From the IMG/VR virus record IMGVR_UViG_3300009155_000048, positions 43,135 to 107,134 of that record: a DNA stretch of 64,000 nucleotides; one strand, 5' to 3'. The notes below the pieces were generated by a model. That model did not search any database, was not told where the DNA came from, and saw only the letters and a list, made by a program, of their open reading frames with translations. A program made the translations under genes and the position numbers. Positions within the stretch are counted from its first letter, which is position 1; each line of letters opens with the position of its first letter. This document shows, in pieces, positions 1 to 64,000 of the stretch. The DNA comes from a virus.

Positions 1-420
1 GTACCCGAATTCTTTGATAAAGATAAATTTAGAATTAACACAGAGTTGATTCCAAATAAAATGACTAAACAATTCATTTCAGAGGATAAAAAGTTTGAAT
101 ATATTTTCAAAGTAATTTTAGGTAGTTTCAATAAGAAGAGAAAGAAACCAATTGGCGTATTCACAGAAGGAACAATTAACATATTTAACAATTTTGTACA
201 AATGATACAAGAAAAAATTGATGAATTCTTTAACAAAAAAAGTGAGATTGAATTAACCAGAAGTGGACTAATTGACTTCTCACAATGGTTTGATGTTAAA
301 TATGATGTGGATGCGGAAGAAAATGTTTATCCAGATGTATATACCGAATTAGAAAAAGGTAAGGAAAAAGATAAAAAAGGAACAAAGGGTGGAAAGTTTG
401 GAGAATATGAAAAGAAATAA
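1..420 (+). CDS. Hypothetical protein, 5'-truncated by the window edge
   Basis: Frame of the 46..420 ORF is open back to base 1 (VPEFFDKDKFRINTELIPNK...). Confidence 0.7.
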   Translation, partial: VPEFFDKDKFRINTELIPNKMTKQFISEDKKFEYIFKVILGSFNKKRKKPIGVFTEGTINIFNNFVQMIQEKIDEFFNKKSEIELTRSGLIDFSQWFDVKYDVDAEENVYPDVYTELEKGKEKDKKGTKGGKFGEYEKK

Positions 421-580
421 TATAGGTGGAGTATTTAAGGTTAATGCAACGGTAACAAAAACTATGATTGAAGACTTAGAGAAACAACACGGGATTGATT
501 TAGTCCAAAGATTGGAGAGTTTACTTGTTTTATTAACAGTTAGAAGACACCGAATTGAAAAAATATTATCTAAAATTTAA
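407..580 (+). CDS. Small hypothetical protein with C-terminal RRHRIEKIL motif
   Basis: ATG at 407 overlaps the end of the upstream gene; stop overlaps the next ATG (TAATG). Confidence 0.7.
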   Translation: MKRNNIGGVFKVNATVTKTMIEDLEKQHGIDLVQRLESLLVLLTVRRHRIEKILSKI

Positions 581-711
581 TGCCATCTGCTCTTATATCA
601 AAACCAAATAATTGGAGTATTTTATTGAAATATAAGAGAAGAGAAAAGTTGACTAAAATCTTAAATAAAATATTAAAAACAATTTCGGTAAATTACATTA
701 TAATTGTATGA
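580..711 (+). CDS. 43-aa microprotein MPSALISKPNNWSILLKYKRREKLTKILNKILKTISVNYIIIV (not in ORF track)
   Basis: TAATG overlap upstream, ATGA overlap downstream, carries the RxxK(I/L)xxIL motif. Confidence 0.6.
   Translation: MPSALISKPNNWSILLKYKRREKLTKILNKILKTISVNYIIIV
677..703 (+). promoter_or_regulatory. Putative middle promoter AAAC-N18-TATAA
   Basis: Same spacing recurs upstream of about 10 genes (see findings). Confidence 0.55.
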
Positions 712-1931
712 TCCAAGTAAAAGAGTATAAACCGAAATCTAAATACAACATAAGAAAAAAGTTAGAGTCAAAAAGATACAGTGTTCAATTTCTACCCGAA
801 CTTCTAATTCAAGAATCTCTTAATAAAAACTTCACATACAAAGAAACTAAGCTTAAAACAGCTTATCTAATTGATATCACACACAATTTATTACTTAAAT
901 ACTACTTCAAGAAAGATAACTTATTTAATCTATCATCAGTAGTTCTTAAAGAAAAATATGGTTATCTATATAACTATTATATGGACTATCTTGTTTCTAA
1001 AGACATTCTTAAACTAGTAAAAAATCACCAAAAAGGTAAAAATGCCAGAATCTATAAATTAAATGAAAAGATTATTAATGGTAAAATCACTCGATATAAA
1101 AATGAGGATTCAATCCTATTAAAGAAATACAAGAATGCTGTATCTTTAATTGAGAAACAAGATATAGACAGTAATACAATCAATCCAGATGTAAAGAGAA
1201 AATTAGTTGATGATTTATTTCATGTTCAAATTCAATTTGATAAGGCTATATTTTTCTTAGATTCAACTCTACAAGATGTAGATATCTATAATAGAAATAA
1301 GTATAGTGTTGAATGTATAAATGATAAACACATATTCTATCACTTTGATAACTATGGCAGAATGCACACAAATTTTACTATTTTAAAATCTTTTATTAGA
1401 AAAAATTGTCTTCTTATTAATGGAGAAGAAACCAGTGAAATTGATATCAAAAATAGTCAACCATTATTTCTCTGTAAGTTAATAGAATCCGATGGTTTAA
1501 TAATTGTCAATACTGATGAATTTGAACTTTTCAAATTTTTGACATATAATGGTAAGTTCTATCAATACTTAATGGATAATTCCAAGTATAGAGATAGAAA
1601 AAATGTTAAAGAAATGATTTATAAGGTTTTTTTTGGTAAGAACTTCAAAAGCAAAGGTGATGATTTATTTAAATCATTATTTCCTACAATACATGAATTT
1701 ATCAAAATCTACAAAAAAGAACATGGTGATTATAGAATTTTAGCACATGACCTTCAAAATTTAGAAAGCAATCTAATTTTTAACAAAATTGTAAAGGAGA
1801 TCATGTATATATACCCTGAGGTAAATTTAATAACTATACATGATAGTATTATTTGTAATACAAAATATAGAGATGTGGTTGAAAAGATTTTCCACAAAAA
1901 CTTAGAAAAAGAATTTCAAAAAATAATATAA
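708..1931 (+). CDS. Minimal family-A (PolA/T7-RNAP superfamily) polymerase-like protein with possible N-terminal winged HTH
   Basis: GRMHT; motif A EIDIKNSQP; motif B RKNVKEMIYKVFFG; LQNLES; motif C TIHDSI; no exonuclease domain. Confidence 0.7.
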   Translation: MIQVKEYKPKSKYNIRKKLESKRYSVQFLPELLIQESLNKNFTYKETKLKTAYLIDITHNLLLKYYFKKDNLFNLSSVVLKEKYGYLYNYYMDYLVSKDILKLVKNHQKGKNARIYKLNEKIINGKITRYKNEDSILLKKYKNAVSLIEKQDIDSNTINPDVKRKLVDDLFHVQIQFDKAIFFLDSTLQDVDIYNRNKYSVECINDKHIFYHFDNYGRMHTNFTILKSFIRKNCLLINGEETSEIDIKNSQPLFLCKLIESDGLIIVNTDEFELFKFLTYNGKFYQYLMDNSKYRDRKNVKEMIYKVFFGKNFKSKGDDLFKSLFPTIHEFIKIYKKEHGDYRILAHDLQNLESNLIFNKIVKEIMYIYPEVNLITIHDSIICNTKYRDVVEKIFHKNLEKEFQKII

Positions 1932-1935
1932 TATA

Positions 1936-2106
1936 ATGAAAAACTACGGGTTATACACAAAAGAAAGAGGAGATAGAGTTGTTGAGATAATTAATAGAGT
2001 TCAAGCGGAAACACTTGAAGAAGCTATTATAATCTTTTCTAAAATAAAGAAACTTACTAAGAAAAATATCATAGATATTTTTGACGTTAAAGAGATAACC
2101 AAATAA
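1936..2106 (+). CDS. 56-aa hypothetical protein MKNYGLYTKERGDRVVEIINRVQAETLEEAII... (not in ORF track)
   Basis: ATG 4 nt after the polymerase stop; fills the gap; TAA at 2104-2106. Confidence 0.65.
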   Translation: MKNYGLYTKERGDRVVEIINRVQAETLEEAIIIFSKIKKLTKKNIIDIFDVKEITK

Positions 2107-2118
2107 GGTTATCTTTTT

Positions 2119-2127
2119 TAATATATA
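2119..2127 (+). promoter_or_regulatory. Putative late promoter TAATATATA
   Basis: Motif seen about 25 times, oriented toward a downstream gene. Confidence 0.65.
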
Positions 2128-2133
2128 CCTGAT

Positions 2134-2709
2134 ATGTTTAATCTATCAGATCCAAATATTTCCTACTTACTCATATCACCAGAAAAAAGTGATAATCTAC
2201 CTTCAGATAATAATTTAAATTGTGAGAAGGTTTGTAGTATTTTATACTCTAAAGATTATACCATAATACCAGTAACCGGATATTATGAGAATAAATATGA
2301 AAAGTCTTTTATTGCAATAAGCTCTAATGATGATAATGATTCTCTAAGATTTGATGCGATTTATTTAATGGATAAATTTGACCAAGATGCTGTTATAGTT
2401 AAATATAAAGGCGATGAAATAGCAACAAAAGTAGAATCTACCGGAACAGAAAAACCAATGAGTGTTGCCATTTATGACTCCGACTTAAAAAATAAAACTT
2501 ATCTATATAACGGTGTTTCTTTTTCATTTGTAGAAAAGAAAAGATACTTTTTCCCAAAGAAAAAAGAAGACCTAAAAAACGGAATGATTGTTGAGTTCTT
2601 TAATAATAATAAATGGATACAAAGACAAGTAATTAACATTGAATCGGAATATGAAAAAATGTTTAAATTACTTATAAAATATGAGAAAATAAGAGTAGAA
2701 TGTAAATAA
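2134..2709 (+). CDS. Hypothetical protein, N-terminus resembles DUF3293
   Basis: LISPE...NNLN...L...GYY...EKSF pattern. Confidence 0.55.
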   Translation: MFNLSDPNISYLLISPEKSDNLPSDNNLNCEKVCSILYSKDYTIIPVTGYYENKYEKSFIAISSNDDNDSLRFDAIYLMDKFDQDAVIVKYKGDEIATKVESTGTEKPMSVAIYDSDLKNKTYLYNGVSFSFVEKKRYFFPKKKEDLKNGMIVEFFNNNKWIQRQVINIESEYEKMFKLLIKYEKIRVECK

Positions 2710-2742
2710 AAAAGAGAGTTAAATTAATTTAACTCTCTTTTT
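2709..2742. terminator. Bidirectional intrinsic terminator
   Basis: Palindrome aaaaagagagttaaattaatttaactctcttttt between convergent genes. Confidence 0.8.
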
Positions 2743-2745
2743 CTT

Positions 2746-3489
2746 TTATTGATATTTATTAATCATTCCAATTTTTGGAACCATAATATTAATATGACCT
2801 TGTAATTTATTGACATCACCATCTTGATAGAAATCATAAATTTTTTTATTTCTTTCTTCAAGTGAAGTATCTAAGGGTTCCTTACTATGACCAAAGTGAT
2901 ACCCAGTAAACTCCATCTGTTTGTAGTTTAACATTTTCATTATTTTCATATCTTGAAATTTATTCTCATATCCAATTCCGATAAAATCTTCATTCCATCC
3001 ACCAATTTTAAATATAGATTCTTTTTTGAAAAGAGATATACCATCAACCATGCTATTCTTAAACCCAGGTCTCTTAATATTCAAGATGTTATTTATATCA
3101 ATAACAGATTCTTGTGGAGTTAAATTGATAATATTTGTAGTTGGAATAACACAATCACAATTATCCAAAGATTGTAATGAAGCAATTAAATCATTTGGGT
3201 TCATAATAAAATCAGCATCACCAAATATAACAACCGGCGACATCGCTCTTCTCAATCCAACATTGTAAGCCCAAGATTTATTAAATGGAACTTCACTCTC
3301 AATGAAAATATGAGAGGCTCTTAGATTTAGATTTTTAATTTTAGAATGTTTATCCTGTTCAACAACAATAACATCCACACCTTGAAATCCAGAAAGCCAA
3401 TCAATTACTCTTCTTAGAGAAATAATTCTATCAGGTCTATACTTAAATGGAATTATATATGTAAACTTGGGGATATAAGTATTTTGCAT
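2746..3489 (-). CDS. GT-A glycosyltransferase (GT2/GT7-like)
   Basis: IIPFKYR, IVVEQD, FNKSWAYNVG, DAD motif, GGWNEDFIG. Confidence 0.85.
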   Translation of the reverse strand: MQNTYIPKFTYIIPFKYRPDRIISLRRVIDWLSGFQGVDVIVVEQDKHSKIKNLNLRASHIFIESEVPFNKSWAYNVGLRRAMSPVVIFGDADFIMNPNDLIASLQSLDNCDCVIPTTNIINLTPQESVIDINNILNIKRPGFKNSMVDGISLFKKESIFKIGGWNEDFIGIGYENKFQDMKIMKMLNYKQMEFTGYHFGHSKEPLDTSLEERNKKIYDFYQDGDVNKLQGHINIMVPKIGMINKYQ

Positions 3490-3533
3490 GCAATTTTTTT
3501 ATTTTTTATTTATATAATGATATTTGAATTTTG

Positions 3534-3565
3534 TTTGATATATTCAAATAAATAACCTATATTTG
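3534..3565 (+). promoter_or_regulatory. Bacteroidota sigma70-type (early) promoter
   Basis: TTTG-N20-TATATTTG. Confidence 0.75.
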
Positions 3566-3583
3566 CTGTTTATATATAATTAT

Positions 3584-4144
3584 ATGATTGATTTATCCAA
3601 AGGACTAAGTTTATTTATATCAAATGATAACCAAATTGAACTATGTTTATCCAGTCTGACTAACTTTTTATCAGAAGAATACACAGTTTTAACTTTCTCT
3701 TTTGGCAAAGATAAATTTGGATTATCACCAACAGAAGATAACTTTAAAGAACAAGTTAAAAAGAATCTCTTTAGAGTTGAAATGCTAGTAGTTCACCTTA
3801 ACTATAAATTAAAGAATTATACTGACTTTTTCAATTTTTTAACAAGTTTAAATCTTATAGTCTTTATAGTGACACCACGATCTAAATCAGATATTTTGTT
3901 AGATAACTCCGGTAGTTACATTAGAAACTTCTATGAGGTTAAAGATAATCCAGATTATTTAACATCAAGTCTTAAAAGGTTTTCAAATCTAACAATTACA
4001 AATATTGATTTGGATTCTTTACCCGATAAATATTTAATCAAAAATATTAATACTGATGAAGAGTTCACAGTAAGTCAATATAAGAAATCTTATATTAGAG
4101 ATAAGAAAATTGACATTTTTTTAGATGATAATGACCAGGATTAA
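3584..4144 (+). CDS. Hypothetical protein with C-terminal RDKKIDIFL motif
   Basis: ATG 3584 lies downstream of the promoter; the track start at 3563 lies inside it. Confidence 0.75.
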   Translation: MIDLSKGLSLFISNDNQIELCLSSLTNFLSEEYTVLTFSFGKDKFGLSPTEDNFKEQVKKNLFRVEMLVVHLNYKLKNYTDFFNFLTSLNLIVFIVTPRSKSDILLDNSGSYIRNFYEVKDNPDYLTSSLKRFSNLTITNIDLDSLPDKYLIKNINTDEEFTVSQYKKSYIRDKKIDIFLDDNDQD

Positions 4145-4188
4145 AAAATTATCCTTATCTTTGTTTTATATACATAACAATTCTATAA

Positions 4189-5283
4189 ATGAGAGTTAGA
4201 AGAAAGTTCCTACAATTGACCAGTCAGACAGTTCCATATGGAACAGAATCTAAAATTAGAAAATTTCTACCAAAAGGAATAAGTAAAGACCAACATGGTA
4301 ACTATTTTATGACAATTGGTGATAATTTCACCACTATGTTTACTTGCCACTTAGATACGGCTTGTAAATATGATAAGCCTGTTAAACACGTTCAAACAGA
4401 TAATCTGATAATGACTGATGGCTCAACCATCTTAGGTGCTGATGATAAAGCCGGAATGACCGTTCTACTCTATATGATTGAGAAAAAAGTACCAGGACTA
4501 TATTATTTTTTTATAGGTGAGGAAGTTGGGTGTATTGGTAGCTCAAACTTATCAATGACTTTTGATTGGACGAACATCACAAAAGTAGTCTCATTTGACC
4601 GAAGAGGCACCAAATCAATTATTACCGAACAGTTTTGTGGCAGATGTTGTTCAGATGAATTTGCTCAAGCATTAGCCGATGAACTAAATTCAACCGGTCT
4701 AGGATTAGAAATGGAACCAGATGATACTGGCATATTAACGGATTCAGCACAATTTGTTGATTTAGTTCATGAATGTACAAACATATCAGTTGGATATTGG
4801 AATGAACACACAACCAATGAGATACAAGATATTGAATTTTTATCTAGATTGTGTAGAGCCGTTGTTAAAATTGATTGGGAATCTCTTCCTATATTCAGAC
4901 AACCAGGTGATGATGATTGTGGCATCTGGGAAGAAGATGAAGTTGAAGTTCTTGATGATGAATATACAGAAAGTGTATTTACATATATCTCAGAAGATAG
5001 TGTTACTAAAAAAATGTATATATCTAAAACTTGGATAGAGTGTGAAAAAGACTTAATCAACAAGATGTTGTTACAAAAAGGATATACACCAAAGTTAATA
5101 ATTTGGGATGGCACTTCTTGTTATTGTCAAGAGCATGAGTCATATGATTTTATAGGAAATAGACAGGATTTAATAAATTTTATTCCCGAACTACAATATA
5201 TACCATATTCACATTTGAAGTCTAATGTTAAATTAGGTAAAGACTATACAAAACTATCAAAAATCGCCGAATATGCAAACTAA
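4189..5283 (+). CDS. M20/M28-family zinc peptidase
   Basis: CHLDT, GADDKAG, GEEVG, FDRRG, EHT; TATCTTTG element at 4156-4163. Confidence 0.85.
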   Translation: MRVRRKFLQLTSQTVPYGTESKIRKFLPKGISKDQHGNYFMTIGDNFTTMFTCHLDTACKYDKPVKHVQTDNLIMTDGSTILGADDKAGMTVLLYMIEKKVPGLYYFFIGEEVGCIGSSNLSMTFDWTNITKVVSFDRRGTKSIITEQFCGRCCSDEFAQALADELNSTGLGLEMEPDDTGILTDSAQFVDLVHECTNISVGYWNEHTTNEIQDIEFLSRLCRAVVKIDWESLPIFRQPGDDDCGIWEEDEVEVLDDEYTESVFTYISEDSVTKKMYISKTWIECEKDLINKMLLQKGYTPKLIIWDGTSCYCQEHESYDFIGNRQDLINFIPELQYIPYSHLKSNVKLGKDYTKLSKIAEYAN

Positions 5284-5854
5284 ATCTATTATACTTGACT
5301 TATATGGTACTTTATTATACTCCGAGTATAAAGCTAGACCTTATCTAAACTTATTTAAGAATATAGGTCTAACCAAAGAAGAAATGAACTATTGGGCGGA
5401 TAAAGTCATGACCAAAAATTATTCATATCTACAAGAGATTGTAGAAGAAATAAAACCAGGCCAATTTGTATATACATCACAATTAGAACATGATATAAAA
5501 TTAGAAATTGAGTCAACACACTTATTTGATGATACTATTCAAGTATTAGAAACTCTTTCTAAAAGGTATAAACTCTATCTATTATCAAATATTGCTACTC
5601 CATATAAAGAGTGTGTGTTTAATTTAGGTATTGATAAATACTTTGATAAGATATTCTTTTCCTGTGATATTGGATACAGAAAACCCCAACCCGAAGCCTT
5701 TGAAATGGTCATAAAACATAGCGGTTTACAACCTAAACAATTACTTATGATTGGGGATAGTCAGAGATCTGATTATGAAGGTGCCTTAAATTCTGGAGTT
5801 AAAGCAGTACTTAAAAACAAGCCTCTCAATCTGATACTATCAGAGATTAACTAA
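5273..5854 (+). CDS. HAD-superfamily hydrolase
   Basis: DLYGTL, LLSN, RKPQPEAF, IGDSQRSDY. Confidence 0.9.
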   Translation: MQTKSIILDLYGTLLYSEYKARPYLNLFKNIGLTKEEMNYWADKVMTKNYSYLQEIVEEIKPGQFVYTSQLEHDIKLEIESTHLFDDTIQVLETLSKRYKLYLLSNIATPYKECVFNLGIDKYFDKIFFSCDIGYRKPQPEAFEMVIKHSGLQPKQLLMIGDSQRSDYEGALNSGVKAVLKNKPLNLILSEIN

Positions 5855-6041
5855 GAATAATACCTGGATTTTTATATCCTTTTTGTTCTACAATCTCCAA
5901 TAGTTGATTAGGACTTAAATTAGTTTTATCCCAACCTTTCTTTCTTGCATATTCGGAAATAAATTTCTCTCTCAACATATTAACATCATCAGTTGATAAA
6001 TTGTTAGTTGATTTAATTAATTTTTCATTATCGCTTTGCAT
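5847..6041 (-). CDS. Small hypothetical protein
   Basis: ORF preceded by TAATATATA (minus strand, ~6066-6074). Confidence 0.7.
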   Translation of the reverse strand: MQSDNEKLIKSTNNLSTDDVNMLREKFISEYARKKGWDKTNLSPNQLLEIVEQKGYKNPGIILS

Positions 6042-6083
6042 ATTTACTTTTTATTTTTGTAAAAGTATATATTAAGAGTTTAA

Positions 6084-6116
6084 CCTTGGAAATTCCAAAA
6101 ATTTTCCATATATTTG
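6084..6116 (+). promoter_or_regulatory. Bacteroidota sigma70-type (early) promoter
   Basis: CTTG-N21-TATATTTG ending 4 nt before ATG 6121. Confidence 0.65.
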
Positions 6117-6120
6117 TAGT

Positions 6121-6642
6121 ATGGTTATCAAGATAAGAGGCATATTAGAATTTAGTCCAGAGGATGTGACCAGAAAACACAGAAATCAATCCTCTTGGAA
6201 AAGAGTTGCTATCATCAAAACTGATTGTGACTTAGACCGATACTATGCTTGGTTTTTAAAGAAAAGATTCAATCTAGAATTAAATAAGAATCTTAGAGGT
6301 ACTCACGTTACTTTTATCAATGATAAATTTGAAAAAGGTATATTTGACCAATTTGCTCCTCTTTTTAATGGTAAAGAAATAAATTTCTACATAGAAACCG
6401 AACCAAGATCTAATGGTGAGCATTGGTGGTTGAGAGTTCACTGTCCAGAAGCAGAGTCTATAAGAGAACTTATGGGTTTAAGTAGAGATCCATACTTTGG
6501 ATTACACTTAACATTAGGACACGCTAATGAAAAATACATAGCTCACTCTGAATACATTACCGAACAATGTAAGAGATTTGAGATAATTTCTAACGAACCT
6601 CGTAGACCACTCAATGAGCATGAAATAATAGAGTTCAAGTAA
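6121..6642 (+). CDS. 2H phosphoesterase (Acb1/57B-like or RNA-repair type)
   Basis: Two HxT motifs: GTHVTFI and GLHLTLG. Confidence 0.75.
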   Translation: MVIKIRGILEFSPEDVTRKHRNQSSWKRVAIIKTDCDLDRYYAWFLKKRFNLELNKNLRGTHVTFINDKFEKGIFDQFAPLFNGKEINFYIETEPRSNGEHWWLRVHCPEAESIRELMGLSRDPYFGLHLTLGHANEKYIAHSEYITEQCKRFEIISNEPRRPLNEHEIIEFK

Positions 6643-6672
6643 ACAAACTTGAACTCTTTTTATATCATGACT

Positions 6673-7467
6673 ATGCCAGAGATTTCGGAAGTTAGAATAA
6701 TGTCTGATTTTATTAATCAGAATTCCAAGAACAAATTTAATAAAGCCTTTCACGTTGAAAAAGGAAATATTCCTACACAATTCCTTGATAAAGAATTTGA
6801 TATAAAATCTGATTCTAGAGGAAAAGAACTATTACTATTCATTGATGATTTACCTATTCATGTCTTTATGGGAATGAGTGGCAATTGGAAATATACTCCA
6901 ACTGAAAAATGGAATGAAACTAAATTCACTAGGCTTAGACTAGATGACGAAACCGGACACTCACTATTATTATATGGTGGGTTTATGGGACCAAAATACT
7001 CGGTTGGTAAACCATTCACCGGAACCAAAAGAGGACCAGATCCAACTAAAGAGTTTGATGATTTCAAATCAAATATCTATAAGAATATAGACAATAAAGC
7101 TTTTGATAAACCTATCTGCGAAACTTTACTTAATCAAGAGTATTTTAATGGAATTGGCAACTATATCAGAAGCACCTTAATATTCTATGCTGATGTGAAT
7201 CCATTTGAAAAAGCAAGAACTATATTACAAAATTCTGATAGAGTACTTAATTTATGTAAGGATGTTCCTCTTAAATCTTATGAATTGAACGGTGGGCAAC
7301 TCAAAGATTGGAAATCACCATTTGATACCGACTCTACTGAATTTAAGAAATGGGTATTTTATCAAAAGGGATTGGCTTGTACCGATAAAACCGGTAGAAC
7401 ATTCTGGTTTGATGAGAAATGGAAGGACTATTGTCCATATGAAATTAAGAAAAAACGTGGAAAATAA
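6673..7467 (+). CDS. Fpg/Nei DNA glycosylase/AP lyase, NEIL1-like (zincless finger)
   Basis: MPE N-terminus sets the start at 6673; RGKEL, GMSG, H2TH LLNQEYFNGIGNY, GRTFWF. Confidence 0.9.
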   Translation: MPEISEVRIMSDFINQNSKNKFNKAFHVEKGNIPTQFLDKEFDIKSDSRGKELLLFIDDLPIHVFMGMSGNWKYTPTEKWNETKFTRLRLDDETGHSLLLYGGFMGPKYSVGKPFTGTKRGPDPTKEFDDFKSNIYKNIDNKAFDKPICETLLNQEYFNGIGNYIRSTLIFYADVNPFEKARTILQNSDRVLNLCKDVPLKSYELNGGQLKDWKSPFDTDSTEFKKWVFYQKGLACTDKTGRTFWFDEKWKDYCPYEIKKKRGK

Positions 7468-7927
7468 CTTTATTTATAGTGATAGAGGTGAGGGTAAAAC
7501 TGAATTTATAACAAGATTAGCCAATGATTTATATAGAAAAGGTGGTTATAAAATAGATTTTTATTCACTAACATCAGAGAGTTTACCGAATTTAGAAAGA
7601 GGAATTTCATATGATATTTACCCAAATAATATTGTAAATAGAAATTACATTTTAGACCTCAAAAAAGAAAAGATAAAAGCAGGTAAACTAGATATTCTTT
7701 TCATAGATGATATAGATTACTTAGATAATTGGGATGATATATTATCACTAAATTGTGATAAATTTATCACTGTTGATATATTGGAAGAAAGAAATTACCC
7801 AAAAAGAAGCTGTAATATGGTAAAATTAAAAGGAAACTATAATCTTTTTCACTTACCTGATATAGAATATAATAGCTTCTTAAAACCTTATTTAAGAGAG
7901 AAAAAATTAGACATATTATTAAAATGA
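7439..7927 (+). CDS. Small P-loop NTPase-like protein with C-terminal REKKLDILL motif
   Basis: Walker A-like SDRGEGKT, Walker B ILFIDD; start at 7439 (or GTG 7457) avoids a long overlap. Confidence 0.65.
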   Translation: MKLRKNVENNFIYSDRGEGKTEFITRLANDLYRKGGYKIDFYSLTSESLPNLERGISYDIYPNNIVNRNYILDLKKEKIKAGKLDILFIDDIDYLDNWDDILSLNCDKFITVDILEERNYPKRSCNMVKLKGNYNLFHLPDIEYNSFLKPYLREKKLDILLK

Positions 7928-8754
7928 TCAAAGCAGATAAATACTACATTCAGAATCTTGTAAATATTATGAGTGATGGAACATTTGATGAAAACCCAAG
8001 ACCAAAATGGTCTGATGGAAACCCAGCTCACTCAAGATTCATTACTCAAGTATTTGAGGAATATGACTTATCAAAAGGTGAGTTTCCAATTACTACATTG
8101 AGAAATACTGCAATTAAAACCGGAATTAAAGAAATACTTTGGATTTATCAAAAACAATCAAATTCATTAGAGGTTGCCAGAGAGATGGGCATTAATTGGT
8201 GGGATGAATGGAACATTGGGGATGGAACAATTGGTCAAAGATATGGCGCTACAATAAAAAGATATGATTTGGTAAATAAAAGACTAACCTCATTAAAAGA
8301 AGATCCATTTTCAAGAAGACATATTATTAATATGTATCAAGAATCGGATATGGAAGAAACAAAAGGATTACACCCCTGTGCATTTGAGACACATTGGTCA
8401 GTTAGGAAAATAGATGGTGACTTCTATTTAGATTTAACATTAATTCAAAGAAGTAATGATTATATAATGGCTGGGTATATCAATAAGATTCAATATGTTG
8501 CATTACAAATGATGTTTGCATCCCACTTAGGATATAAAATTGGTAAATTCTGTCATTTTGTTCAAAATCTTCATGTTTATGATAGACATTTTGAGGCATT
8601 AAATGAAATATTAGATAGACGTGGTCTAACTAATCAACCATATATTTCATTGAAATCTGATAAAAACTTTTACGATTTCACAATAGATGACTTCGAGATA
8701 CATAACATAGATGGTATTAAGAAGTTAAACTCTAATTTAGAAATAGCTGTTTAA
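7924..8754 (+). CDS. thyA: Thymidylate synthase
   Basis: FPITTLR, SRRHI, LHPCAF, QRSND, NLHVYDRH. Confidence 0.95.
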   Translation: MIKADKYYIQNLVNIMSDGTFDENPRPKWSDGNPAHSRFITQVFEEYDLSKGEFPITTLRNTAIKTGIKEILWIYQKQSNSLEVAREMGINWWDEWNIGDGTIGQRYGATIKRYDLVNKRLTSLKEDPFSRRHIINMYQESDMEETKGLHPCAFETHWSVRKIDGDFYLDLTLIQRSNDYIMAGYINKIQYVALQMMFASHLGYKIGKFCHFVQNLHVYDRHFEALNEILDRRGLTNQPYISLKSDKNFYDFTIDDFEIHNIDGIKKLNSNLEIAV

Positions 8755-8759
8755 AACAA

Positions 8760-8786
8760 AAAAGTCCTTATATTATAAGGACTTTT
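8760..8786. terminator. Bidirectional intrinsic terminator
   Basis: aaaagtccttata / tataaggactttt hairpin between convergent genes. Confidence 0.75.
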
Positions 8787-8795
8787 ATTCTAAAT

Positions 8796-9089
8796 TTAGA
8801 AAGTTACTGAATCTCCACTATCTGGGAAAATTCCGGTATTATAACCCAATTCTGGGAAACTAATAACTAAATTTTTAGCACCAGATGGGGTACCGCCAAT
8901 AGCAGTTCTTGAGAAAGTAACAGACTCAGTTCCATCTAATGTAGTTCCTAATATGGTAAAATTCACACTATTAGTAAGTCCACTAAGTGTAGCTGGTCCT
9001 CCTCCTCTTACGTGAAAAGCTTGGTAGTTCACAGTTAATACGTTCGCTGAATACGTAGCCGAAGTGATGTGGATGTAAGGTCTTGACAT
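8796..9089 (-). CDS. 97-aa beta-rich late protein, candidate capsid decoration protein
   Basis: Start MSRPYIHIT at 9089 behind a late promoter; directly downstream of the major capsid gene. Confidence 0.6.
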   Translation of the reverse strand: MSRPYIHITSATYSANVLTVNYQAFHVRGGGPATLSGLTNSVNFTILGTTLDGTESVTFSRTAIGGTPSGAKNLVISFPELGYNTGIFPDSGDSVTF

Positions 9090-9158
9090 AATATTAAATA
9101 TTTTTCTTTTATATATTAAAATAAAAAAGTGATTTCCTTCACTATTTGATTTTTTTAA

Positions 9159-9196
9159 AAAAAACAAACCCTCTCAATTGAGAGGGTTTGTTTTTT
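9159..9196 (-). terminator. Intrinsic terminator after the major capsid gene
   Basis: aaaacaaaccctctcaattgagagggtttgtttt. Confidence 0.85.
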
Positions 9197-9210
9197 ATCA
9201 TTACTATAGA

Positions 9211-10962
9211 TTAGTTAAGTAATCCAGGAGTATCAGACACTTTAATTGTCATATACTGCTTTTGAGGATACCAACCCACTTCAGCAACTGCGTATCTAGA
9301 TCTTAACAACATACGTGGAGCGAATGTAGCTTCAGAGATGATACTGATTGACTGAGCCATTAAGTAAGGTACGAAGATGATACCTGGTTGATCAGGATTG
9401 TTCTTTCTACCAATAACGATACGGTTATCGTTATACTTCATGTAAGGGTCAACATAGATTTGGATATCACCGATTTGACCAACTGGATACAATTGACCAG
9501 AACCGTTGATTTTAGATTTAGTTGGATTAATAGTATATCCAGCGACATCCATTAAAGCTGCAGCTAAACCTCCGTTAGTTACTGCGAATTGTGCAGGACC
9601 AACACGACCTTCTGTTGCAATATAGTTAGAAGCGTGAACCATCTTAGTGATCAACTTACGTTGAACAGCGTGTGTAGTTTCACCACCAACTTGAGTTTGA
9701 GTGTAAAGAGTATCTAAGTCAAAAATAGTTGGACTAGAGATGTTATTGCTATAAGTAGCACCAGATGCTGGAGCTGAAGATCTGTTCAAGTCACCCATTT
9801 CAAAGATTTTAGATACAATTTGTTTAGAAATTGTTTGAGACAATTCGTTAACAAGGATAGATTCCATTTTTTGAACGATATCCATACCAGTGTTAGCTTT
9901 GATGTCTTCAATTTCAGTTCTTCTAAGAGCTGAAGATACTTCAATAGTACCAACCGCGATAGACTTAGTAGAAACTTTTGGTCCAATTACACCAGCATAA
10001 GTCAAATCATCTTCAGCACGACTCATTGGGTATCTACCATTCTGAGAGTTTGTAGAGAAGTTTGTAGAGAAACCTGGTAATTGATCTTCTAATGCAGAAA
10101 TCATAGTAACAGTTAAGTTAGAAGTACTTGAGAAAGTAAGACCAGGAATAGCTGTTAATTGAGACTGGATTGTAGCAGAAGGAGTAAATGTATTTTGAGT
10201 TTGGTCAAAAGCTGCTGCTGCTGGGTTATAAACGTTAGCAATTGTTTGTGAACCAATAGTAGCATTTGCTTGTCTAAATGCTCTGAAGATAGGAAGACCA
10301 TCGATACGAGAGTAACCTAAGAATTCAAGAACGTTAGCTTTAGAACCACTAATAGATGTACCTGTTGAAACAGATGCAGCATAGTTACCTAAAGTAAAGT
10401 AAGCCTTAGTACCAGTAGCACTTTGGAAACCACCAACTGTTAAAACGATATCAGTTGAAGAAATTGCAGTTGAAACTTTAGTACCAAACGCACCACTTTG
10501 TAACATACCAGCTGTATCAGTTGAGTTAGTTGATACGATTTTAAATACTTGAGGTGCACCATATGTAGTATCAACATCATCATATTGGAAGTCAATATAC
10601 AATAAGTCTAATTTTGGACCTGGTGAAGGTTTTACAGCAACTAAATCTAAACCGATTGTTTGAGCTGCGATTTTCATAGCAACTGGTAATAAGTTTTGAC
10701 CTAAGTCACCAGAACCAGCCGAACCTGAGTTACTTGACCAGTTAGTACCAAGTGTAGTACCTGATAAAGTTGATGGTTGAGGAGATGTAACTGCACCCAT
10801 ACCTTGGATTGTTGCGTTTACATACGCATTTTCATTGATAGAGTGGAACTCTGCGTATTCTGACATCCAATCAAGTCTGTCTTCACCAGCAACGCCCATG
10901 TTCTCTAATACTGGAGACCACTTCTTCAATGCTTTTTGTTTGTCTATTCTAATGTGTGACAT
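9211..10962 (-). CDS. Major capsid protein (T4 gp23-like)
   Basis: KKWSPVLE, QTIGLDLVAVKP, IYVDPY, PGIIFVPY, FAPRMLLRSRYA; strong codon bias. Confidence 0.93.
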   Translation of the reverse strand: MSHIRIDKQKALKKWSPVLENMGVAGEDRLDWMSEYAEFHSINENAYVNATIQGMGAVTSPQPSTLSGTTLGTNWSSNSGSAGSGDLGQNLLPVAMKIAAQTIGLDLVAVKPSPGPKLDLLYIDFQYDDVDTTYGAPQVFKIVSTNSTDTAGMLQSGAFGTKVSTAISSTDIVLTVGGFQSATGTKAYFTLGNYAASVSTGTSISGSKANVLEFLGYSRIDGLPIFRAFRQANATIGSQTIANVYNPAAAAFDQTQNTFTPSATIQSQLTAIPGLTFSSTSNLTVTMISALEDQLPGFSTNFSTNSQNGRYPMSRAEDDLTYAGVIGPKVSTKSIAVGTIEVSSALRRTEIEDIKANTGMDIVQKMESILVNELSQTISKQIVSKIFEMGDLNRSSAPASGATYSNNISSPTIFDLDTLYTQTQVGGETTHAVQRKLITKMVHASNYIATEGRVGPAQFAVTNGGLAAALMDVAGYTINPTKSKINGSGQLYPVGQIGDIQIYVDPYMKYNDNRIVIGRKNNPDQPGIIFVPYLMAQSISIISEATFAPRMLLRSRYAVAEVGWYPQKQYMTIKVSDTPGLLN

Positions 10963-11047
10963 AATTTTTTTTTATTTTTTTTGTTTTTCTTATATCTATA
11001 TAGTATCCTATTTTTCCTTAATTTTTCAAGGGTGGATTTTTTATAGA

Positions 11048-13159
11048 TTAAAGATTTTTGAATCTCTCCATAATTGCAGTTACATCACCATCAGACAATT
11101 TGTCTTCTTGAATTAACGCATTATGTTCAACTAATTTTTTAGTTACAGATTCATTTTTCTTGAATGGTCTTGTTAACCAGAAATGTTCAACTTTTGATTC
11201 AGTTGTTAAGTCTGGGTACAATCTAGCTTGCGATAAGATAGACTTTTTAGAAGATTCATTCAATTGTGACCAGATTGGCTTAATGTTTTCAGGCATCAAT
11301 CTAATCAATCTCTCTTCAAGAGATTCATTTTTAACAGATAACGCTTCTCCAATCATCTTTAACACATCAGAACTAGTGAAATAACTCTTTTCGTTTATGT
11401 AAAGTTTTACTTGTTCTTGCTCCTCGTTTGTTAAGCTGTAATAGCTATCAACTTGGGACTTGTTTAAGAATTTTAAGAAATGTAAATCATTGGACTCAGA
11501 AACTTTACGTTTTTTAGCTTCTTCAATTAATTTATCAATTTGTTGAGATAATTCTGTATCAGAATTGCCTTCGAATTTAGATTCTTCTCCATAAGGATTT
11601 TCCTCTTCTTTTTCATGTGCCATTGGCATTCCCGGCATTCCTTCTTCTTCACCATATGTACCTTCTTCTGAAGCTACTAAGTGAGGCATACCTTCTTCTT
11701 CCTCTTCTTCATATGCCATTGGCATTCCTTCTTCTTCTGAAGCAATCATTTCAAATCCTACTTCTTCTAAAGTTGGGAATGAATTACCTTTACTTTCATT
11801 TAATTTATTACCATTTAATTTCTCAGCAATTAAACCCGCGTAAGAAACAGTTTTATCTAAGTTTTCAGCAATATACTCAGAGTAAGCGATGTTATCATCT
11901 AAGTGTTCAGCAATGTATTCAGAGTAAGCGATGTTACCTTCTACATGCTCAGCTAAATATTCAGAATAAGCAATAGAGTTATCTACATGCTCAGCGATAT
12001 ACTCAGAGTAAGCAATATTCTTATCTAAGTTTTCAGCGATGTACTCAGAGTAAGCAATATTCTTATCTAAGTTTTCAGCGATGTACTCAGAGTAAGCAAT
12101 ATTCTTATCTAAGTTCTCAGCTAAATATTCAGAATAAGTGATATTCTTATCAACATTCTCAGCTAAATATTCAGAGTAAGAAATATTTTTGTCTAAGTTT
12201 TCAGCTAAGTACTCAGAATAAGTGATGTTCTTATCTAAGTTTTCAGCTAAGTATTCAGTGTAATTAACAGCCTTTTCTAAGTTTTCAGCTAAATAATCAT
12301 TGTGAGAGATCAACTTATCAGTAGTTGATTTCAATGATTTATTTTCATTAACCACAACTTGAACTTTTTCAGCTAAGTAATCTAAATACTTAACCATTTG
12401 AGAGTTAGTCTTATTAAGTTCTTCATAGTACTCAAGAAGTTGCTCTAATTTTTTCGGATTGATGTTACCTGATTTAATAGCAGATTGTGCAGCTTTCTTA
12501 GTAGTAGCGATTTCATTAATCAAATACTTAGAATAGTCAGCTAATTGCTGTTTGGTAACGAAGTCATTCTGGTTCATATTGAATAGTTCGTTTATTTTTG
12601 ACTCATCGGACATTTCATATATCCTAAAGTTAGTTTTATTGGAAAACCCATATGATTCATTTATGGATTTCATTCTAGCTGAAGCAAATCCTGGGTCAGC
12701 AACAATGTCGTAAGTAAACAATTTCTTTAAAGTAACAGTACCATCTGATTCAGTGATACCAGCAGCTCTTGAAGAAACGAATACAGGACAACCATCATCA
12801 ACTAAAGATTTAGCTTCTTTACCCCAATAGGTATTCAATAATTTAATCTCACCCTCAACACGATTAGATTCTTTAACATAAGAAGCTTTTCTAATAATGT
12901 GTGAAGCGCGAGATAATGATGTATCAAATACATCTGGGTGATCGAATTCACCATAAACAACACCCATATTTTGAATACGGTCATTAAGTTCTTCTAAACA
13001 AGGAATAAACTTATCTGCAGTGTAGATTCTTTCATTACGGTTTTTAACACCGAACTCAGTAAAAATACCACCTAAGATATAGTCTTTCTTGCCACCAGAA
13101 ACTTGAACGCTCTCCTTTAATGGGTTTGAGTTGTTTTCAACGATTAAGATTGGTTTCAT
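11048..13159 (-). CDS. Prohead protease (gp21-like) fused to a scaffold/core (gp22-like) region
   Basis: KNRNERIY, GEFDHP, VSSRAAG, TYDIVADPGF, then coiled-coil repeats and an acidic linker. Confidence 0.9.
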   Translation of the reverse strand: MKPILIVENNSNPLKESVQVSGGKKDYILGGIFTEFGVKNRNERIYTADKFIPCLEELNDRIQNMGVVYGEFDHPDVFDTSLSRASHIIRKASYVKESNRVEGEIKLLNTYWGKEAKSLVDDGCPVFVSSRAAGITESDGTVTLKKLFTYDIVADPGFASARMKSINESYGFSNKTNFRIYEMSDESKINELFNMNQNDFVTKQQLADYSKYLINEIATTKKAAQSAIKSGNINPKKLEQLLEYYEELNKTNSQMVKYLDYLAEKVQVVVNENKSLKSTTDKLISHNDYLAENLEKAVNYTEYLAENLDKNITYSEYLAENLDKNISYSEYLAENVDKNITYSEYLAENLDKNIAYSEYIAENLDKNIAYSEYIAENLDKNIAYSEYIAEHVDNSIAYSEYLAEHVEGNIAYSEYIAEHLDDNIAYSEYIAENLDKTVSYAGLIAEKLNGNKLNESKGNSFPTLEEVGFEMIASEEEGMPMAYEEEEEEGMPHLVASEEGTYGEEEGMPGMPMAHEKEEENPYGEESKFEGNSDTELSQQIDKLIEEAKKRKVSESNDLHFLKFLNKSQVDSYYSLTNEEQEQVKLYINEKSYFTSSDVLKMIGEALSVKNESLEERLIRLMPENIKPIWSQLNESSKKSILSQARLYPDLTTESKVEHFWLTRPFKKNESVTKKLVEHNALIQEDKLSDGDVTAIMERFKNL
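11801..12304 (-). repeat. About 12 tandem 42-nt (14-aa) coding repeats YSEY(L/I)AENLDKNI(A/T/S)
   Basis: Visible in both DNA and protein. Confidence 0.95.
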
Positions 13160-13279
13160 TTATCGCAATTTATTTTTTATAACTGTATATATTGACCTTG
13201 AAAAACCGTCTTTTTTCTTAGAAGGATTTTTTATAGATACCTTTAGAACTTTATCCCATCTAAGTCATATAAATTTCTA

Positions 13280-13729
13280 ATGAAAAGAGTAAAAGTTATA
13301 ATTTTTCAAAAAAATGAAGATTCTTTGGATGAAATTGTTCAATTTTTATCTAAATCGGAAAACTCAAAAGAATTTTATTTAAAAATGAATAGAGATAAAT
13401 TCATAAATGAAATTTTATCTATTTCCGATCCAATTCATCAATGGATGCCATTTTTAGAGTCACTATCACCAATAAAACTATATGACAAATATGGATCCAC
13501 TTATCAGTCAAAATATAGAGAAGTACTTAACATATCAACAATATCACACCATATTAAAAGTATAGTTGTAGAAAACAACACTCTATATGGAATTATTGAT
13601 ATACTAGACACACCAATAGGTGGACGAATTCAATCATTAGATGCAGAACAGATGGTACTAAATCCCATATATAATACAGGTGAAATCATAACATTTGATA
13701 TAGATTTTAATATAAGGGAAGCAGCATGA
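13280..13729 (+). CDS. Divergent, probably inactive prohead-protease paralogue
   Basis: ISHHIKSI...LYGIIDILDTPIG...IITFDI aligns with the gp21 core; GExxHP and SSR motifs absent. Confidence 0.6.
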   Translation: MKRVKVIIFQKNEDSLDEIVQFLSKSENSKEFYLKMNRDKFINEILSISDPIHQWMPFLESLSPIKLYDKYGSTYQSKYREVLNISTISHHIKSIVVENNTLYGIIDILDTPIGGRIQSLDAEQMVLNPIYNTGEIITFDIDFNIREAA

Positions 13730-14136
13730 TACTAACTAGAGAAATTATAGTAAAAATAAATGAGTCCAACTTTTCATATTATGAAGAGTTAGGATATGAT
13801 GTTGCTATTGGAGAAGCTCTAATAATTCCAGTTGAATTATTATCAACAGGAAGCCACTATAAAATAGATTGTAAATGTGATGGATGTAGTATAGTTAAGG
13901 AAGTCATATTTAAGAATTATGTTAAATATGATAATAAATGGGGCGAGTACTATTGTAGAAAGTGTTCAGAGAAGAAAAGAAAAGAAACTCTTAAAGAAAA
14001 TTATGGCGTTGAATATCCAATTCAAAACAAAGAAATAAAGAAAAGGATTAAGAAAACTATGATTGATAAGTTTGGAGTAGATAACCCAACAAAATCAAAA
14101 GAAATTATTTCTAAAAGAAAAAAAGTCTCAAATTAA
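13726..14136 (+). CDS. Homing-endonuclease-associated Zn-finger/repeat protein lacking a nuclease domain
   Basis: CKCDGC, CRKC, KETLKENYGVEYP and DKFGVDNP repeats like those in 43366..45054. Confidence 0.65.
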   Translation: MILTREIIVKINESNFSYYEELGYDVAIGEALIIPVELLSTGSHYKIDCKCDGCSIVKEVIFKNYVKYDNKWGEYYCRKCSEKKRKETLKENYGVEYPIQNKEIKKRIKKTMIDKFGVDNPTKSKEIISKRKKVSN

Positions 14137-14152
14137 TTTTTGAGACTTTTTT
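14119..14152. terminator. Bidirectional intrinsic terminator
   Basis: aaaaaagtctcaaa...tttgagactttttt. Confidence 0.75.
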
Positions 14153-14153
14153 A

Positions 14154-15860
14154 TTAGAATTCAAATTCAGCACCTTCACCACCAGCTTCTCCGCCACCAC
14201 CTTCACCACCCGGTTCTGGACCAGCCTCCGGAGTTGTTTGAGCTCCTCCTTCAGGGGCAGCTTGAGCACCACCTTCGGCACCAGGTTCACCACCTTCAGC
14301 ACCAGCTTCAGCACCACCTTCTGGGCCAGCACCACCGCCTTTACCAGATTTAATCCAATAGGCTTTATTTTCTTCTTTTTCTTCTGGTGTCAATTTCATA
14401 ACTTTATCAATTAAATAATCAATATGGAAATATGGTTGGCCATCAGCAGTTTGAATTCCCAACATAGTGCCTAAAATACTAGCTCTCTTTTCAAAATTTG
14501 CCAACTTTTTCCACTCTTCAAATAATTGATTTGAATTAAAATTGATATCTACTTGGTTTAAGAATATCTCATCATTTTTCAATTCTGGAAATTCCATACA
14601 CATTTGTAATTTAAGTGGTTTAACAATTAATTCTTTATAGTTAGCTCTTAAACGGTTAATAAAGTTATTAAATTTAACTTCATCTCTAGTCATCTCAGCC
14701 GCATCACTAAATACATTACCACCACCATTTTCTTTATCAAATCTTTGGAAAGGAATTTTAGATGCTCTTTTTAAGATATTAAAGAACCAAGTTAACATAT
14801 CATTCTCATTTAAGTTGTGACCTTCCGGTGAGACTAATTCCATACCAGGTGTACCAGCATCTCCTTCTGGGAACCACACTTGTTTATTATATGGTAAATG
14901 TTTTCTACCATTTATAGTAACAGTACCCAATGTATCATCCCATTCAACTTCTTCCGAGTAATCAGCAATTAATTGACCAATTTGTTCTTCAGCACGTTGT
15001 CTAGGTAAACCTTTAATTGGAATAGTAAACTTTTGATAAACAGTAGCGTTGATAATATTGAACATAATTTTAGTTTGTTCAAGAATCTTTAACTGATTAT
15101 ATGGTTTAATTAAACCCTCAAGATATGAAGTTTCAGAATAATCATTCTGTGTTGAATATGAAATAAATACCAATTGAGAATCTAAGAAGATTCTTCTTAA
15201 TTGTGGATCCTCTGGATATTGAATCCAAAGATTACCAATAGATGGCTCATATGCTGGAACTAATGTTTCGGGTCTTAGTCTATTAAAGTGAATAATATTT
15301 TTTTTCTTATCATCCCAAACAATTTCAATTGCAATATAACCATCAATTAAGAAGTCTTTCATCATATTCCAAGCAGTGATATTATCACCAAATCCAAATC
15401 TATTATAAATAATTTCAAAATACTCTTGATACTTATCCTTAATATCTTGTGAGTAGTCATTTGATAAAGGTCTAGGTGAACAAAAATCATTCTCATTATA
15501 GATAATTGCCTCATCGGAAACCGATGAAACAAAATCTCTTAATTCATCCTTAATTGAATATTCTCTTAAAATTCTTCTCTTATCAGCATAACTTCTATCT
15601 AAATACGGAACCGACTTTCTATTAAGAACAGACGCAACCGCTTTGGATGAAAAGAAATCATACATCGAATTATTTTTCTGACTGTACGGATCCTCATTAA
15701 TACCAACACCGACAGTGTTTCTGATAATCATATCATCATACTTCATACCGAAGTTTGATAAATTACGAAGCAATCTATTAAAAAGACCCTTATTCTCAAC
15801 CGCAGATGAGATATAAGTAGAATTTTGATTTTGTTGATTTAGCGGATTATAAGAAGCCAT
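14154..15860 (-). CDS. Portal protein (T4 gp20-like) with Gly/Glu/Ala-rich tail
   Basis: IDGYIAIE, SYLEGLIKPYNQLKILE, RASKIP, TRDEVKFNNFINRLR. Confidence 0.92.
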   Translation of the reverse strand: MASYNPLNQQNQNSTYISSAVENKGLFNRLLRNLSNFGMKYDDMIIRNTVGVGINEDPYSQKNNSMYDFFSSKAVASVLNRKSVPYLDRSYADKRRILREYSIKDELRDFVSSVSDEAIIYNENDFCSPRPLSNDYSQDIKDKYQEYFEIIYNRFGFGDNITAWNMMKDFLIDGYIAIEIVWDDKKKNIIHFNRLRPETLVPAYEPSIGNLWIQYPEDPQLRRIFLDSQLVFISYSTQNDYSETSYLEGLIKPYNQLKILEQTKIMFNIINATVYQKFTIPIKGLPRQRAEEQIGQLIADYSEEVEWDDTLGTVTINGRKHLPYNKQVWFPEGDAGTPGMELVSPEGHNLNENDMLTWFFNILKRASKIPFQRFDKENGGGNVFSDAAEMTRDEVKFNNFINRLRANYKELIVKPLKLQMCMEFPELKNDEIFLNQVDINFNSNQLFEEWKKLANFEKRASILGTMLGIQTADGQPYFHIDYLIDKVMKLTPEEKEENKAYWIKSGKGGGAGPEGGAEAGAEGGEPGAEGGAQAAPEGGAQTTPEAGPEPGGEGGGGEAGGEGAEFEF

Positions 15861-15917
15861 AAAATTTTAAAAATTTCTAGTATATATTAAAAACAGAGTT
15901 TCCCATATATATTAAGT

Positions 15918-16610
15918 TTAACGACCATATTTTTCAAGGCTTTTCTTGATTCTATCAGCATGTCCTTTTAATAGTTTGTAGTTTTCTTTTATATCATCTG
16001 AAATTTGATAAAAGTCTTTTATCAAAACTTTACTCATTTCAGCATCTCTATCAGCTCTATCGCCTAACTTAGCACTCCAAATCTCATAGAGTTTTCTAGG
16101 GTCATATTTATTTTTAGGGTGACCAGAATATAAGAATCTAGGAACTGCTTCCATATTTATCTTATGGACTAGTTGAACTTGTTGAAGATTATATTCAACC
16201 AAAGCATACTCAAATCCATAATTCATCAATTCTCTATAAACTCCTTGAAAATCAACTTCTAATAAATTATTGTTTTCAAAGTCTTCTTCTTTGATGTACT
16301 TATCAAATATACTCACCCGAACTTCAAGTGGGATAAAATTAAAATTAATACCTATTATAATTATAAGATTCTCAAATTTCTTAAAATCAACAGTGAAAAT
16401 TGGAGAATATCTCATCCAATTAGAATCATCCATATAATGTAAGTGATAAAACCCACTCAATTGCATCTGACCAACATTCATACTAGTAACTTCACTATCT
16501 GATTTACTAAACTTATTATAGAAATAAAGTGAGTTATTTTTATAATTCTCAGCAATTCCATTACCATAAACCAAATTATTTAATTTAACTCTTTCTAATA
16601 ATTCACCCAT
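15918..16610 (-). CDS. DNA end-protector protein (T4 gp2-like)
   Basis: GFYHLHY...YSPIF...GINFNFIPLEVR; adjacent to the gp4-like gene. Confidence 0.7.
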   Translation of the reverse strand: MGELLERVKLNNLVYGNGIAENYKNNSLYFYNKFSKSDSEVTSMNVGQMQLSGFYHLHYMDDSNWMRYSPIFTVDFKKFENLIIIIGINFNFIPLEVRVSIFDKYIKEEDFENNNLLEVDFQGVYRELMNYGFEYALVEYNLQQVQLVHKINMEAVPRFLYSGHPKNKYDPRKLYEIWSAKLGDRADRDAEMSKVLIKDFYQISDDIKENYKLLKGHADRIKKSLEKYGR

Positions 16611-16654
16611 AGGATATTAATTTATAGATATATATTAAAAAATAACATTAAGGT

Positions 16655-17164
16655 ATGTTAAATAGTGCTCCAAAACAACCAGGTAAATATCACCAAGGAT
16701 TGTTTACTCCAAGTAACAAAGACAAAGTAATTAAATTAAACTCACAAGGTGGATTATACTATCGTTCCGGATTAGAACAGAAAATGATGGTCTATCTAGA
16801 CAATAATGAAAAGATTATCAATTGGGGATCAGAACATCTTAGAATACCCTACACTAAAACAGAATGGGTATCAGAAAATCAAGATTATAAAACATCAGAA
16901 CATACTTACTATCCTGACTTTTATTATGAGTTAAAAAGAGAGGATGGATCAATTTCTAAAGTTGTTGCTGAAGTAAAGCCTTATTCAGAAACAATTGAAC
17001 CTAAATTGAATCCAAATCCAACAGCTAAACAGATGAAGAACTTTGAATATGCTCTTAAAATGTATAATAAAAATCTAAGTAAGTGGACTTACATGATTGA
17101 ATATTGTCAAAGAAAAGGATTTGAATTTATTATTATTACTGAAAAAGTCCTTGGATCAAGATAA
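16655..17164 (+). CDS. Head completion nuclease (T4 gp4-like, TnsA fold)
   Basis: YRSGLE, WGSE, YYPDF, AEVKP, FIIITE. Confidence 0.88.
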   Translation: MLNSAPKQPGKYHQGLFTPSNKDKVIKLNSQGGLYYRSGLEQKMMVYLDNNEKIINWGSEHLRIPYTKTEWVSENQDYKTSEHTYYPDFYYELKREDGSISKVVAEVKPYSETIEPKLNPNPTAKQMKNFEYALKMYNKNLSKWTYMIEYCQRKGFEFIIITEKVLGSR

Positions 17165-17498
17165 TAATAAGAAAGAAAACACTCATAATAGTGTTTATAC
17201 CATCATATAAATTTATAGCAATATTTCTCTTGGTTGATAAGATAACATACTTAAATAGACCAAGAAAAATAATACCAAAGAAATATATCCACAAATGTGA
17301 GAATAAACCAATCGGTAACCAAATTAAATAGAATATCTTAAATAGATAGAAAAATAAATTTGGGATAGCACTTTTAATATCCAAATTTGGATCAAATTTA
17401 GCAAAAATTTTATTACGATTGGTTAGTTGATATACCTCAACCACAATAAAAACAAGTGAAAGAGCATAGAAAAAATTAGACAAAAGGTTCATCTTCAA
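17136..17498 (-). CDS. Small multi-pass membrane protein
   Basis: 3-4 hydrophobic segments. Confidence 0.7.
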   Translation of the reverse strand: MKMNLLSNFFYALSLVFIVVEVYQLTNRNKIFAKFDPNLDIKSAIPNLFFYLFKIFYLIWLPIGLFSHLWIYFFGIIFLGLFKYVILSTKRNIAINLYDGINTIMSVFFLIIILIQGLFQ

Positions 17499-17790
17499 AA
17501 ATAGTTTTTATTTCTCCTAGATTTTTTAAATTTGTGAGAGAATTTTGCATTAGTCTTATACTACCAGATTTACTTACTTCATTAAAAATCTCATCAGATA
17601 CAGACACTTCAATCGGATCACCCACAATTCTGTCGTATTCATGAGGAATAGCATCTGAATCTCTACTTTCATAAGTCTTTCTTATGTAAGATTTATATTC
17701 ATCCTTTGTTAAATGTAGTGAACAACCATCAGGACGAATTCCCCATCCACGTTCAGACTCTTCCCAATACTGTAAATAAACGCTTTTCAT
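17476..17790 (-). CDS. Phage hypothetical protein
   Basis: WEESERGWGIRPDGCSLH; overlaps the next gene. Confidence 0.75.
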   Translation of the reverse strand: MKSVYLQYWEESERGWGIRPDGCSLHLTKDEYKSYIRKTYESRDSDAIPHEYDRIVGDPIEVSVSDEIFNEVSKSGSIRLMQNSLTNLKNLGEIKTIFEDEPFV

Positions 17791-17867
17791 ACTTTTGTGA
17801 TATTTATAGTGATATTAATTAAACTCTTAAAGTTTAGCAAATATAATAAATAAAAATTAATTATACA

Positions 17868-19019
17868 ATGAGAAAAATAACATTTCATTTAGAGTATATT
17901 TGGTTAGACGGTAATTATCCTCAACAAATACGTTCAAAAACAAAAATAGTGGAGAAAGAAATCACCGACGATATTATTGAAGATATTCAAAATAGTGAAA
18001 CCGGAGATGTACGCGAACCATTCTATAATGATTGGAAAAAAAATCCAAAATCATTACCAATGTGGAACTTTGATGGATCTTCCACTGGCCAAGCCGAAAC
18101 TTCTAAATCAGAATTGTTATTACATCCAGTAAATATTTTCATGGATCCAGTTAAACACAATGGATTTATAGTTATTTCTGAAGTATATAATACCGACATG
18201 ACACCACATCATACTAATAAAAGAGCCAAAATGGTTGAAATGGTTGAAAAGTATGACCAAGAAACAATGTGGGGATGGGAGGCTGAGTATTTCATTTATG
18301 ATAAAAAAACTAATAAACCACTTGGATGGCCAACAGAAGGATATCCTAGACCACAAGGACCATTCTATTGTGCAGTTGGTGGTAATAATGTTGATGGACG
18401 CGAATTTGTCGAAGAACACACAACATTATGTGAAATTACAGGTTTGAAAATTTCTGGAATCAATGCTGAAGTTGCTCTTGGTCAATGGGAATATCAAATT
18501 GGACCAGTTTATGCAATAGATGGTGCTGACCAAATGTGGATTTCTAGATTTTTATTACAAAGATTGTCTGAAAAATATGGATATTTTATTGAATTAGAAC
18601 CTAAACCATATAAAGGAAATGATTGGAATGGATCGGGAATGCACGTTAACTTCTCAACTAAAGAAATGAGAGATGATTTGAAAAACAAGAAAAAGTTAGT
18701 TATTGAAGCTTGTGAAAAATTAGGACAAAAAGTAGAAGAACATATTGCAGTATATGGACCAAACAATGAAGCTCGTTTAACTGGATCAAATGAAACTTGT
18801 TCAATTAAAGAATTTAGATATGGAATTGGAGATAGAACAGCTTCAATTCGTATTCCTTCTTCAATTGAAGACAAAACAACTCCTGGATACTTAGAAGATA
18901 GAAGACCAGCTTCAAATGGTGATCCATATGAAATTGTAACTAGAATGGTCAAAACCATCTGTGGTGGAAAGTTAGATAAAAAATCTGATAAGAAAAAGAA
19001 GAAAGAACAAGAAGCATAA
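17868..19019 (+). CDS. glnII: Glutamine synthetase type II (auxiliary metabolic gene)
   Basis: LEYIWLDG, WNFDGSST, PQGPFYC, GINAEV..GQWEYQ, DWNGSGMH, YLEDRRPASNGDPY. Confidence 0.93.
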   Translation: MRKITFHLEYIWLDGNYPQQIRSKTKIVEKEITDDIIEDIQNSETGDVREPFYNDWKKNPKSLPMWNFDGSSTGQAETSKSELLLHPVNIFMDPVKHNGFIVISEVYNTDMTPHHTNKRAKMVEMVEKYDQETMWGWEAEYFIYDKKTNKPLGWPTEGYPRPQGPFYCAVGGNNVDGREFVEEHTTLCEITGLKISGINAEVALGQWEYQIGPVYAIDGADQMWISRFLLQRLSEKYGYFIELEPKPYKGNDWNGSGMHVNFSTKEMRDDLKNKKKLVIEACEKLGQKVEEHIAVYGPNNEARLTGSNETCSIKEFRYGIGDRTASIRIPSSIEDKTTPGYLEDRRPASNGDPYEIVTRMVKTICGGKLDKKSDKKKKKEQEA

Positions 19020-19023
19020 AAAG

Positions 19024-19051
19024 AAAAACCTCTCAAATTTGAGAGGTTTTT
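19024..19051. terminator. Bidirectional intrinsic terminator
   Basis: aaaaacctctcaaatttgagaggttttt. Confidence 0.8.
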
Positions 19052-19203
19052 TTAATTTTATTAAATATTTTATTTATTTTTCTAATTCTAACTTCTTGTT
19101 TTGTTTCATATTGAATACTAACTTTAGCATCAACAAAAGAAGGTTGTGATACAACATCTTGTATAAAGTCAGACCAATTATATTGTGCGAAGTTCTTGGA
19201 CAT
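19033..19203 (-). CDS. 56-aa protein MSKNFAQYNWSDFIQDVV...QEVRIRKINKIFNKIKKTSQI (not in ORF track)
   Basis: TAATG coupling to the sigma gene stop; carries the RxxKIxxIF motif. Confidence 0.6.
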   Translation of the reverse strand: MSKNFAQYNWSDFIQDVVSQPSFVDAKVSIQYETKQEVRIRKINKIFNKIKKTSQI

Positions 19204-19568
19204 TAAATTGAGTGAAGACCCATTCCATCATTACTTGATTCAATACTAATCAATCTAATTTGATGGTCATTATCACCTTTCTTTTTATAAAGTTCATTAT
19301 AACCTTTAGCAATACCACGTTTGAATACTTCTGTAAAGTAAGCGAAAGCATTATCAGATTTTTCCTCATTGAAGTTATACCAATTAGAAAACATATCTAA
19401 CAGACCAGATTGATAACAATCCATTCTATCATCATTGTTATAATATCTCATTTTTTTAATTGTTCTTTTAGCAAGAATCTCTAACATCAATTTAGATTTG
19501 TTAGTTAATTTTCCTTGTGCTTTTGACACTATGATCTCGACAAAGAGATCTTTATTATGTAAGTAAAT
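19203..19568 (-). CDS. Late-transcription sigma factor (T4 gp55-like), probable ATT start
   Basis: YLHNKDLFVEII (cf. gp55 YVNNKEL..AII), NFNEEKSDNAFAYFT; no ATG/GTG/TTG in frame upstream of the conserved N-terminus. Confidence 0.8.
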   Translation of the reverse strand: MYLHNKDLFVEIIVSKAQGKLTNKSKLMLEILAKRTIKKMRYYNNDDRMDCYQSGLLDMFSNWYNFNEEKSDNAFAYFTEVFKRGIAKGYNELYKKKGDNDHQIRLISIESSNDGMGLHSI

Positions 19569-19616
19569 AGTAGTAGAATTATTTTTTATTATCAGTCCAA
19601 CTGAAATGCTTTCATG

Positions 19617-19643
19617 TTATATAGAACATTAAAATAAAAGTTT
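19617..19643 (-). promoter_or_regulatory. Putative middle promoter AAAC-N18-TATAA for the late sigma gene
   Basis: aaac ttttattttaatgttcta tataa on the minus strand. Confidence 0.55.
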
Positions 19644-19653
19644 ATAAATAAAA

Positions 19654-19681
19654 AAAACTCTCAAATTTCTTTGAGAGTTTT
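19654..19681 (-). terminator. Intrinsic terminator
   Basis: aaaactctcaaa...tttgagagtttt. Confidence 0.75.
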
Positions 19682-19699
19682 CATTAAATTTTATTTTAA

Positions 19700-20983
19700 T
19701 TAAGCCTTAACTCTTTCTTTATATTGTAATTCTTTAACAGATTGTAATTCGGTATTTAATACTTCTTTTCTCTTGTTTAAGTTATTTAATGCTACAGACA
19801 AAGCGTTTGATTCACCAATCATCTTTATAGAGCCATTTACTTTATCAATGTTAAATTGAACATCTTCAAGCTTTAATACAATTTCTCTTTCTTTATCTTC
19901 TAATCTTCTTTTTGTAATTAATTCTTTACCTAATTTATTCTCATAGAAGAATGTTAAATCATAGTTTAATTCATTTCTTACTTCATTTACCAATTCTAAA
20001 GCCGACTCATATTTAAAGAATGAATTGCCATATCTTTCATCACATCTGTATAAGAAAGTTGCATTTTTATAATTGAATGCAAATACTTCTAAATATGGAT
20101 TAATTAAGTTATTAACTCTTTTAACCACATCCATTTCAACAAATTTATTTAAGTTATTTGAAGTTTCAAGTAAAATTGGATAGAATTGTTTGTTTACAAT
20201 TGGAATAATTGGAGAAGCAAATAAACTTTCTAATGTAGTTTCTTTGTTCATTTCATCATCATTGATGAAGATAACACCTTTTTTATTTACTGCTAAACCA
20301 ATAGTTAAATTTTCAGAAATTCTGAAATTAACTCTATCTTCAGTGATAGTAGCATATCTCATACCAATCTCAAGATTACGAAGAGTTCTTAACTTATCAT
20401 TATCTGTTACATGAGTCTCTAAAAGAGTTTTCTCAACATTATTCTCAGAAAGTAAGAACCAAGAGTCCTTAACTAAACAAAGATAACCTTCTTCAACTTG
20501 TTCAACAATTGTGAACACTGATTCTGATTTACCACCAGAAAGAAGATTAGATTTTTGTTGAGGTGATTTTGTTAAATTATGAACAAATAATTTAATTTCT
20601 GGAACCCAGTCATAAACTGCCAATTCATTAAGAACTTTAGACATTCTATCTTGATCTGATTCCAAGTTAATAGTTTGTAAAAGAACATTAATAGGCTGTC
20701 TGTAAATTTCACCTTGATTTTTACTATTTAAAACATTATACAAATGTTTTAATTCATATACCAATTGATACTCAGACACATCATCATTTAATGACTCTAA
20801 TAAACCTTTAATTTCCTTGTCAAAAGTGTAAGCTTTTAGTTTCTCATTAAGAGACAAAACGATTGTCTTTTCAGACAAGTCATTGCAAGCATTAATGTGA
20901 CCCTCAAGAATCACAGATACTTCCTCTTGATCAAGAGATAAATTTTTTCTAAAGTTGAATAACTCTAATTTGAGATTCTTCAT
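19700..20983 (-). CDS. Late hypothetical protein with C-terminal coiled coil, probably virion-associated
   Basis: 427-aa ORF behind two tandem bipartite late promoters. Confidence 0.8.
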   Translation of the reverse strand: MKNLKLELFNFRKNLSLDQEEVSVILEGHINACNDLSEKTIVLSLNEKLKAYTFDKEIKGLLESLNDDVSEYQLVYELKHLYNVLNSKNQGEIYRQPINVLLQTINLESDQDRMSKVLNELAVYDWVPEIKLFVHNLTKSPQQKSNLLSGGKSESVFTIVEQVEEGYLCLVKDSWFLLSENNVEKTLLETHVTDNDKLRTLRNLEIGMRYATITEDRVNFRISENLTIGLAVNKKGVIFINDDEMNKETTLESLFASPIIPIVNKQFYPILLETSNNLNKFVEMDVVKRVNNLINPYLEVFAFNYKNATFLYRCDERYGNSFFKYESALELVNEVRNELNYDLTFFYENKLGKELITKRRLEDKEREIVLKLEDVQFNIDKVNGSIKMIGESNALSVALNNLNKRKEVLNTELQSVKELQYKERVKA

Positions 20984-21016
20984 AATAACAATTATTATTT
21001 TTTAATTTCTTTAATG

Positions 21017-21050
21017 TATATATTATAAACAAAAAGTCATTTTTTTCACT
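21017..21050 (-). promoter_or_regulatory. Bipartite late promoter AGTGA-N23-TATATA
   Basis: agtgaaaaaaatgactttttgtttataatatatac; second copy at 21110-21143. Confidence 0.65.
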
Positions 21051-21138
21051 TTTTGTTTTAAATTCTTATTCATATCATTCTTTCCAATTTCTATACACAC
21101 CATAGTATCTATATATAAATATTGGAATATTATTTTTT

Positions 21139-21969
21139 TCACTTTTGTGAGTTTATATCACGGTTGGAATTATCATTTGAACTTCTTGCTCTACTAGTTT
21201 CTCTACCTTTGATTATATCACTATACCATCTCGTTTTCTTAGGGTAAACCATCATATCTGGGTTTTCTCCATTTGAATCATAGTTATAAACATTAGACCA
21301 CGCTTTATTCTTATCACCACCAGAACTTTGGTCTAATCTAGGTTTTCTATACGCAGGATAATAAGTTTGAACTTCAAATGAAACAGTTAATTTAATTTGA
21401 TTATCCGAAGTCATATTCTTATCTCTATTTATTTCTACTTGATTACTATCCGGAATTAACATAACCGCATCAATGTTCATAAAATTATGTTCAAAATACA
21501 TAAATCTATATAACCACAATGTATCCATAATTGCCTGACTACACTTAAATACATCTACTTCGGAAGCCAATAAAATACTCAAGTCATACTTAACTGAAAC
21601 GGGAACCGCTCTAACTTTGGTTAAAACTTTTCTAATTTCTTCTTTATTCTCAATAACCATTTTTAACCATACATTTGGATTAGCAAACTCATCAGAACGA
21701 ATATCAAATCCAGTCAAAGTTAAATGTCCTCTTGGTATTATATCGGTATTTAACTCAACATATCTGTTATTTGAAACAACATCATCAGTAAATGAATCTA
21801 ATAAGAATCTTTCATCACCAGTCATTGAGTAGTAAAATGGAACATTTACTTCTTTATCACCGGATGAAAATCTATTAGTCCATCTAATTTCACCTTCTAA
21901 TGTATCTAAAACACAGATTGTTAAGTCGCGCATGAAACAATCTTCGTAGTTAAATCTATCTCCAATCAT
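21139..21969 (-). CDS. Tail terminator / sheath stabiliser (T4 gp15-like)
   Basis: VNVPFYY, IPRG, VRAVPVSVKYDLSI, FEVQTYYP. Confidence 0.75.
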   Translation of the reverse strand: MIGDRFNYEDCFMRDLTICVLDTLEGEIRWTNRFSSGDKEVNVPFYYSMTGDERFLLDSFTDDVVSNNRYVELNTDIIPRGHLTLTGFDIRSDEFANPNVWLKMVIENKEEIRKVLTKVRAVPVSVKYDLSILLASEVDVFKCSQAIMDTLWLYRFMYFEHNFMNIDAVMLIPDSNQVEINRDKNMTSDNQIKLTVSFEVQTYYPAYRKPRLDQSSGGDKNKAWSNVYNYDSNGENPDMMVYPKKTRWYSDIIKGRETSRARSSNDNSNRDINSQK

Positions 21970-22874
21970 ATACTTTTAATTATTTTTTTATAATCGGATT
22001 CCCAAATTGATACAATACTATATCCTATCGACTTTAAATATTTCTCTCTTTCAATAGTTTTTTTATATAATTGACCAAATGTTAAGCCATTTACCGGATT
22101 GATATCATTCTTATTGTATTTATTCAAATTTCCATGCCAAAAATCACCATAGAATTCATAAATTGTATTTGTTTTTTCATCAAGTCCATCAACAAAGAAG
22201 TTGAATATTTTTATTTGTCGATTTTTTTTCTCTATTTTGTATGAATCTAACCATTTATTTTCCAATATACTACCATTTCTATTACAACTCGGACATCCTC
22301 TACCCATCAAATGTGAGTTTGGTGTCATCTCAAAAAAACCATGTTTCTCACATTCAATAATTACTTTAGAATTGGATTTTTTATACAAAGTTTTTTTATA
22401 ATTATATTTAACTCCATGTACTGAAATTGATTTTGAAATAAATTCCTCCTCTGATAATACACCCTTTCCTATTGAATTGCACTTTTTACATCCACCAGTG
22501 ATCGAGTCTAAGTGCTTCAATGGTGATTGAAAAAAGAAAAAATCATGTTCTTTACATCTTATTTTAACTTTATCTCTCATTTTTATGTATTTTACTTCTG
22601 AGTAATCATATTTATCAAAATGCTTTTCTCTAAATTTAATAATCAAATCTTCTATTCTATTCTTCCTACTCTCTGTCCTTTTTAATAAACCACATTCGGT
22701 ACATCCGCTTCGGTAATGAACATTTGGCAATTGTCTAAACTCACCATGTGACGGACAGATAATTAAAACTGGTGTTCTATCATTAATATATTCCACCAAA
22801 GAGTAGTCATAATTATCATCATGTTTTACAATTGATTTTTTGATAAATTGTTCTTTTGTTAATCTTCTACTCAT
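21966..22874 (-). mobile_element. Free-standing homing endonuclease (Zn-binding repeats + Vsr/PD-(D/E)XK-like nuclease)
   Basis: Three YDYS..Y....V.I.C..H..F...P..H...GC repeats; VDGLD...YEFYGDFWHG; IWE. Confidence 0.85.
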
Positions 22875-22922
22875 ATTAGTATATATAATTTTTTATCTAT
22901 CTCATATTTAATATATAGAATT

Positions 22923-23519
22923 ATGAAATATTTGAAAAGATTTTTAGAATCTAGATTTGAGTCAGAAGATGATATAACAGATTACCTATTAGAACTAGTT
23001 GATGATGGATTTTTGGAGTTCAAAAAAATAGATATCGAAAATAAAAAATTTGAATTTGTATATTCAATATTGACTGATTTTTCTTCTATTTCTAATTTAA
23101 AAGATTTGAAATCATTTGAAGAAAAAATTTTAACTTTATATAATATATTAGGTAGATGGAATTTAGAATTTCGTATAAAATCTAAAGGGTATCATTCCAG
23201 TGAATTGTCTATTTATTCGGACGTGCCTGAATATATATCAGATTGTCTTAGAGATGTCGAGATGTATCATTTGGATTATGATAAAACCGGAACTTATTTT
23301 GGTAAAGGAAATGATATTTACTTGGGTGGATTTATCAACAAATATCAAGAGGTTTTTCTTTCAATACGAACTGAGAATAAAAAAGATAGTAAAATAAAAA
23401 TTCAGAGTTATATTGATACCAAAAATAATTCAAAAAAATATCAATTAAAATTTGTAAAAAATATACCGACCGGGGAATATATTTATCAAATCATTCCAAA
23501 AATAATTCCATCGGAATGA
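22923..23519 (+). CDS. Late hypothetical protein with MKYLKRFLES N-terminal tag
   Basis: TAATATATA 5 nt upstream of the ATG. Confidence 0.8.
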   Translation: MKYLKRFLESRFESEDDITDYLLELVDDGFLEFKKIDIENKKFEFVYSILTDFSSISNLKDLKSFEEKILTLYNILGRWNLEFRIKSKGYHSSELSIYSDVPEYISDCLRDVEMYHLDYDKTGTYFGKGNDIYLGGFINKYQEVFLSIRTENKKDSKIKIQSYIDTKNNSKKYQLKFVKNIPTGEYIYQIIPKIIPSE

Positions 23520-24238
23520 AATATCTTAAATATTTTAAAGAATCACAATCCGAAATAACATTAAAGGATAAGCTAGAATCAATTGTTAATATGTATCAAT
23601 ATCTTTGGTCTAATCATATTGATCCAGACTCACTTGGTAACTTTACTGGTAAATGCTCAGTATTATTTACTGGGTGTATGACTATTAATAGAGGATGGGA
23701 CATTTCAAAGAAAGAAGGAAGACCATATGAGTTTGATGTCGATTGTTTATTAAAGAAACTAGAAACCGATTATAGAAAAGAAGAGAAGCTTAAAAATATC
23801 GAAGAACTCTATAAGTCAAGTATTATACCAAGATTTAAGCATACCAAAGAGGAAATTGAACAATTTTTATCACCAGTATTAAATTTAGAAGTAACTGGAG
23901 ATAAAATTATAAAATCATATGAAATAAATCCATATTTTAATGGTTGGAATAAAAAAGCATGCTTTAGTATAAAGTGTAAATTGAATGAGGAGTTTCTCAC
24001 AATGGATGAGCAAGAAGTTGAAACTAAAAAAGGCAATGACAGAACTGTAAATTTTCCAGGATATTTTGATAGAAAATATTTCAAAGAAATTGAAGATGAA
24101 TTTTATTCTTGTAAAAGACTAATAAAGTCAAAAATTGAAGAACTAGATTTACAAAAAGCTGGATTAGAATTTTCCATGGATGATAATACACACTTGGGTC
24201 TATACTTTAACTTCCACATTAGAATAGAGGAAATTTAA
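23516..24238 (+). CDS. Late hypothetical protein with MKYLKYFKES N-terminal tag
   Basis: ATGA coupling to the upstream gene. Confidence 0.8.
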   Translation: MKYLKYFKESQSEITLKDKLESIVNMYQYLWSNHIDPDSLGNFTGKCSVLFTGCMTINRGWDISKKEGRPYEFDVDCLLKKLETDYRKEEKLKNIEELYKSSIIPRFKHTKEEIEQFLSPVLNLEVTGDKIIKSYEINPYFNGWNKKACFSIKCKLNEEFLTMDEQEVETKKGNDRTVNFPGYFDRKYFKEIEDEFYSCKRLIKSKIEELDLQKAGLEFSMDDNTHLGLYFNFHIRIEEI

Positions 24239-24284
24239 ACTTTTGGAGGTATTCAACTTATAATTTATCCGAATTATAAGTTAT

Positions 24285-25262
24285 ATGAAACAACTATTAC
24301 TATCAGAGAAGTGGCGCCCTAAAACAATTGAGGACGTAATCCTTTTACCAAGAATCCGTAAAATATTTGAGAACGGTCTCAACCAAAATGTTATTTTATA
24401 TGGTCATTTTGGAACCGGCAAAACTACTATTGCTCGCATACTAGTAGGCAAGTATCTCAAGAATACACCACACATAGAATTAAATAGTTCATTCTACACA
24501 TCTATCGACACACTTAGAAATAAGATTGATGACTTTTGTTCAAAAGTTTATATGGGGTTTGATATGAATGTAGATATATCAAATGATACAATCAAATATG
24601 TATTCTTGGATGAATTTGAAAGAACATCCATTCAATATCAAGATGCACTTAAAGCTTATATTGAAGAATTCTCAAAGAAAAATGTTAGATTTATCCTAAC
24701 AACAAACCACATCAACAAAGTTTCACCAGGAATTCGATCTAGATTAATTGAAGTAAACTTTGATTGTCAATCTCCAGAAGAAGAGAAATATCTTAAAACA
24801 GAAATCTATAAAAAGATTAGTACCGTAATTGCTCCACAAGAAGAATTTGAAATTCCAAAAGAAGAGTTGATTAAGATAATAAATAAAAAGTTTCCAGACT
24901 TTAGGTCAATAATGATTGATGTTGATAACTTCAAACAAACTGGATTATCAAATGAATCTGGATGCACAATCAATATTAAGTTAAGAAATGATTTATATGC
25001 AATTCTTTTTGATAAAAGTAAGACATATGATGAGATATATCATTTTTTAATGAATAATTTTGGACCAGAAAAGATTGATGAAATGATTTCTCTTTTTGGT
25101 AGACCATTTATTGAGTGGTCAATTAATGAAAAAAAATCTAATATTGAAAAGTTATTTCAAGTAAACTATATTATCACCGAACACACAAAGTTATTAGAGA
25201 CTAATACCGACCCGATTGTTTTGGGAATGACTGTTATTGGTAAGATTCGTGATATTTTTTAA
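24285..25262 (+). CDS. Clamp loader AAA+ subunit (T4 gp44/RFC-like)
   Basis: EKWRPKT, GHFGTGKTT, FLDEFE, FILTTN, IRSRL, FPDFR; middle-type promoter at 24237-24263. Confidence 0.93.
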   Translation: MKQLLLSEKWRPKTIEDVILLPRIRKIFENGLNQNVILYGHFGTGKTTIARILVGKYLKNTPHIELNSSFYTSIDTLRNKIDDFCSKVYMGFDMNVDISNDTIKYVFLDEFERTSIQYQDALKAYIEEFSKKNVRFILTTNHINKVSPGIRSRLIEVNFDCQSPEEEKYLKTEIYKKISTVIAPQEEFEIPKEELIKIINKKFPDFRSIMIDVDNFKQTGLSNESGCTINIKLRNDLYAILFDKSKTYDEIYHFLMNNFGPEKIDEMISLFGRPFIEWSINEKKSNIEKLFQVNYIITEHTKLLETNTDPIVLGMTVIGKIRDIF

Positions 25263-25314
25263 CAACTAGCTGAAGTGAAGTAAATGTATATACTAGGATT
25301 TAATATATAAATTC

Positions 25315-25701
25315 ATGGCAGCAGTAGATTTTACCGATTTTTACATTTTATATAAAGACCACCCAAGATATGTTCCAAAAGAACTTATTGAAGATGAAGT
25401 TGTTAATGTTATTATACAGAAATATGAAATGATACTATTCACAAATAAAGGTGAAGTAATGGGTGATCCAGAATTCGGTGCAAATCTATTGGAATTATTA
25501 TATCAAACTAAAGTATCCGAATCATATGTTATTAGTACTATAGATGAGCAAATTGCTATTTATATACCAGAATTAGCAAATACTAATTACACATTAAATG
25601 TTGTCTTTGTTCAAGATCCAGAAAACTACCAGGATATAATGTTTGTAAATCTTAAAATTGCTGACTATAGCGTTTACGCACAAATAGGTAAGTTTAGCTA
25701 A
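25315..25701 (+). CDS. Baseplate wedge protein (gp25-like)
   Basis: ILFTNKGEVMGDPEFGANL...IAIYIPE. Confidence 0.85.
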   Translation: MAAVDFTDFYILYKDHPRYVPKELIEDEVVNVIIQKYEMILFTNKGEVMGDPEFGANLLELLYQTKVSESYVISTIDEQIAIYIPELANTNYTLNVVFVQDPENYQDIMFVNLKIADYSVYAQIGKFS

Positions 25702-26308
25702 TAGAGCAATGATTGGCTGAGTAGATATATTTCCAATCTCTTTTAATATTAATACCTAAAGCTTCTGCTGTTGTAACAACATCTTCCAAACATTCCGAAT
25801 CAGCACCACCAACAATAGTAACTTCTTTACCCTTTAACTTTTGAAATAAGTTATACAATTTAACAGGGCATTGAAACCACTGATGATTATTCCCAATAAA
25901 TACTATAATAGTACCTTCTTCTGTTGGAAAATATTGACCTTTCTTTAGAGTTTTTTCTTGAGATTTAATCTGTTGATAAACTTCTTTACTTAGAATCTTT
26001 TTATAAAATTCAACATCAACATCATAATTATACCTCTTTTCGATTAAATCAACTTGATTAGGAAATGTATATAAGTCTCCGTTTACTGGTATTTCAGGAT
26101 TATCATCATACAAATAATCTTTATCTGGATTCTTACCATCAACATGGTTATCAAATATTTGATAAACATTAGTAAAGTTATTACAATACTTTTTCAACTC
26201 ATTCAAATACATTTCATTAAAGAACTTCTTAAATGACTTTTGAACATCAACAACCAATAGAGTAGAGTTATTTTTTTCAAAATTTTCAAATAGTTTAAGA
26301 TATTTCAT
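25694..26308 (-). CDS. Isochorismatase/nicotinamidase-family cysteine hydrolase with MKYLKLFENF tag
   Basis: LLVVDVQ, IEKRY, IVGGADSECL (D-K-C triad). Confidence 0.75.
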   Translation of the reverse strand: MKYLKLFENFEKNNSTLLVVDVQKSFKKFFNEMYLNELKKYCNNFTNVYQIFDNHVDGKNPDKDYLYDDNPEIPVNGDLYTFPNQVDLIEKRYNYDVDVEFYKKILSKEVYQQIKSQEKTLKKGQYFPTEEGTIIVFIGNNHQWFQCPVKLYNLFQKLKGKEVTIVGGADSECLEDVVTTAEALGINIKRDWKYIYSANHCSIS

Positions 26309-26334
26309 AGTGTATATATTAAAGTATGTGCATA

Positions 26335-26362
26335 AAAAAACACCGAGTAATCGGTGTTTTTT
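26335..26362 (-). terminator. Intrinsic terminator
   Basis: aaaaaacaccga-gtaa-tcggtgtttttt. Confidence 0.8.
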
Positions 26363-26379
26363 ATAAAGTGTTTTATAAA

Positions 26380-26964
26380 TTAAGCTGGTAATTCTTCTTC
26401 ACCAGTTTCTTCCTCTTCTTCTTGAGTTTGTCCTTGACCTTGAGCCTCAGGTTGTGCTTGTGGTTGTGGTTGTGCTTGAACTGGTTGAGCTTCTCCTTGT
26501 GGAGCTACTTCCTCAAAACCTTCTCCACCAGTTTGAGCTTGTGCTTGTGGTTGAGCCTCGGTTTGAACTTGAACCTGTGGTTGAGCTTGTGCTTGTGGAT
26601 GAGCTTCAGGTTGTGCTTGTGGTTCAGTTTGAGCTTGTGGTTGAGCTTGTCCTTGAACAGGAGCTTGAGATTGACCTTGAACACCACCAACTAAAGCAGT
26701 TGCTGGAATTTTATCAGCATCAATACCTGCTTGAGCAACGTGTTTTACAATTTCTTCAGCAATATCCATATCACCAAAGAACTGACGTAAGTTCTTACCA
26801 GTATTATCTTTTACTTTCTTAACATAAGCATTAATTAATGATTGAGGAATATCAATCATACTTTTTACTTTGTAAATATCGTTTACTTGAAAAACAGATT
26901 CTTTAATAATCTCTTCTCTTTTTCTTTCAACTCTATAAGATTCAAATTTTTTGATGTGTTTCAT
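26380..26964 (-). CDS. Late protein with MKHIKKFESY tag and Gln/Pro/Ala/Glu low-complexity tail
   Basis: QAQPQAQ repeats; bipartite late promoter at 26997-27030. Confidence 0.85.
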   Translation of the reverse strand: MKHIKKFESYRVERKREEIIKESVFQVNDIYKVKSMIDIPQSLINAYVKKVKDNTGKNLRQFFGDMDIAEEIVKHVAQAGIDADKIPATALVGGVQGQSQAPVQGQAQPQAQTEPQAQPEAHPQAQAQPQVQVQTEAQPQAQAQTGGEGFEEVAPQGEAQPVQAQPQPQAQPEAQGQGQTQEEEEETGEEELPA

Positions 26965-27031
26965 CTTAAATCATTAATTTTTTAATTTCTTATTAGTATA
27001 TATTATATCTAAAAAATCATTTTTTTCACTT

Positions 27032-27571
27032 TTAGTGAAAAGCAAAAAAGCCTATTAATATACCAAGTCCAACTCCAACAATCCCGGTTCCAATAGAATA
27101 TGCTGCTCTTTGTAATTTCAATCCAGTTATTCTTTTTTCTTGATTAGTAATTATCTTATCTTTAAGTTTTAATTGATTTCCAGCTTTTTCTAGATCCAAT
27201 TTATAATTTGCAATTTGTGTATTCAACTCTTTAATCTGGTCATCTTTCGCCTTGTTATTAGTTTCCAATGATTTAATCTTTGTCTCTAATATTGCAACTT
27301 GATTAGTATATTCATTAACCACAACAACATAAGCTTTGATTGTTGAGTCACAACTAATTTTCATTTTTTGAAATAAAGAATATAACTCTAAATCATTATC
27401 CAATGATTGAGCTTGATCAATACTTATAATTATACCTAATGTGTCACCACCAACAATATAGAAAGATGGATAATCGATAGTCTTTGTAGAATCCACACTT
27501 AGTGTAGTTTGTTGAGCCATTACAGATACACTTAGTATCAAGCCAACCAATAGTGTTAATAAATGTTTCAT
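27032..27571 (-). CDS. Signal peptide + coiled coil + C-terminal TM protein (spanin-like candidate)
   Basis: SVMA/QQ cleavage site, heptad region, C-terminal Gly-rich hydrophobic helix. Confidence 0.65.
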   Translation of the reverse strand: MKHLLTLLVGLILSVSVMAQQTTLSVDSTKTIDYPSFYIVGGDTLGIIISIDQAQSLDNDLELYSLFQKMKISCDSTIKAYVVVVNEYTNQVAILETKIKSLETNNKAKDDQIKELNTQIANYKLDLEKAGNQLKLKDKIITNQEKRITGLKLQRAAYSIGTGIVGVGLGILIGFFAFH

Positions 27572-27574
27572 TTT

Positions 27575-27988
27575 TTATTTTAATTTTTTTCCTAAAGAGT
27601 TTAGTAAATCGACACCTTCTCTCTTAATAGGGGTTTCTTTAAGTTTTTTAATTTGTGCATTAATCTCGTCAACTTTGTGCCTTTCCTTATCCAAATCGAC
27701 TTTAGCATTTGATAAGTCATTTTTAGATTTTAACAAATCTTTATTTAACTTATCAATTTTAGCCTTTTCAACATCAACAATTTGTTGAATACTATCAAAT
27801 TTAACTTCTGATATTTTTCTAGCAGATGCCAATGAATCTCTTTCAGATTGAATTGAATTAACTTGTTCGGATAGTCTTTTATTTTCTTCCTTTAAATTTT
27901 TATCCTCAGTAGTTAACCATTTGTAAAGAAATATACCAGATGCGAGGAATAATACTATTATTATCCAACTTTTAGTATCAAGCTTCAT
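27575..27988 (-). CDS. N-terminal TM + coiled-coil protein (i-spanin-like candidate)
   Basis: WIIIVLFLASGIFLY followed by a long coiled coil. Confidence 0.65.
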   Translation of the reverse strand: MKLDTKSWIIIVLFLASGIFLYKWLTTEDKNLKEENKRLSEQVNSIQSERDSLASARKISEVKFDSIQQIVDVEKAKIDKLNKDLLKSKNDLSNAKVDLDKERHKVDEINAQIKKLKETPIKREGVDLLNSLGKKLK

Positions 27989-28078
27989 ATTAGTAAATAT
28001 ATTTTTTATAACGGAATAAATCCGTATCTTTGATATATATAAAAAATTAAATCTTTCTAAAATTAAATAAAATTGTAT

Positions 28079-28585
28079 ATGTATAAAAGACTAGTTTGCT
28101 TTGACTTTGATGGTACCTTAATTCATACACCTACTCCCGAGGCTGGTAAACCAGAATGGGAAAAACAAACCGGCCTTTCCTGGCAAGGTAGAGGATGGTG
28201 GGGTAATCCAGAATCACTTAATTTAAATGTATTCCAACCACCTGTAAATCAATGGGTATATAATCACTACCTAAAAGAAACATCTGATCCAGATGCTTAT
28301 GTCTTTTTAGCAACTGGTCGTTTATCTAAACTTGAAAAACAAGTGCTGGATGTATTGAAACTACACGATATTAAATTTGATGATGTTTTTTGCAACACCG
28401 GTGGTGAGACATTTAAATTCAAGTGTTGGTTATTTGAAAGAATAATCAAACAAAATCCACACGCTACTGAATTCACAATGTATGATGATCGTCACGAGCA
28501 TTTGAAAGAATTTATACATTGGGCTAAACAACAACCTATCAAAGTAAATATTATTGATGTTGTAAACAAAAAGCAAATTTTTTAA
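28079..28585 (+). CDS. HAD phosphatase, Swiss-Army-Knife RNA-repair type (HAD_SAK-like)
   Basis: FDFDGTLIHTP, WWGNPESL, LATGR, MYDDRHEH; TATCTTTG at 28025-28032. Confidence 0.8.
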   Translation: MYKRLVCFDFDGTLIHTPTPEAGKPEWEKQTGLSWQGRGWWGNPESLNLNVFQPPVNQWVYNHYLKETSDPDAYVFLATGRLSKLEKQVLDVLKLHDIKFDDVFCNTGGETFKFKCWLFERIIKQNPHATEFTMYDDRHEHLKEFIHWAKQQPIKVNIIDVVNKKQIF

Positions 28586-28597
28586 TATATACACATT

Positions 28598-28879
28598 ATG
28601 GCAACAATTACAAAAGAACAAGTAAGTGTACAAATAGAAGATATATTAGGACAACCTTATATACTAATGTTACACAATGATGATCACAACACATTTGATT
28701 GGGTAATCGAATGTCTTATAAAAGTCTGTAAACATGACTTTGAACAGGCCTCACAATGTGCCCACTTAGTACATTTCACCGGTAAATGTGATGTTAAAAG
28801 AGGAGACCAAGAAACTATACAGAAAATGTATAACAAGCTTAAATCAGCCGGTCTTTCAGCAACTATTGAGGAAGCTTAA
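28598..28879 (+). CDS. clpS: Clp protease adaptor ClpS
   Basis: LHNDDHNTFDWVIECL...QC..LVHFTGKCDVK. Confidence 0.9.
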   Translation: MATITKEQVSVQIEDILGQPYILMLHNDDHNTFDWVIECLIKVCKHDFEQASQCAHLVHFTGKCDVKRGDQETIQKMYNKLKSAGLSATIEEA

Positions 28880-28888
28880 TAATTAAAA

Positions 28889-28922
28889 AAAAATTGAATA
28901 AAATTTTTTTTATTCAATTTTT
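28889..28922 (+). terminator. Probable intrinsic terminator
   Basis: aaaaattgaataaaa...ttttattcaattttt. Confidence 0.55.
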
Positions 28923-28939
28923 CTTTCTATATTTGTTAT

Positions 28940-29368
28940 ATGAAACATAACAAGTTATACTTAATCAAAACTCTTTCTGTTAAGAAAGGAGTAAATCTAA
29001 CTGATGATTTACAAGAAATGATTCTTACTAAAATTGCTAATGTTTTAGATAAGAATGATGATAAAGACATGATTGTTGAATCAATTGATGATAAAGAATT
29101 TATGTTTTTCAGACTTTCCTATATGAAAGTAATGAGAATCTGTAGTATCCTTGAATCATATATCAACTACTCAGTTGATGAAATCAGCGATAAAGTTATT
29201 CTTGGTGATGTAGATGAATATGATTTCATCATTGATAATGATGATTTATCTAAGTTTTTTAATTCTTTCCGATTGGATAATGCTAGTGTGGATGATATTT
29301 TAGATAAAATTTTAGATAAAGGAATCAACTCTTTGGATGAAATTGATAAGTTAATCCTTGTGAAATAA
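28940..29368 (+). CDS. Early hypothetical protein with C-terminal DUF6576-like motif
   Basis: VDDILDKILDKGINSLDEIDKLIL; TATATTTG at 28928-28935. Confidence 0.75.
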   Translation: MKHNKLYLIKTLSVKKGVNLTDDLQEMILTKIANVLDKNDDKDMIVESIDDKEFMFFRLSYMKVMRICSILESYINYSVDEISDKVILGDVDEYDFIIDNDDLSKFFNSFRLDNASVDDILDKILDKGINSLDEIDKLILVK

Positions 29369-29398
29369 AAAAAAGACAACCAATTGGTTGTCTTTTTT
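29369..29398. terminator. Bidirectional intrinsic terminator
   Basis: aaaaaagacaaccaattggttgtctttttt. Confidence 0.85.
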
Positions 29399-29419
29399 AT
29401 TTTAGTAAACTTTTTTAAA

Positions 29420-29791
29420 TTATCCTAATGGATTAGCAGTTCTGTGAGATGCCCCACTAGCCAACGCTTGGAAGCCAGTAACACCTGTTTTGTAAATTAC
29501 ATAAATACCACCACTTCTACTGGATTGTACTCTTAATCCACCCTTAAAGTTATCTTCTTCTGCTTTTTCAATTAAGCTTTTCTTGGAAGCTTCCCAGTTT
29601 TTAGATTGTGGGTATTCATCTGGTTCAGCCATCAATTCTTTTTCGGCTTCTTCTAAAGCAACCATAAATTTATCTTTTGCTTCATCTTTTGCTGCACTAG
29701 ATTCATGTCCAGTGAAGAACTTCTTAACACCACCTAAGATTTCTTCTTCTTCATTGATTGAGAAGCTTTCAAATGTTTTTAAATGTTTCAT
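29420..29791 (-). CDS. Late protein with MKHLKTFESFSINE tag, candidate internal head protein
   Basis: Tag plus bipartite late promoter at 29820-29854. Confidence 0.8.
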   Translation of the reverse strand: MKHLKTFESFSINEEEEILGGVKKFFTGHESSAAKDEAKDKFMVALEEAEKELMAEPDEYPQSKNWEASKKSLIEKAEEDNFKGGLRVQSSRSGGIYVIYKTGVTGFQALASGASHRTANPLG

Positions 29792-29838
29792 ATTCCTATG
29801 TTATTTTTTTTGTTTATTATATATATTAAATAAAAAAA

Positions 29839-30285
29839 CTACTTTTTTCTCACTTTATATTCTGGATTATTAGCAATTCCAGATTTAGTCTTACTACCCC
29901 ACCATCTACAGAAATATCTAATAGCAATATCAACGCCATTAAACTTCATTTGACCAGTAGCATATGGTTGTTCTTCTTGTCCTTCTATCTTTTCAGGTTG
30001 TTTATACTTATTTTGGTCTTTAGACACCTCACTATCATAATAGTAAAAAGTTAAAATCCATTTGAATTTTTCTTCCTCTGGATTTAACTTAATTTTACCA
30101 ACTAACTTTTTATGTTCATCAAGAATATCAATTTCTTGTTCAGAGTCATACATCTTAGTAGATAATTTGTAAATATTTAAATACTTTTGATAGATAGTAC
30201 TAAACTTTTTAGTAGGAGTAAAAGCTTTCTTTATCTTAGAAAAGAATCCCTCATTAAATTGCTCAAAGTTTTTAATATTTTTCAT
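29839..30285 (-). CDS. Late protein with MKNIKNFEQFNE tag
   Basis: ATG 30285 lies 4 nt after TAATATATA. Confidence 0.8.
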   Translation of the reverse strand: MKNIKNFEQFNEGFFSKIKKAFTPTKKFSTIYQKYLNIYKLSTKMYDSEQEIDILDEHKKLVGKIKLNPEEEKFKWILTFYYYDSEVSKDQNKYKQPEKIEGQEEQPYATGQMKFNGVDIAIRYFCRWWGSKTKSGIANNPEYKVRKK

Positions 30286-30295
30286 ATAGTATATA

Positions 30296-32443
30296 TTAAA
30301 TTCCAAACCAATTTTTACCGCCACCATTCTGATTTTTGTATTGACTCATAAACTTTCTTTGTCTATTAACATTTATAATAGAAGAATAATCAATACCATC
30401 TTTGTGATCTCCTCTTTTAAGTATTTCTTTCCAAGAATTTAATGTACCAGAATCAACAATTTTTGATGCACAATCTTCTATCATTTCTCTAAAATCATAT
30501 TTAGAAAAAACACTAGCAGCATTAACCAAGGTCATCACCGTATCATCATGTCCAATATCAGCAGCATATCTAATATTACCAGATGATGTTATGTGTTTAA
30601 CAAATGTTGTTATCTCTCTAATATTATTTTCATTTGTTATGATGAAATTCTTTTTATCCATTGCATCTTGATAATCTTTTACCAACATATTCTTATTTTC
30701 ACCAACCTTTAATCCAACTCTTTCTTCTGTAGAATCAGCTCTATGTTTATATCTAAAGAAAACACTAGATCCATAATTATTATTTCCATCAAATACATAA
30801 GGTAAGTGAGCCAAGAATTCATTACCATAGTTATTTAACTCTAAAACAACCTTAAAGTTCTCATAGTTAAAGTACTCAAATAATAATGTGTAGAATAGTT
30901 CAGCTAATTGCTTAACTGAAACAAAATTAGACCTGTAAATAGCAATTTGCTCTAAACAAAAGAAATCAGATAGTTGTGTATAATTACCTTGTTGTATTTC
31001 AACAGTTTCTTGTGATTTTGGTGATATTTTAAATATATTAATAATTGAATAGTCTTGACCTAATCCTTCCGATATATCCACAGATATAACACCTTTAGCT
31101 GAGTTTCTCATAATTGGACTAAAAACATCATCATCATCAACCCAGTGTAAGTCATCATAAGAAAATTTAAGACGTTTTGTTAATTCTGGTATTTCCTCAT
31201 ATACATAGTTCTTTTTATTATTAAGTAATTGTTCAATTAAATTCTCACTAAGTAAAGATCTGGTAGCGTTAACAAATCTCAATCCATACTCTTGATTGAA
31301 TGCGTCTTCACCACCAATATCTTTGATAGCTTCTTCTTTCCAAGTTGTTACTTCTGACACCGCGTAAATTGGAAGTTCCATATCATCTTCTTTAACTATT
31401 TGAAACTCTTTAACTATTTTATCAGTACAAGCATCATTATTGTAGATATAAATAACATCTTTAATTAAATCTGGTATGAACTTCATCTCAACCTTAGTGT
31501 GTTCACCAAATTGTCTCTGAACCTGTTCAAAAATATATTCTTTTGTCAACCCATGTTCATACATTTTATGGTTATTTAATCTAAAGAATGTAACAAAACG
31601 ACCAGGAACCTGATGCCAATAAACTCTCATTGGCTTATAGTTATTCTTCAATGGATCTCCATCCGGTCTTTCAGCATCACTTAGTAACCTATAAAATAGA
31701 TTCATACCATTTGGGGTTGAAGTAATTACAATCTTAGAGTTCTCAATCGCAGAAACAGTTGGAAAGGCAGCAGTATAGTAAGGTTCGATGATATTACTCG
31801 GAATATGAGCAAACTCATCAAGATATAAGAAGTCAATAGTAAAACCAATCGCAGGAGTCTTACTTCGAGCTGATGATTTAATTCTACAACCATTATCAAA
31901 AATCATTGATTGTTGGTTTAGATTCTTAATACCAGCCTTTAGAAAGAAAGGTAATTGTGCATATATGTTTCTTATCTTATCAATAATCTCAATTGTAGTA
32001 CCTCTAATATTAGCAACAATCATAATATTCTTATCATTATTAAATGTAATGAAGTGTAACATTGTGATAGCAGCATTGATAGTTTTACCAATCTGACGAG
32101 ATCCACATAATATTGAAAATCTATTTTTAGTGTATAGGTCTAAAATATCCCTCTGATAATCTCTTAATTTGATATTCTGAACAGAACCATCTTCTGTTTT
32201 AATTCTACAGTATTTTTCGGCAAAGTATTGAATATCTAATTTACACTTGATGTACTCTTGGATTTCATCCTCGGTCATCATAAATGTTATACCAGCTCTT
32301 CGGTAACCAATTTCATTCTTAAACCAAGGATTCTGAAAACGCTTTACAACAACACCATCATTGATTTTCTCAGTTATATCATCAATTAGTTTACTAGTAA
32401 AAACAAATTTCTTTTCCTCGGTTGGTTTTTTAGCAACTGCCAT
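30296..32443 (-). CDS. Terminase large subunit (T4 gp17-like)
   Basis: LRDYQ, SRQIGKT, YLDEFAH, ITSTPNG, SVDISEG, HDDTVM. Confidence 0.95.
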   Translation of the reverse strand: MAVAKKPTEEKKFVFTSKLIDDITEKINDGVVVKRFQNPWFKNEIGYRRAGITFMMTEDEIQEYIKCKLDIQYFAEKYCRIKTEDGSVQNIKLRDYQRDILDLYTKNRFSILCGSRQIGKTINAAITMLHFITFNNDKNIMIVANIRGTTIEIIDKIRNIYAQLPFFLKAGIKNLNQQSMIFDNGCRIKSSARSKTPAIGFTIDFLYLDEFAHIPSNIIEPYYTAAFPTVSAIENSKIVITSTPNGMNLFYRLLSDAERPDGDPLKNNYKPMRVYWHQVPGRFVTFFRLNNHKMYEHGLTKEYIFEQVQRQFGEHTKVEMKFIPDLIKDVIYIYNNDACTDKIVKEFQIVKEDDMELPIYAVSEVTTWKEEAIKDIGGEDAFNQEYGLRFVNATRSLLSENLIEQLLNNKKNYVYEEIPELTKRLKFSYDDLHWVDDDDVFSPIMRNSAKGVISVDISEGLGQDYSIINIFKISPKSQETVEIQQGNYTQLSDFFCLEQIAIYRSNFVSVKQLAELFYTLLFEYFNYENFKVVLELNNYGNEFLAHLPYVFDGNNNYGSSVFFRYKHRADSTEERVGLKVGENKNMLVKDYQDAMDKKNFIITNENNIREITTFVKHITSSGNIRYAADIGHDDTVMTLVNAASVFSKYDFREMIEDCASKIVDSGTLNSWKEILKRGDHKDGIDYSSIINVNRQRKFMSQYKNQNGGGKNWFGI

Positions 32444-32490
32444 AAGGAGTTAATATTTTTCAATATATATAAGAAACATTACTTTCCTAT

Positions 32491-33111
32491 ATGAGTAAGA
32501 AAGAAGAAAAGATAAATGACCTTCAAAATGAATTCAATAGAATTCAAGAAGAAAATAAAGATTTAGATGTTAGTAAATATCTAGCAAAGAAAGAAGATTT
32601 ACCAGATTTAGGTGAAATTCAAATCTATGATTATGATTCCGACTTAGAAGATTCTCAGAAATTAGCATCCGAAGTTATGGAATCTTTAGTTGACCTATAT
32701 TTAGGAGATAATCCAAGTATTGCACATCATGATTATGTTGTTAAGAAAATGAAGGAAGATGCTCAAGTATATGCAGATACTCTTTTTCTACAAAAGATGA
32801 CAAGAAAGAATCTACTAACACAAATGAGACAAGTAGATAATGGTGACACATCAGCAAGAATGCACGAGGTGATAAATCAATCATTCTCTCAAATGAGAGA
32901 TAACATTAAATTCTCACAAACACAAAAAACTGAACTAGAAAAGTTTTATAAAGAAATGAGAAGAGATTTAGGTCTTAATGAGATATCGGAGTCAATGGAA
33001 CAAAAGAATATTGAACAACAAACCGAAGATGTTAAAGAAGAAGGTAAAATTGTTGATTCTAGAAGTTTGAATAATATGATTGATTCATACTTAAAGAACA
33101 AGAAAGATTAA
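32491..33111 (+). CDS. Probable terminase small subunit (gp16-like)
   Basis: DTSARMHEV resembles gp16 SPRxxEV; helical; divergent from the large subunit. Confidence 0.55.
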   Translation: MSKKEEKINDLQNEFNRIQEENKDLDVSKYLAKKEDLPDLGEIQIYDYDSDLEDSQKLASEVMESLVDLYLGDNPSIAHHDYVVKKMKEDAQVYADTLFLQKMTRKNLLTQMRQVDNGDTSARMHEVINQSFSQMRDNIKFSQTQKTELEKFYKEMRRDLGLNEISESMEQKNIEQQTEDVKEEGKIVDSRSLNNMIDSYLKNKKD

Positions 33112-33959
33112 AGTAACTTTCTAAATGACTCAAATGTTTTGATTAAGGTAGATAGTGATAATATTACCTTTTTAGTTTCTGTTTTATTGTAATGGTTATC
33201 ATTAATCTTATTAACAAGCAAAACTGGCTTATAGTCAATAATATTCTCTTTAATGACATCTTTAAGTCCTCTATCAGTATTTGATAATAAAACTTCTAAA
33301 AGACCATTGATATCATCAGTTACTTTTAATGTATCATAATTATTATCATAGAATGAAACTTGGTCATATCTAGTTATCTCTTCATCAATGAATTTATTAC
33401 CTTCTGTTTTATATCCAATCAAATGTTGTAATAATAATCTCATCTTTTTGAAATTAACTTCATCTTTATCTATATTAGAGAAGTTATCAGATATAAAGTA
33501 AAAATTCTTAATTTTAAGACCTTGTTCTTTTAATTTTTCTTCTAAATTATCAATAAGAGTTTGATAATTTCTTTTTGTTTGTTTAGAACAGATAATATAA
33601 ATATCATCAGTTTTATTTTTTAATTCAGATACAACTGATAAATTTAACTCAAAGTTCATTTCATCAATGATATCTTTATTGAGAAACTCTTGTAAACTAA
33701 TAGCCAAATTACTAAATTCAGTTTTATATGTTTTTGCTTTAATCTTTAATTTATTAACTAATTCGGTAGGTAACCAAAATGTTTTACCATTAAATTCTAT
33801 TTTATTACCTTGTTTTCTATAAATACCACTTTGTATAAGATTAAAATCGGATTTAGATATTTTTAAAATAGGAATGTTAGGATTATTTTTATCAACAATC
33901 CAGGCTTGATTTTCAAACTTAATTAATGTGTCTATATCAAAAAAATGTGATTTCACCAT
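33108..33959 (-). CDS. Degenerate HAD-fold protein
   Basis: HFFDIDTL, IYIICSK, VSFYDN; ends in LIKTFESF. Confidence 0.55.
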   Translation of the reverse strand: MVKSHFFDIDTLIKFENQAWIVDKNNPNIPILKISKSDFNLIQSGIYRKQGNKIEFNGKTFWLPTELVNKLKIKAKTYKTEFSNLAISLQEFLNKDIIDEMNFELNLSVVSELKNKTDDIYIICSKQTKRNYQTLIDNLEEKLKEQGLKIKNFYFISDNFSNIDKDEVNFKKMRLLLQHLIGYKTEGNKFIDEEITRYDQVSFYDNNYDTLKVTDDINGLLEVLLSNTDRGLKDVIKENIIDYKPVLLVNKINDNHYNKTETKKVILSLSTLIKTFESFRKLL

Positions 33960-34180
33960 AATTTTTTATTTTCTCCTGCTCTTTGTACATTGATAGAAAT
34001 AGGATGTGCCTGACCATCAAATCTACTTCCCTCATATGTTTTATCTACCCAAGTCACCCCACCAGATAATTCACCATCAAAGCTTCTACACTTTGGACAA
34101 TACTTAGGCGCTTCTTCTTCCATATAAATAAAAGTTCCTCTGCACCAAGGACTTTGGCAAATTGCTTTTTTTTCTTCCAT
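33953..34180 (-). CDS. Small zinc-ribbon protein
   Basis: CQSPWC and CPKC; late promoter 5 nt upstream. Confidence 0.75.
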   Translation of the reverse strand: MEEKKAICQSPWCRGTFIYMEEEAPKYCPKCRSFDGELSGGVTWVDKTYEGSRFDGQAHPISINVQRAGENKKLW

Positions 34181-34197
34181 AGTAGTATATATTAAAT

Positions 34198-34226
34198 AAA
34201 AAACCCACCGTTTTGGTGGGTTTTTT
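34198..34226 (-). terminator. Intrinsic terminator
   Basis: aaaaaacccacc-gtttt-ggtgggtttttt. Confidence 0.8.
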
Positions 34227-34230
34227 ATTT

Positions 34231-34683
34231 TTATTTTATATATCCTTGACTTAGCGCAAATTCATATAGAACTGGTAAGTTTAGATACCTCATAAATCCA
34301 TTTTTAATATCCTCTAATGTTTTTGATTTTTTTAATATAGACATAATCATGAAACCAAATTCCTCTTGGAATTGCAAGTCACATTCTGACCAAGGTCTAT
34401 TATAGTTTTGCAACGTCACCCATTCATTATCACCACCGGTTAACCAATATAAAGCTCTTCTAGGTTCTACTGTAGAAAAATCAAGTGGTAATTCTTTTTT
34501 CCAGATGGATTCATCCAAATTTGGATTTCTCATCATGATAGAAACAGCTTCTGCAATATCGGTGGTAATTTCATTACCAACCTCAAAAAACAATTCGCCG
34601 TTTACTTCTTTGCTGATTCTCACAAAGTTAGATTCTGTTAGTATTCTAACATTGTTATTTTTTGTGAAACGTTTTTTTCTCAT
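34231..34683 (-). CDS. Hypothetical protein
   Basis: ORF in an apparent operon with 34701..34994. Confidence 0.75.
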   Translation of the reverse strand: MRKKRFTKNNNVRILTESNFVRISKEVNGELFFEVGNEITTDIAEAVSIMMRNPNLDESIWKKELPLDFSTVEPRRALYWLTGGDNEWVTLQNYNRPWSECDLQFQEEFGFMIMSILKKSKTLEDIKNGFMRYLNLPVLYEFALSQGYIK

Positions 34684-34700
34684 AAAAGAAAAATGATTTT

Positions 34701-34994
34701 TTATATCTCAATCAAATTTATTCCACTGACAAACTTTCCTTTGAATGTTCCTCCCTCAAAGATTCCATTCTGAAAAGTTCCGTAGAACTCACCACTTTTA
34801 AAAATACCATAGTGCCAGTTACCAGAGTAGTAACTACCACCATACCAAATTAAAGTGTTGTTTTTGATTTCGATTTGTGCATCCTCTACTTCCGAATCAA
34901 TTAACCAATGAAAGTTTTCTTTCTCAAGGATGTTTAAGATTTTATTTTGATTTACTATCTTATTTTCATTATAAATCAGCTCATTAAAACGCAT
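34701..34994 (-). CDS. Small protein with Gx(F/W/Y) pentapeptide-like repeats
   Basis: GNWHYGIFKSGEFYGTFQNGIFEGGTFKGKF. Confidence 0.75.
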   Translation of the reverse strand: MRFNELIYNENKIVNQNKILNILEKENFHWLIDSEVEDAQIEIKNNTLIWYGGSYYSGNWHYGIFKSGEFYGTFQNGIFEGGTFKGKFVSGINLIEI

Positions 34995-35102
34995 ATTCTC
35001 TTATTAATTTAAATCATTATTACTTATTTATATATTTGATTGAAATCTCAACAAAACATCTATATCTAGAAATTTTGAGATTTTTTATGATTTAGCATAA
35101 AA

Positions 35103-35128
35103 AAACCCACCAAGTTATTGGTGGGTTT
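35103..35128 (-). terminator. Intrinsic terminator
   Basis: aaacccaccaa-gtta-ttggtgggttt. Confidence 0.8.
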
Positions 35129-35144
35129 GATAAGTAATTTTTTA

Positions 35145-35537
35145 TTAACTATTAGACTGACTTTTTAAGAAAGCTTTTTCTTTTCTTGTAAGAGATTCCA
35201 TACCAGAAGTACTGATTTTCTCAAGAACAGTATCTACATCCATATCAGAAAAGTCATAAAATTTAGTAAATGTGATTGGCTTCATTGAAGCAAAGTATTC
35301 AGCAAGTTCATCAACATAAATAACTTCTGTTGTTCCTTTGTTAATATAGGCAATTATGTTGAATCTTGTAGAGTCACAGAAAAGAAAATCGGCTGTCTTT
35401 TTCATTTCCATAAGTTTTTTACCAGAAAACTTACTAACAGGAATACCATTATCATCACGAAGTCTTTCAAAATCAACAACAGAATTACACATTCTCAAGT
35501 CAATTTTGATGTATTTGTTATCGAAGTATTTAGACAT
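35145..35537 (-). CDS. Early protein with C-terminal DUF6576-like motif
   Basis: VDTVLEKISTSGMESLTRKEKAFL; start MSKYFDN at 35537. Confidence 0.8.
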   Translation of the reverse strand: MSKYFDNKYIKIDLRMCNSVVDFERLRDDNGIPVSKFSGKKLMEMKKTADFLFCDSTRFNIIAYINKGTTEVIYVDELAEYFASMKPITFTKFYDFSDMDVDTVLEKISTSGMESLTRKEKAFLKSQSNS

Positions 35538-35567
35538 TTTATTAAATATTAGATTGTGATTGTTTAT

Positions 35568-35670
35568 CAAAGATATGGAATAATTATTGAAATACAAAAT
35601 TATTTTTACTATTTATTACTATTCTATCAATTGATAAACAAATATACGGAATAATTATTAGATTATCAAA
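35568..35670 (-). promoter_or_regulatory. Two tandem consensus Bacteroidota sigma70 promoters
   Basis: TTTG-N20-TATATTTG (35670-35639) and TTTG-N19-TATCTTTG (35598-35568). Confidence 0.8.
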
Positions 35671-35738
35671 CTTTATCAGTATTTAAGATTTTCCGGTGAT
35701 ATAAAATTAATATATAAGTAAAATTTTAGGCTTAAATT

Positions 35739-38705
35739 ATGAAATATTTAAAATATAGAGAAGATTTTCTACATAGAGAGATTAAACTTGATGAATCAAA
35801 AATTCAAGAACAAATTAAAAGTTCTGAAATGATTTCAGAAGCTTTTGAGAATGATATCACTTGGGGTGGATCTTTAATTGGAAGACTATTTAACTCTATA
35901 TTAAGAAAAGGTAAAGTAATGATACAAACTGCTAGGATTGGATCATTAGTTAAATCTCTTAAAGATGAACTAGATTCTTTATCTGGCGAAGTACAGATCG
36001 CATCCGATGAGAAAATAAAAAATAAAGTTTACTTACTTTCTATTAGATTTTTAGTAACTGAGATATATAATATTGTTGTTAGTAATAAAACTGTTGCCGA
36101 AAAGAAAGGAGAATTAGTAGGAGATGGATCTGAGGATGCTGGTCTTATACAAACAACTATTAAACAGGTTGAGGCTATACCAGATGAGTCACTTCCAAAC
36201 AAAAAAGAACTTATTGAAAAGCTTAAAAGATTTAGAGAAGCATTACTTAAATTAGAAGTAAAAGCCGAACCATCAAAAGAAGAAGAGGAAGATGATGATA
36301 GCGAAACAAATTTCTATAATCAAACACTCAATCTATTGAAATCAATTGTAGCATTAAATGATGTTATTCTTAATAAAAAGATTAAGAATGCAGAACAAAC
36401 AAACAAATCAGTAGAAGTTGGTAAAGAATATACAAATAAGAATGGTAAGGTTTGTATGGTTGTTAGTTTAGATCACAAAGTAACCAGACCAAATAAAGAT
36501 GCTGGTGGAGATGGTGTGTTTTTTACAAAAGATGACAAAAAGGGAGAAACATTAGCTCCAGGTTTAGCATTAGTTGTATATAGAGATGAAAAAACAAAAA
36601 AATATTTACCTAATTCACCAACACAAGCAATAAATAAGACGGAGCTTAAGCCATATACTGGAAATGATACACTTAAAGATAAAGAGGGAAAACCTCTTCA
36701 ATCACCATTAGATACCAAAACCGGCACTCCAAAAATTGGAGCAGGATCTGCACAAGGTCAAAAAGAAGGAGAAAAAGTAGAAAAAACAAATGATTCATAC
36801 TATTATGAGAATGAGTCACTTCCTATCTTTGAAGATACAAAACTTGAAGATAATGAACTACATGCTAAAGCTGCTTGGAATAAAGTATTAAACACATGGA
36901 ATAAAACTGGAATTTCAAAAATGGTTCCAAGAATACAAGAACTATTGAAAAAATCTGAGTCTGGAAGTAAATTAGAGAAAGGATGGATAATGGACTTAGG
37001 TAAGCAAATTATGTTAAATAAATCAACAGTAGGTGCAAATCCTATGAAATTTGATGATTTAATTAAAGAAGCAGAAGCTATTCCTACATCATATAATGAT
37101 ATACCTAAAGCAATATCTTTAGTTAGTAGAGTTATACTTTCATTTAAGGAAGATATGGGATTATTAGGAGCATTAGGTGATGCTAACCCACATATTAAAT
37201 TATTTGTCAACTCATTTGATGAGATGAGTAAGATATATCCTAATCTAAAAGCAAAGAAAAAAGAAGAACCTAAGAAAGAAGAGGAAAAGACACCAGAAGC
37301 ACAAAATGATTCACGTCTATTTAACTACTCTAAATTCTTATCAATAAATGAAGCAGATGATATTGTACCTGAATTAGACTCTGAAACAGAAAAGTCCGAA
37401 AATGATGAGGTTAAAACTGCTTGGTCTAATGAGTTCAAAGAAGGTGAGGAGAAAGAGTGGAAAATAGAAGAGAAAGAAGCCAAAGAACTACAAAAAGAAA
37501 CAGATGAGTTAGAGAATAAAGAAACTACATTTAAGGGTGATGACTATTATGATCACATCATAGCAATTATTGAAATTTTCGGCAAGGCTTACAATCTATA
37601 TGCAACTACTGTTATTCCATCTGGTAGACCAAATGGTAGAATTTCTCAAAAAACATTTAGAGAATATGAATTTATTGGAGATGGTAAGAATCCGGGATGG
37701 AAAGAAGGAGAAGGACCAGAAGCTGGTCCATGGGCAGCAAAGCAAACATATCAAAAGTGGCAAGATGGTGTTATGGGCATTCTTAAAGATCCTAAATATA
37801 GAAAAATATTAGCAAATGTTAAATTTGTATCAGAGGCCGAAAGTTCAACAGGAACACCATCCAAAGAAGGTTCAGGAAGATCTTTATTTACCTTCATCAA
37901 TGACCTAACAACCGGAAATGGTGAATTTAGTAAGATTAAAAGAGAAATGATGAATAAGTATTTCACAACAAAAGAAATGAAAACAAAGGGAGACAAGGAA
38001 ACTCAAGGATTTGGGGGTAACCCAAGTCCTACTATTTCTGGAGATGATAAAGGTGAGACAAATAAATATTATTTAACACTTGGTAAAGAGATTAGTGGTA
38101 TATATGTATCACCAAGAATGTCTGATTATAAAAAATCAGATAAAGAAAATAGCTCATTTTTGAATAATTTTACACTAGCTAAGTATAAAACAGATGATGC
38201 AAAAGAAGGAACTATTTTAGTTTATGTTAATAATTATTTTACAGTTGATGATAGTCCACACATTTTAGTAAAGTTTCAATTTATCAAGGAAGGAAGACAA
38301 TCATTAATAAGTTCTTATTTAAAAAATAGTATTACAAATGACAAAATGGAATTACCCGAAGATATAAGAGAAGATTTAACAAAATCTATTTATGTAGGTG
38401 TTATCAAATTATCAGATGGTCATTTACTAACAGGAAGTACTCCAAATATAACATATATAGACGCAGTAGAACTAAACTCACCAACGGAACAAGGATTTAA
38501 AGAACTAAATATTAAATTGACACAGATTAAATATCTAACAAAACTTGTAGATACAAAAGATGGAAATCAAAAAAGAATAGTAGTTAAGCCAAAAGACAAT
38601 AAACCGGACGAGTTTACAAATAAAGATGTTAAAGACACACTTGGTAAAATTAAAAATAGTGACTCTTTGAAAAAGGGCCTTAAAATAGAAGGAAAAATAA
38701 AATGA
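35739..38705 (+). CDS. Large late protein, probable internal/ejected virion protein
   Basis: MKYLKYRE tag; internal ISEA/IKEA/INEA sites; late promoter at ~35708. Confidence 0.75.
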   Translation: MKYLKYREDFLHREIKLDESKIQEQIKSSEMISEAFENDITWGGSLIGRLFNSILRKGKVMIQTARIGSLVKSLKDELDSLSGEVQIASDEKIKNKVYLLSIRFLVTEIYNIVVSNKTVAEKKGELVGDGSEDAGLIQTTIKQVEAIPDESLPNKKELIEKLKRFREALLKLEVKAEPSKEEEEDDDSETNFYNQTLNLLKSIVALNDVILNKKIKNAEQTNKSVEVGKEYTNKNGKVCMVVSLDHKVTRPNKDAGGDGVFFTKDDKKGETLAPGLALVVYRDEKTKKYLPNSPTQAINKTELKPYTGNDTLKDKEGKPLQSPLDTKTGTPKIGAGSAQGQKEGEKVEKTNDSYYYENESLPIFEDTKLEDNELHAKAAWNKVLNTWNKTGISKMVPRIQELLKKSESGSKLEKGWIMDLGKQIMLNKSTVGANPMKFDDLIKEAEAIPTSYNDIPKAISLVSRVILSFKEDMGLLGALGDANPHIKLFVNSFDEMSKIYPNLKAKKKEEPKKEEEKTPEAQNDSRLFNYSKFLSINEADDIVPELDSETEKSENDEVKTAWSNEFKEGEEKEWKIEEKEAKELQKETDELENKETTFKGDDYYDHIIAIIEIFGKAYNLYATTVIPSGRPNGRISQKTFREYEFIGDGKNPGWKEGEGPEAGPWAAKQTYQKWQDGVMGILKDPKYRKILANVKFVSEAESSTGTPSKEGSGRSLFTFINDLTTGNGEFSKIKREMMNKYFTTKEMKTKGDKETQGFGGNPSPTISGDDKGETNKYYLTLGKEISGIYVSPRMSDYKKSDKENSSFLNNFTLAKYKTDDAKEGTILVYVNNYFTVDDSPHILVKFQFIKEGRQSLISSYLKNSITNDKMELPEDIREDLTKSIYVGVIKLSDGHLLTGSTPNITYIDAVELNSPTEQGFKELNIKLTQIKYLTKLVDTKDGNQKRIVVKPKDNKPDEFTNKDVKDTLGKIKNSDSLKKGLKIEGKIK

Positions 38706-39277
38706 TTAAAAAATACTCAGAATTTATTTTAGAAAATTATTTTCCGGATAATACAGATTCTCCAGAGATTGCATCAGATATGAATGGATTTAATGATATT
38801 AGTGACCAGATTAAAGAATTTGATACTAAGAAAGTTACTATCAACAATATCTATATGACATACACCGATGAAAAAGATTTAATTAATAAATTGTCTTCTC
38901 AGAAATTTATTGATAATACTAGTGATAAAAAATCTATTAAATTTCATAATTCTATTTTAGGTATGTGGGCACAGTCTTGTGAGAAAAGAAGAGATTTAAA
39001 AGAAATAGATGACCAAATTAAAAAATGGGAAGAAGATATTAAAAATGAAGAGGATAATATTAAAAATAATCCATCTTCAGAAGAATCAGTAAGAGCTAAC
39101 ATCAATTTAATAGAGGACAAGATAAAACAAAAAACACAAGATGTTTCAAAAAAACAACTAGAAATTGGTGACTTAGAAAAATTAGCAAAAGATAAATTAA
39201 AATCATTAAAAGATGAACTTAGTTTATCCAAGAAAAGATTAGATATGTATAGGGCTAATAAATTTGCCAAAAAGTGA
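38702..39277 (+). CDS. Coiled-coil late protein with MIKKYSEFILE tag
   Basis: ATGA coupling; tag resembles the T4 CTS MKTYQEFIAE. Confidence 0.8.
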   Translation: MIKKYSEFILENYFPDNTDSPEIASDMNGFNDISDQIKEFDTKKVTINNIYMTYTDEKDLINKLSSQKFIDNTSDKKSIKFHNSILGMWAQSCEKRRDLKEIDDQIKKWEEDIKNEEDNIKNNPSSEESVRANINLIEDKIKQKTQDVSKKQLEIGDLEKLAKDKLKSLKDELSLSKKRLDMYRANKFAKK

Positions 39278-39306
39278 AAAAATATGTTTTTTGCTTTTTA
39301 TATATA
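39273..39306 (+). promoter_or_regulatory. Bipartite late promoter AGTGA-N23-TATATA for the sheath gene
   Basis: agtgaaaaaatatgttttttgctttttatatatac. Confidence 0.6.
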
Positions 39307-39332
39307 CAGTAAATAAAAATTAATGAAATAAT

Positions 39333-42300
39333 ATGGCAATTCAAATTGGAAAATACAAAAGACCAGGTATCTTCATAGAAGAATTTGACAATTCAGTTAT
39401 CTCAAGTCCAACCGTAACAGGTGTTAGTACTTTAGTAGCGGGTTTTTCAAGAAAAGGACCAGTTAACACACCGGTTTTATTACAAACCGTTAATGATTTG
39501 GAGAAAATCTTTGGACCAATGGATAGAAACCTTGAAAGAAAAGGTTCTTACTTCCACAGAACAGTGGCTAAGATGCTTGAGTCAAGTCCGGTTTATGCAA
39601 TGAATCTATTAGTTACATCAGATACATTGGATACAATTGAATACAAATCTGTATCTACATCTACAGACAAAACAAATGATATAGTAAGAGACGGGTCATA
39701 TAGAAGATTCTTTGACACCACTGGATTCTGGAAAAAGGATACTGATTCTTTCATTACATTAACAAATGGTGACTTAGGTCATGCTGATAGACTTCTATCA
39801 TTCACTAATATGTCTGATAAGTATATCACTGTATTTGTTTTTAAATCTAAATTAAAAGGATTTGATAGAACATTACTTGAGTGGTATGGTTCAGCTGATA
39901 AAGTACCTTCTTATGTAAATCAATTAGACTATGCGTCTGATTATATGGTGGATGTATTAGTTGTTGGTGGTGATTGGTCAAACTATCAGCAGTTATCTGT
40001 TGATAACAAATGGTCTGCTTATTTCACAAGTCAAGGTCTCAAAAAAGACCAAGTTTATAATTTCTCAAATGATAGAAATGTTAATTTGTTAAATTTCTAT
40101 GAGGGACTTTCATTAATTCCATTCTTTAGAGATGCCAATGGTAGAAATATTTTCATTGAAACAATTATTAATAATGATACACAAAAAACTGGTTTATTCT
40201 GTGCATTTGATTCAGATAAACTTGAAAAAGATTATCCAACTGGAATGGTTGACTTAATTGGTAACAACTTAGCTCAAAGTGATGGATTGGTTAATAATGG
40301 ACAAGCATCACTTGAGTTTTTATCATATGATGTTACAATTACTGAAAGTTTGAATTTCACTGCAACTCCACTTGATGTGGCTGGTGGTGTTGATGGTCAA
40401 AATGTAGTTGCTCTATTATCTTCTACTTCTTCAGTAGCTGCTATGAGAAGCATCTGGGGTGGTTCAGAAAGAACTTCGTTTTACTCAGAATCTTATATCA
40501 ATGGTGTGAATTACGCAACTGCTTCTGAAAGTTTAGGAGGATCATCTACTCTTATTGTAGGATTTGATATTTATGATGCTGATTTAGGAGCTGGAGCAAC
40601 TGCTGCTCCATATGCAGTAATTAGTGGCACTAAAGTTATAGTAAATGAAGGCGTAAATCAGGGAAAAACATTTTCAGTAAGTGCTTCTGATTATCCAACA
40701 TCTAATGCAACTGCAAGTTATACTTCAGTTGTTTATATTAATTCATCAACTGGAGCAATCGAAATTAGTAATAGTACTACTGCTGGATCTAATCCAATTT
40801 TAGGAACAAATGACTTAGCACTTGGTTACTTAAATTTCTGGATGTATAATGGATCTATATCACAAGTAGGTGGAACACCTAGTTACGTTCCTACTTGGAC
40901 TCCTGTAGAAATTGATAATACAAATGGGTACAAATATAAAGAATTTACACACGGTGCATTAACTACAAATGATTACTATGTATCTTCAGTGGGTGCAACA
41001 TCTTCTGGTAAGATTCAAGTAACATTCTATGGAACATCTCAAACAGACTATACTAAAAATTATGGAGTTCATAGAAAAATTAGAATGTTTAATTTTTTAG
41101 TTAATATGTTACACTCCTCTAATCTCAATAAGATGTGTATGATTAAAGACTACACAACAAGAGAGAAGTTTTCATTAGCAAATGCTAGTATTTCAAGTAT
41201 AGTTACTTCATCGTCATCTAATAAGTCATTTGTGTTAGATTTAGGAATTACTCCTACGCCACAACATATATTAGATGGTAATTTAATATTCTATAAATAT
41301 GATAATGAGTTCACTTTAGGAGCATATGGTGTAACCACACAAAATATCAAAGGTGGTACCTATGGTGTTGTTGGTAAACAATCTCCATTCTACTTAAACT
41401 TCTATAATGGACAAATAAATACTAGTGATTATTTCTACAGAAATATTCTAGATGTTGATAAAACTCCGAGAGTTGTATTACAAAACTCTGGTGGAGAAGG
41501 ATATATTGTATTTAGTGAACTACCTTGGGCAACTTCAGCTAGTTGGCCATTCAGTTTTGTTGGAACAGAACACATCATTTTACCAGACTCTACTTCTAAC
41601 ACAGGAATATTGATGTTAGCTGGTTCTACTGATGAGAGTGGCAACTTAGCTGATCCATCAACTGGTCTAACTTATAGTGGTACTTACGTAGCTTATAAAT
41701 TGGAATCAACAGTTACATCAGAAGATATTACATCAATTTCTAAAATATATGATTCTTCTCAGAAAGTTTATTTACAAATGTACTTAGATAACTCTGGTAA
41801 TTTAGTGACTAACTTCAAAGATGAACAACTATCAACTGCAGTGCCTATTGATATTGATTTAGATTCAACATTCAAAGTAATAAGTGATAAATCAAATTAC
41901 AGACAATCTATTGAGATTGAATTACCAAGTGGTTATACACCAGTTGTTAATAAGATTCTTATTAATGGACTTAGATATCCAGAGGTTAAAATTGGTGATT
42001 TCCTAGAAGCTTATGTTGATACTACACTTTTACAAAGTGGTGAGGTTCCAAGAAGATTAACTAGAATATTAACTAAAAAAGTATATGCAGCTGATACATC
42101 ACTAGTAGAGGTTACTTGTGACTCAGCAATTGAGAAAGTTGAATTTGGTAGTGATTATCAAACAATGAGATACACATCTATTGATGATTATGTTTCTACT
42201 TATAAATCAATATCATTAAAAGGATTTAGAGTAAGAGAAGCTTCAATGCCGGATGGTACAGAAGACAGACAAAGTTCTATTCTTAACTTATTAGCTAAAG

Positions 42301-43268
42301 GAACATCATTGTTCAAAGCTATAACTAACAAAGAAGCAATTGACTTTAGATATGTTGTTGACTCATTTGGTCTTGGATTAATTGAACGTTCAAAACAACA
42401 ATTAGTTGATATTTGTGGTGATAGATTAGATTGTCTTGGATTCATAAATATGCCTTCTATGAAGTCATTCAAGAATTCAACATCACCTACATTTGTTGGA
42501 ACTGATGAGACAAACTTGGATACATACGGAATTCTACAAACATCATATATCGCAACTGGTGGCAACTTGGAATCAAGTCCAGCTTTCTTGTATTCATTTG
42601 GTGATGGTAGAGGATCAAGTTGTGTTGGTTATTTCTTACCTTATGTAACAGTAAATGATAATGGAAGACCAACAGATGTTCCACCAGCTATGTATGTGGC
42701 AACTACATATATGAGAAAACAAAACACTAATGTAACTTCAATTGTTCCTTGGACAATTGCAGCGGGTGTTACAAATGGTAAAGTTACAAATATTGCTGGT
42801 ATTGAAATGGATTTCACACCAACTGATATTGAAAACTTAAATGGAGCTCAGATGAATCCGATTGTTTACAAGAGAAACAGAGGATTTGTAATTGAAACTG
42901 AAAATACAGCTCAAACTCTTTATAAGTCAGCACTTTCTTACCTACACGTTAGAGAGGTATTGATTGAACTTGAAAGAGAACTTTCAGCAATGTTGTTAGA
43001 ATTCCAATGGAAATTTAACACAGCTGAAATCAGAGCCGAAATCAAGTTGAGAGCAGATGTTATTTGTGAGAAATATGTAAACAAAAATGGTTTATATAAC
43101 TACTTCAACAAGTGTGATGAAGAAAACAACACTCCTACAATCATTGATAATCAAATTGGTGTTCTTGATACTTATGTTGAACCAATTCGCGGAATGGGTG
43201 TTATTGTAAATAACATTACAATCTTGAGAACAGGAGCAATTAACGCTGGTGGATTCATTAATCAATAA
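39333..43268 (+). CDS. Tail sheath protein (gp18-like) with large insertion
   Basis: RPGIFIEEFD, GFSRKGPVNTP, AGVTNG, SALSYLHVRE, KCDEENN, EPIRGM. Confidence 0.93.
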   Translation: MAIQIGKYKRPGIFIEEFDNSVISSPTVTGVSTLVAGFSRKGPVNTPVLLQTVNDLEKIFGPMDRNLERKGSYFHRTVAKMLESSPVYAMNLLVTSDTLDTIEYKSVSTSTDKTNDIVRDGSYRRFFDTTGFWKKDTDSFITLTNGDLGHADRLLSFTNMSDKYITVFVFKSKLKGFDRTLLEWYGSADKVPSYVNQLDYASDYMVDVLVVGGDWSNYQQLSVDNKWSAYFTSQGLKKDQVYNFSNDRNVNLLNFYEGLSLIPFFRDANGRNIFIETIINNDTQKTGLFCAFDSDKLEKDYPTGMVDLIGNNLAQSDGLVNNGQASLEFLSYDVTITESLNFTATPLDVAGGVDGQNVVALLSSTSSVAAMRSIWGGSERTSFYSESYINGVNYATASESLGGSSTLIVGFDIYDADLGAGATAAPYAVISGTKVIVNEGVNQGKTFSVSASDYPTSNATASYTSVVYINSSTGAIEISNSTTAGSNPILGTNDLALGYLNFWMYNGSISQVGGTPSYVPTWTPVEIDNTNGYKYKEFTHGALTTNDYYVSSVGATSSGKIQVTFYGTSQTDYTKNYGVHRKIRMFNFLVNMLHSSNLNKMCMIKDYTTREKFSLANASISSIVTSSSSNKSFVLDLGITPTPQHILDGNLIFYKYDNEFTLGAYGVTTQNIKGGTYGVVGKQSPFYLNFYNGQINTSDYFYRNILDVDKTPRVVLQNSGGEGYIVFSELPWATSASWPFSFVGTEHIILPDSTSNTGILMLAGSTDESGNLADPSTGLTYSGTYVAYKLESTVTSEDITSISKIYDSSQKVYLQMYLDNSGNLVTNFKDEQLSTAVPIDIDLDSTFKVISDKSNYRQSIEIELPSGYTPVVNKILINGLRYPEVKIGDFLEAYVDTTLLQSGEVPRRLTRILTKKVYAADTSLVEVTCDSAIEKVEFGSDYQTMRYTSIDDYVSTYKSISLKGFRVREASMPDGTEDRQSSILNLLAKGTSLFKAITNKEAIDFRYVVDSFGLGLIERSKQQLVDICGDRLDCLGFINMPSMKSFKNSTSPTFVGTDETNLDTYGILQTSYIATGGNLESSPAFLYSFGDGRGSSCVGYFLPYVTVNDNGRPTDVPPAMYVATTYMRKQNTNVTSIVPWTIAAGVTNGKVTNIAGIEMDFTPTDIENLNGAQMNPIVYKRNRGFVIETENTAQTLYKSALSYLHVREVLIELERELSAMLLEFQWKFNTAEIRAEIKLRADVICEKYVNKNGLYNYFNKCDEENNTPTIIDNQIGVLDTYVEPIRGMGVIVNNITILRTGAINAGGFINQ

Positions 43269-43281
43269 TCTATAAAAATTT

Positions 43282-43315
43282 AAAAAAAACCAGATAGAAA
43301 TATCTGGTTTTTTTT
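43282..43315 (+). terminator. Intrinsic terminator
   Basis: ccagata-gaaa-tatctgg plus T-tract. Confidence 0.85.
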
Positions 43316-43365
43316 ATTAAACATATATAGGAGTATTTAATATATATGTAAAATGGTTTGTTGTT

Positions 43366-45054
43366 ATGAATTTAGAAATATTTAATAATCCAGATCCATC
43401 TGGTAGAATGTCCAAAGAATCTTTTCTTTTTAAGAATTATAAAGATGAATATGATTATATAGTAGAATACTGCCTAAGTAATAATATTGTAGAAATTTCC
43501 TTTAAGGAAAAGGTATATTTATGTTTAAATAATATTTCAAATATCCCAACTTGTCAAAACCCATCTTGTAAAAAAAGAGTGAGTTTTAAAAACTCAACAT
43601 TGGGATATTTGAAATATTGTTCAAATAAATGTATATCATCAGATCCCAATATTAAAAAAATTAAAGAAGAAAAGTCTTTAGAGAAATTTGGAACAAAAAC
43701 TCCTGCTGAATCCGAACAAGTAAAAAATAAGACAAAAAAAACAAATCAAGAAAGATATGGAGGCAATTCCGCTATGTCATCAGAAGAAATACAAGAGAAA
43801 TCTAAACAAACACTACTTAAAAATTGGGGAGTTGATAATCCGAATAAATCACCATATTTGACTGAAAAGAGAATAGAGTCCTTTAAATTGAGTAATTATA
43901 AAGAATCATTTAAAAAAACATCATTATTTAGGTATGGAGTTGATCACCCTTGGAAAAATAAAGATATACATGATAAGAGTTCATTAGGCACATTTATTTC
44001 AAAAAATTTAAAGTTAAAAGAATCTATTCTAAAAAAATTAGAAACTCATTCAAATTATAAATTAATATCTATTGACTATGATAAATATAAAAGAGAAGTT
44101 ACTATACATTGTGATATATGCAATAGTGATTTTTTTATAAATAGAGAGGATTTTCACATAAGACATAAGAATAAGACTACCATATGTACTGTTTGTAATC
44201 CCATCGATACTAACCAATCTGGTACAGAAATGAAATTATATGAATTCATTAAGGATAATTTTGATGGAAATATACATACTAATATAAAATCCATAATAAA
44301 ACCAAGTGAGTTAGATATTTATATTCCCGACTTAAAATTAGCATTTGAGTTTAATCGATTATATTGGCACTCCGAATCCCAAAAAGGTAAATATTATCAT
44401 TATGATAAGACAAGAAAATGTAGGGATATAGGAATAGAACTCATACATATATGGGAGGATGATTGGGTATATAAAAATGATATTGTCAAGTCAATAATAT
44501 TGAATAGAATTGGTAAAACGAAAAATAAAATATATGCTAGGAAATGTGAAATAAGAGAGGTTAATGATATTGATTTAATAAAGTATTTTTTGGAAAATAA
44601 TCATATATTAGGATATTGCTCATCAAGTATTAAATTAGGATTATACTATAATGATGATTTGGTTTCTTTGATGTGCTTTACTAAAAAAAATGGATTATAC
44701 GAGTTGGTTAGATATTGTAACAAACTGAATAATTTAGTAACTGGTGGATCATCTAAATTGTTTAGATACTTTATTAATAAATATAAAACAGATATTATTT
44801 CCTATTCTGACGAATCTATGTTTAGTGGTAATTTATATGAAAGTTTAGGATTTAAACACATAAGTAACTCTGTTGTTAATTATAAATGGGTAATTGGTAA
44901 GAAAAGAGAACATAAATCAAAGTATAGAAAGGATAGGTTAGTCAAATCAGGATTTGATGTAAACAAAAGTGAGAATGATATAATGATAGATGATGTTGGC
45001 GCTTATAAAATATGGGACTGTGGGCTTAAAAAATGGATTTATAAATGTTCATAA
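43366..45054 (+). mobile_element. Free-standing homing-endonuclease-like gene (YGVDNP-type repeats + Vsr-like nuclease + Hef-like C-terminal domain)
   Basis: ELDIYIPDLKLAFEFNRLYWHS, HIWEDDW, IYARKC, FLENNH, ELVRYC, IWDCG. Confidence 0.85.
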
Positions 45055-45135
45055 AAATAACCTAAATGATATTTTGTAGATATGTCTGATTAAAATGAAT
45101 CTAATCAATAAGAACTAAAATAAATTAAACAAAAG

Positions 45136-45163
45136 AACCTCTATAGAAATATAGAGGTTTTTT
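45136..45163 (+). terminator. Intrinsic terminator
   Basis: aacctctata-gaaa-tatagaggtt plus T-tract. Confidence 0.8.
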
Positions 45164-45217
45164 ATTTGTTAACATTTTATTTTTAATATATACTGTTAAT
45201 AATCCAAGTAATAAGAA

Positions 45218-48200
45218 ATGACAAAAATATTAAATAGTCTCAAAGTAACCGGTACCGGATCAAGTTCACAAGCATTGGGTGTAACCGGTGGATATGTTAG
45301 TATAAATGATAAGCTAAGAATAGGTGATTGGTCAACTCCAACCGCAACTGTTAATATTAATAGCAAAGGAACAACATCATCAACAAACGCATTTAAAATA
45401 ACCACCGGATTTACAACAAATAATTTTTACCCATCACTAAATTATAGTGATGATGGTGTCTTAACACTAGTTGGTGCTGGTCTTGGATATGGTGCAACAA
45501 ATAGTGGTAGACCGATTGGTTCCGCAGATTTAGTCATAGGTAATAATTACTATGGTAGTATTGAATTAGCAGGATATGGTATCTTCGGTAGAGACCAAGG
45601 TACCAGTGAAGGTCTAAGTTTCTACATAAGAAAAGTTGCTGGTGGTGCTGCTACATACTCAAGAGGATTTAGATTTATAACAGCAACAGATAGACAATTT
45701 AATTTACAACCCGAAGCTGATGATACTTTTTCAATTAATTACCCAACATATAATAATGGATATATTAGACTAAGTTCATACAATGACTCCGGTAAATACT
45801 TTAGAATATCAACTGATAAATTCACATCAACACAACAGTCCGATAGATTTGGTATTCAAGGATTTTCAGATTGGGCATCTGTATTTTTTAGAAATATTAG
45901 TTCTTTACAGATAGATAACAACGCAATAGTTACAAGAAATATTGGCACAACAAGTAATAGTTTTCCAAATACTTTTATTATTGGTAGTTCACAAAGTAGT
46001 ATTAATATAGGCACAACCTATGGCATTCCTACATCTTGGAACCAAGGTTCAATCATCATTGCTCCTAGCAATGCTATCAATATGACTGCTTCTCATTTTC
46101 CGGTCTCAGGTTTAACACACACCAATAATTCCAATATTATGATGGTTGCTCAAGTAAGTGTAATTCCTACTGGCAACTATAATGTAATGATAGGTGGTGG
46201 TTCTAAAATAACCACCGGATCCCAGAATGTCGGAATTGGTAATTATCTATATACAACTAACCCAGCATTAGGTGAATTAACAACGGGATCCAGAAACACA
46301 GCAGTTGGTTCACAAGCATTGGGTAAACTAACAACTGGTAGTGATAATGTTGGATTAGGTGATAGGGCTCTTAGAGATTCATTAGTTTCATCATCTAATA
46401 ATGTTGGTGTCGGTGTTCAAGCTGGCCAATCAGTTCAAAGTAGTAATAATATATTTATAGGTACGAATGCTGGTAGAGCTTATAATGGAACCGGTGATTC
46501 GGTTTTATATCTTAGCACACATGACTTTACCTCTGCTGCTAGAGTCGAGGCTGCTGCTGCTCACTACAGCTCTACATATGCAACCTGGTCCGGAACACCC
46601 CCAACTTGGGCAACATTAAATCCTTCATATGGAAATGTTGTAATTTTTGGCAATGAGTCAAGTGGTAGTAGAGAAAGTTCAACAATAAATAGTACTGGTA
46701 CTTTTAGATCTTTATTTTTTGGTAAAGGTATGTGGCACCTATCTACCAATCTAAACACTTATGTTATTTCTACTTCAATGCCAACCTTAATGACTTGGAC
46801 AGCAAGTGGATCAATAACTCAAAATAATGATGCGGTTGGTTCTAGTTTAGAGTTAGTAGCAGGTGTTGGTCGTGGTGGTGGAACAGCTGGCGACCTTTAT
46901 TTTTCAACTGGACAGTTGACTGCCTCAGGTACATCATCACTACAAGACAAGGTAGTTAGAATGACCATAAAGGGTGGTAATGGATTCATTGGTGTTGGTA
47001 CACAATCACCTTCTACACTTTTACATATTTATTCAACCCAATCTAACGCATTTAGATTAGTTGATGGTACACAAGGTGCTGGAAAGGCTCTTATATCAGA
47101 TGCGAATGGTAATGCAAGTTGGGGAACAGCTAGTGGTGGAAGTGGTGTTAGTGGTGGTAGTGCTAGTTATATGGCACTATTCACAAGTGATACTAGTTTA
47201 ACACCAAGTAATATTTACCAAGGAGCTTCTGGTTCCATATTAATTGGATACACATCTTCTTCATCTACATATACAACAGACACAAATACACTTAGAGTAA
47301 ATGGTAATGTTTATTTTGATAATTCTACTTCTACAAGTAAATTCTTTTTAAATGGCACAAATTTATTTGATAATGTCAATAGAAACATCGCTCTTGGTGC
47401 AAGTGCGTTGGGTATAAATAACGGATCAGTTGGTACAAATAATGTTGCAATTGGTGAACAATCACTTAAATCAAATACTGGTGATAGAAATATTGCATTA
47501 GGATATCAAGCATTATTAAATAACTCAAATGGAACAGACAATATCTCAATTGGTGAACAATCACTTAAATCAAATACTGGTGCTGGTGGATCATATAACG
47601 TAGCAATAGGAACTAGTGCTCTAAATAAAAACACTTCAGGTTACAGAAACTTTGCCTTAGGTTATTACTCATTATATAGTAATTTAACAGGTGATAATAA
47701 TATTTCAATAGGACATAACTCTATGTTTTTTGGTATGTCTCAAAGTAATGTCGCAATAGGTGCCAATTCTCTATACGGACTAAAGTATGGTAGTTATAAT
47801 GTATCTATAGGTAAAAGTGCTGCTGCTGACTTAGGTGGTGCGACATCATCATTATCAACACCGAATTGGCAAGATAACTATAACACATTCATTGGTACAT
47901 TTGTTGCACCCGGATTGGTAAGAGGCAACTACAATACAATAATTAGCTCTAAATTGGGAGCTTCTGATTTTATAGGATTCACACAGGGTAACTACAATAC
48001 TTATGTTGGATATGGTATAACAGGAACATTTAGTTCGAATCAAAATAATACAGTGATTGGATCCAGAGTCACATTAGTAGGTGGTATTACAAACTCAATT
48101 ATATTAGCAGATGGTTCTGGAAATCAAAGAATATTTGTTAATAGTTTAGGATATGTGGGTATAGGTACACAATCCCCAACTGCTTTACTAACTTTAAACT

Positions 48201-49336
48201 CTCCAGGCACATATTCATTGAGATTGGTAGATGGTAATCAAGGATCAAATAAAGTATTAACATCTGATTCATTCGGTAACGCAAGTTGGGCAACAGCTAG
48301 TGGAAATACATATTATGCAGGAAACGGATTAACACAAAGTGTTGGTAACACATTTTCTATACTACTACAAACCGGATCAGGTCTTACAAGTAGTTCAAAT
48401 GGGATATCATTAAATAGCCAAGTATCATCTAAGTCTGCTGATTTTATAGTTGATAATAATGAAAATGGATACTTATATTATGTAACAACCGGAACATCAC
48501 TAATTACTTGTACACCACCGAGTGTGAGCAATGGGTTTGAGTTCACCATCATGAAAGTTGATAATACAAATGGTGTTATTCAAGTAACCGGTGTTTATGA
48601 GTATTCTGGATCTACCAATCTATCATATTTAACAAGACAGAATGAGACCATAACTTATAAATATAATGGTTCTTCTTGGGTAGCTTATGTAGTTGATGAT
48701 GGTGTTATACCACCATCAACCGTATTGGCTAATATGGGAGCCACATATGGACACGCCGAAGAGTTTCCGGTTTTAGATATAAATGATACTATACAAGGTG
48801 CGATTAATTACAATCAAGGTGGATGGAGTTATGATTGGTTGAGTGGTACTATTTTCTCAGCTTATTCTCCATTAACATTATCCAATGCAACAACAACATC
48901 TATGTTCAATACGGCTTCAAATAGTTTTATTGGACTAACATCAGCACCACTTACAATTAGTGCTTATAGTTTAACATTAGGTAAGTCAATTAGAATTTTA
49001 TTAACAGGTACCGCTTCTGGTAGTGGAGCATTATCTATTTACCCAAAAATAGGTTCACAAACATTCTCATCAACATCTATAACCACAGGAACTATATCAG
49101 ATGCTCCGTGGAGAATAGAATATGAGTTTAAGGTACTTACTGTTGGATCATCTGGTAAATTACATGGTAGCGGATTTTGGATATCATCACAAGCGTCATC
49201 GCCATATCAGAATATAATGGGTACATCTAGTTACTACACAACAGTAGATACCACAATAGACAATAGAATAGACTTTTTACTAACATCATCTAGTTCTTAT
49301 ACAGTTATACATTCTACAATAGAAAGGTTAGCTTAA
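45218..49336 (+). CDS. Tail fibre / adhesin-like protein with NxAxGxxAL beta-roll repeats
   Basis: Gly/Ser/Thr/Asn-rich; NVAIGEQSL-type repeats; two GxVGIGTQSP...RLVDG...GNASW modules. Confidence 0.75.
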   Translation: MTKILNSLKVTGTGSSSQALGVTGGYVSINDKLRIGDWSTPTATVNINSKGTTSSTNAFKITTGFTTNNFYPSLNYSDDGVLTLVGAGLGYGATNSGRPIGSADLVIGNNYYGSIELAGYGIFGRDQGTSEGLSFYIRKVAGGAATYSRGFRFITATDRQFNLQPEADDTFSINYPTYNNGYIRLSSYNDSGKYFRISTDKFTSTQQSDRFGIQGFSDWASVFFRNISSLQIDNNAIVTRNIGTTSNSFPNTFIIGSSQSSINIGTTYGIPTSWNQGSIIIAPSNAINMTASHFPVSGLTHTNNSNIMMVAQVSVIPTGNYNVMIGGGSKITTGSQNVGIGNYLYTTNPALGELTTGSRNTAVGSQALGKLTTGSDNVGLGDRALRDSLVSSSNNVGVGVQAGQSVQSSNNIFIGTNAGRAYNGTGDSVLYLSTHDFTSAARVEAAAAHYSSTYATWSGTPPTWATLNPSYGNVVIFGNESSGSRESSTINSTGTFRSLFFGKGMWHLSTNLNTYVISTSMPTLMTWTASGSITQNNDAVGSSLELVAGVGRGGGTAGDLYFSTGQLTASGTSSLQDKVVRMTIKGGNGFIGVGTQSPSTLLHIYSTQSNAFRLVDGTQGAGKALISDANGNASWGTASGGSGVSGGSASYMALFTSDTSLTPSNIYQGASGSILIGYTSSSSTYTTDTNTLRVNGNVYFDNSTSTSKFFLNGTNLFDNVNRNIALGASALGINNGSVGTNNVAIGEQSLKSNTGDRNIALGYQALLNNSNGTDNISIGEQSLKSNTGAGGSYNVAIGTSALNKNTSGYRNFALGYYSLYSNLTGDNNISIGHNSMFFGMSQSNVAIGANSLYGLKYGSYNVSIGKSAAADLGGATSSLSTPNWQDNYNTFIGTFVAPGLVRGNYNTIISSKLGASDFIGFTQGNYNTYVGYGITGTFSSNQNNTVIGSRVTLVGGITNSIILADGSGNQRIFVNSLGYVGIGTQSPTALLTLNSPGTYSLRLVDGNQGSNKVLTSDSFGNASWATASGNTYYAGNGLTQSVGNTFSILLQTGSGLTSSSNGISLNSQVSSKSADFIVDNNENGYLYYVTTGTSLITCTPPSVSNGFEFTIMKVDNTNGVIQVTGVYEYSGSTNLSYLTRQNETITYKYNGSSWVAYVVDDGVIPPSTVLANMGATYGHAEEFPVLDINDTIQGAINYNQGGWSYDWLSGTIFSAYSPLTLSNATTTSMFNTASNSFIGLTSAPLTISAYSLTLGKSIRILLTGTASGSGALSIYPKIGSQTFSSTSITTGTISDAPWRIEYEFKVLTVGSSGKLHGSGFWISSQASSPYQNIMGTSSYYTTVDTTIDNRIDFLLTSSSSYTVIHSTIERLA
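47448..47582 (+). repeat. Exact 36-bp direct repeat, 99 nt apart, in the fibre gene
   Basis: caattggtgaacaatcacttaaatcaaatactggtg at 47448-47483 and 47547-47582. Confidence 0.9.
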
Positions 49337-49390
49337 AACATATCACATTTGATAATATATAACTATAGATAAAAAAGAATTTATGATTTA

Positions 49391-50947
49391 ATGCCAATTT
49401 ATACAGTATCCACGAATCCAAAAAATATACCAGGACTAAAATTCTGGTTAGATGCTGCTGACACATCAACCCTATCTTTAACCAATACAACTAATGTTGG
49501 TACTTTTTCTGCTGTTTCTAACGGTGTAACTTATAGTGGTAACAACTCAGGACCAGGAGTAAATTGGAAAAATGGAACACCAATAGCCTCTGTTGGATAC
49601 TTAACATATAGTGCAGTATTATCAACTACAACCATAGTATCAAGCATTAGAGATAAAGCAACTGGAGTAACACTATCTGCTGATATATCAGGAGTTATAC
49701 CAACAACTGGGGTTGCTTATAGTGGAACACCAACGGTAAATGGACCAAGATATCTCTATAACAATATAAATGATAAAAATACTATATTATTTAATTATGG
49801 AACAAATAGTGGTGGAGTATATGGACTAAAGGCGAGTACTATGTCCAACTTTATTAGTGCTACACACTCATACTATGCGGTTTTTTCAAATGTATCCAGA
49901 CAAACTAATCAATATGGACAGTATTTAATATCAATATTTAAACCATCTAGATTATTAACCAATGGTGGTTATCCAAATATCGCAACAGCTCTATATAGTA
50001 CTAATACTCAATTGGTCGAGACTGCACAAACTACAACATCAGCACCATATTTATCTGTAGTTGCTCCTATAAATCCCACAACATCTTGGAAAAAAGTTAA
50101 TATTATTTCAGCAAGATTTTTAGGAACATCATCAATGGGTAGATGGTCATTTAACAGTAAAGATAGAAACTATACAATCTATGGAAAGACAGCTTCTTCC
50201 AATCCAATACACATTGCTGGAGATAAACCACCAATTGGTGTAACAATATCAAATGCTAAAATGGTATTAGGTGACTATTGGTTATCACCATATACCGTGG
50301 CTTCCACCACACCAATTCCACCAAATGTATATTTTTGTGAATTTTTATATTACGATAGACAATTAACCGACCAGGAACATTATAAAGTTGTACAATACTT
50401 AGAAAATAAATGGATAAAGCCAGAAGAGGAAACAAAACCAATACAAGTATGTCAATTTTATAAAAACTTCACATATGGAGCTGGTAGTTCACAGATACTA
50501 ACTGGTACAACTTTAGGGATATCAAATACATATGAGGCAAATTTATACCACACAGCATCATATGAAGGTAGGTTCGCACTTGTTCAGATTGCTACAACTG
50601 GGGAAATACTTCCAACAGGAAGTAGTTTATATGGACAAAGATTATATTGTAGAGTAGATATACTACCAACAACACAAAGTGATGGTACACCACCAAAGGG
50701 AACTCAGACGGGAATGGGATTTTGGCTTGGACAAGGAGGAGGATACTTTACACCAAATACAAGACCACCTGATTTTTATATACCACCCGGGGCATCTGGA
50801 TCATATGAAGGTGTGTGTACCTGGGGATCAACAGCAGTTAGTAATAGAATTTATATTCAAAATTCTAATGAATCAGTTGGTAAAACATGGAGCGGATGGG
50901 TTAAAATTAAAATAGGAACAGTGGGATGTGGATTAAATCCCTCTTGA
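49391..50947 (+). CDS. LamG/concanavalin-A-like domain virion protein
   Basis: GLKFWLDAAD...EFLYYDRQLT...YLENKW. Confidence 0.7.
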   Translation: MPIYTVSTNPKNIPGLKFWLDAADTSTLSLTNTTNVGTFSAVSNGVTYSGNNSGPGVNWKNGTPIASVGYLTYSAVLSTTTIVSSIRDKATGVTLSADISGVIPTTGVAYSGTPTVNGPRYLYNNINDKNTILFNYGTNSGGVYGLKASTMSNFISATHSYYAVFSNVSRQTNQYGQYLISIFKPSRLLTNGGYPNIATALYSTNTQLVETAQTTTSAPYLSVVAPINPTTSWKKVNIISARFLGTSSMGRWSFNSKDRNYTIYGKTASSNPIHIAGDKPPIGVTISNAKMVLGDYWLSPYTVASTTPIPPNVYFCEFLYYDRQLTDQEHYKVVQYLENKWIKPEEETKPIQVCQFYKNFTYGAGSSQILTGTTLGISNTYEANLYHTASYEGRFALVQIATTGEILPTGSSLYGQRLYCRVDILPTTQSDGTPPKGTQTGMGFWLGQGGGYFTPNTRPPDFYIPPGASGSYEGVCTWGSTAVSNRIYIQNSNESVGKTWSGWVKIKIGTVGCGLNPS

Positions 50948-51202
50948 TAAAATAATATCAAGATTCTTCTTGGTGAATCCATCCAATGGTCCACCACCAT
51001 CTTTTAAATAACTTTGGTATAAATCTTGGTAATCATCATAAGTGTAAAACTCACCATCTTCACCCATTAAAATTTGAGTATCGGATTGCGATAATGAAAC
51101 AGGTAATTTTTGCTCAGGGTAATTTGGTCCCATAGTGTTTTGACCAATCAACTCCCAACCACTTATAGATTCATTAAATTCATTAAAGTTTTTAATTCTC
51201 AT
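50933..51202 (-). CDS. Small late protein with MRIKNFNEFNE tag
   Basis: ATG 51202 overlaps the end of the upstream gene. Confidence 0.7.
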   Translation of the reverse strand: MRIKNFNEFNESISGWELIGQNTMGPNYPEQKLPVSLSQSDTQILMGEDGEFYTYDDYQDLYQSYLKDGGGPLDGFTKKNLDIILSRGI

Positions 51203-51656
51203 CCTCAACTGGAATTTTTTCAAAAAACTCATCTTGACTACTCAATGAGTATGTATCATGATTAAAATCATACTTGATATTATATAGAAATCTATCGTGT
51301 AATTTTATTTCACCATGTTTTAGGAATAATAAACAGGTATCATCTTCAAAATCATTCTCAATAGAAACTATTTCATCATTTATTTGACCATCTTTATCAT
51401 AAAGATCACAGATAACTTTTCTACCATTATCCAATAATTCACTTACTTTATCAAAAGCTGTGTTCTTAGATAGATGAGACATATCGGTCAAATCTTTATC
51501 CATTATTTGATCATATTTACTCAAAAACTCTTCCTCTCTAGAGGTAAGTTTTTGATGAGATGATATCTTATCAAGGATTCTATTCAACTCATCATCCTTT
51601 ACTGATTCTCTCAATGTTAGGTATTTACTCCATTTTTCAAATTTCATGATTCTCAT
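51192..51656 (-). CDS. Late protein with a DUF6576-like motif near the N-terminus
   Basis: LNRILDKISSHQKLTSREEEFL; late promoter at ~51668-51676. Confidence 0.75.
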   Translation of the reverse strand: MRIMKFEKWSKYLTLRESVKDDELNRILDKISSHQKLTSREEEFLSKYDQIMDKDLTDMSHLSKNTAFDKVSELLDNGRKVICDLYDKDGQINDEIVSIENDFEDDTCLLFLKHGEIKLHDRFLYNIKYDFNHDTYSLSSQDEFFEKIPVEDEN

Positions 51657-51723
51657 AAGTTATAATGTATATATTAAAGACCTAAACTAATTTTATATAT
51701 ACTATAACAATTTATATTACTAA

Positions 51724-54594
51724 ATGGATAAGAAGTTATTAGACGCATTGAACAATTTATCTTACGCACTTGAAGAGATTGCCAACTCACTTAAAGACAA
51801 TAAGGGTGGTAAGGAAAATAAGTCTGCAACAACTACTGCTTTACAAAGTGGAAAGTTGGATAAACAATTACAATCCATCGATAAAGGTGTAAAACAATTA
51901 CAATCCGATAATAAAAAGATCTTAAAGAATCAAGAAACAATAATTGCACTAAGTAAGAAAAAGCCAGCTGAAAAAGATCCACTTGATAAAGCAACCGACC
52001 CTAAGCAAAAAAATAAATTAAAAGATGGATTAGCATCTATTATGATGATTGCAGTTGGTGTATTGGCGATTGGGTTAGCATTCAAATTAATTGGGAAAGT
52101 TAACTTCTTATCCGTAATTGCCTTAGCAATTGCCTTACCATTAGTGGCAATGGCATTTGAGAAAATCGCTAAGATGAAAGACTTAAAGTCTTCCGAAATT
52201 AAAAATATTGTTTTAGTTACAGTAGCAATGGCAGCCGCTATTGCTGCATCATCTTGGGTTTTACAATTAGTTAAACCAGTTGGTATATTTAAGTTGTTTA
52301 CTGCAATTATGATTGCGGCAGCTTTTGGCGCAATCTCTTATGGATTAGGAAATCTATTAACCGGATTTAAGAAAGCTAACATCGATAAGAGTACAGCTCT
52401 AAAATTAAGTTGGCAATTACCATTGGTATTTATTGCACTAAGTGCCGCTATTGCCGCATCATCTTGGGTATTACAATTGGTTAAACCAGTTGGTATATTT
52501 AAGTTATTTACTGCAATTTTAATTGCGGCCGCCTTTGGTGCAATAGCTTATGGATTAGGTAACCTATTAATCGGAGTTAAGAAAGCTAAGATTGATAAAA
52601 AAATGGCAATTGATTTAGCATGGCAACTACCATTAGTATTCATAGCATTAAGTGCCGCCATCGCCGTATCATCTTGGGTGTTACAATTAGTTAAACCAGT
52701 TGGTATATTTAAGTTGTTTACTGCAATCATGATTGCCGCCGCCTTTGCTGTAATTGCCTATGGATTGGGTAACTTATTAGTCGGATTCAAAAAGTCTAAG
52801 ATTGATAAAAAAACAGCAACAGACTTAGCATGGCAATTACCATTAGTATTCATTGCGTTAAGTGCCGCTATCGCAGCATCATCTTGGATATTACAATTAG
52901 TTAAACCAGTTGGTATATTTAAGTTGTTTACTGCAATACTAATCGCCGCTATGTTTACGGTAATTTCATTTGTTATACCACACCTAATGAAAGGAATTAA
53001 AAATGTTAAAGTAAAAGATGTTTTAACAGGTGGGTTAGTCTTATTAGCTATAACTGCTGCAATTGTTGCTGCTTCTTGGTTAATAAGTGTTATGAAGCCG
53101 ATAAGTATAGCAACAATGTTTAAGCTAATATTTCTAAGTATATCATTAGGTATAGCCACTATTGCATTAGCTGGTACAATTTATATTCTTAATAAGATAG
53201 GTAAATTATCAGATTATATCAAAGGTGGTGTAGTTGTTCTTGTTTTAGCATTAACGATTGCAGTAGCCTCAATGATTCTATCAATTGGTAAATATAAAAA
53301 TTACCCATCACCAAAATGGGCTCTTGGTGTTGGTTTAGCCTTAGCATTCTTTGGTATTGGAGCTGTCTTACTTGGAACTCAAGTTATGAACCCATTCTTT
53401 TACGCGGGACTTGGTATGATATTAGTTGTTGGTGGAACTATTGTCGCACTATCATATGTTTTATCAGCTGGTCAATATAAAAAGTTTGCATCAAAAGAAT
53501 GGGCAGTCTCCACCACTCTATTATTAGGAACATTTGGATTATTAGCCGTTGCACTTGGATTAATAGCACCAATTGTTGCACTGGGTGTTGTATCAGCTTT
53601 AGCTATTGTTGGATTTATATATGCAGCAGATTTAATATTCAGAAAAGGAGAATTTAAAAAGTATCCATCAAAATCATGGGTCTTACCAACTACTTTAGTT
53701 ATTGCAGCATTTGCAGCAACAATGGTTGGATTAGCACTGATATCACCATTTTTATTAGTTGGTATTCCAGCCGCACTAGCTGTTGTTGGTATGATTTGGG
53801 CAATAGATAAGATATTTCAAAAAGGTAAATTTAAAAAATATCCAAGTAGAGAGTGGAGTAGAGGTGTCGCACAATCCATTGCCGATATGGTTAAAATAAT
53901 GGATAACACTAGCTTTACATCAGTATTAAAAGGTGGATTATCTTCTCTTTTTGGTGGTGGTGTTGATGATGTCGCTAAAGCAATTTTGAAGTTAGATAAC
54001 ATATTCTCAAAGGGTAAGTTTGTAAATTATCCTAAAAATGACTTTATGAAGAACATATCCTCTAATGTTAGAACATATGCTGATTTAGCCAAATACATAG
54101 TCGATTCCAAAGCTGATAAGTTAAATGTTAAAGATATTACAGATGGAATGATTGGATTAGCAAATGGATATTCTCTATTAGCAAATGGTGTTGCAAAATT
54201 GAATACACAATTACAACAAATTGATGTTGAAAAATTAACTGCTCTCAAAAATTTGACTGGATCTATTGTTCTTTTATCACTAATGGATTCTGATCAATTT
54301 GAAGATATGATGGATGCCTTAGAGGATAAAGCTCAAATATTCATAGATGTTATGAATGATTTAGATAAATCAGGACCAGAGAAGGTTAAGGGTGGAACAA
54401 AAGGAGCCCCAGCTGCACAAGTAAGAGGAAAAGCTGCACCTACTGGACCACCAGCAAAAACAATGGGTGATTTATATAGTATAATGCAACAAGTAAATCA
54501 AAATTTGGCGAATATCGCTAAAACTAATGATAATATGTCTAAGTATGTTGATGAGATTAGATCATCAGATATAGACTTGAAAAAGAAAAAATAA
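51724..54594 (+). CDS. Tape-measure-like hydrophobic repeat protein
   Basis: Ala/Leu/Ile-rich helical repeats with charged termini; late promoter. Confidence 0.6.
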   Translation: MDKKLLDALNNLSYALEEIANSLKDNKGGKENKSATTTALQSGKLDKQLQSIDKGVKQLQSDNKKILKNQETIIALSKKKPAEKDPLDKATDPKQKNKLKDGLASIMMIAVGVLAIGLAFKLIGKVNFLSVIALAIALPLVAMAFEKIAKMKDLKSSEIKNIVLVTVAMAAAIAASSWVLQLVKPVGIFKLFTAIMIAAAFGAISYGLGNLLTGFKKANIDKSTALKLSWQLPLVFIALSAAIAASSWVLQLVKPVGIFKLFTAILIAAAFGAIAYGLGNLLIGVKKAKIDKKMAIDLAWQLPLVFIALSAAIAVSSWVLQLVKPVGIFKLFTAIMIAAAFAVIAYGLGNLLVGFKKSKIDKKTATDLAWQLPLVFIALSAAIAASSWILQLVKPVGIFKLFTAILIAAMFTVISFVIPHLMKGIKNVKVKDVLTGGLVLLAITAAIVAASWLISVMKPISIATMFKLIFLSISLGIATIALAGTIYILNKIGKLSDYIKGGVVVLVLALTIAVASMILSIGKYKNYPSPKWALGVGLALAFFGIGAVLLGTQVMNPFFYAGLGMILVVGGTIVALSYVLSAGQYKKFASKEWAVSTTLLLGTFGLLAVALGLIAPIVALGVVSALAIVGFIYAADLIFRKGEFKKYPSKSWVLPTTLVIAAFAATMVGLALISPFLLVGIPAALAVVGMIWAIDKIFQKGKFKKYPSREWSRGVAQSIADMVKIMDNTSFTSVLKGGLSSLFGGGVDDVAKAILKLDNIFSKGKFVNYPKNDFMKNISSNVRTYADLAKYIVDSKADKLNVKDITDGMIGLANGYSLLANGVAKLNTQLQQIDVEKLTALKNLTGSIVLLSLMDSDQFEDMMDALEDKAQIFIDVMNDLDKSGPEKVKGGTKGAPAAQVRGKAAPTGPPAKTMGDLYSIMQQVNQNLANIAKTNDNMSKYVDEIRSSDIDLKKKK
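52207..52950 (+). repeat. About 3.5 tandem 210-nt (70-aa) coding repeats
   Basis: 47-nt core ttacaattagttaaaccagttggtatatttaagttgtttactgcaat at 52261, 52471, 52681, 52891. Confidence 0.95.
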
Positions 54595-54624
54595 ACAAAT
54601 AATTGTTTATTTAATATAAATTAC

Positions 54625-55059
54625 ATGAAAAACATTTCAATTTTTAAAAAAATATCACTATTTTTTACATATAGAAAAGCTATAAAAAAGATAGAAAAAC
54701 AATTAGAAAGAGAATTTAATATCAGAATAGATGGAGCTTATAGAATCTACACAGTATTAAATGTACCATCAGAACTAATTGAAGAACCATACAATCTGAG
54801 AAAAGGTGATATTGATACACTAGCTCAAAATTTTATCAAAGAATATTCATCACAACTATCTAAATTTTTAGATGCAAATGGATTATATGAGCTTTATGAT
54901 TTCTATGATGTAGAAAAAGTTGATAAATATAGTTATCTTTTAATATTTGGATTTTCAGTATTCAACTCACAGAAAGTATTTAGAGGTATTTATCTCTATT
55001 GGATACCGTCTATTGTGATAATATCTATATTAACTTGGTTATATTTTCAGTTATTTTAA
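54625..55059 (+). CDS. Hypothetical protein with C-terminal TM helix
   Basis: YWIPSIVIISILTWLYF; AAAC-N18-TATAA at 54593-54619. Confidence 0.75.
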   Translation: MKNISIFKKISLFFTYRKAIKKIEKQLEREFNIRIDGAYRIYTVLNVPSELIEEPYNLRKGDIDTLAQNFIKEYSSQLSKFLDANGLYELYDFYDVEKVDKYSYLLIFGFSVFNSQKVFRGIYLYWIPSIVIISILTWLYFQLF

Positions 55060-55106
55060 TAAACTTTTATCTTCATTACATTTATAATAAAAAAACAATT
55101 TACAAT

Positions 55107-55532
55107 ATGAGCAAATTTTATAGTTTGTCAGATGAAACCATCGACACCTTTAAATCAATTTTCAACAAAAAGTCTTTTCCATTTAATGTTGGTTTTCAAT
55201 TTGTTGGATCTGAATCACAAAAAAATCTAATCAAAATCAGTAAAATGCCTGATCAGTTTGCATTTATTTTAGAAAAAGAATTATTGATTAGTATCAATGA
55301 TGATTTAATGAGTGTATTTGAAGAAGAGTCAATTCAAATTCTTATGGAACAAGAAATTGATAAAATTTCTGTTAATATGGATACTGGAAAAATTAAAATG
55401 ATTAAGCCAGATTTGACAACTTTCTCAGGACTTATAAACAAGTATGGAATTGAAAAAGTAGCAAAAGCAAATAAAGTTGAAGAACTTTATGCTGAACAAA
55501 AACAAGATGCTGAAGAAGACTTTTTAGCATAA
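55107..55532 (+). CDS. Putative phage metallopeptidase-fold protein lacking HExxH
   Basis: LISINDD...QILMEQEIDKI...KPDLTTFSGLINKYG; start MSKFYS after the promoter at 55061-55087. Confidence 0.55.
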   Translation: MSKFYSLSDETIDTFKSIFNKKSFPFNVGFQFVGSESQKNLIKISKMPDQFAFILEKELLISINDDLMSVFEEESIQILMEQEIDKISVNMDTGKIKMIKPDLTTFSGLINKYGIEKVAKANKVEELYAEQKQDAEEDFLA

Positions 55533-55578
55533 AACTAATTATTAACAAATAATATAAGAATAAAATTAAATAAACAAC

Positions 55579-56292
55579 ATGGAAAATAAAGTTGAAACAA
55601 ATGTAGTTAAGCCAAATTTAACAATCTTTGAAGGTGAATCGGAATACCGTTTAATCTCTCTTGAAAATGAGACACTCTTAGACAATAAAATTAATGAAAT
55701 TACAAACTTCATGATAACAAATCATGGAAAAGGAAAATCGGATTTAGAAAAAGATAACCTTTATGGTGATGCTAAATCTAAATGGGAAGAGTATGCTACA
55801 ATTTTAAGAGATGTTAAATACACATTTCACTTAAATAGAAAACAATATCAGTTCTTAACCGATCTTTTAATTGATAAAATGGAATATGATGTTAACACAG
55901 TATTCTTAGCAATTGAATTAACAAATATGTTGGGTCAATGGAAAGAGTCTGGTACGTTAAAAGATGACACTTCGGTGCAAGGATATACTTCCGACGCAAC
56001 AGAAGTAACTTATATGTATCACTTAATTTCAAAATATAAAGTTAAGGGATTGAGCAATTCATCATACAGATTCGCGGAAGTTCTTCGTAAAATTGGACAC
56101 ATTTCTAAAATTATTGCTTACTATGATACACATGCAAAAAATCTTTCAAAAGAAATCCAAACTTGGGTAGCATCTTTTGAAGATGGTGTACAAGTAGAAG
56201 GAAAAGATTGGGGAACATCAAATTCTATTGTTGAAGAAATTGTAGAGAAAACAACAAAGAAGAAGAAAAAAGAAGAAGCAACTCAGGAATAA
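55579..56292 (+). CDS. Hypothetical helical protein
   Basis: ORF with A-rich leader and AAAC-N17-TATAA upstream. Confidence 0.8.
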   Translation: MENKVETNVVKPNLTIFEGESEYRLISLENETLLDNKINEITNFMITNHGKGKSDLEKDNLYGDAKSKWEEYATILRDVKYTFHLNRKQYQFLTDLLIDKMEYDVNTVFLAIELTNMLGQWKESGTLKDDTSVQGYTSDATEVTYMYHLISKYKVKGLSNSSYRFAEVLRKIGHISKIIAYYDTHAKNLSKEIQTWVASFEDGVQVEGKDWGTSNSIVEEIVEKTTKKKKKEEATQE

Positions 56293-56294
56293 TT

Positions 56295-56323
56295 AAAAAA
56301 CCTCTCAATTGAGAGGTTTTTTT
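56295..56323. terminator. Bidirectional intrinsic terminator
   Basis: aaaaaacctctcaattgagaggtttttt. Confidence 0.85.
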
Positions 56324-56327
56324 ATGC

Positions 56328-59300
56328 TTATAATGTTGGTGTTGTAATTAATGCAATTGGCTCAAATGGCCCAATTGGATCAATGTATCTAATAGGATCT
56401 GCCATATCATTCAATCCTCTTATCTCATAATTCTTTTTAGAGGTATAAATCTGACCATATCCATTATCACTCGTTACCTCAATAGTAATAAATGGATCTA
56501 TATTAGAATCAATAGAAAAATTGTAAGAATGTGTGCCAGTTCTATACTCATTCAATGTTTGAACAGGAACAAAATTTAAATTCTTCCATTCGGTGATATC
56601 AATCCATTTAGCATAAGATCCATTATTTAGAACATCATAATAAGGAGTATATACAGAAGCAGTTCCAAATTGTACAAATGATGATTGTGTACCCACATAC
56701 TCATAGATATTTCTATCATAACTTACAATTTGACCCAATTGATAATCAGTTTTAGTGTCCCATAGCGGAGCTTCATCATATTTTTTTGGATTTTTAATTT
56801 TATTATTAACTATTACTGACTCATATACTTTACCATAATAAGTAACTCTATCATCTATTGTATAAGTAGTAAATGGATTCCATTCTTTATAAGTTTTATA
56901 AGTTCTAATCTTAATTGTAAAGTAATCTGGAGCAGAAGAAGTAGCAGTCATAAAATCAATATGACAAGTATAAACAGTACTTGAACTATTAACCGGCATC
57001 AAATAAGCTTCATTTAAATGAAAGTCAACTGGAGTCATAGTTTGTCTCATATTTATAATCTTAGTATCATAATTTCTATGTGAAATAGTATTAATACCAA
57101 CAAAGTCAGCTCTACCAGTTATGTCCAATATTCTATGTGTAATTGGTATTACATTCTTTTGTAACCAATATTTCAATCCCTGTAATTTCATAATAACTTC
57201 AGCTAATGAATACATTAACACATTATTACCTTCTTTATCGGTAATCTTATAAGTTAAATTGAATAGATTCGTGTCCTCAAAATTAGGATTAGGCATTGTA
57301 TGTTTAATAAAATCATTGACGGTCCAACCCTCAACTGTATTATCAAAAATGTCCGGAATCTCCACCTTAAATAACTTAAAGAAATCCGGCGAGTTTGTAT
57401 TAATGTTTCTATAGTATTCATATAATTCTAAATCATTATATCCAAAATAGTTAATAGCATTAATGATAGCCTTATATGATCCAACATAAGGGAAAATCTC
57501 ATGTCTAACCATTAACATTTCCTTTCTCTTTTTATTTAAATATGTCCAATCTATACCTTGTTCATTAATATCATATTCCTTAAAAATATAAGTATCATCT
57601 GGAGCAACCAACTGACCAGTGTTTGATAATTCTATTTTATATCTAACATCTTCTATCTCAGTTTGTCCAGAGATATTAAATCTACCCAATTCTTTATCAA
57701 TCACCTTGAACGTAGTAGTTAAGTAAGTTGTTTTATTTATCTTTGGATAATCATCAATTTGAGTAAATTCATCAAAAATAACATCAACAAAATCAACTAC
57801 AATTGACCTAGTATAAACTTGTCTAATTTTGAATACTTTACCATTATTGACAGCCACATACTTATTATTCTTAATATTTGTGTAATCTGATACATTAACT
57901 TTAAGTAACTGACTAGCTTTCAACCCTCTAGTAACACCACTTGAATTCTCTGTGAAGACACTAGTAGAGTTAGCATTTAAGTAAATTACACCATAATCAC
58001 CATTAACACTATCTTTTACAAACTTAAATTGTAAAATATCAGAGTTAGCACTAGTAGTCTTAATAGTAAATGATATATCTTCTCTTTTATATAAAACTAA
58101 TTTAGAAGCCATTGGGCCCTCATTATCAGCTCTAAATCCAATAAATATCTCCATTGGTTCCGGAACTATTGATAAATTATCTTCCGAATCAACATGATCT
58201 AATGTATGAACAATCTCATCAAATATAGTTTGTTGATACTCCGACAAAGAAATAAAATCTAAATTCTTATTTGGATTTTTATTTAATGATATTGTTGTTA
58301 GTGGTTTTGGTCCAGTGTATGCGTAAGCACCAGTTGTTGTCAATTGTTCACCAGAGAAATCATATAAGAACATCTCAGGATATTCATCAGTTTCCCACTT
58401 CCAAACATATTTAACATATGGGTCATTATTGTAGTTTTCTCTTGGTTTTCTTAGATACTCTCTTGTTTTCAACCAAAGTGTTGTATGTGGAATATAATCA
58501 TCATGTAAAGTGCCATAATTAGTGTCAACCACATTTGAATAAGTTAATCCATTAAGAGTTATAGTAGAATTTAGTGTAACACCGATTTCAATAATTGAAT
58601 TCAATGATGGTTGAACACCAAACATACTTTTTCTATCTGGATTATAAATCATTTTAGTTATACCAGTTGAGAAAGACTCATTGTGTTTTATAGAACCATT
58701 CATCGCATCTAATACAAATACTTGATTAGAATTCTGAGCGGCCATATAGACATCACCATCATACTGACTAAATGCCAATTTACCATAATTAGAAGTTAAA
58801 ACACTAGCAACCAAATTACCCGACAAATCGATACTAGTATATTGAGAACCCTGTGATACTTCAATATCACCAGTCATATTATTGAAAACTAAATCATTAA
58901 ATGTCACATTTGTTGCAATGGTGGATATTGTTTGAGTAGCACCACTATTTAAGTTAATCAAATTAGAAGCACCAAACACATATACAGAAGTATTGACCGG
59001 TTCAAAGAATATACCAGGTAACAATCCAGTGATACTATAAGTTGTTTGTAATGTTCTAGATGAACCATCAATTCTACTTAAAATGTCATTATCCTGTGTA
59101 ATATACATATCATTTTCACTATCATTAAATACCATTTTTAAAGTATTACCGGAAGTGGTAACATAAGTAGTTCTAGTAGAAGTAAAATTAGTAGCCGACC
59201 ATATATCAACTCTTGTTTGTGAGGAATAACTAACATAAACATCACCATTAGATGTGTTAATAACACAATCGCTTGGTATAGATGATAAAGAAATAGAAGC

Positions 59301-62300
59301 TTGAACAGTATTAATAATTGGATCAACTACAAATAAAATATTAGTAGATAAACAATATAGGTAATTATTAACCGGATTAAATACAATTAATAACGGTGTT
59401 CCGATGCTTGGTAAATTAACAGTAGTAATAATTGTTGCTAAAACAGAATCAAATACCGTAAGTTTATCACCAAGAACATACATACAACTTGTTAATTGTA
59501 AGTAAATCATATCAACAATATTACTGTTACCACTCATAATATATGAAGTAACATTATAACTATTAGTAGAAGCGTGTGACAAACTAAATGATTGTGTAAA
59601 TGATTGTGATGCGAATTGACCACCTCCAGGAATAACAGGTGGTGTAATTATAGGCAAACAACCAGTTGCGCCAAATCCACCACTAAATGCAATACTAGCA
59701 TATGGCGAAACATCACATCTTGGGTCATTAGTTCCCCAAAATGGGCCTTGATAACTTAATACTAAATTAGTAGGACCTAAATATAAAATGTTATATTCTT
59801 GGTTATCATAAGGTCTAAGTGTGTTGTTAATAGAAACAACTTGTCCAGTTGCAAATGGATCATCTTCAAAACCAAAACTAACCGTATCAGGTAATATTAT
59901 TTCATTTGATGTAATAGTTGCTCCAAAATTTCCTTTTATCTTATTGATTATTTTATATTGATCTATTCCAGGAAGAGATGTTTTACCAGTTCTAATAGAG
60001 TAAACTAACCTTTGGTCTTGCTTCTTAACATTAAATATTAACATAGAATTTACATTAGAAACATAAATACCATAATCATCCAATTCTTGTGAATGTGTTT
60101 CTACCCAATCTGAAATTGCTGTATTTATATCAGGAACACCACTACTAACAGAAACAACTTGATCATAAGATCTACCATTAATTGCAATAGATAAGTAGTT
60201 ACTCATATCAGTAAATATAACTTCAGAATGTTGAATATAAAAATCAGCGGTAGAACCAACCTCAATTGTAAATTGCAAAGGAACATTTGGATATTCAGTT
60301 CTAAGATTAATTGAGTTATAATAAATAGAACTTGAATTACCAACATATTGTAAGTTGGCAATAATACCCAATGAGACTAATCTAGCATAATTTTTGACCA
60401 ACCAGTTTCTTAAAGTTCTATCAATTGTTCTTTGTAAATTAACGTTTAGACCAACATATATCCAATCAATTTGTTCTTGATATTCTTGACCATTTATTTT
60501 AATAATAAATCCAAATTCATCTAAATCAGTAAATACTATGTTGTAATTAAAGTTCACATTTGTATTTTGATTTACTTCTGGAACTAAAATCTCTTCAATA
60601 CCAACATTTTGTTCATACACCTTTGTTGTTGTTCCATAGCTATATGTACCAAGTAGCCCAGCATAAAAATTAACCTCAGCATACAAGCTTGGATAAATTA
60701 AATCCGCATGTAACTTGTAGTTTTTGTAATACAAATCAATATTGAAAAACTTAAAATCATTAACATAATTAGCAGCCACCGAAGCCAGTGTGATAGCATT
60801 ACTTTGTGTAAATGCTTGTGTATAGTATATTTTATTTGTTGTTAAATGAATTTCAGCAGATAATAAAGTTTCAACATTTAAAGTTGTTGTAACCGGTAAA
60901 TATGTAGGAGCTGACCAATATGTAGTATTATCTGGAGTAATAGATGATGTAGCACTCCAAGTGTGTGCCTGAATACATTGATAAATCTTATTATTCCAAA
61001 TAACTTGTGATTGAGTAGCATAATAAGTAACATTAGTATTACCTAAGAATCTAGAAACAGAATCCACAACAATAGAGTTAGTATTAACTGTTGATGATGG
61101 TATAGTAAACTCAGTGCCGGGTTTAAGAACATTTGGAACAGTAGATGAGAAATATATTTGATTTCCACTTAAATTTAATCCACCAGTATAAACCAACGGT
61201 AATTTGGTTTTCATAATTAATTCAATCAAAACATCTTGACTCTGAGTAAATACACCAATACCTAAATCATACTTGTAGTATGACTTATCAAAAATATTAA
61301 CATTATTAATAGTAACAACACCATCATTATTTTCAGTGTTAATCAATGTTAATTTTTTACCATTAAAATATTTAGAGTAAAAATCTGGTTCAGACCAAGA
61401 AGATAATAAGTTATTCAAACTTTGATCCACATAATTATAAACACCAATAGAATTTAATCCACTAACTGTTACATTCTGATAAGAAGTTGTCAAACCAATT
61501 TGAGAACCATATGATGAGTTAAATGTTTGATTATTAATAGAACCAATAATCAAAACACCATTCTTTTTAGTCTCTAAAACGGTATAAGACTGATTTGGAT
61601 TAGTAAATTCAAATATTGGCGTATTGAATAAAATCTGTGTACCTACTGGGTATTTAGATTCAAAATTATCACCATAAATCCACTTAGAATAAAAATTAGG
61701 ATCGGTGTTTACCAGTTCAATAGATGTAACCGATTGATTCATATATGAGTTACCAGTTATATTAAATCTATACTCATTAAACAATTGAAACTTATCTAAT
61801 TTAAGATTACCGGGACTTTCATATTCAAATGCCGGAACACTCTCAAATAAGTAAAGAGCTTGTGTTTTGAAAACATCATTTGAATTTTCAAAGAAAATCA
61901 AATCACCTTCCCATCTTTTGCTACCAGGTAACCATCTAAAATTTAAGGCATCTCCTTCTTTATTAAAAAATATTAATGGGCTCTCCTTAGCTTTACTATA
62001 AAACTTAACATATCTTTCATCTTTTGGAACATTTAAATCTATACCACAATCATCACCAGTTTGGAATGTTTCTGGTATTGCACCTGTAGTATTTGAGTTT
62101 GGAATTTTTACAAACCAATAAAAAGTTGTATTATAAGGTAAAGAATCTAAATATATTTGTGCACCATTTACATTTCCATATATTGATGGAAATGTATAAT
62201 CACTTAAATAAAACTCATAATCACCACTATATCCAGTAGGACCAGTCCAACTAAATGTTGCTGAACTACAGTTTACTTGAACTTGTAAATTGGAAGGTCC

Positions 62301-62882
62301 TAAAATAGGAACTATTGAATAATCAAAAACAGTTGGCGTAACTGGATAAGAAACATTAATAGCTAATGGGTTAGCAGCGTATGATATATTTGCTCCAGAA
62401 ACTAAATTAAAACTATAAGATGTAGAGTCATTCAATACAACATTATCGGGAACAACGGCAATATAAGAGCTGGTATATCCAAGTGATGGGATAGTATCCA
62501 TAGCAATCCAAAAGTAATTACTTGTTGTTAAACCAGTTGATATTAATGGAACATTAAGTGACGACCAATAACCAGAACCACCACCGGAATTTCTATCATT
62601 ATTATTTGAATAGTAATCTGGATAATATCCAATTTGACTAGCGGTTGAAAATACAGAACTTGTTCCAGTATAATATAATCTAAAATAAGATATATCATTG
62701 TATGCAATAGAAGCAAATTCATCATGTAAAGCATTTGAAGCGTTTACAAAATAAATTTCAGATAAATTAGATGTGGTAGCGCTATCTACAACAATTTGCA
62801 TTCCTACTAATGGAACATTTATATCACCTGGATATGTATTGCTAATATTTGGATATACTATGTTATTTGATACAACCGACAC
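56328..62882 (-). CDS. Very large baseplate/tail structural protein (BNR_assoc_N-like, YVTN-like propeller, CBM5/12-like modules)
   Basis: NYFWIAMD; FNPVNNYLY-type repeats; WNPFTTYTIDDRVTYYGKVY; GSYKAIINAINYFGY wedge-like motif; late promoter at ~62903-62912. Confidence 0.7.
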   Translation of the reverse strand: MSVVSNNIVYPNISNTYPGDINVPLVGMQIVVDSATTSNLSEIYFVNASNALHDEFASIAYNDISYFRLYYTGTSSVFSTASQIGYYPDYYSNNNDRNSGGGSGYWSSLNVPLISTGLTTSNYFWIAMDTIPSLGYTSSYIAVVPDNVVLNDSTSYSFNLVSGANISYAANPLAINVSYPVTPTVFDYSIVPILGPSNLQVQVNCSSATFSWTGPTGYSGDYEFYLSDYTFPSIYGNVNGAQIYLDSLPYNTTFYWFVKIPNSNTTGAIPETFQTGDDCGIDLNVPKDERYVKFYSKAKESPLIFFNKEGDALNFRWLPGSKRWEGDLIFFENSNDVFKTQALYLFESVPAFEYESPGNLKLDKFQLFNEYRFNITGNSYMNQSVTSIELVNTDPNFYSKWIYGDNFESKYPVGTQILFNTPIFEFTNPNQSYTVLETKKNGVLIIGSINNQTFNSSYGSQIGLTTSYQNVTVSGLNSIGVYNYVDQSLNNLLSSWSEPDFYSKYFNGKKLTLINTENNDGVVTINNVNIFDKSYYKYDLGIGVFTQSQDVLIELIMKTKLPLVYTGGLNLSGNQIYFSSTVPNVLKPGTEFTIPSSTVNTNSIVVDSVSRFLGNTNVTYYATQSQVIWNNKIYQCIQAHTWSATSSITPDNTTYWSAPTYLPVTTTLNVETLLSAEIHLTTNKIYYTQAFTQSNAITLASVAANYVNDFKFFNIDLYYKNYKLHADLIYPSLYAEVNFYAGLLGTYSYGTTTKVYEQNVGIEEILVPEVNQNTNVNFNYNIVFTDLDEFGFIIKINGQEYQEQIDWIYVGLNVNLQRTIDRTLRNWLVKNYARLVSLGIIANLQYVGNSSSIYYNSINLRTEYPNVPLQFTIEVGSTADFYIQHSEVIFTDMSNYLSIAINGRSYDQVVSVSSGVPDINTAISDWVETHSQELDDYGIYVSNVNSMLIFNVKKQDQRLVYSIRTGKTSLPGIDQYKIINKIKGNFGATITSNEIILPDTVSFGFEDDPFATGQVVSINNTLRPYDNQEYNILYLGPTNLVLSYQGPFWGTNDPRCDVSPYASIAFSGGFGATGCLPIITPPVIPGGGQFASQSFTQSFSLSHASTNSYNVTSYIMSGNSNIVDMIYLQLTSCMYVLGDKLTVFDSVLATIITTVNLPSIGTPLLIVFNPVNNYLYCLSTNILFVVDPIINTVQASISLSSIPSDCVINTSNGDVYVSYSSQTRVDIWSATNFTSTRTTYVTTSGNTLKMVFNDSENDMYITQDNDILSRIDGSSRTLQTTYSITGLLPGIFFEPVNTSVYVFGASNLINLNSGATQTISTIATNVTFNDLVFNNMTGDIEVSQGSQYTSIDLSGNLVASVLTSNYGKLAFSQYDGDVYMAAQNSNQVFVLDAMNGSIKHNESFSTGITKMIYNPDRKSMFGVQPSLNSIIEIGVTLNSTITLNGLTYSNVVDTNYGTLHDDYIPHTTLWLKTREYLRKPRENYNNDPYVKYVWKWETDEYPEMFLYDFSGEQLTTTGAYAYTGPKPLTTISLNKNPNKNLDFISLSEYQQTIFDEIVHTLDHVDSEDNLSIVPEPMEIFIGFRADNEGPMASKLVLYKREDISFTIKTTSANSDILQFKFVKDSVNGDYGVIYLNANSTSVFTENSSGVTRGLKASQLLKVNVSDYTNIKNNKYVAVNNGKVFKIRQVYTRSIVVDFVDVIFDEFTQIDDYPKINKTTYLTTTFKVIDKELGRFNISGQTEIEDVRYKIELSNTGQLVAPDDTYIFKEYDINEQGIDWTYLNKKRKEMLMVRHEIFPYVGSYKAIINAINYFGYNDLELYEYYRNINTNSPDFFKLFKVEIPDIFDNTVEGWTVNDFIKHTMPNPNFEDTNLFNLTYKITDKEGNNVLMYSLAEVIMKLQGLKYWLQKNVIPITHRILDITGRADFVGINTISHRNYDTKIINMRQTMTPVDFHLNEAYLMPVNSSSTVYTCHIDFMTATSSAPDYFTIKIRTYKTYKEWNPFTTYTIDDRVTYYGKVYESVIVNNKIKNPKKYDEAPLWDTKTDYQLGQIVSYDRNIYEYVGTQSSFVQFGTASVYTPYYDVLNNGSYAKWIDITEWKNLNFVPVQTLNEYRTGTHSYNFSIDSNIDPFITIEVTSDNGYGQIYTSKKNYEIRGLNDMADPIRYIDPIGPFEPIALITTPTL

Positions 62883-62961
62883 TTTAATTAAAGATTTTTT
62901 ATTATATATTAAAATTAGAAAGCTTTCAGAAACATTATCCTATATAATATCTAAATATTAT

Positions 62962-64000
62962 TTAGATAGTAATAGAAGTCTCAATGAATTGAATGGAATC
63001 AGCAGTAAAATAAACATGACCCGGAGTTACACCTTGTTTATAATAAGCATTTGTAGCAACATCCGCAACTAACCAGAAGTAGTTAGTAACTGTACTACCA
63101 AGTTCACCGACTAGATTTATATCATTAGTATTATAAACTACCAGATTAGGATAAGATGCTGTTCCAACTAAAATAGAATCATTATAAGTAGAACTTGTAC
63201 CAGTAAAATATAATCTAAAATTAGTAACCAAATCCTTATCTTCCAAGACTTGGTCATAAGAATCATTTGTAAAATTAAAATTCCAAAATTTTTGTGGATA
63301 TCCATAACCACTCACACCAACTTCTATTTTAAATAATGGTATATCTTTTTCACCTGGGTAACTATTTCCATTACTATCAGTAAAGATATCAACAGCATTT
63401 ACTACCATTTCATCAACAATTTCAATATTACCACTTGGATCTGAAACTGTTGGAACATAATTCCCACTATTTTTACCATCAAAATCTAAACTATCAAAAG
63501 TAGCATCAACAATATTTCCAAGTGTGGCACTTGGTGAAATACTATAAGCAACCCAAAAGTAATTATCTCCTGGTACAAGTCCATATGGTGGATTTCCACC
63601 ACTAGTCAATGATATTGTGTAATTGCCACTTGGCGCACTTCCAAGTGAACCAAAAACACTCACCGAGCTAAATGATTCATCATTACCAGTGCCATATATC
63701 ATAACATCAGATATATCATTTATAGCATCTGTTGATCCAGTTATTCCCAAGTATAAATTACTAATCCAAGGATAAATATCAAGACCAGAAGTAAAAAATA
63801 AAGTACCAGTTGTACTGACTTTAATTTTAAGTATAGGCACAACAGAAGAACCCGGTTTTGTATATCCAGTTACTTGCTCACAAGTAGATGCTGTATATGA
63901 AATAAAATTATAAGGAGTTTCACCAACCCCACTATTCGGACTTATTGAATAAGTGACACCACTAATATTAATGTAATCAGCGGTTGCGTCTAACACATTA
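62962..64000 (-). CDS. Structural protein with tandem BNR_assoc_N-like domains, 5'-truncated by the window edge
   Basis: LVPGDNYFWVAYSI and TNYFWLVAD; frame open to the window edge. Confidence 0.7.
   Translation of the reverse strand, partial: NVLDATADYINISGVTYSISPNSGVGETPYNFISYTASTCEQVTGYTKPGSSVVPILKIKVSTTGTLFFTSGLDIYPWISNLYLGITGSTDAINDISDVMIYGTGNDESFSSVSVFGSLGSAPSGNYTISLTSGGNPPYGLVPGDNYFWVAYSISPSATLGNIVDATFDSLDFDGKNSGNYVPTVSDPSGNIEIVDEMVVNAVDIFTDSNGNSYPGEKDIPLFKIEVGVSGYGYPQKFWNFNFTNDSYDQVLEDKDLVTNFRLYFTGTSSTYNDSILVGTASYPNLVVYNTNDINLVGELGSTVTNYFWLVADVATNAYYKQGVTPGHVYFTADSIQFIETSITI

Follow-up and report, generated by a model that had tools for sequence, protein, structure and literature searches.

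The question raised by this locus is whether a repair gene carried by an uncultured virus belongs with animal NEIL1 rather than with the bacterial Fpg/Nei glycosylases, as the original prediction had proposed from the sequence. The gene (6673..7467, plus strand) lies in a window of 64 000 nucleotides, which is the whole stretch of DNA analysed here (positions 43 135 to 107 134 of IMG/VR record IMGVR_UViG_3300009155_000048). On the basis of sequence, fold and selection it encodes a NEIL1-type glycosylase/AP lyase of 264 amino acids plus stop, referred to here as P0001. The open frame in the program-made list runs from a TTG at 6649 to 7467 on the plus strand. The translation of 6673–7464 begins MPEISEV, and since MPE is the N-terminus of all of the relatives compared, ATG 6673 is taken to be the functional start, which exposes the catalytic proline. 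All of the motifs that had been quoted for the protein are found in this translation, namely SRGKEL (residues 48–53), GGFMG (102–106), NKAFDKPICETLLNQEYFNGIGNYIR (141–166), PFEKART (177–183), LCKDVP (194–199) and DKTGRTFWF (238–246), and the human NEIL1 strings that had been given alongside them (RGKEL, KAFDRPICEALLDQRFFNGIGNYLR, PFEKARS, LCHSVP and DRHGRTIWF) are borne out by HMMER alignment to PDB chains. P0001 contains four cysteines (148, 195, 235 and 253). As these do not have a CxxC...CxxC layout, and two of the four vary within the family (alignment A1), the four-cysteine zinc finger is absent, in agreement with what had been claimed.

Sequence comparison places P0001 closest to NEIL1. 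In a phmmer search of PDB chains human NEIL1 was matched with an E value of 3.8e-29, compared with 1.9e-7 for the best bacterial enzyme, 7e-5 for E. coli Nei and 4e-3 for NEIL3; judged by these scores, the match between P0001 and NEIL1 is far beyond chance. When a family profile built from 28 members was searched against solved structures, NEIL1 came first (E = 6e-38), followed far behind by E. coli Nei (1e-9), Fpg (4e-7), Arabidopsis FPG (5e-7), Mimivirus Nei1 (2e-5), NEIL2 (3e-4), NEIL3 (5e-4) and Mimivirus Nei2 (6e-4). The Pfam model for the Fpg/Nei N-terminal domain (PF01149) scores 27.0 bits on P0001 against a cut-off of 25.5, and that for the H2TH domain (PF06831) scores 30.3 bits, which is under its cut-off of 34.7. 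Every NCBIfam equivalog model for bacterial Fpg/Nei gives at most 51 bits, with cut-offs of 203–252; the individual scores and cut-offs are 47.5 and 203 bits for Fpg TIGR00577, 43.9 and 212 bits for Fpg NF002211, and 51.1 and 252 bits for Nei NF007763. Pfam PF09292 (Neil1-DNA_bind; cut-off 25 bits) does not match P0001 at E values up to 10; its scores are 28.3 bits for P0131, a phage protein of the canonical group described below, 30.0 bits for the NEIL1 of the amoebozoan Planoprotostelium and 87.2 bits for monkey NEIL1.

The predicted structure leads to the same assignment. An AlphaFold2 model of P0001, computed on the family-profile alignment, has a mean pLDDT of 92.1, and the best 50 Foldseek matches listed are all human NEIL1, with a TM score of about 0.8 and 30% identity. 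Human NEIL1 is represented by PDB entries 1TDH, 4NRV, 5ITQ–5ITY, 6LWA–6LWR and 8FTJ. Superposition with VIA-align gives Z = 26.5 and an r.m.s. difference of 2.3 Å over 245 aligned residues (about 30% identity), with residues 2–256 of the model overlying residues 2–290 of NEIL1, zincless finger included. The two-domain fold is present, with Z scores of 20–26 to NEIL1, MutM and Fpg over residues 2–253/256; the values for MutM and for the Mimivirus enzyme MvNei1 are 22 and 19.4, respectively. Bacterial Nei and Fpg/MutM share the superfamily fold and the Pro/Glu/Lys chemistry with P0001, but the Cys4 zinc finger is theirs only, the structural-alignment identity is 14–22% and the family-profile E values are 1e-9 or worse.

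Residue correspondence was taken from monkey NEIL1, which is colinear with the human protein, and shows that the catalytic residues of NEIL1 are retained in P0001. Pro2 and Glu3 (6676..6681, plus strand), the N-terminal nucleophile and general acid, are invariant in alignment A1; the pair is present in 52 of 52 window-clade rows, in all bacterial rows and in 18 of 20 eukaryotic rows, the remaining two being gapped at the N-terminus. Lys51 (6823..6825, plus strand), within GKEL, corresponds to NEIL1 Lys54 and is also invariant. Met68 (6874..6876, plus strand), within FGMSG, is equivalent to the void-filling residue Met81 of NEIL1 and is a methionine in 52 of 52 window-clade rows; around it Met66, Asn71 and Trp72 are, like Met68 itself, invariant in the phage lineage in A1. 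Asn176 and Tyr263 of NEIL1 are conserved as Asn163 and Tyr230, and the two proteins also have RGP in common. The H2TH segment (7135..7170, plus strand), located by the Pfam H2TH match and the alignments, carries the motif FNGIGNY[LI]R, which is near-identical in eukaryotic NEIL1. The zincless-finger β-hairpin (7360..7422, plus strand) was assigned from the secondary structure of the model and the structural alignment, with strands at residues 234–237 and 243–246 in the model; its Arg242 corresponds to NEIL1 Arg277, is invariant in the alignment and lies in the shared sequence GRT[IF]WF. The C-terminus of P0001 follows 18 residues past the finger, whereas NEIL1 continues into a disordered interaction tail at its C-terminus, some 100 residues long in animals, and contains an insert of about 22 residues (around 200–222); both are missing from P0001, a protein that, unlike eukaryotic NEIL1, is encoded by a phage and has no PF09292 match.

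The most marked departure from NEIL1 is in the wedge motif. In the alignments, residues G102-G-F-M-G-P107 (6976..6993, plus strand) replace D116-I-R-R-F-G121 of NEIL1, and equivalents of the Arg118/Phe120 wedge pair are absent from P0001. In NEIL1 these two residues (Arg108 and Phe110 in Fpg) insert into the helix as a wedge and make contact with the orphan base. The replaced motif, which had been pointed out at the outset, proves to be a shared derived trait of the sub-lineage to which the window belongs: G-x-[FYW]-[ML]-G-P-[KR]-[YF] is found in 15 of 15 window-clade tree rows and in all of the best 120 of 745 clusters. The nearest outgroups (P0124, P0125 and P0129) retain D.R[RC]F[AG]KW, and 272 other proteins besides these retain D-x-R-[RK]-F-[GAS], as do other phage NEIL1-like proteins, which have FVDVRRFGKW. 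Since the nearest outgroups and the 272 other proteins keep this motif, its replacement is probably a single ancestral change that arose once, in the ancestor of the window lineage. A further difference lies in the loop NGGQLKDWKSPFDTD (7288..7332, plus strand), which aligns with the lesion-recognition loop of NEIL1 and is strongly conserved in the phage family. Here Lys242 (the Lys/Arg242 editing site) and Tyr244 of NEIL1 are replaced by Gly208 and Leu210, the Tyr244 position being leucine in 50 of 52 window-clade rows and tyrosine in 17 of 20 eukaryotic rows. In the alignment E. coli Nei likewise has no Arg/Phe at the D-x-R-x-F-G position; it relies on a Gln-Leu-Tyr loop in another part of the protein and is a repair enzyme despite the missing residues. 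Because the Arg/Phe equivalents are missing and PF09292 is unmatched, the handling of DNA by P0001 may differ from that by NEIL1; opposite-base handling probably does, and perhaps substrate range as well. The motif change might conceivably alter lesion specificity, as had been suggested.

The gene is present exactly once in each of four genomes with a completeness of 95% or more, and it is under purifying selection, as seen from the one pair compared (dN/dS of 0.07 against a 96%-identical copy in locus L006). In our view, it is likely that this is a working single-copy NEIL1-type glycosylase/AP lyase that would clear oxidised bases from the large genome of the phage; the enzyme activity, substrates and biological role set out here are those that we infer. 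Enzymes of the Fpg/Nei superfamily use an N-terminal proline as nucleophile, form a Schiff base and carry out β,δ-elimination. By this chemistry, the initiator methionine of P0001 would be removed and Pro2 would attack C1' of the flipped-out damaged base to form a Schiff base, with Glu3 and Lys51 aiding catalysis, after which β,δ-elimination would cut the strand. The DNA backbone would be held by the H2TH motif and the zinc-free β-hairpin with Arg242, while Met68 would occupy the gap left by the flipped base. The targets would be oxidised pyrimidines, ring-opened purines or hydantoins in the very large genome of the phage itself, with the damage arising in sunlit lake water or during infection. 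By analogy with T4 endonuclease V, such an enzyme might serve as its counterpart for oxidative damage in a virus of sunlit fresh water.

The carrier is a bacteriophage, as had been supposed. The window encodes a Gp23 capsid protein, a T4 portal protein (Gp20), a T4-type large terminase, a prohead-protease-like protein and a sheath-like protein. The gene for the T4 Gp23-type major capsid protein (9211..10962, minus strand; Pfam PF07068, E = 1.8e-27) lies 1.7 kb downstream of the glycosylase gene and identifies the contig as that of a T4-like phage. The IMG/VR record is 107 kb in length with an estimated completeness of 19% (CheckV), which implies a genome of several hundred kilobases. DNA of the window region was found in freshwater and lake metagenomes, and the carrier is an uncultured freshwater T4-like jumbo phage. 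One contig, possibly from the window's own source sample, is identical over 5200–9012; another, from a 2022 run with a different study code (P5) and labelled only 'metagenome', is 98% identical. Two lake metatranscriptome libraries contain only a few contigs of about 150 bases that overlap or adjoin the gene, including one that derives from a relative with 90% identity; contigs of this kind cannot show transcription.

The family to which P0001 belongs is large. A word-indexed search of 5.8 billion proteins returned at least 745 close clusters at E ≤ 1e-3, of which the best 120 are 60–98% identical to P0001 and about 260–275 residues in length; some of these 120 are labelled 'endonuclease VIII-like 1' by the JGI pipeline. 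Pattern scans located 62 IMG/VR loci of the window lineage. With a profile-free search of 1.84 billion representatives, 891 matches were obtained. Its long named matches are animal NEIL1 proteins (sea urchin, tuatara, oyster, monkey and sponge) and protist proteins (Mastigella, Pelomyxa, Planoprotostelium, Ploeotia, Paulinella and one MMETSP marine transcriptome sequence), and among its many short unnamed matches is a larger second group that has the canonical FVDVRRFGKW. This canonical group comprises 329–456 confirmed relatives on IMG/VR contigs and more than 1000 protein clusters, many of them with PF09292. Gp23 was found in 30 of 35 IMG/VR records of the window lineage and in 30 of 35 of the canonical group, or 60 of the 70 records checked, and the NCLDV capsid was found in 0 of 35 in each case (0 of 70 overall). 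The nearest ESM Atlas clusters are 78–100% viral among the few members with a taxon record and mostly belong to Uroviricota, the exception being rank 13, which is assigned to Nucleocytoviricota. In deposited phage genomes, tblastn with P0001 found nothing, and with a canonical member it found host-type Fpg only (Bacillus, Listeria and other records); the carriers of host-type Fpg include the Bacillus phages SP-10 and Nachito. Patterns specific to the window lineage have no relative in 185 579 prokaryote species, represented by one genome each; canonical NEIL1-like genes, which these patterns would pass over, may still occur in bacteria. A plasmid search gave weak bacterial-type matches only.

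A maximum-likelihood tree was calculated with IQ-TREE (LG+C20 by PMSF) from 93 rows and 266 columns, comprising 11 bacterial Fpg/Nei sequences from named records, 34 phage-contig sequences, 11 named eukaryotes and 37 unnamed representatives. NEIL2, NEIL3 and MvNei1/2 were compared by E values and Z scores only, and a Dyadobacter sequence was excluded for its long branch. Bacterial Fpg/Nei and the NEIL1-like supergroup are set apart by a split with support of 100/99 and a branch of 1.4 changes per site, in a tree whose bacterial outgroup has long branches and a different composition. The original prediction had named clustering inside ordinary bacterial Fpg/Nei as the outcome that would count against it. 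This outcome did not occur, and sequence, fold and tree agree with its central claim that P0001 is nearer to NEIL1 than to bacterial Fpg/Nei; the homology search that it proposed also gave NEIL1 ahead of all other enzymes. Within the supergroup a single clade of 21 rows (100/99) takes in all of the named eukaryotes, the 15 rows of the window lineage make up another (100/100) and the canonical phage sequences are spread over several further clades, with a backbone that is a polytomy. Going by these sequences, the window lineage is one branch of a radiation without resolved order and is not, among the phage lineages, the closest to eukaryotic NEIL1. When all of the NEIL1-like rows that are not eukaryotic are forced into one clade, the cost is 11.8 log-likelihood units (AU p = 0.305). 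An all-phage-and-unknown clade is thus not rejected, so the tree favours neither phage nor eukaryote as the donor in any transfer between them. It had also been suggested that a phage homologue would bear on the origin of the NEIL1 clade; the phage family does bear on this question, but with the backbone polytomy and the AU result it names no donor.

The genes around the glycosylase recur in related phages. Upstream lies a 2H-phosphoesterase-like gene with two H-x-T motifs (6121..6642, plus strand; a weak Pfam 2H-SAK match, phrog_12204), which precedes the glycosylase in 38 of 62 related loci, and an 11 bp hairpin followed by a T-run (6630..6657, plus strand), identified by consensus match only, spans the stop codon of this gene shortly ahead of the start of the glycosylase. 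The recurrent order is a peptidase-like gene (phrog_4191), a small reverse ORF, the 2H-phosphoesterase-like gene and the glycosylase, this upstream order being found in the same 38 of 62 loci, often followed by thymidylate synthase (22 of 62) and the capsid gene (16 of 62). In the window, thymidylate synthase is encoded at 7924..8754 (plus strand; NCBIfam NF002495, 339 bits, cut-off 327). A HAD nucleotidase-like gene is also among the neighbours, and none of the few neighbouring genes scanned is a base-modification gene. In genome G000 and four near-complete genomes, the PNK 3'-phosphatase, Endo IV and T4 DenV families were unmatched, the HhH-GPD family gave one sub-threshold match (17.5 bits in G060, against a cut-off of 26.2) and an ExoIII-type gene was present in one of the five, such that no AP endonuclease, 3'-phosphatase, Nth-type or DenV gene is consistent across them. 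An MBD4-type neighbour is accordingly not seen here. The steps after cleavage would presumably be completed by host enzymes or by unrecognised phage enzymes.

Four other readings of the gene were weighed against a repair enzyme of NEIL1 type. Foremost among these is retargeting of the NEIL1 fold and chemistry, whose new substrate might, for example, be single-stranded or fork DNA, a modified base that is specific to the phage or installed by the host, or the DNA of the host or of a competitor. The wedge motif and the Tyr244 equivalent are both changed, with the new forms tightly conserved in the lineage, and this would be expected of a new target, as would the early-type or nucleotide-metabolism neighbours (2H phosphoesterase, HAD nucleotidase-like gene and thymidylate synthase) and the lack of consistent phage-encoded downstream repair enzymes. 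However, the thymidylate synthase scores above the cut-off of the model for the ordinary enzyme, base-modification genes are absent from the few neighbours scanned, and E. coli Nei is a repair enzyme that has also dispensed with Arg/Phe at this position. Furthermore, the canonical phage relatives keep the NEIL1 motif, from which the ancestral role was probably NEIL1-like, and we consider retargeting to be unlikely. The loss of the wedge motif, together with the weak Pfam scores, could also be read as the mark of a catalytically dead DNA-binding relic, but the invariance of Pro2, Glu3, Lys51, Met68, Asn163 and Arg242 and the low dN/dS make such a relic highly improbable.

The remaining two readings concern where the gene came from. 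Phages such as SP-10 and Nachito do carry host-type Fpg, and P0001 might in the same way be an ordinary bacterial Fpg or Nei gene recently acquired from a host. We give this very little credence, as bacterial enzymes are matched at least 20 orders of magnitude worse than NEIL1, the scores fall far under all of the NCBIfam equivalog cut-offs, there is no Cys4 finger, the tree split is well supported and the lineage-specific patterns are absent from the prokaryote species scanned. Acquisition of a bacterial gene is contradicted by each of these lines (scores, missing Cys4, tree and prokaryote scans). That the closest named relatives are eukaryotic, and that one nearby ESM Atlas cluster is assigned to Nucleocytoviricota, might instead point to a eukaryotic or giant-virus gene on a mis-assembled or misclassified contig. 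Against this, a T4-type capsid gene lies close downstream, many independent contigs show the order glycosylase–(ThyA)–capsid, 60 of 70 related records carry Gp23 and none the NCLDV capsid, and the region is spanned in two DNA runs with different study codes, the first of which is possibly the window's source sample; we regard an error of this kind as extremely improbable. A working NEIL1-type glycosylase encoded by a phage accordingly remains the reading that we prefer.

Two sets of proteins help to place this NEIL1-type enzyme among known systems. The canonical phage NEIL1-like proteins (P0131 and loci L080–L239) resemble P0001 in length, fold class and catalytic residues, occur on Gp23-bearing IMG/VR contigs and fall in the same tree supergroup, but they keep FVDVRRFGKW, many pass the PF09292 cut-off and they are about 35–45% identical to P0001. 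Mimivirus Nei1 (MvNei1, L315; PDB entries 3A42, 3A45, 3A46, 3VK7 and 3VK8) is an Fpg/Nei enzyme encoded by a virus; its finger is zincless, and it has been described as a NEIL1 counterpart (PMC3188539). It shares its viral Fpg/Nei character and zincless finger with P0001, but is more distant kin than NEIL1 by both profile E value (2e-5 versus 6e-38) and structural Z score (19.4 versus 26.5), and its carrier is a giant virus of amoebae rather than a phage. A bolder proposal is that NEIL1 passed directly between phages and eukaryotes, for instance to an early eukaryote from a T4-like phage, and that the window lineage fills the gap in a third way, with neither the Arg-Phe wedge nor the Gln-Leu-Tyr loop of Nei, giving a new orphan-base or substrate preference. 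We put this forward tentatively, as a possibility that we ourselves find doubtful.

In the literature consulted NEIL1 is treated as an enzyme of animals whose single viral counterpart is found in Mimivirus. The published Fpg/Nei phylogeny has nine clades, none of them from phage (PMC3188539), and full-text searches of the literature found no paper on phage NEIL1-like enzymes. The nearest non-eukaryotic kin of NEIL1 found here are encoded by uncultured T4-like giant phages and form a very large family, which is nearer to human NEIL1 than is the Mimivirus enzyme and is absent from the deposited phage genomes searched. The origin of the zincless NEIL1 branch can now be tested with real sequence diversity. 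The family also provides a natural experiment in which the Arg/Phe wedge has been kept by one phage lineage and replaced in a sister lineage that comprises at least 745 clusters, and comparison of the two informs the part that the wedge plays in lesion search and opposite-base selectivity. As small, tail-less and zinc-free homologues of NEIL1, these proteins may be more readily crystallised and used as reagents.

Upstream of the glycosylase gene (window 6673–7467), the immediate neighbour on the plus strand (6121–6642) encodes a 2H-phosphoesterase-like protein of 173 residues with two H-x-T motifs, GTHVTF and GLHLTLG. Its match to the Pfam family 2H-SAK is weak, and it also matches phrog_12204, a family of unknown function. 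A gene of this type is conserved as the upstream neighbour in 38 of the 62 related loci. Candidate roles for the product are RNA-end healing and an Acb1-like anti-CBASS activity. Further upstream, the plus-strand gene at 4189–5283 encodes a 364-residue protein with a strong match to phrog_4191, annotated as 'peptidase' (E = 3e-73); a Pfam search of this product returned no match. Genes of the phrog_4191 type lie two to three genes 5' of the glycosylase and are likewise conserved in 38 of the 62 loci. At its 3' end, the glycosylase gene shares its final 29 bases with a small P-loop-like ORF of about 160 codons (7439–7927, plus strand), which gave only faint DnaA/AAA matches. This ORF is not a conserved neighbour, being found beside the glycosylase in one of the 62 loci.

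Many of the canonical phage NEIL1-like proteins share an additional C-terminal tail, W[DC][HY]YSG[LM]P[SN]P..Y, encoded at loci L160, L175, L179, L181, L186, L196 and others. This tail is absent both from NEIL1 and from the lineage of the window protein.

We note two further occurrences of the Fpg/Nei superfamily. In the amoebozoan Pelomyxa schiedti, residues 1–231 of a 791-residue protein named 'uracil-DNA glycosylase' (P0236) form a NEIL1-like domain; two glycosylases may be fused in this protein. The Dyadobacter chenhuakuii (Bacteroidota) plasmid NZ_CP099631.1 (L078) carries two Fpg/Nei-family genes side by side, at 401–1183 and from 1257 onwards. The first product lacks a Cys4 finger at its end (…GSGRTYYTKSQTLY), shares only 25% identity with the window protein and lies on a very long branch in the tree.

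Adjoining the capsid gene, the minus-strand gene at 11048–13159 encodes a 703-residue protein in which a weak N-terminal prohead-protease (S77) match is followed by a long repeat-rich stretch; it may be a protease–scaffold fusion. Structural genes also flank a phage-encoded glutamine-synthetase-like gene (17868–19019, plus strand; Pfam Gln-synt_C, E = 4e-18). A role as tail fibre or in host recognition is probable for a 2184-residue protein (56328–62882, minus strand), which carries a carbohydrate-binding CBM_5_12 module close to the C-terminus, and for the product of the next gene, which is BNR-neuraminidase-N-like (62962–63996).
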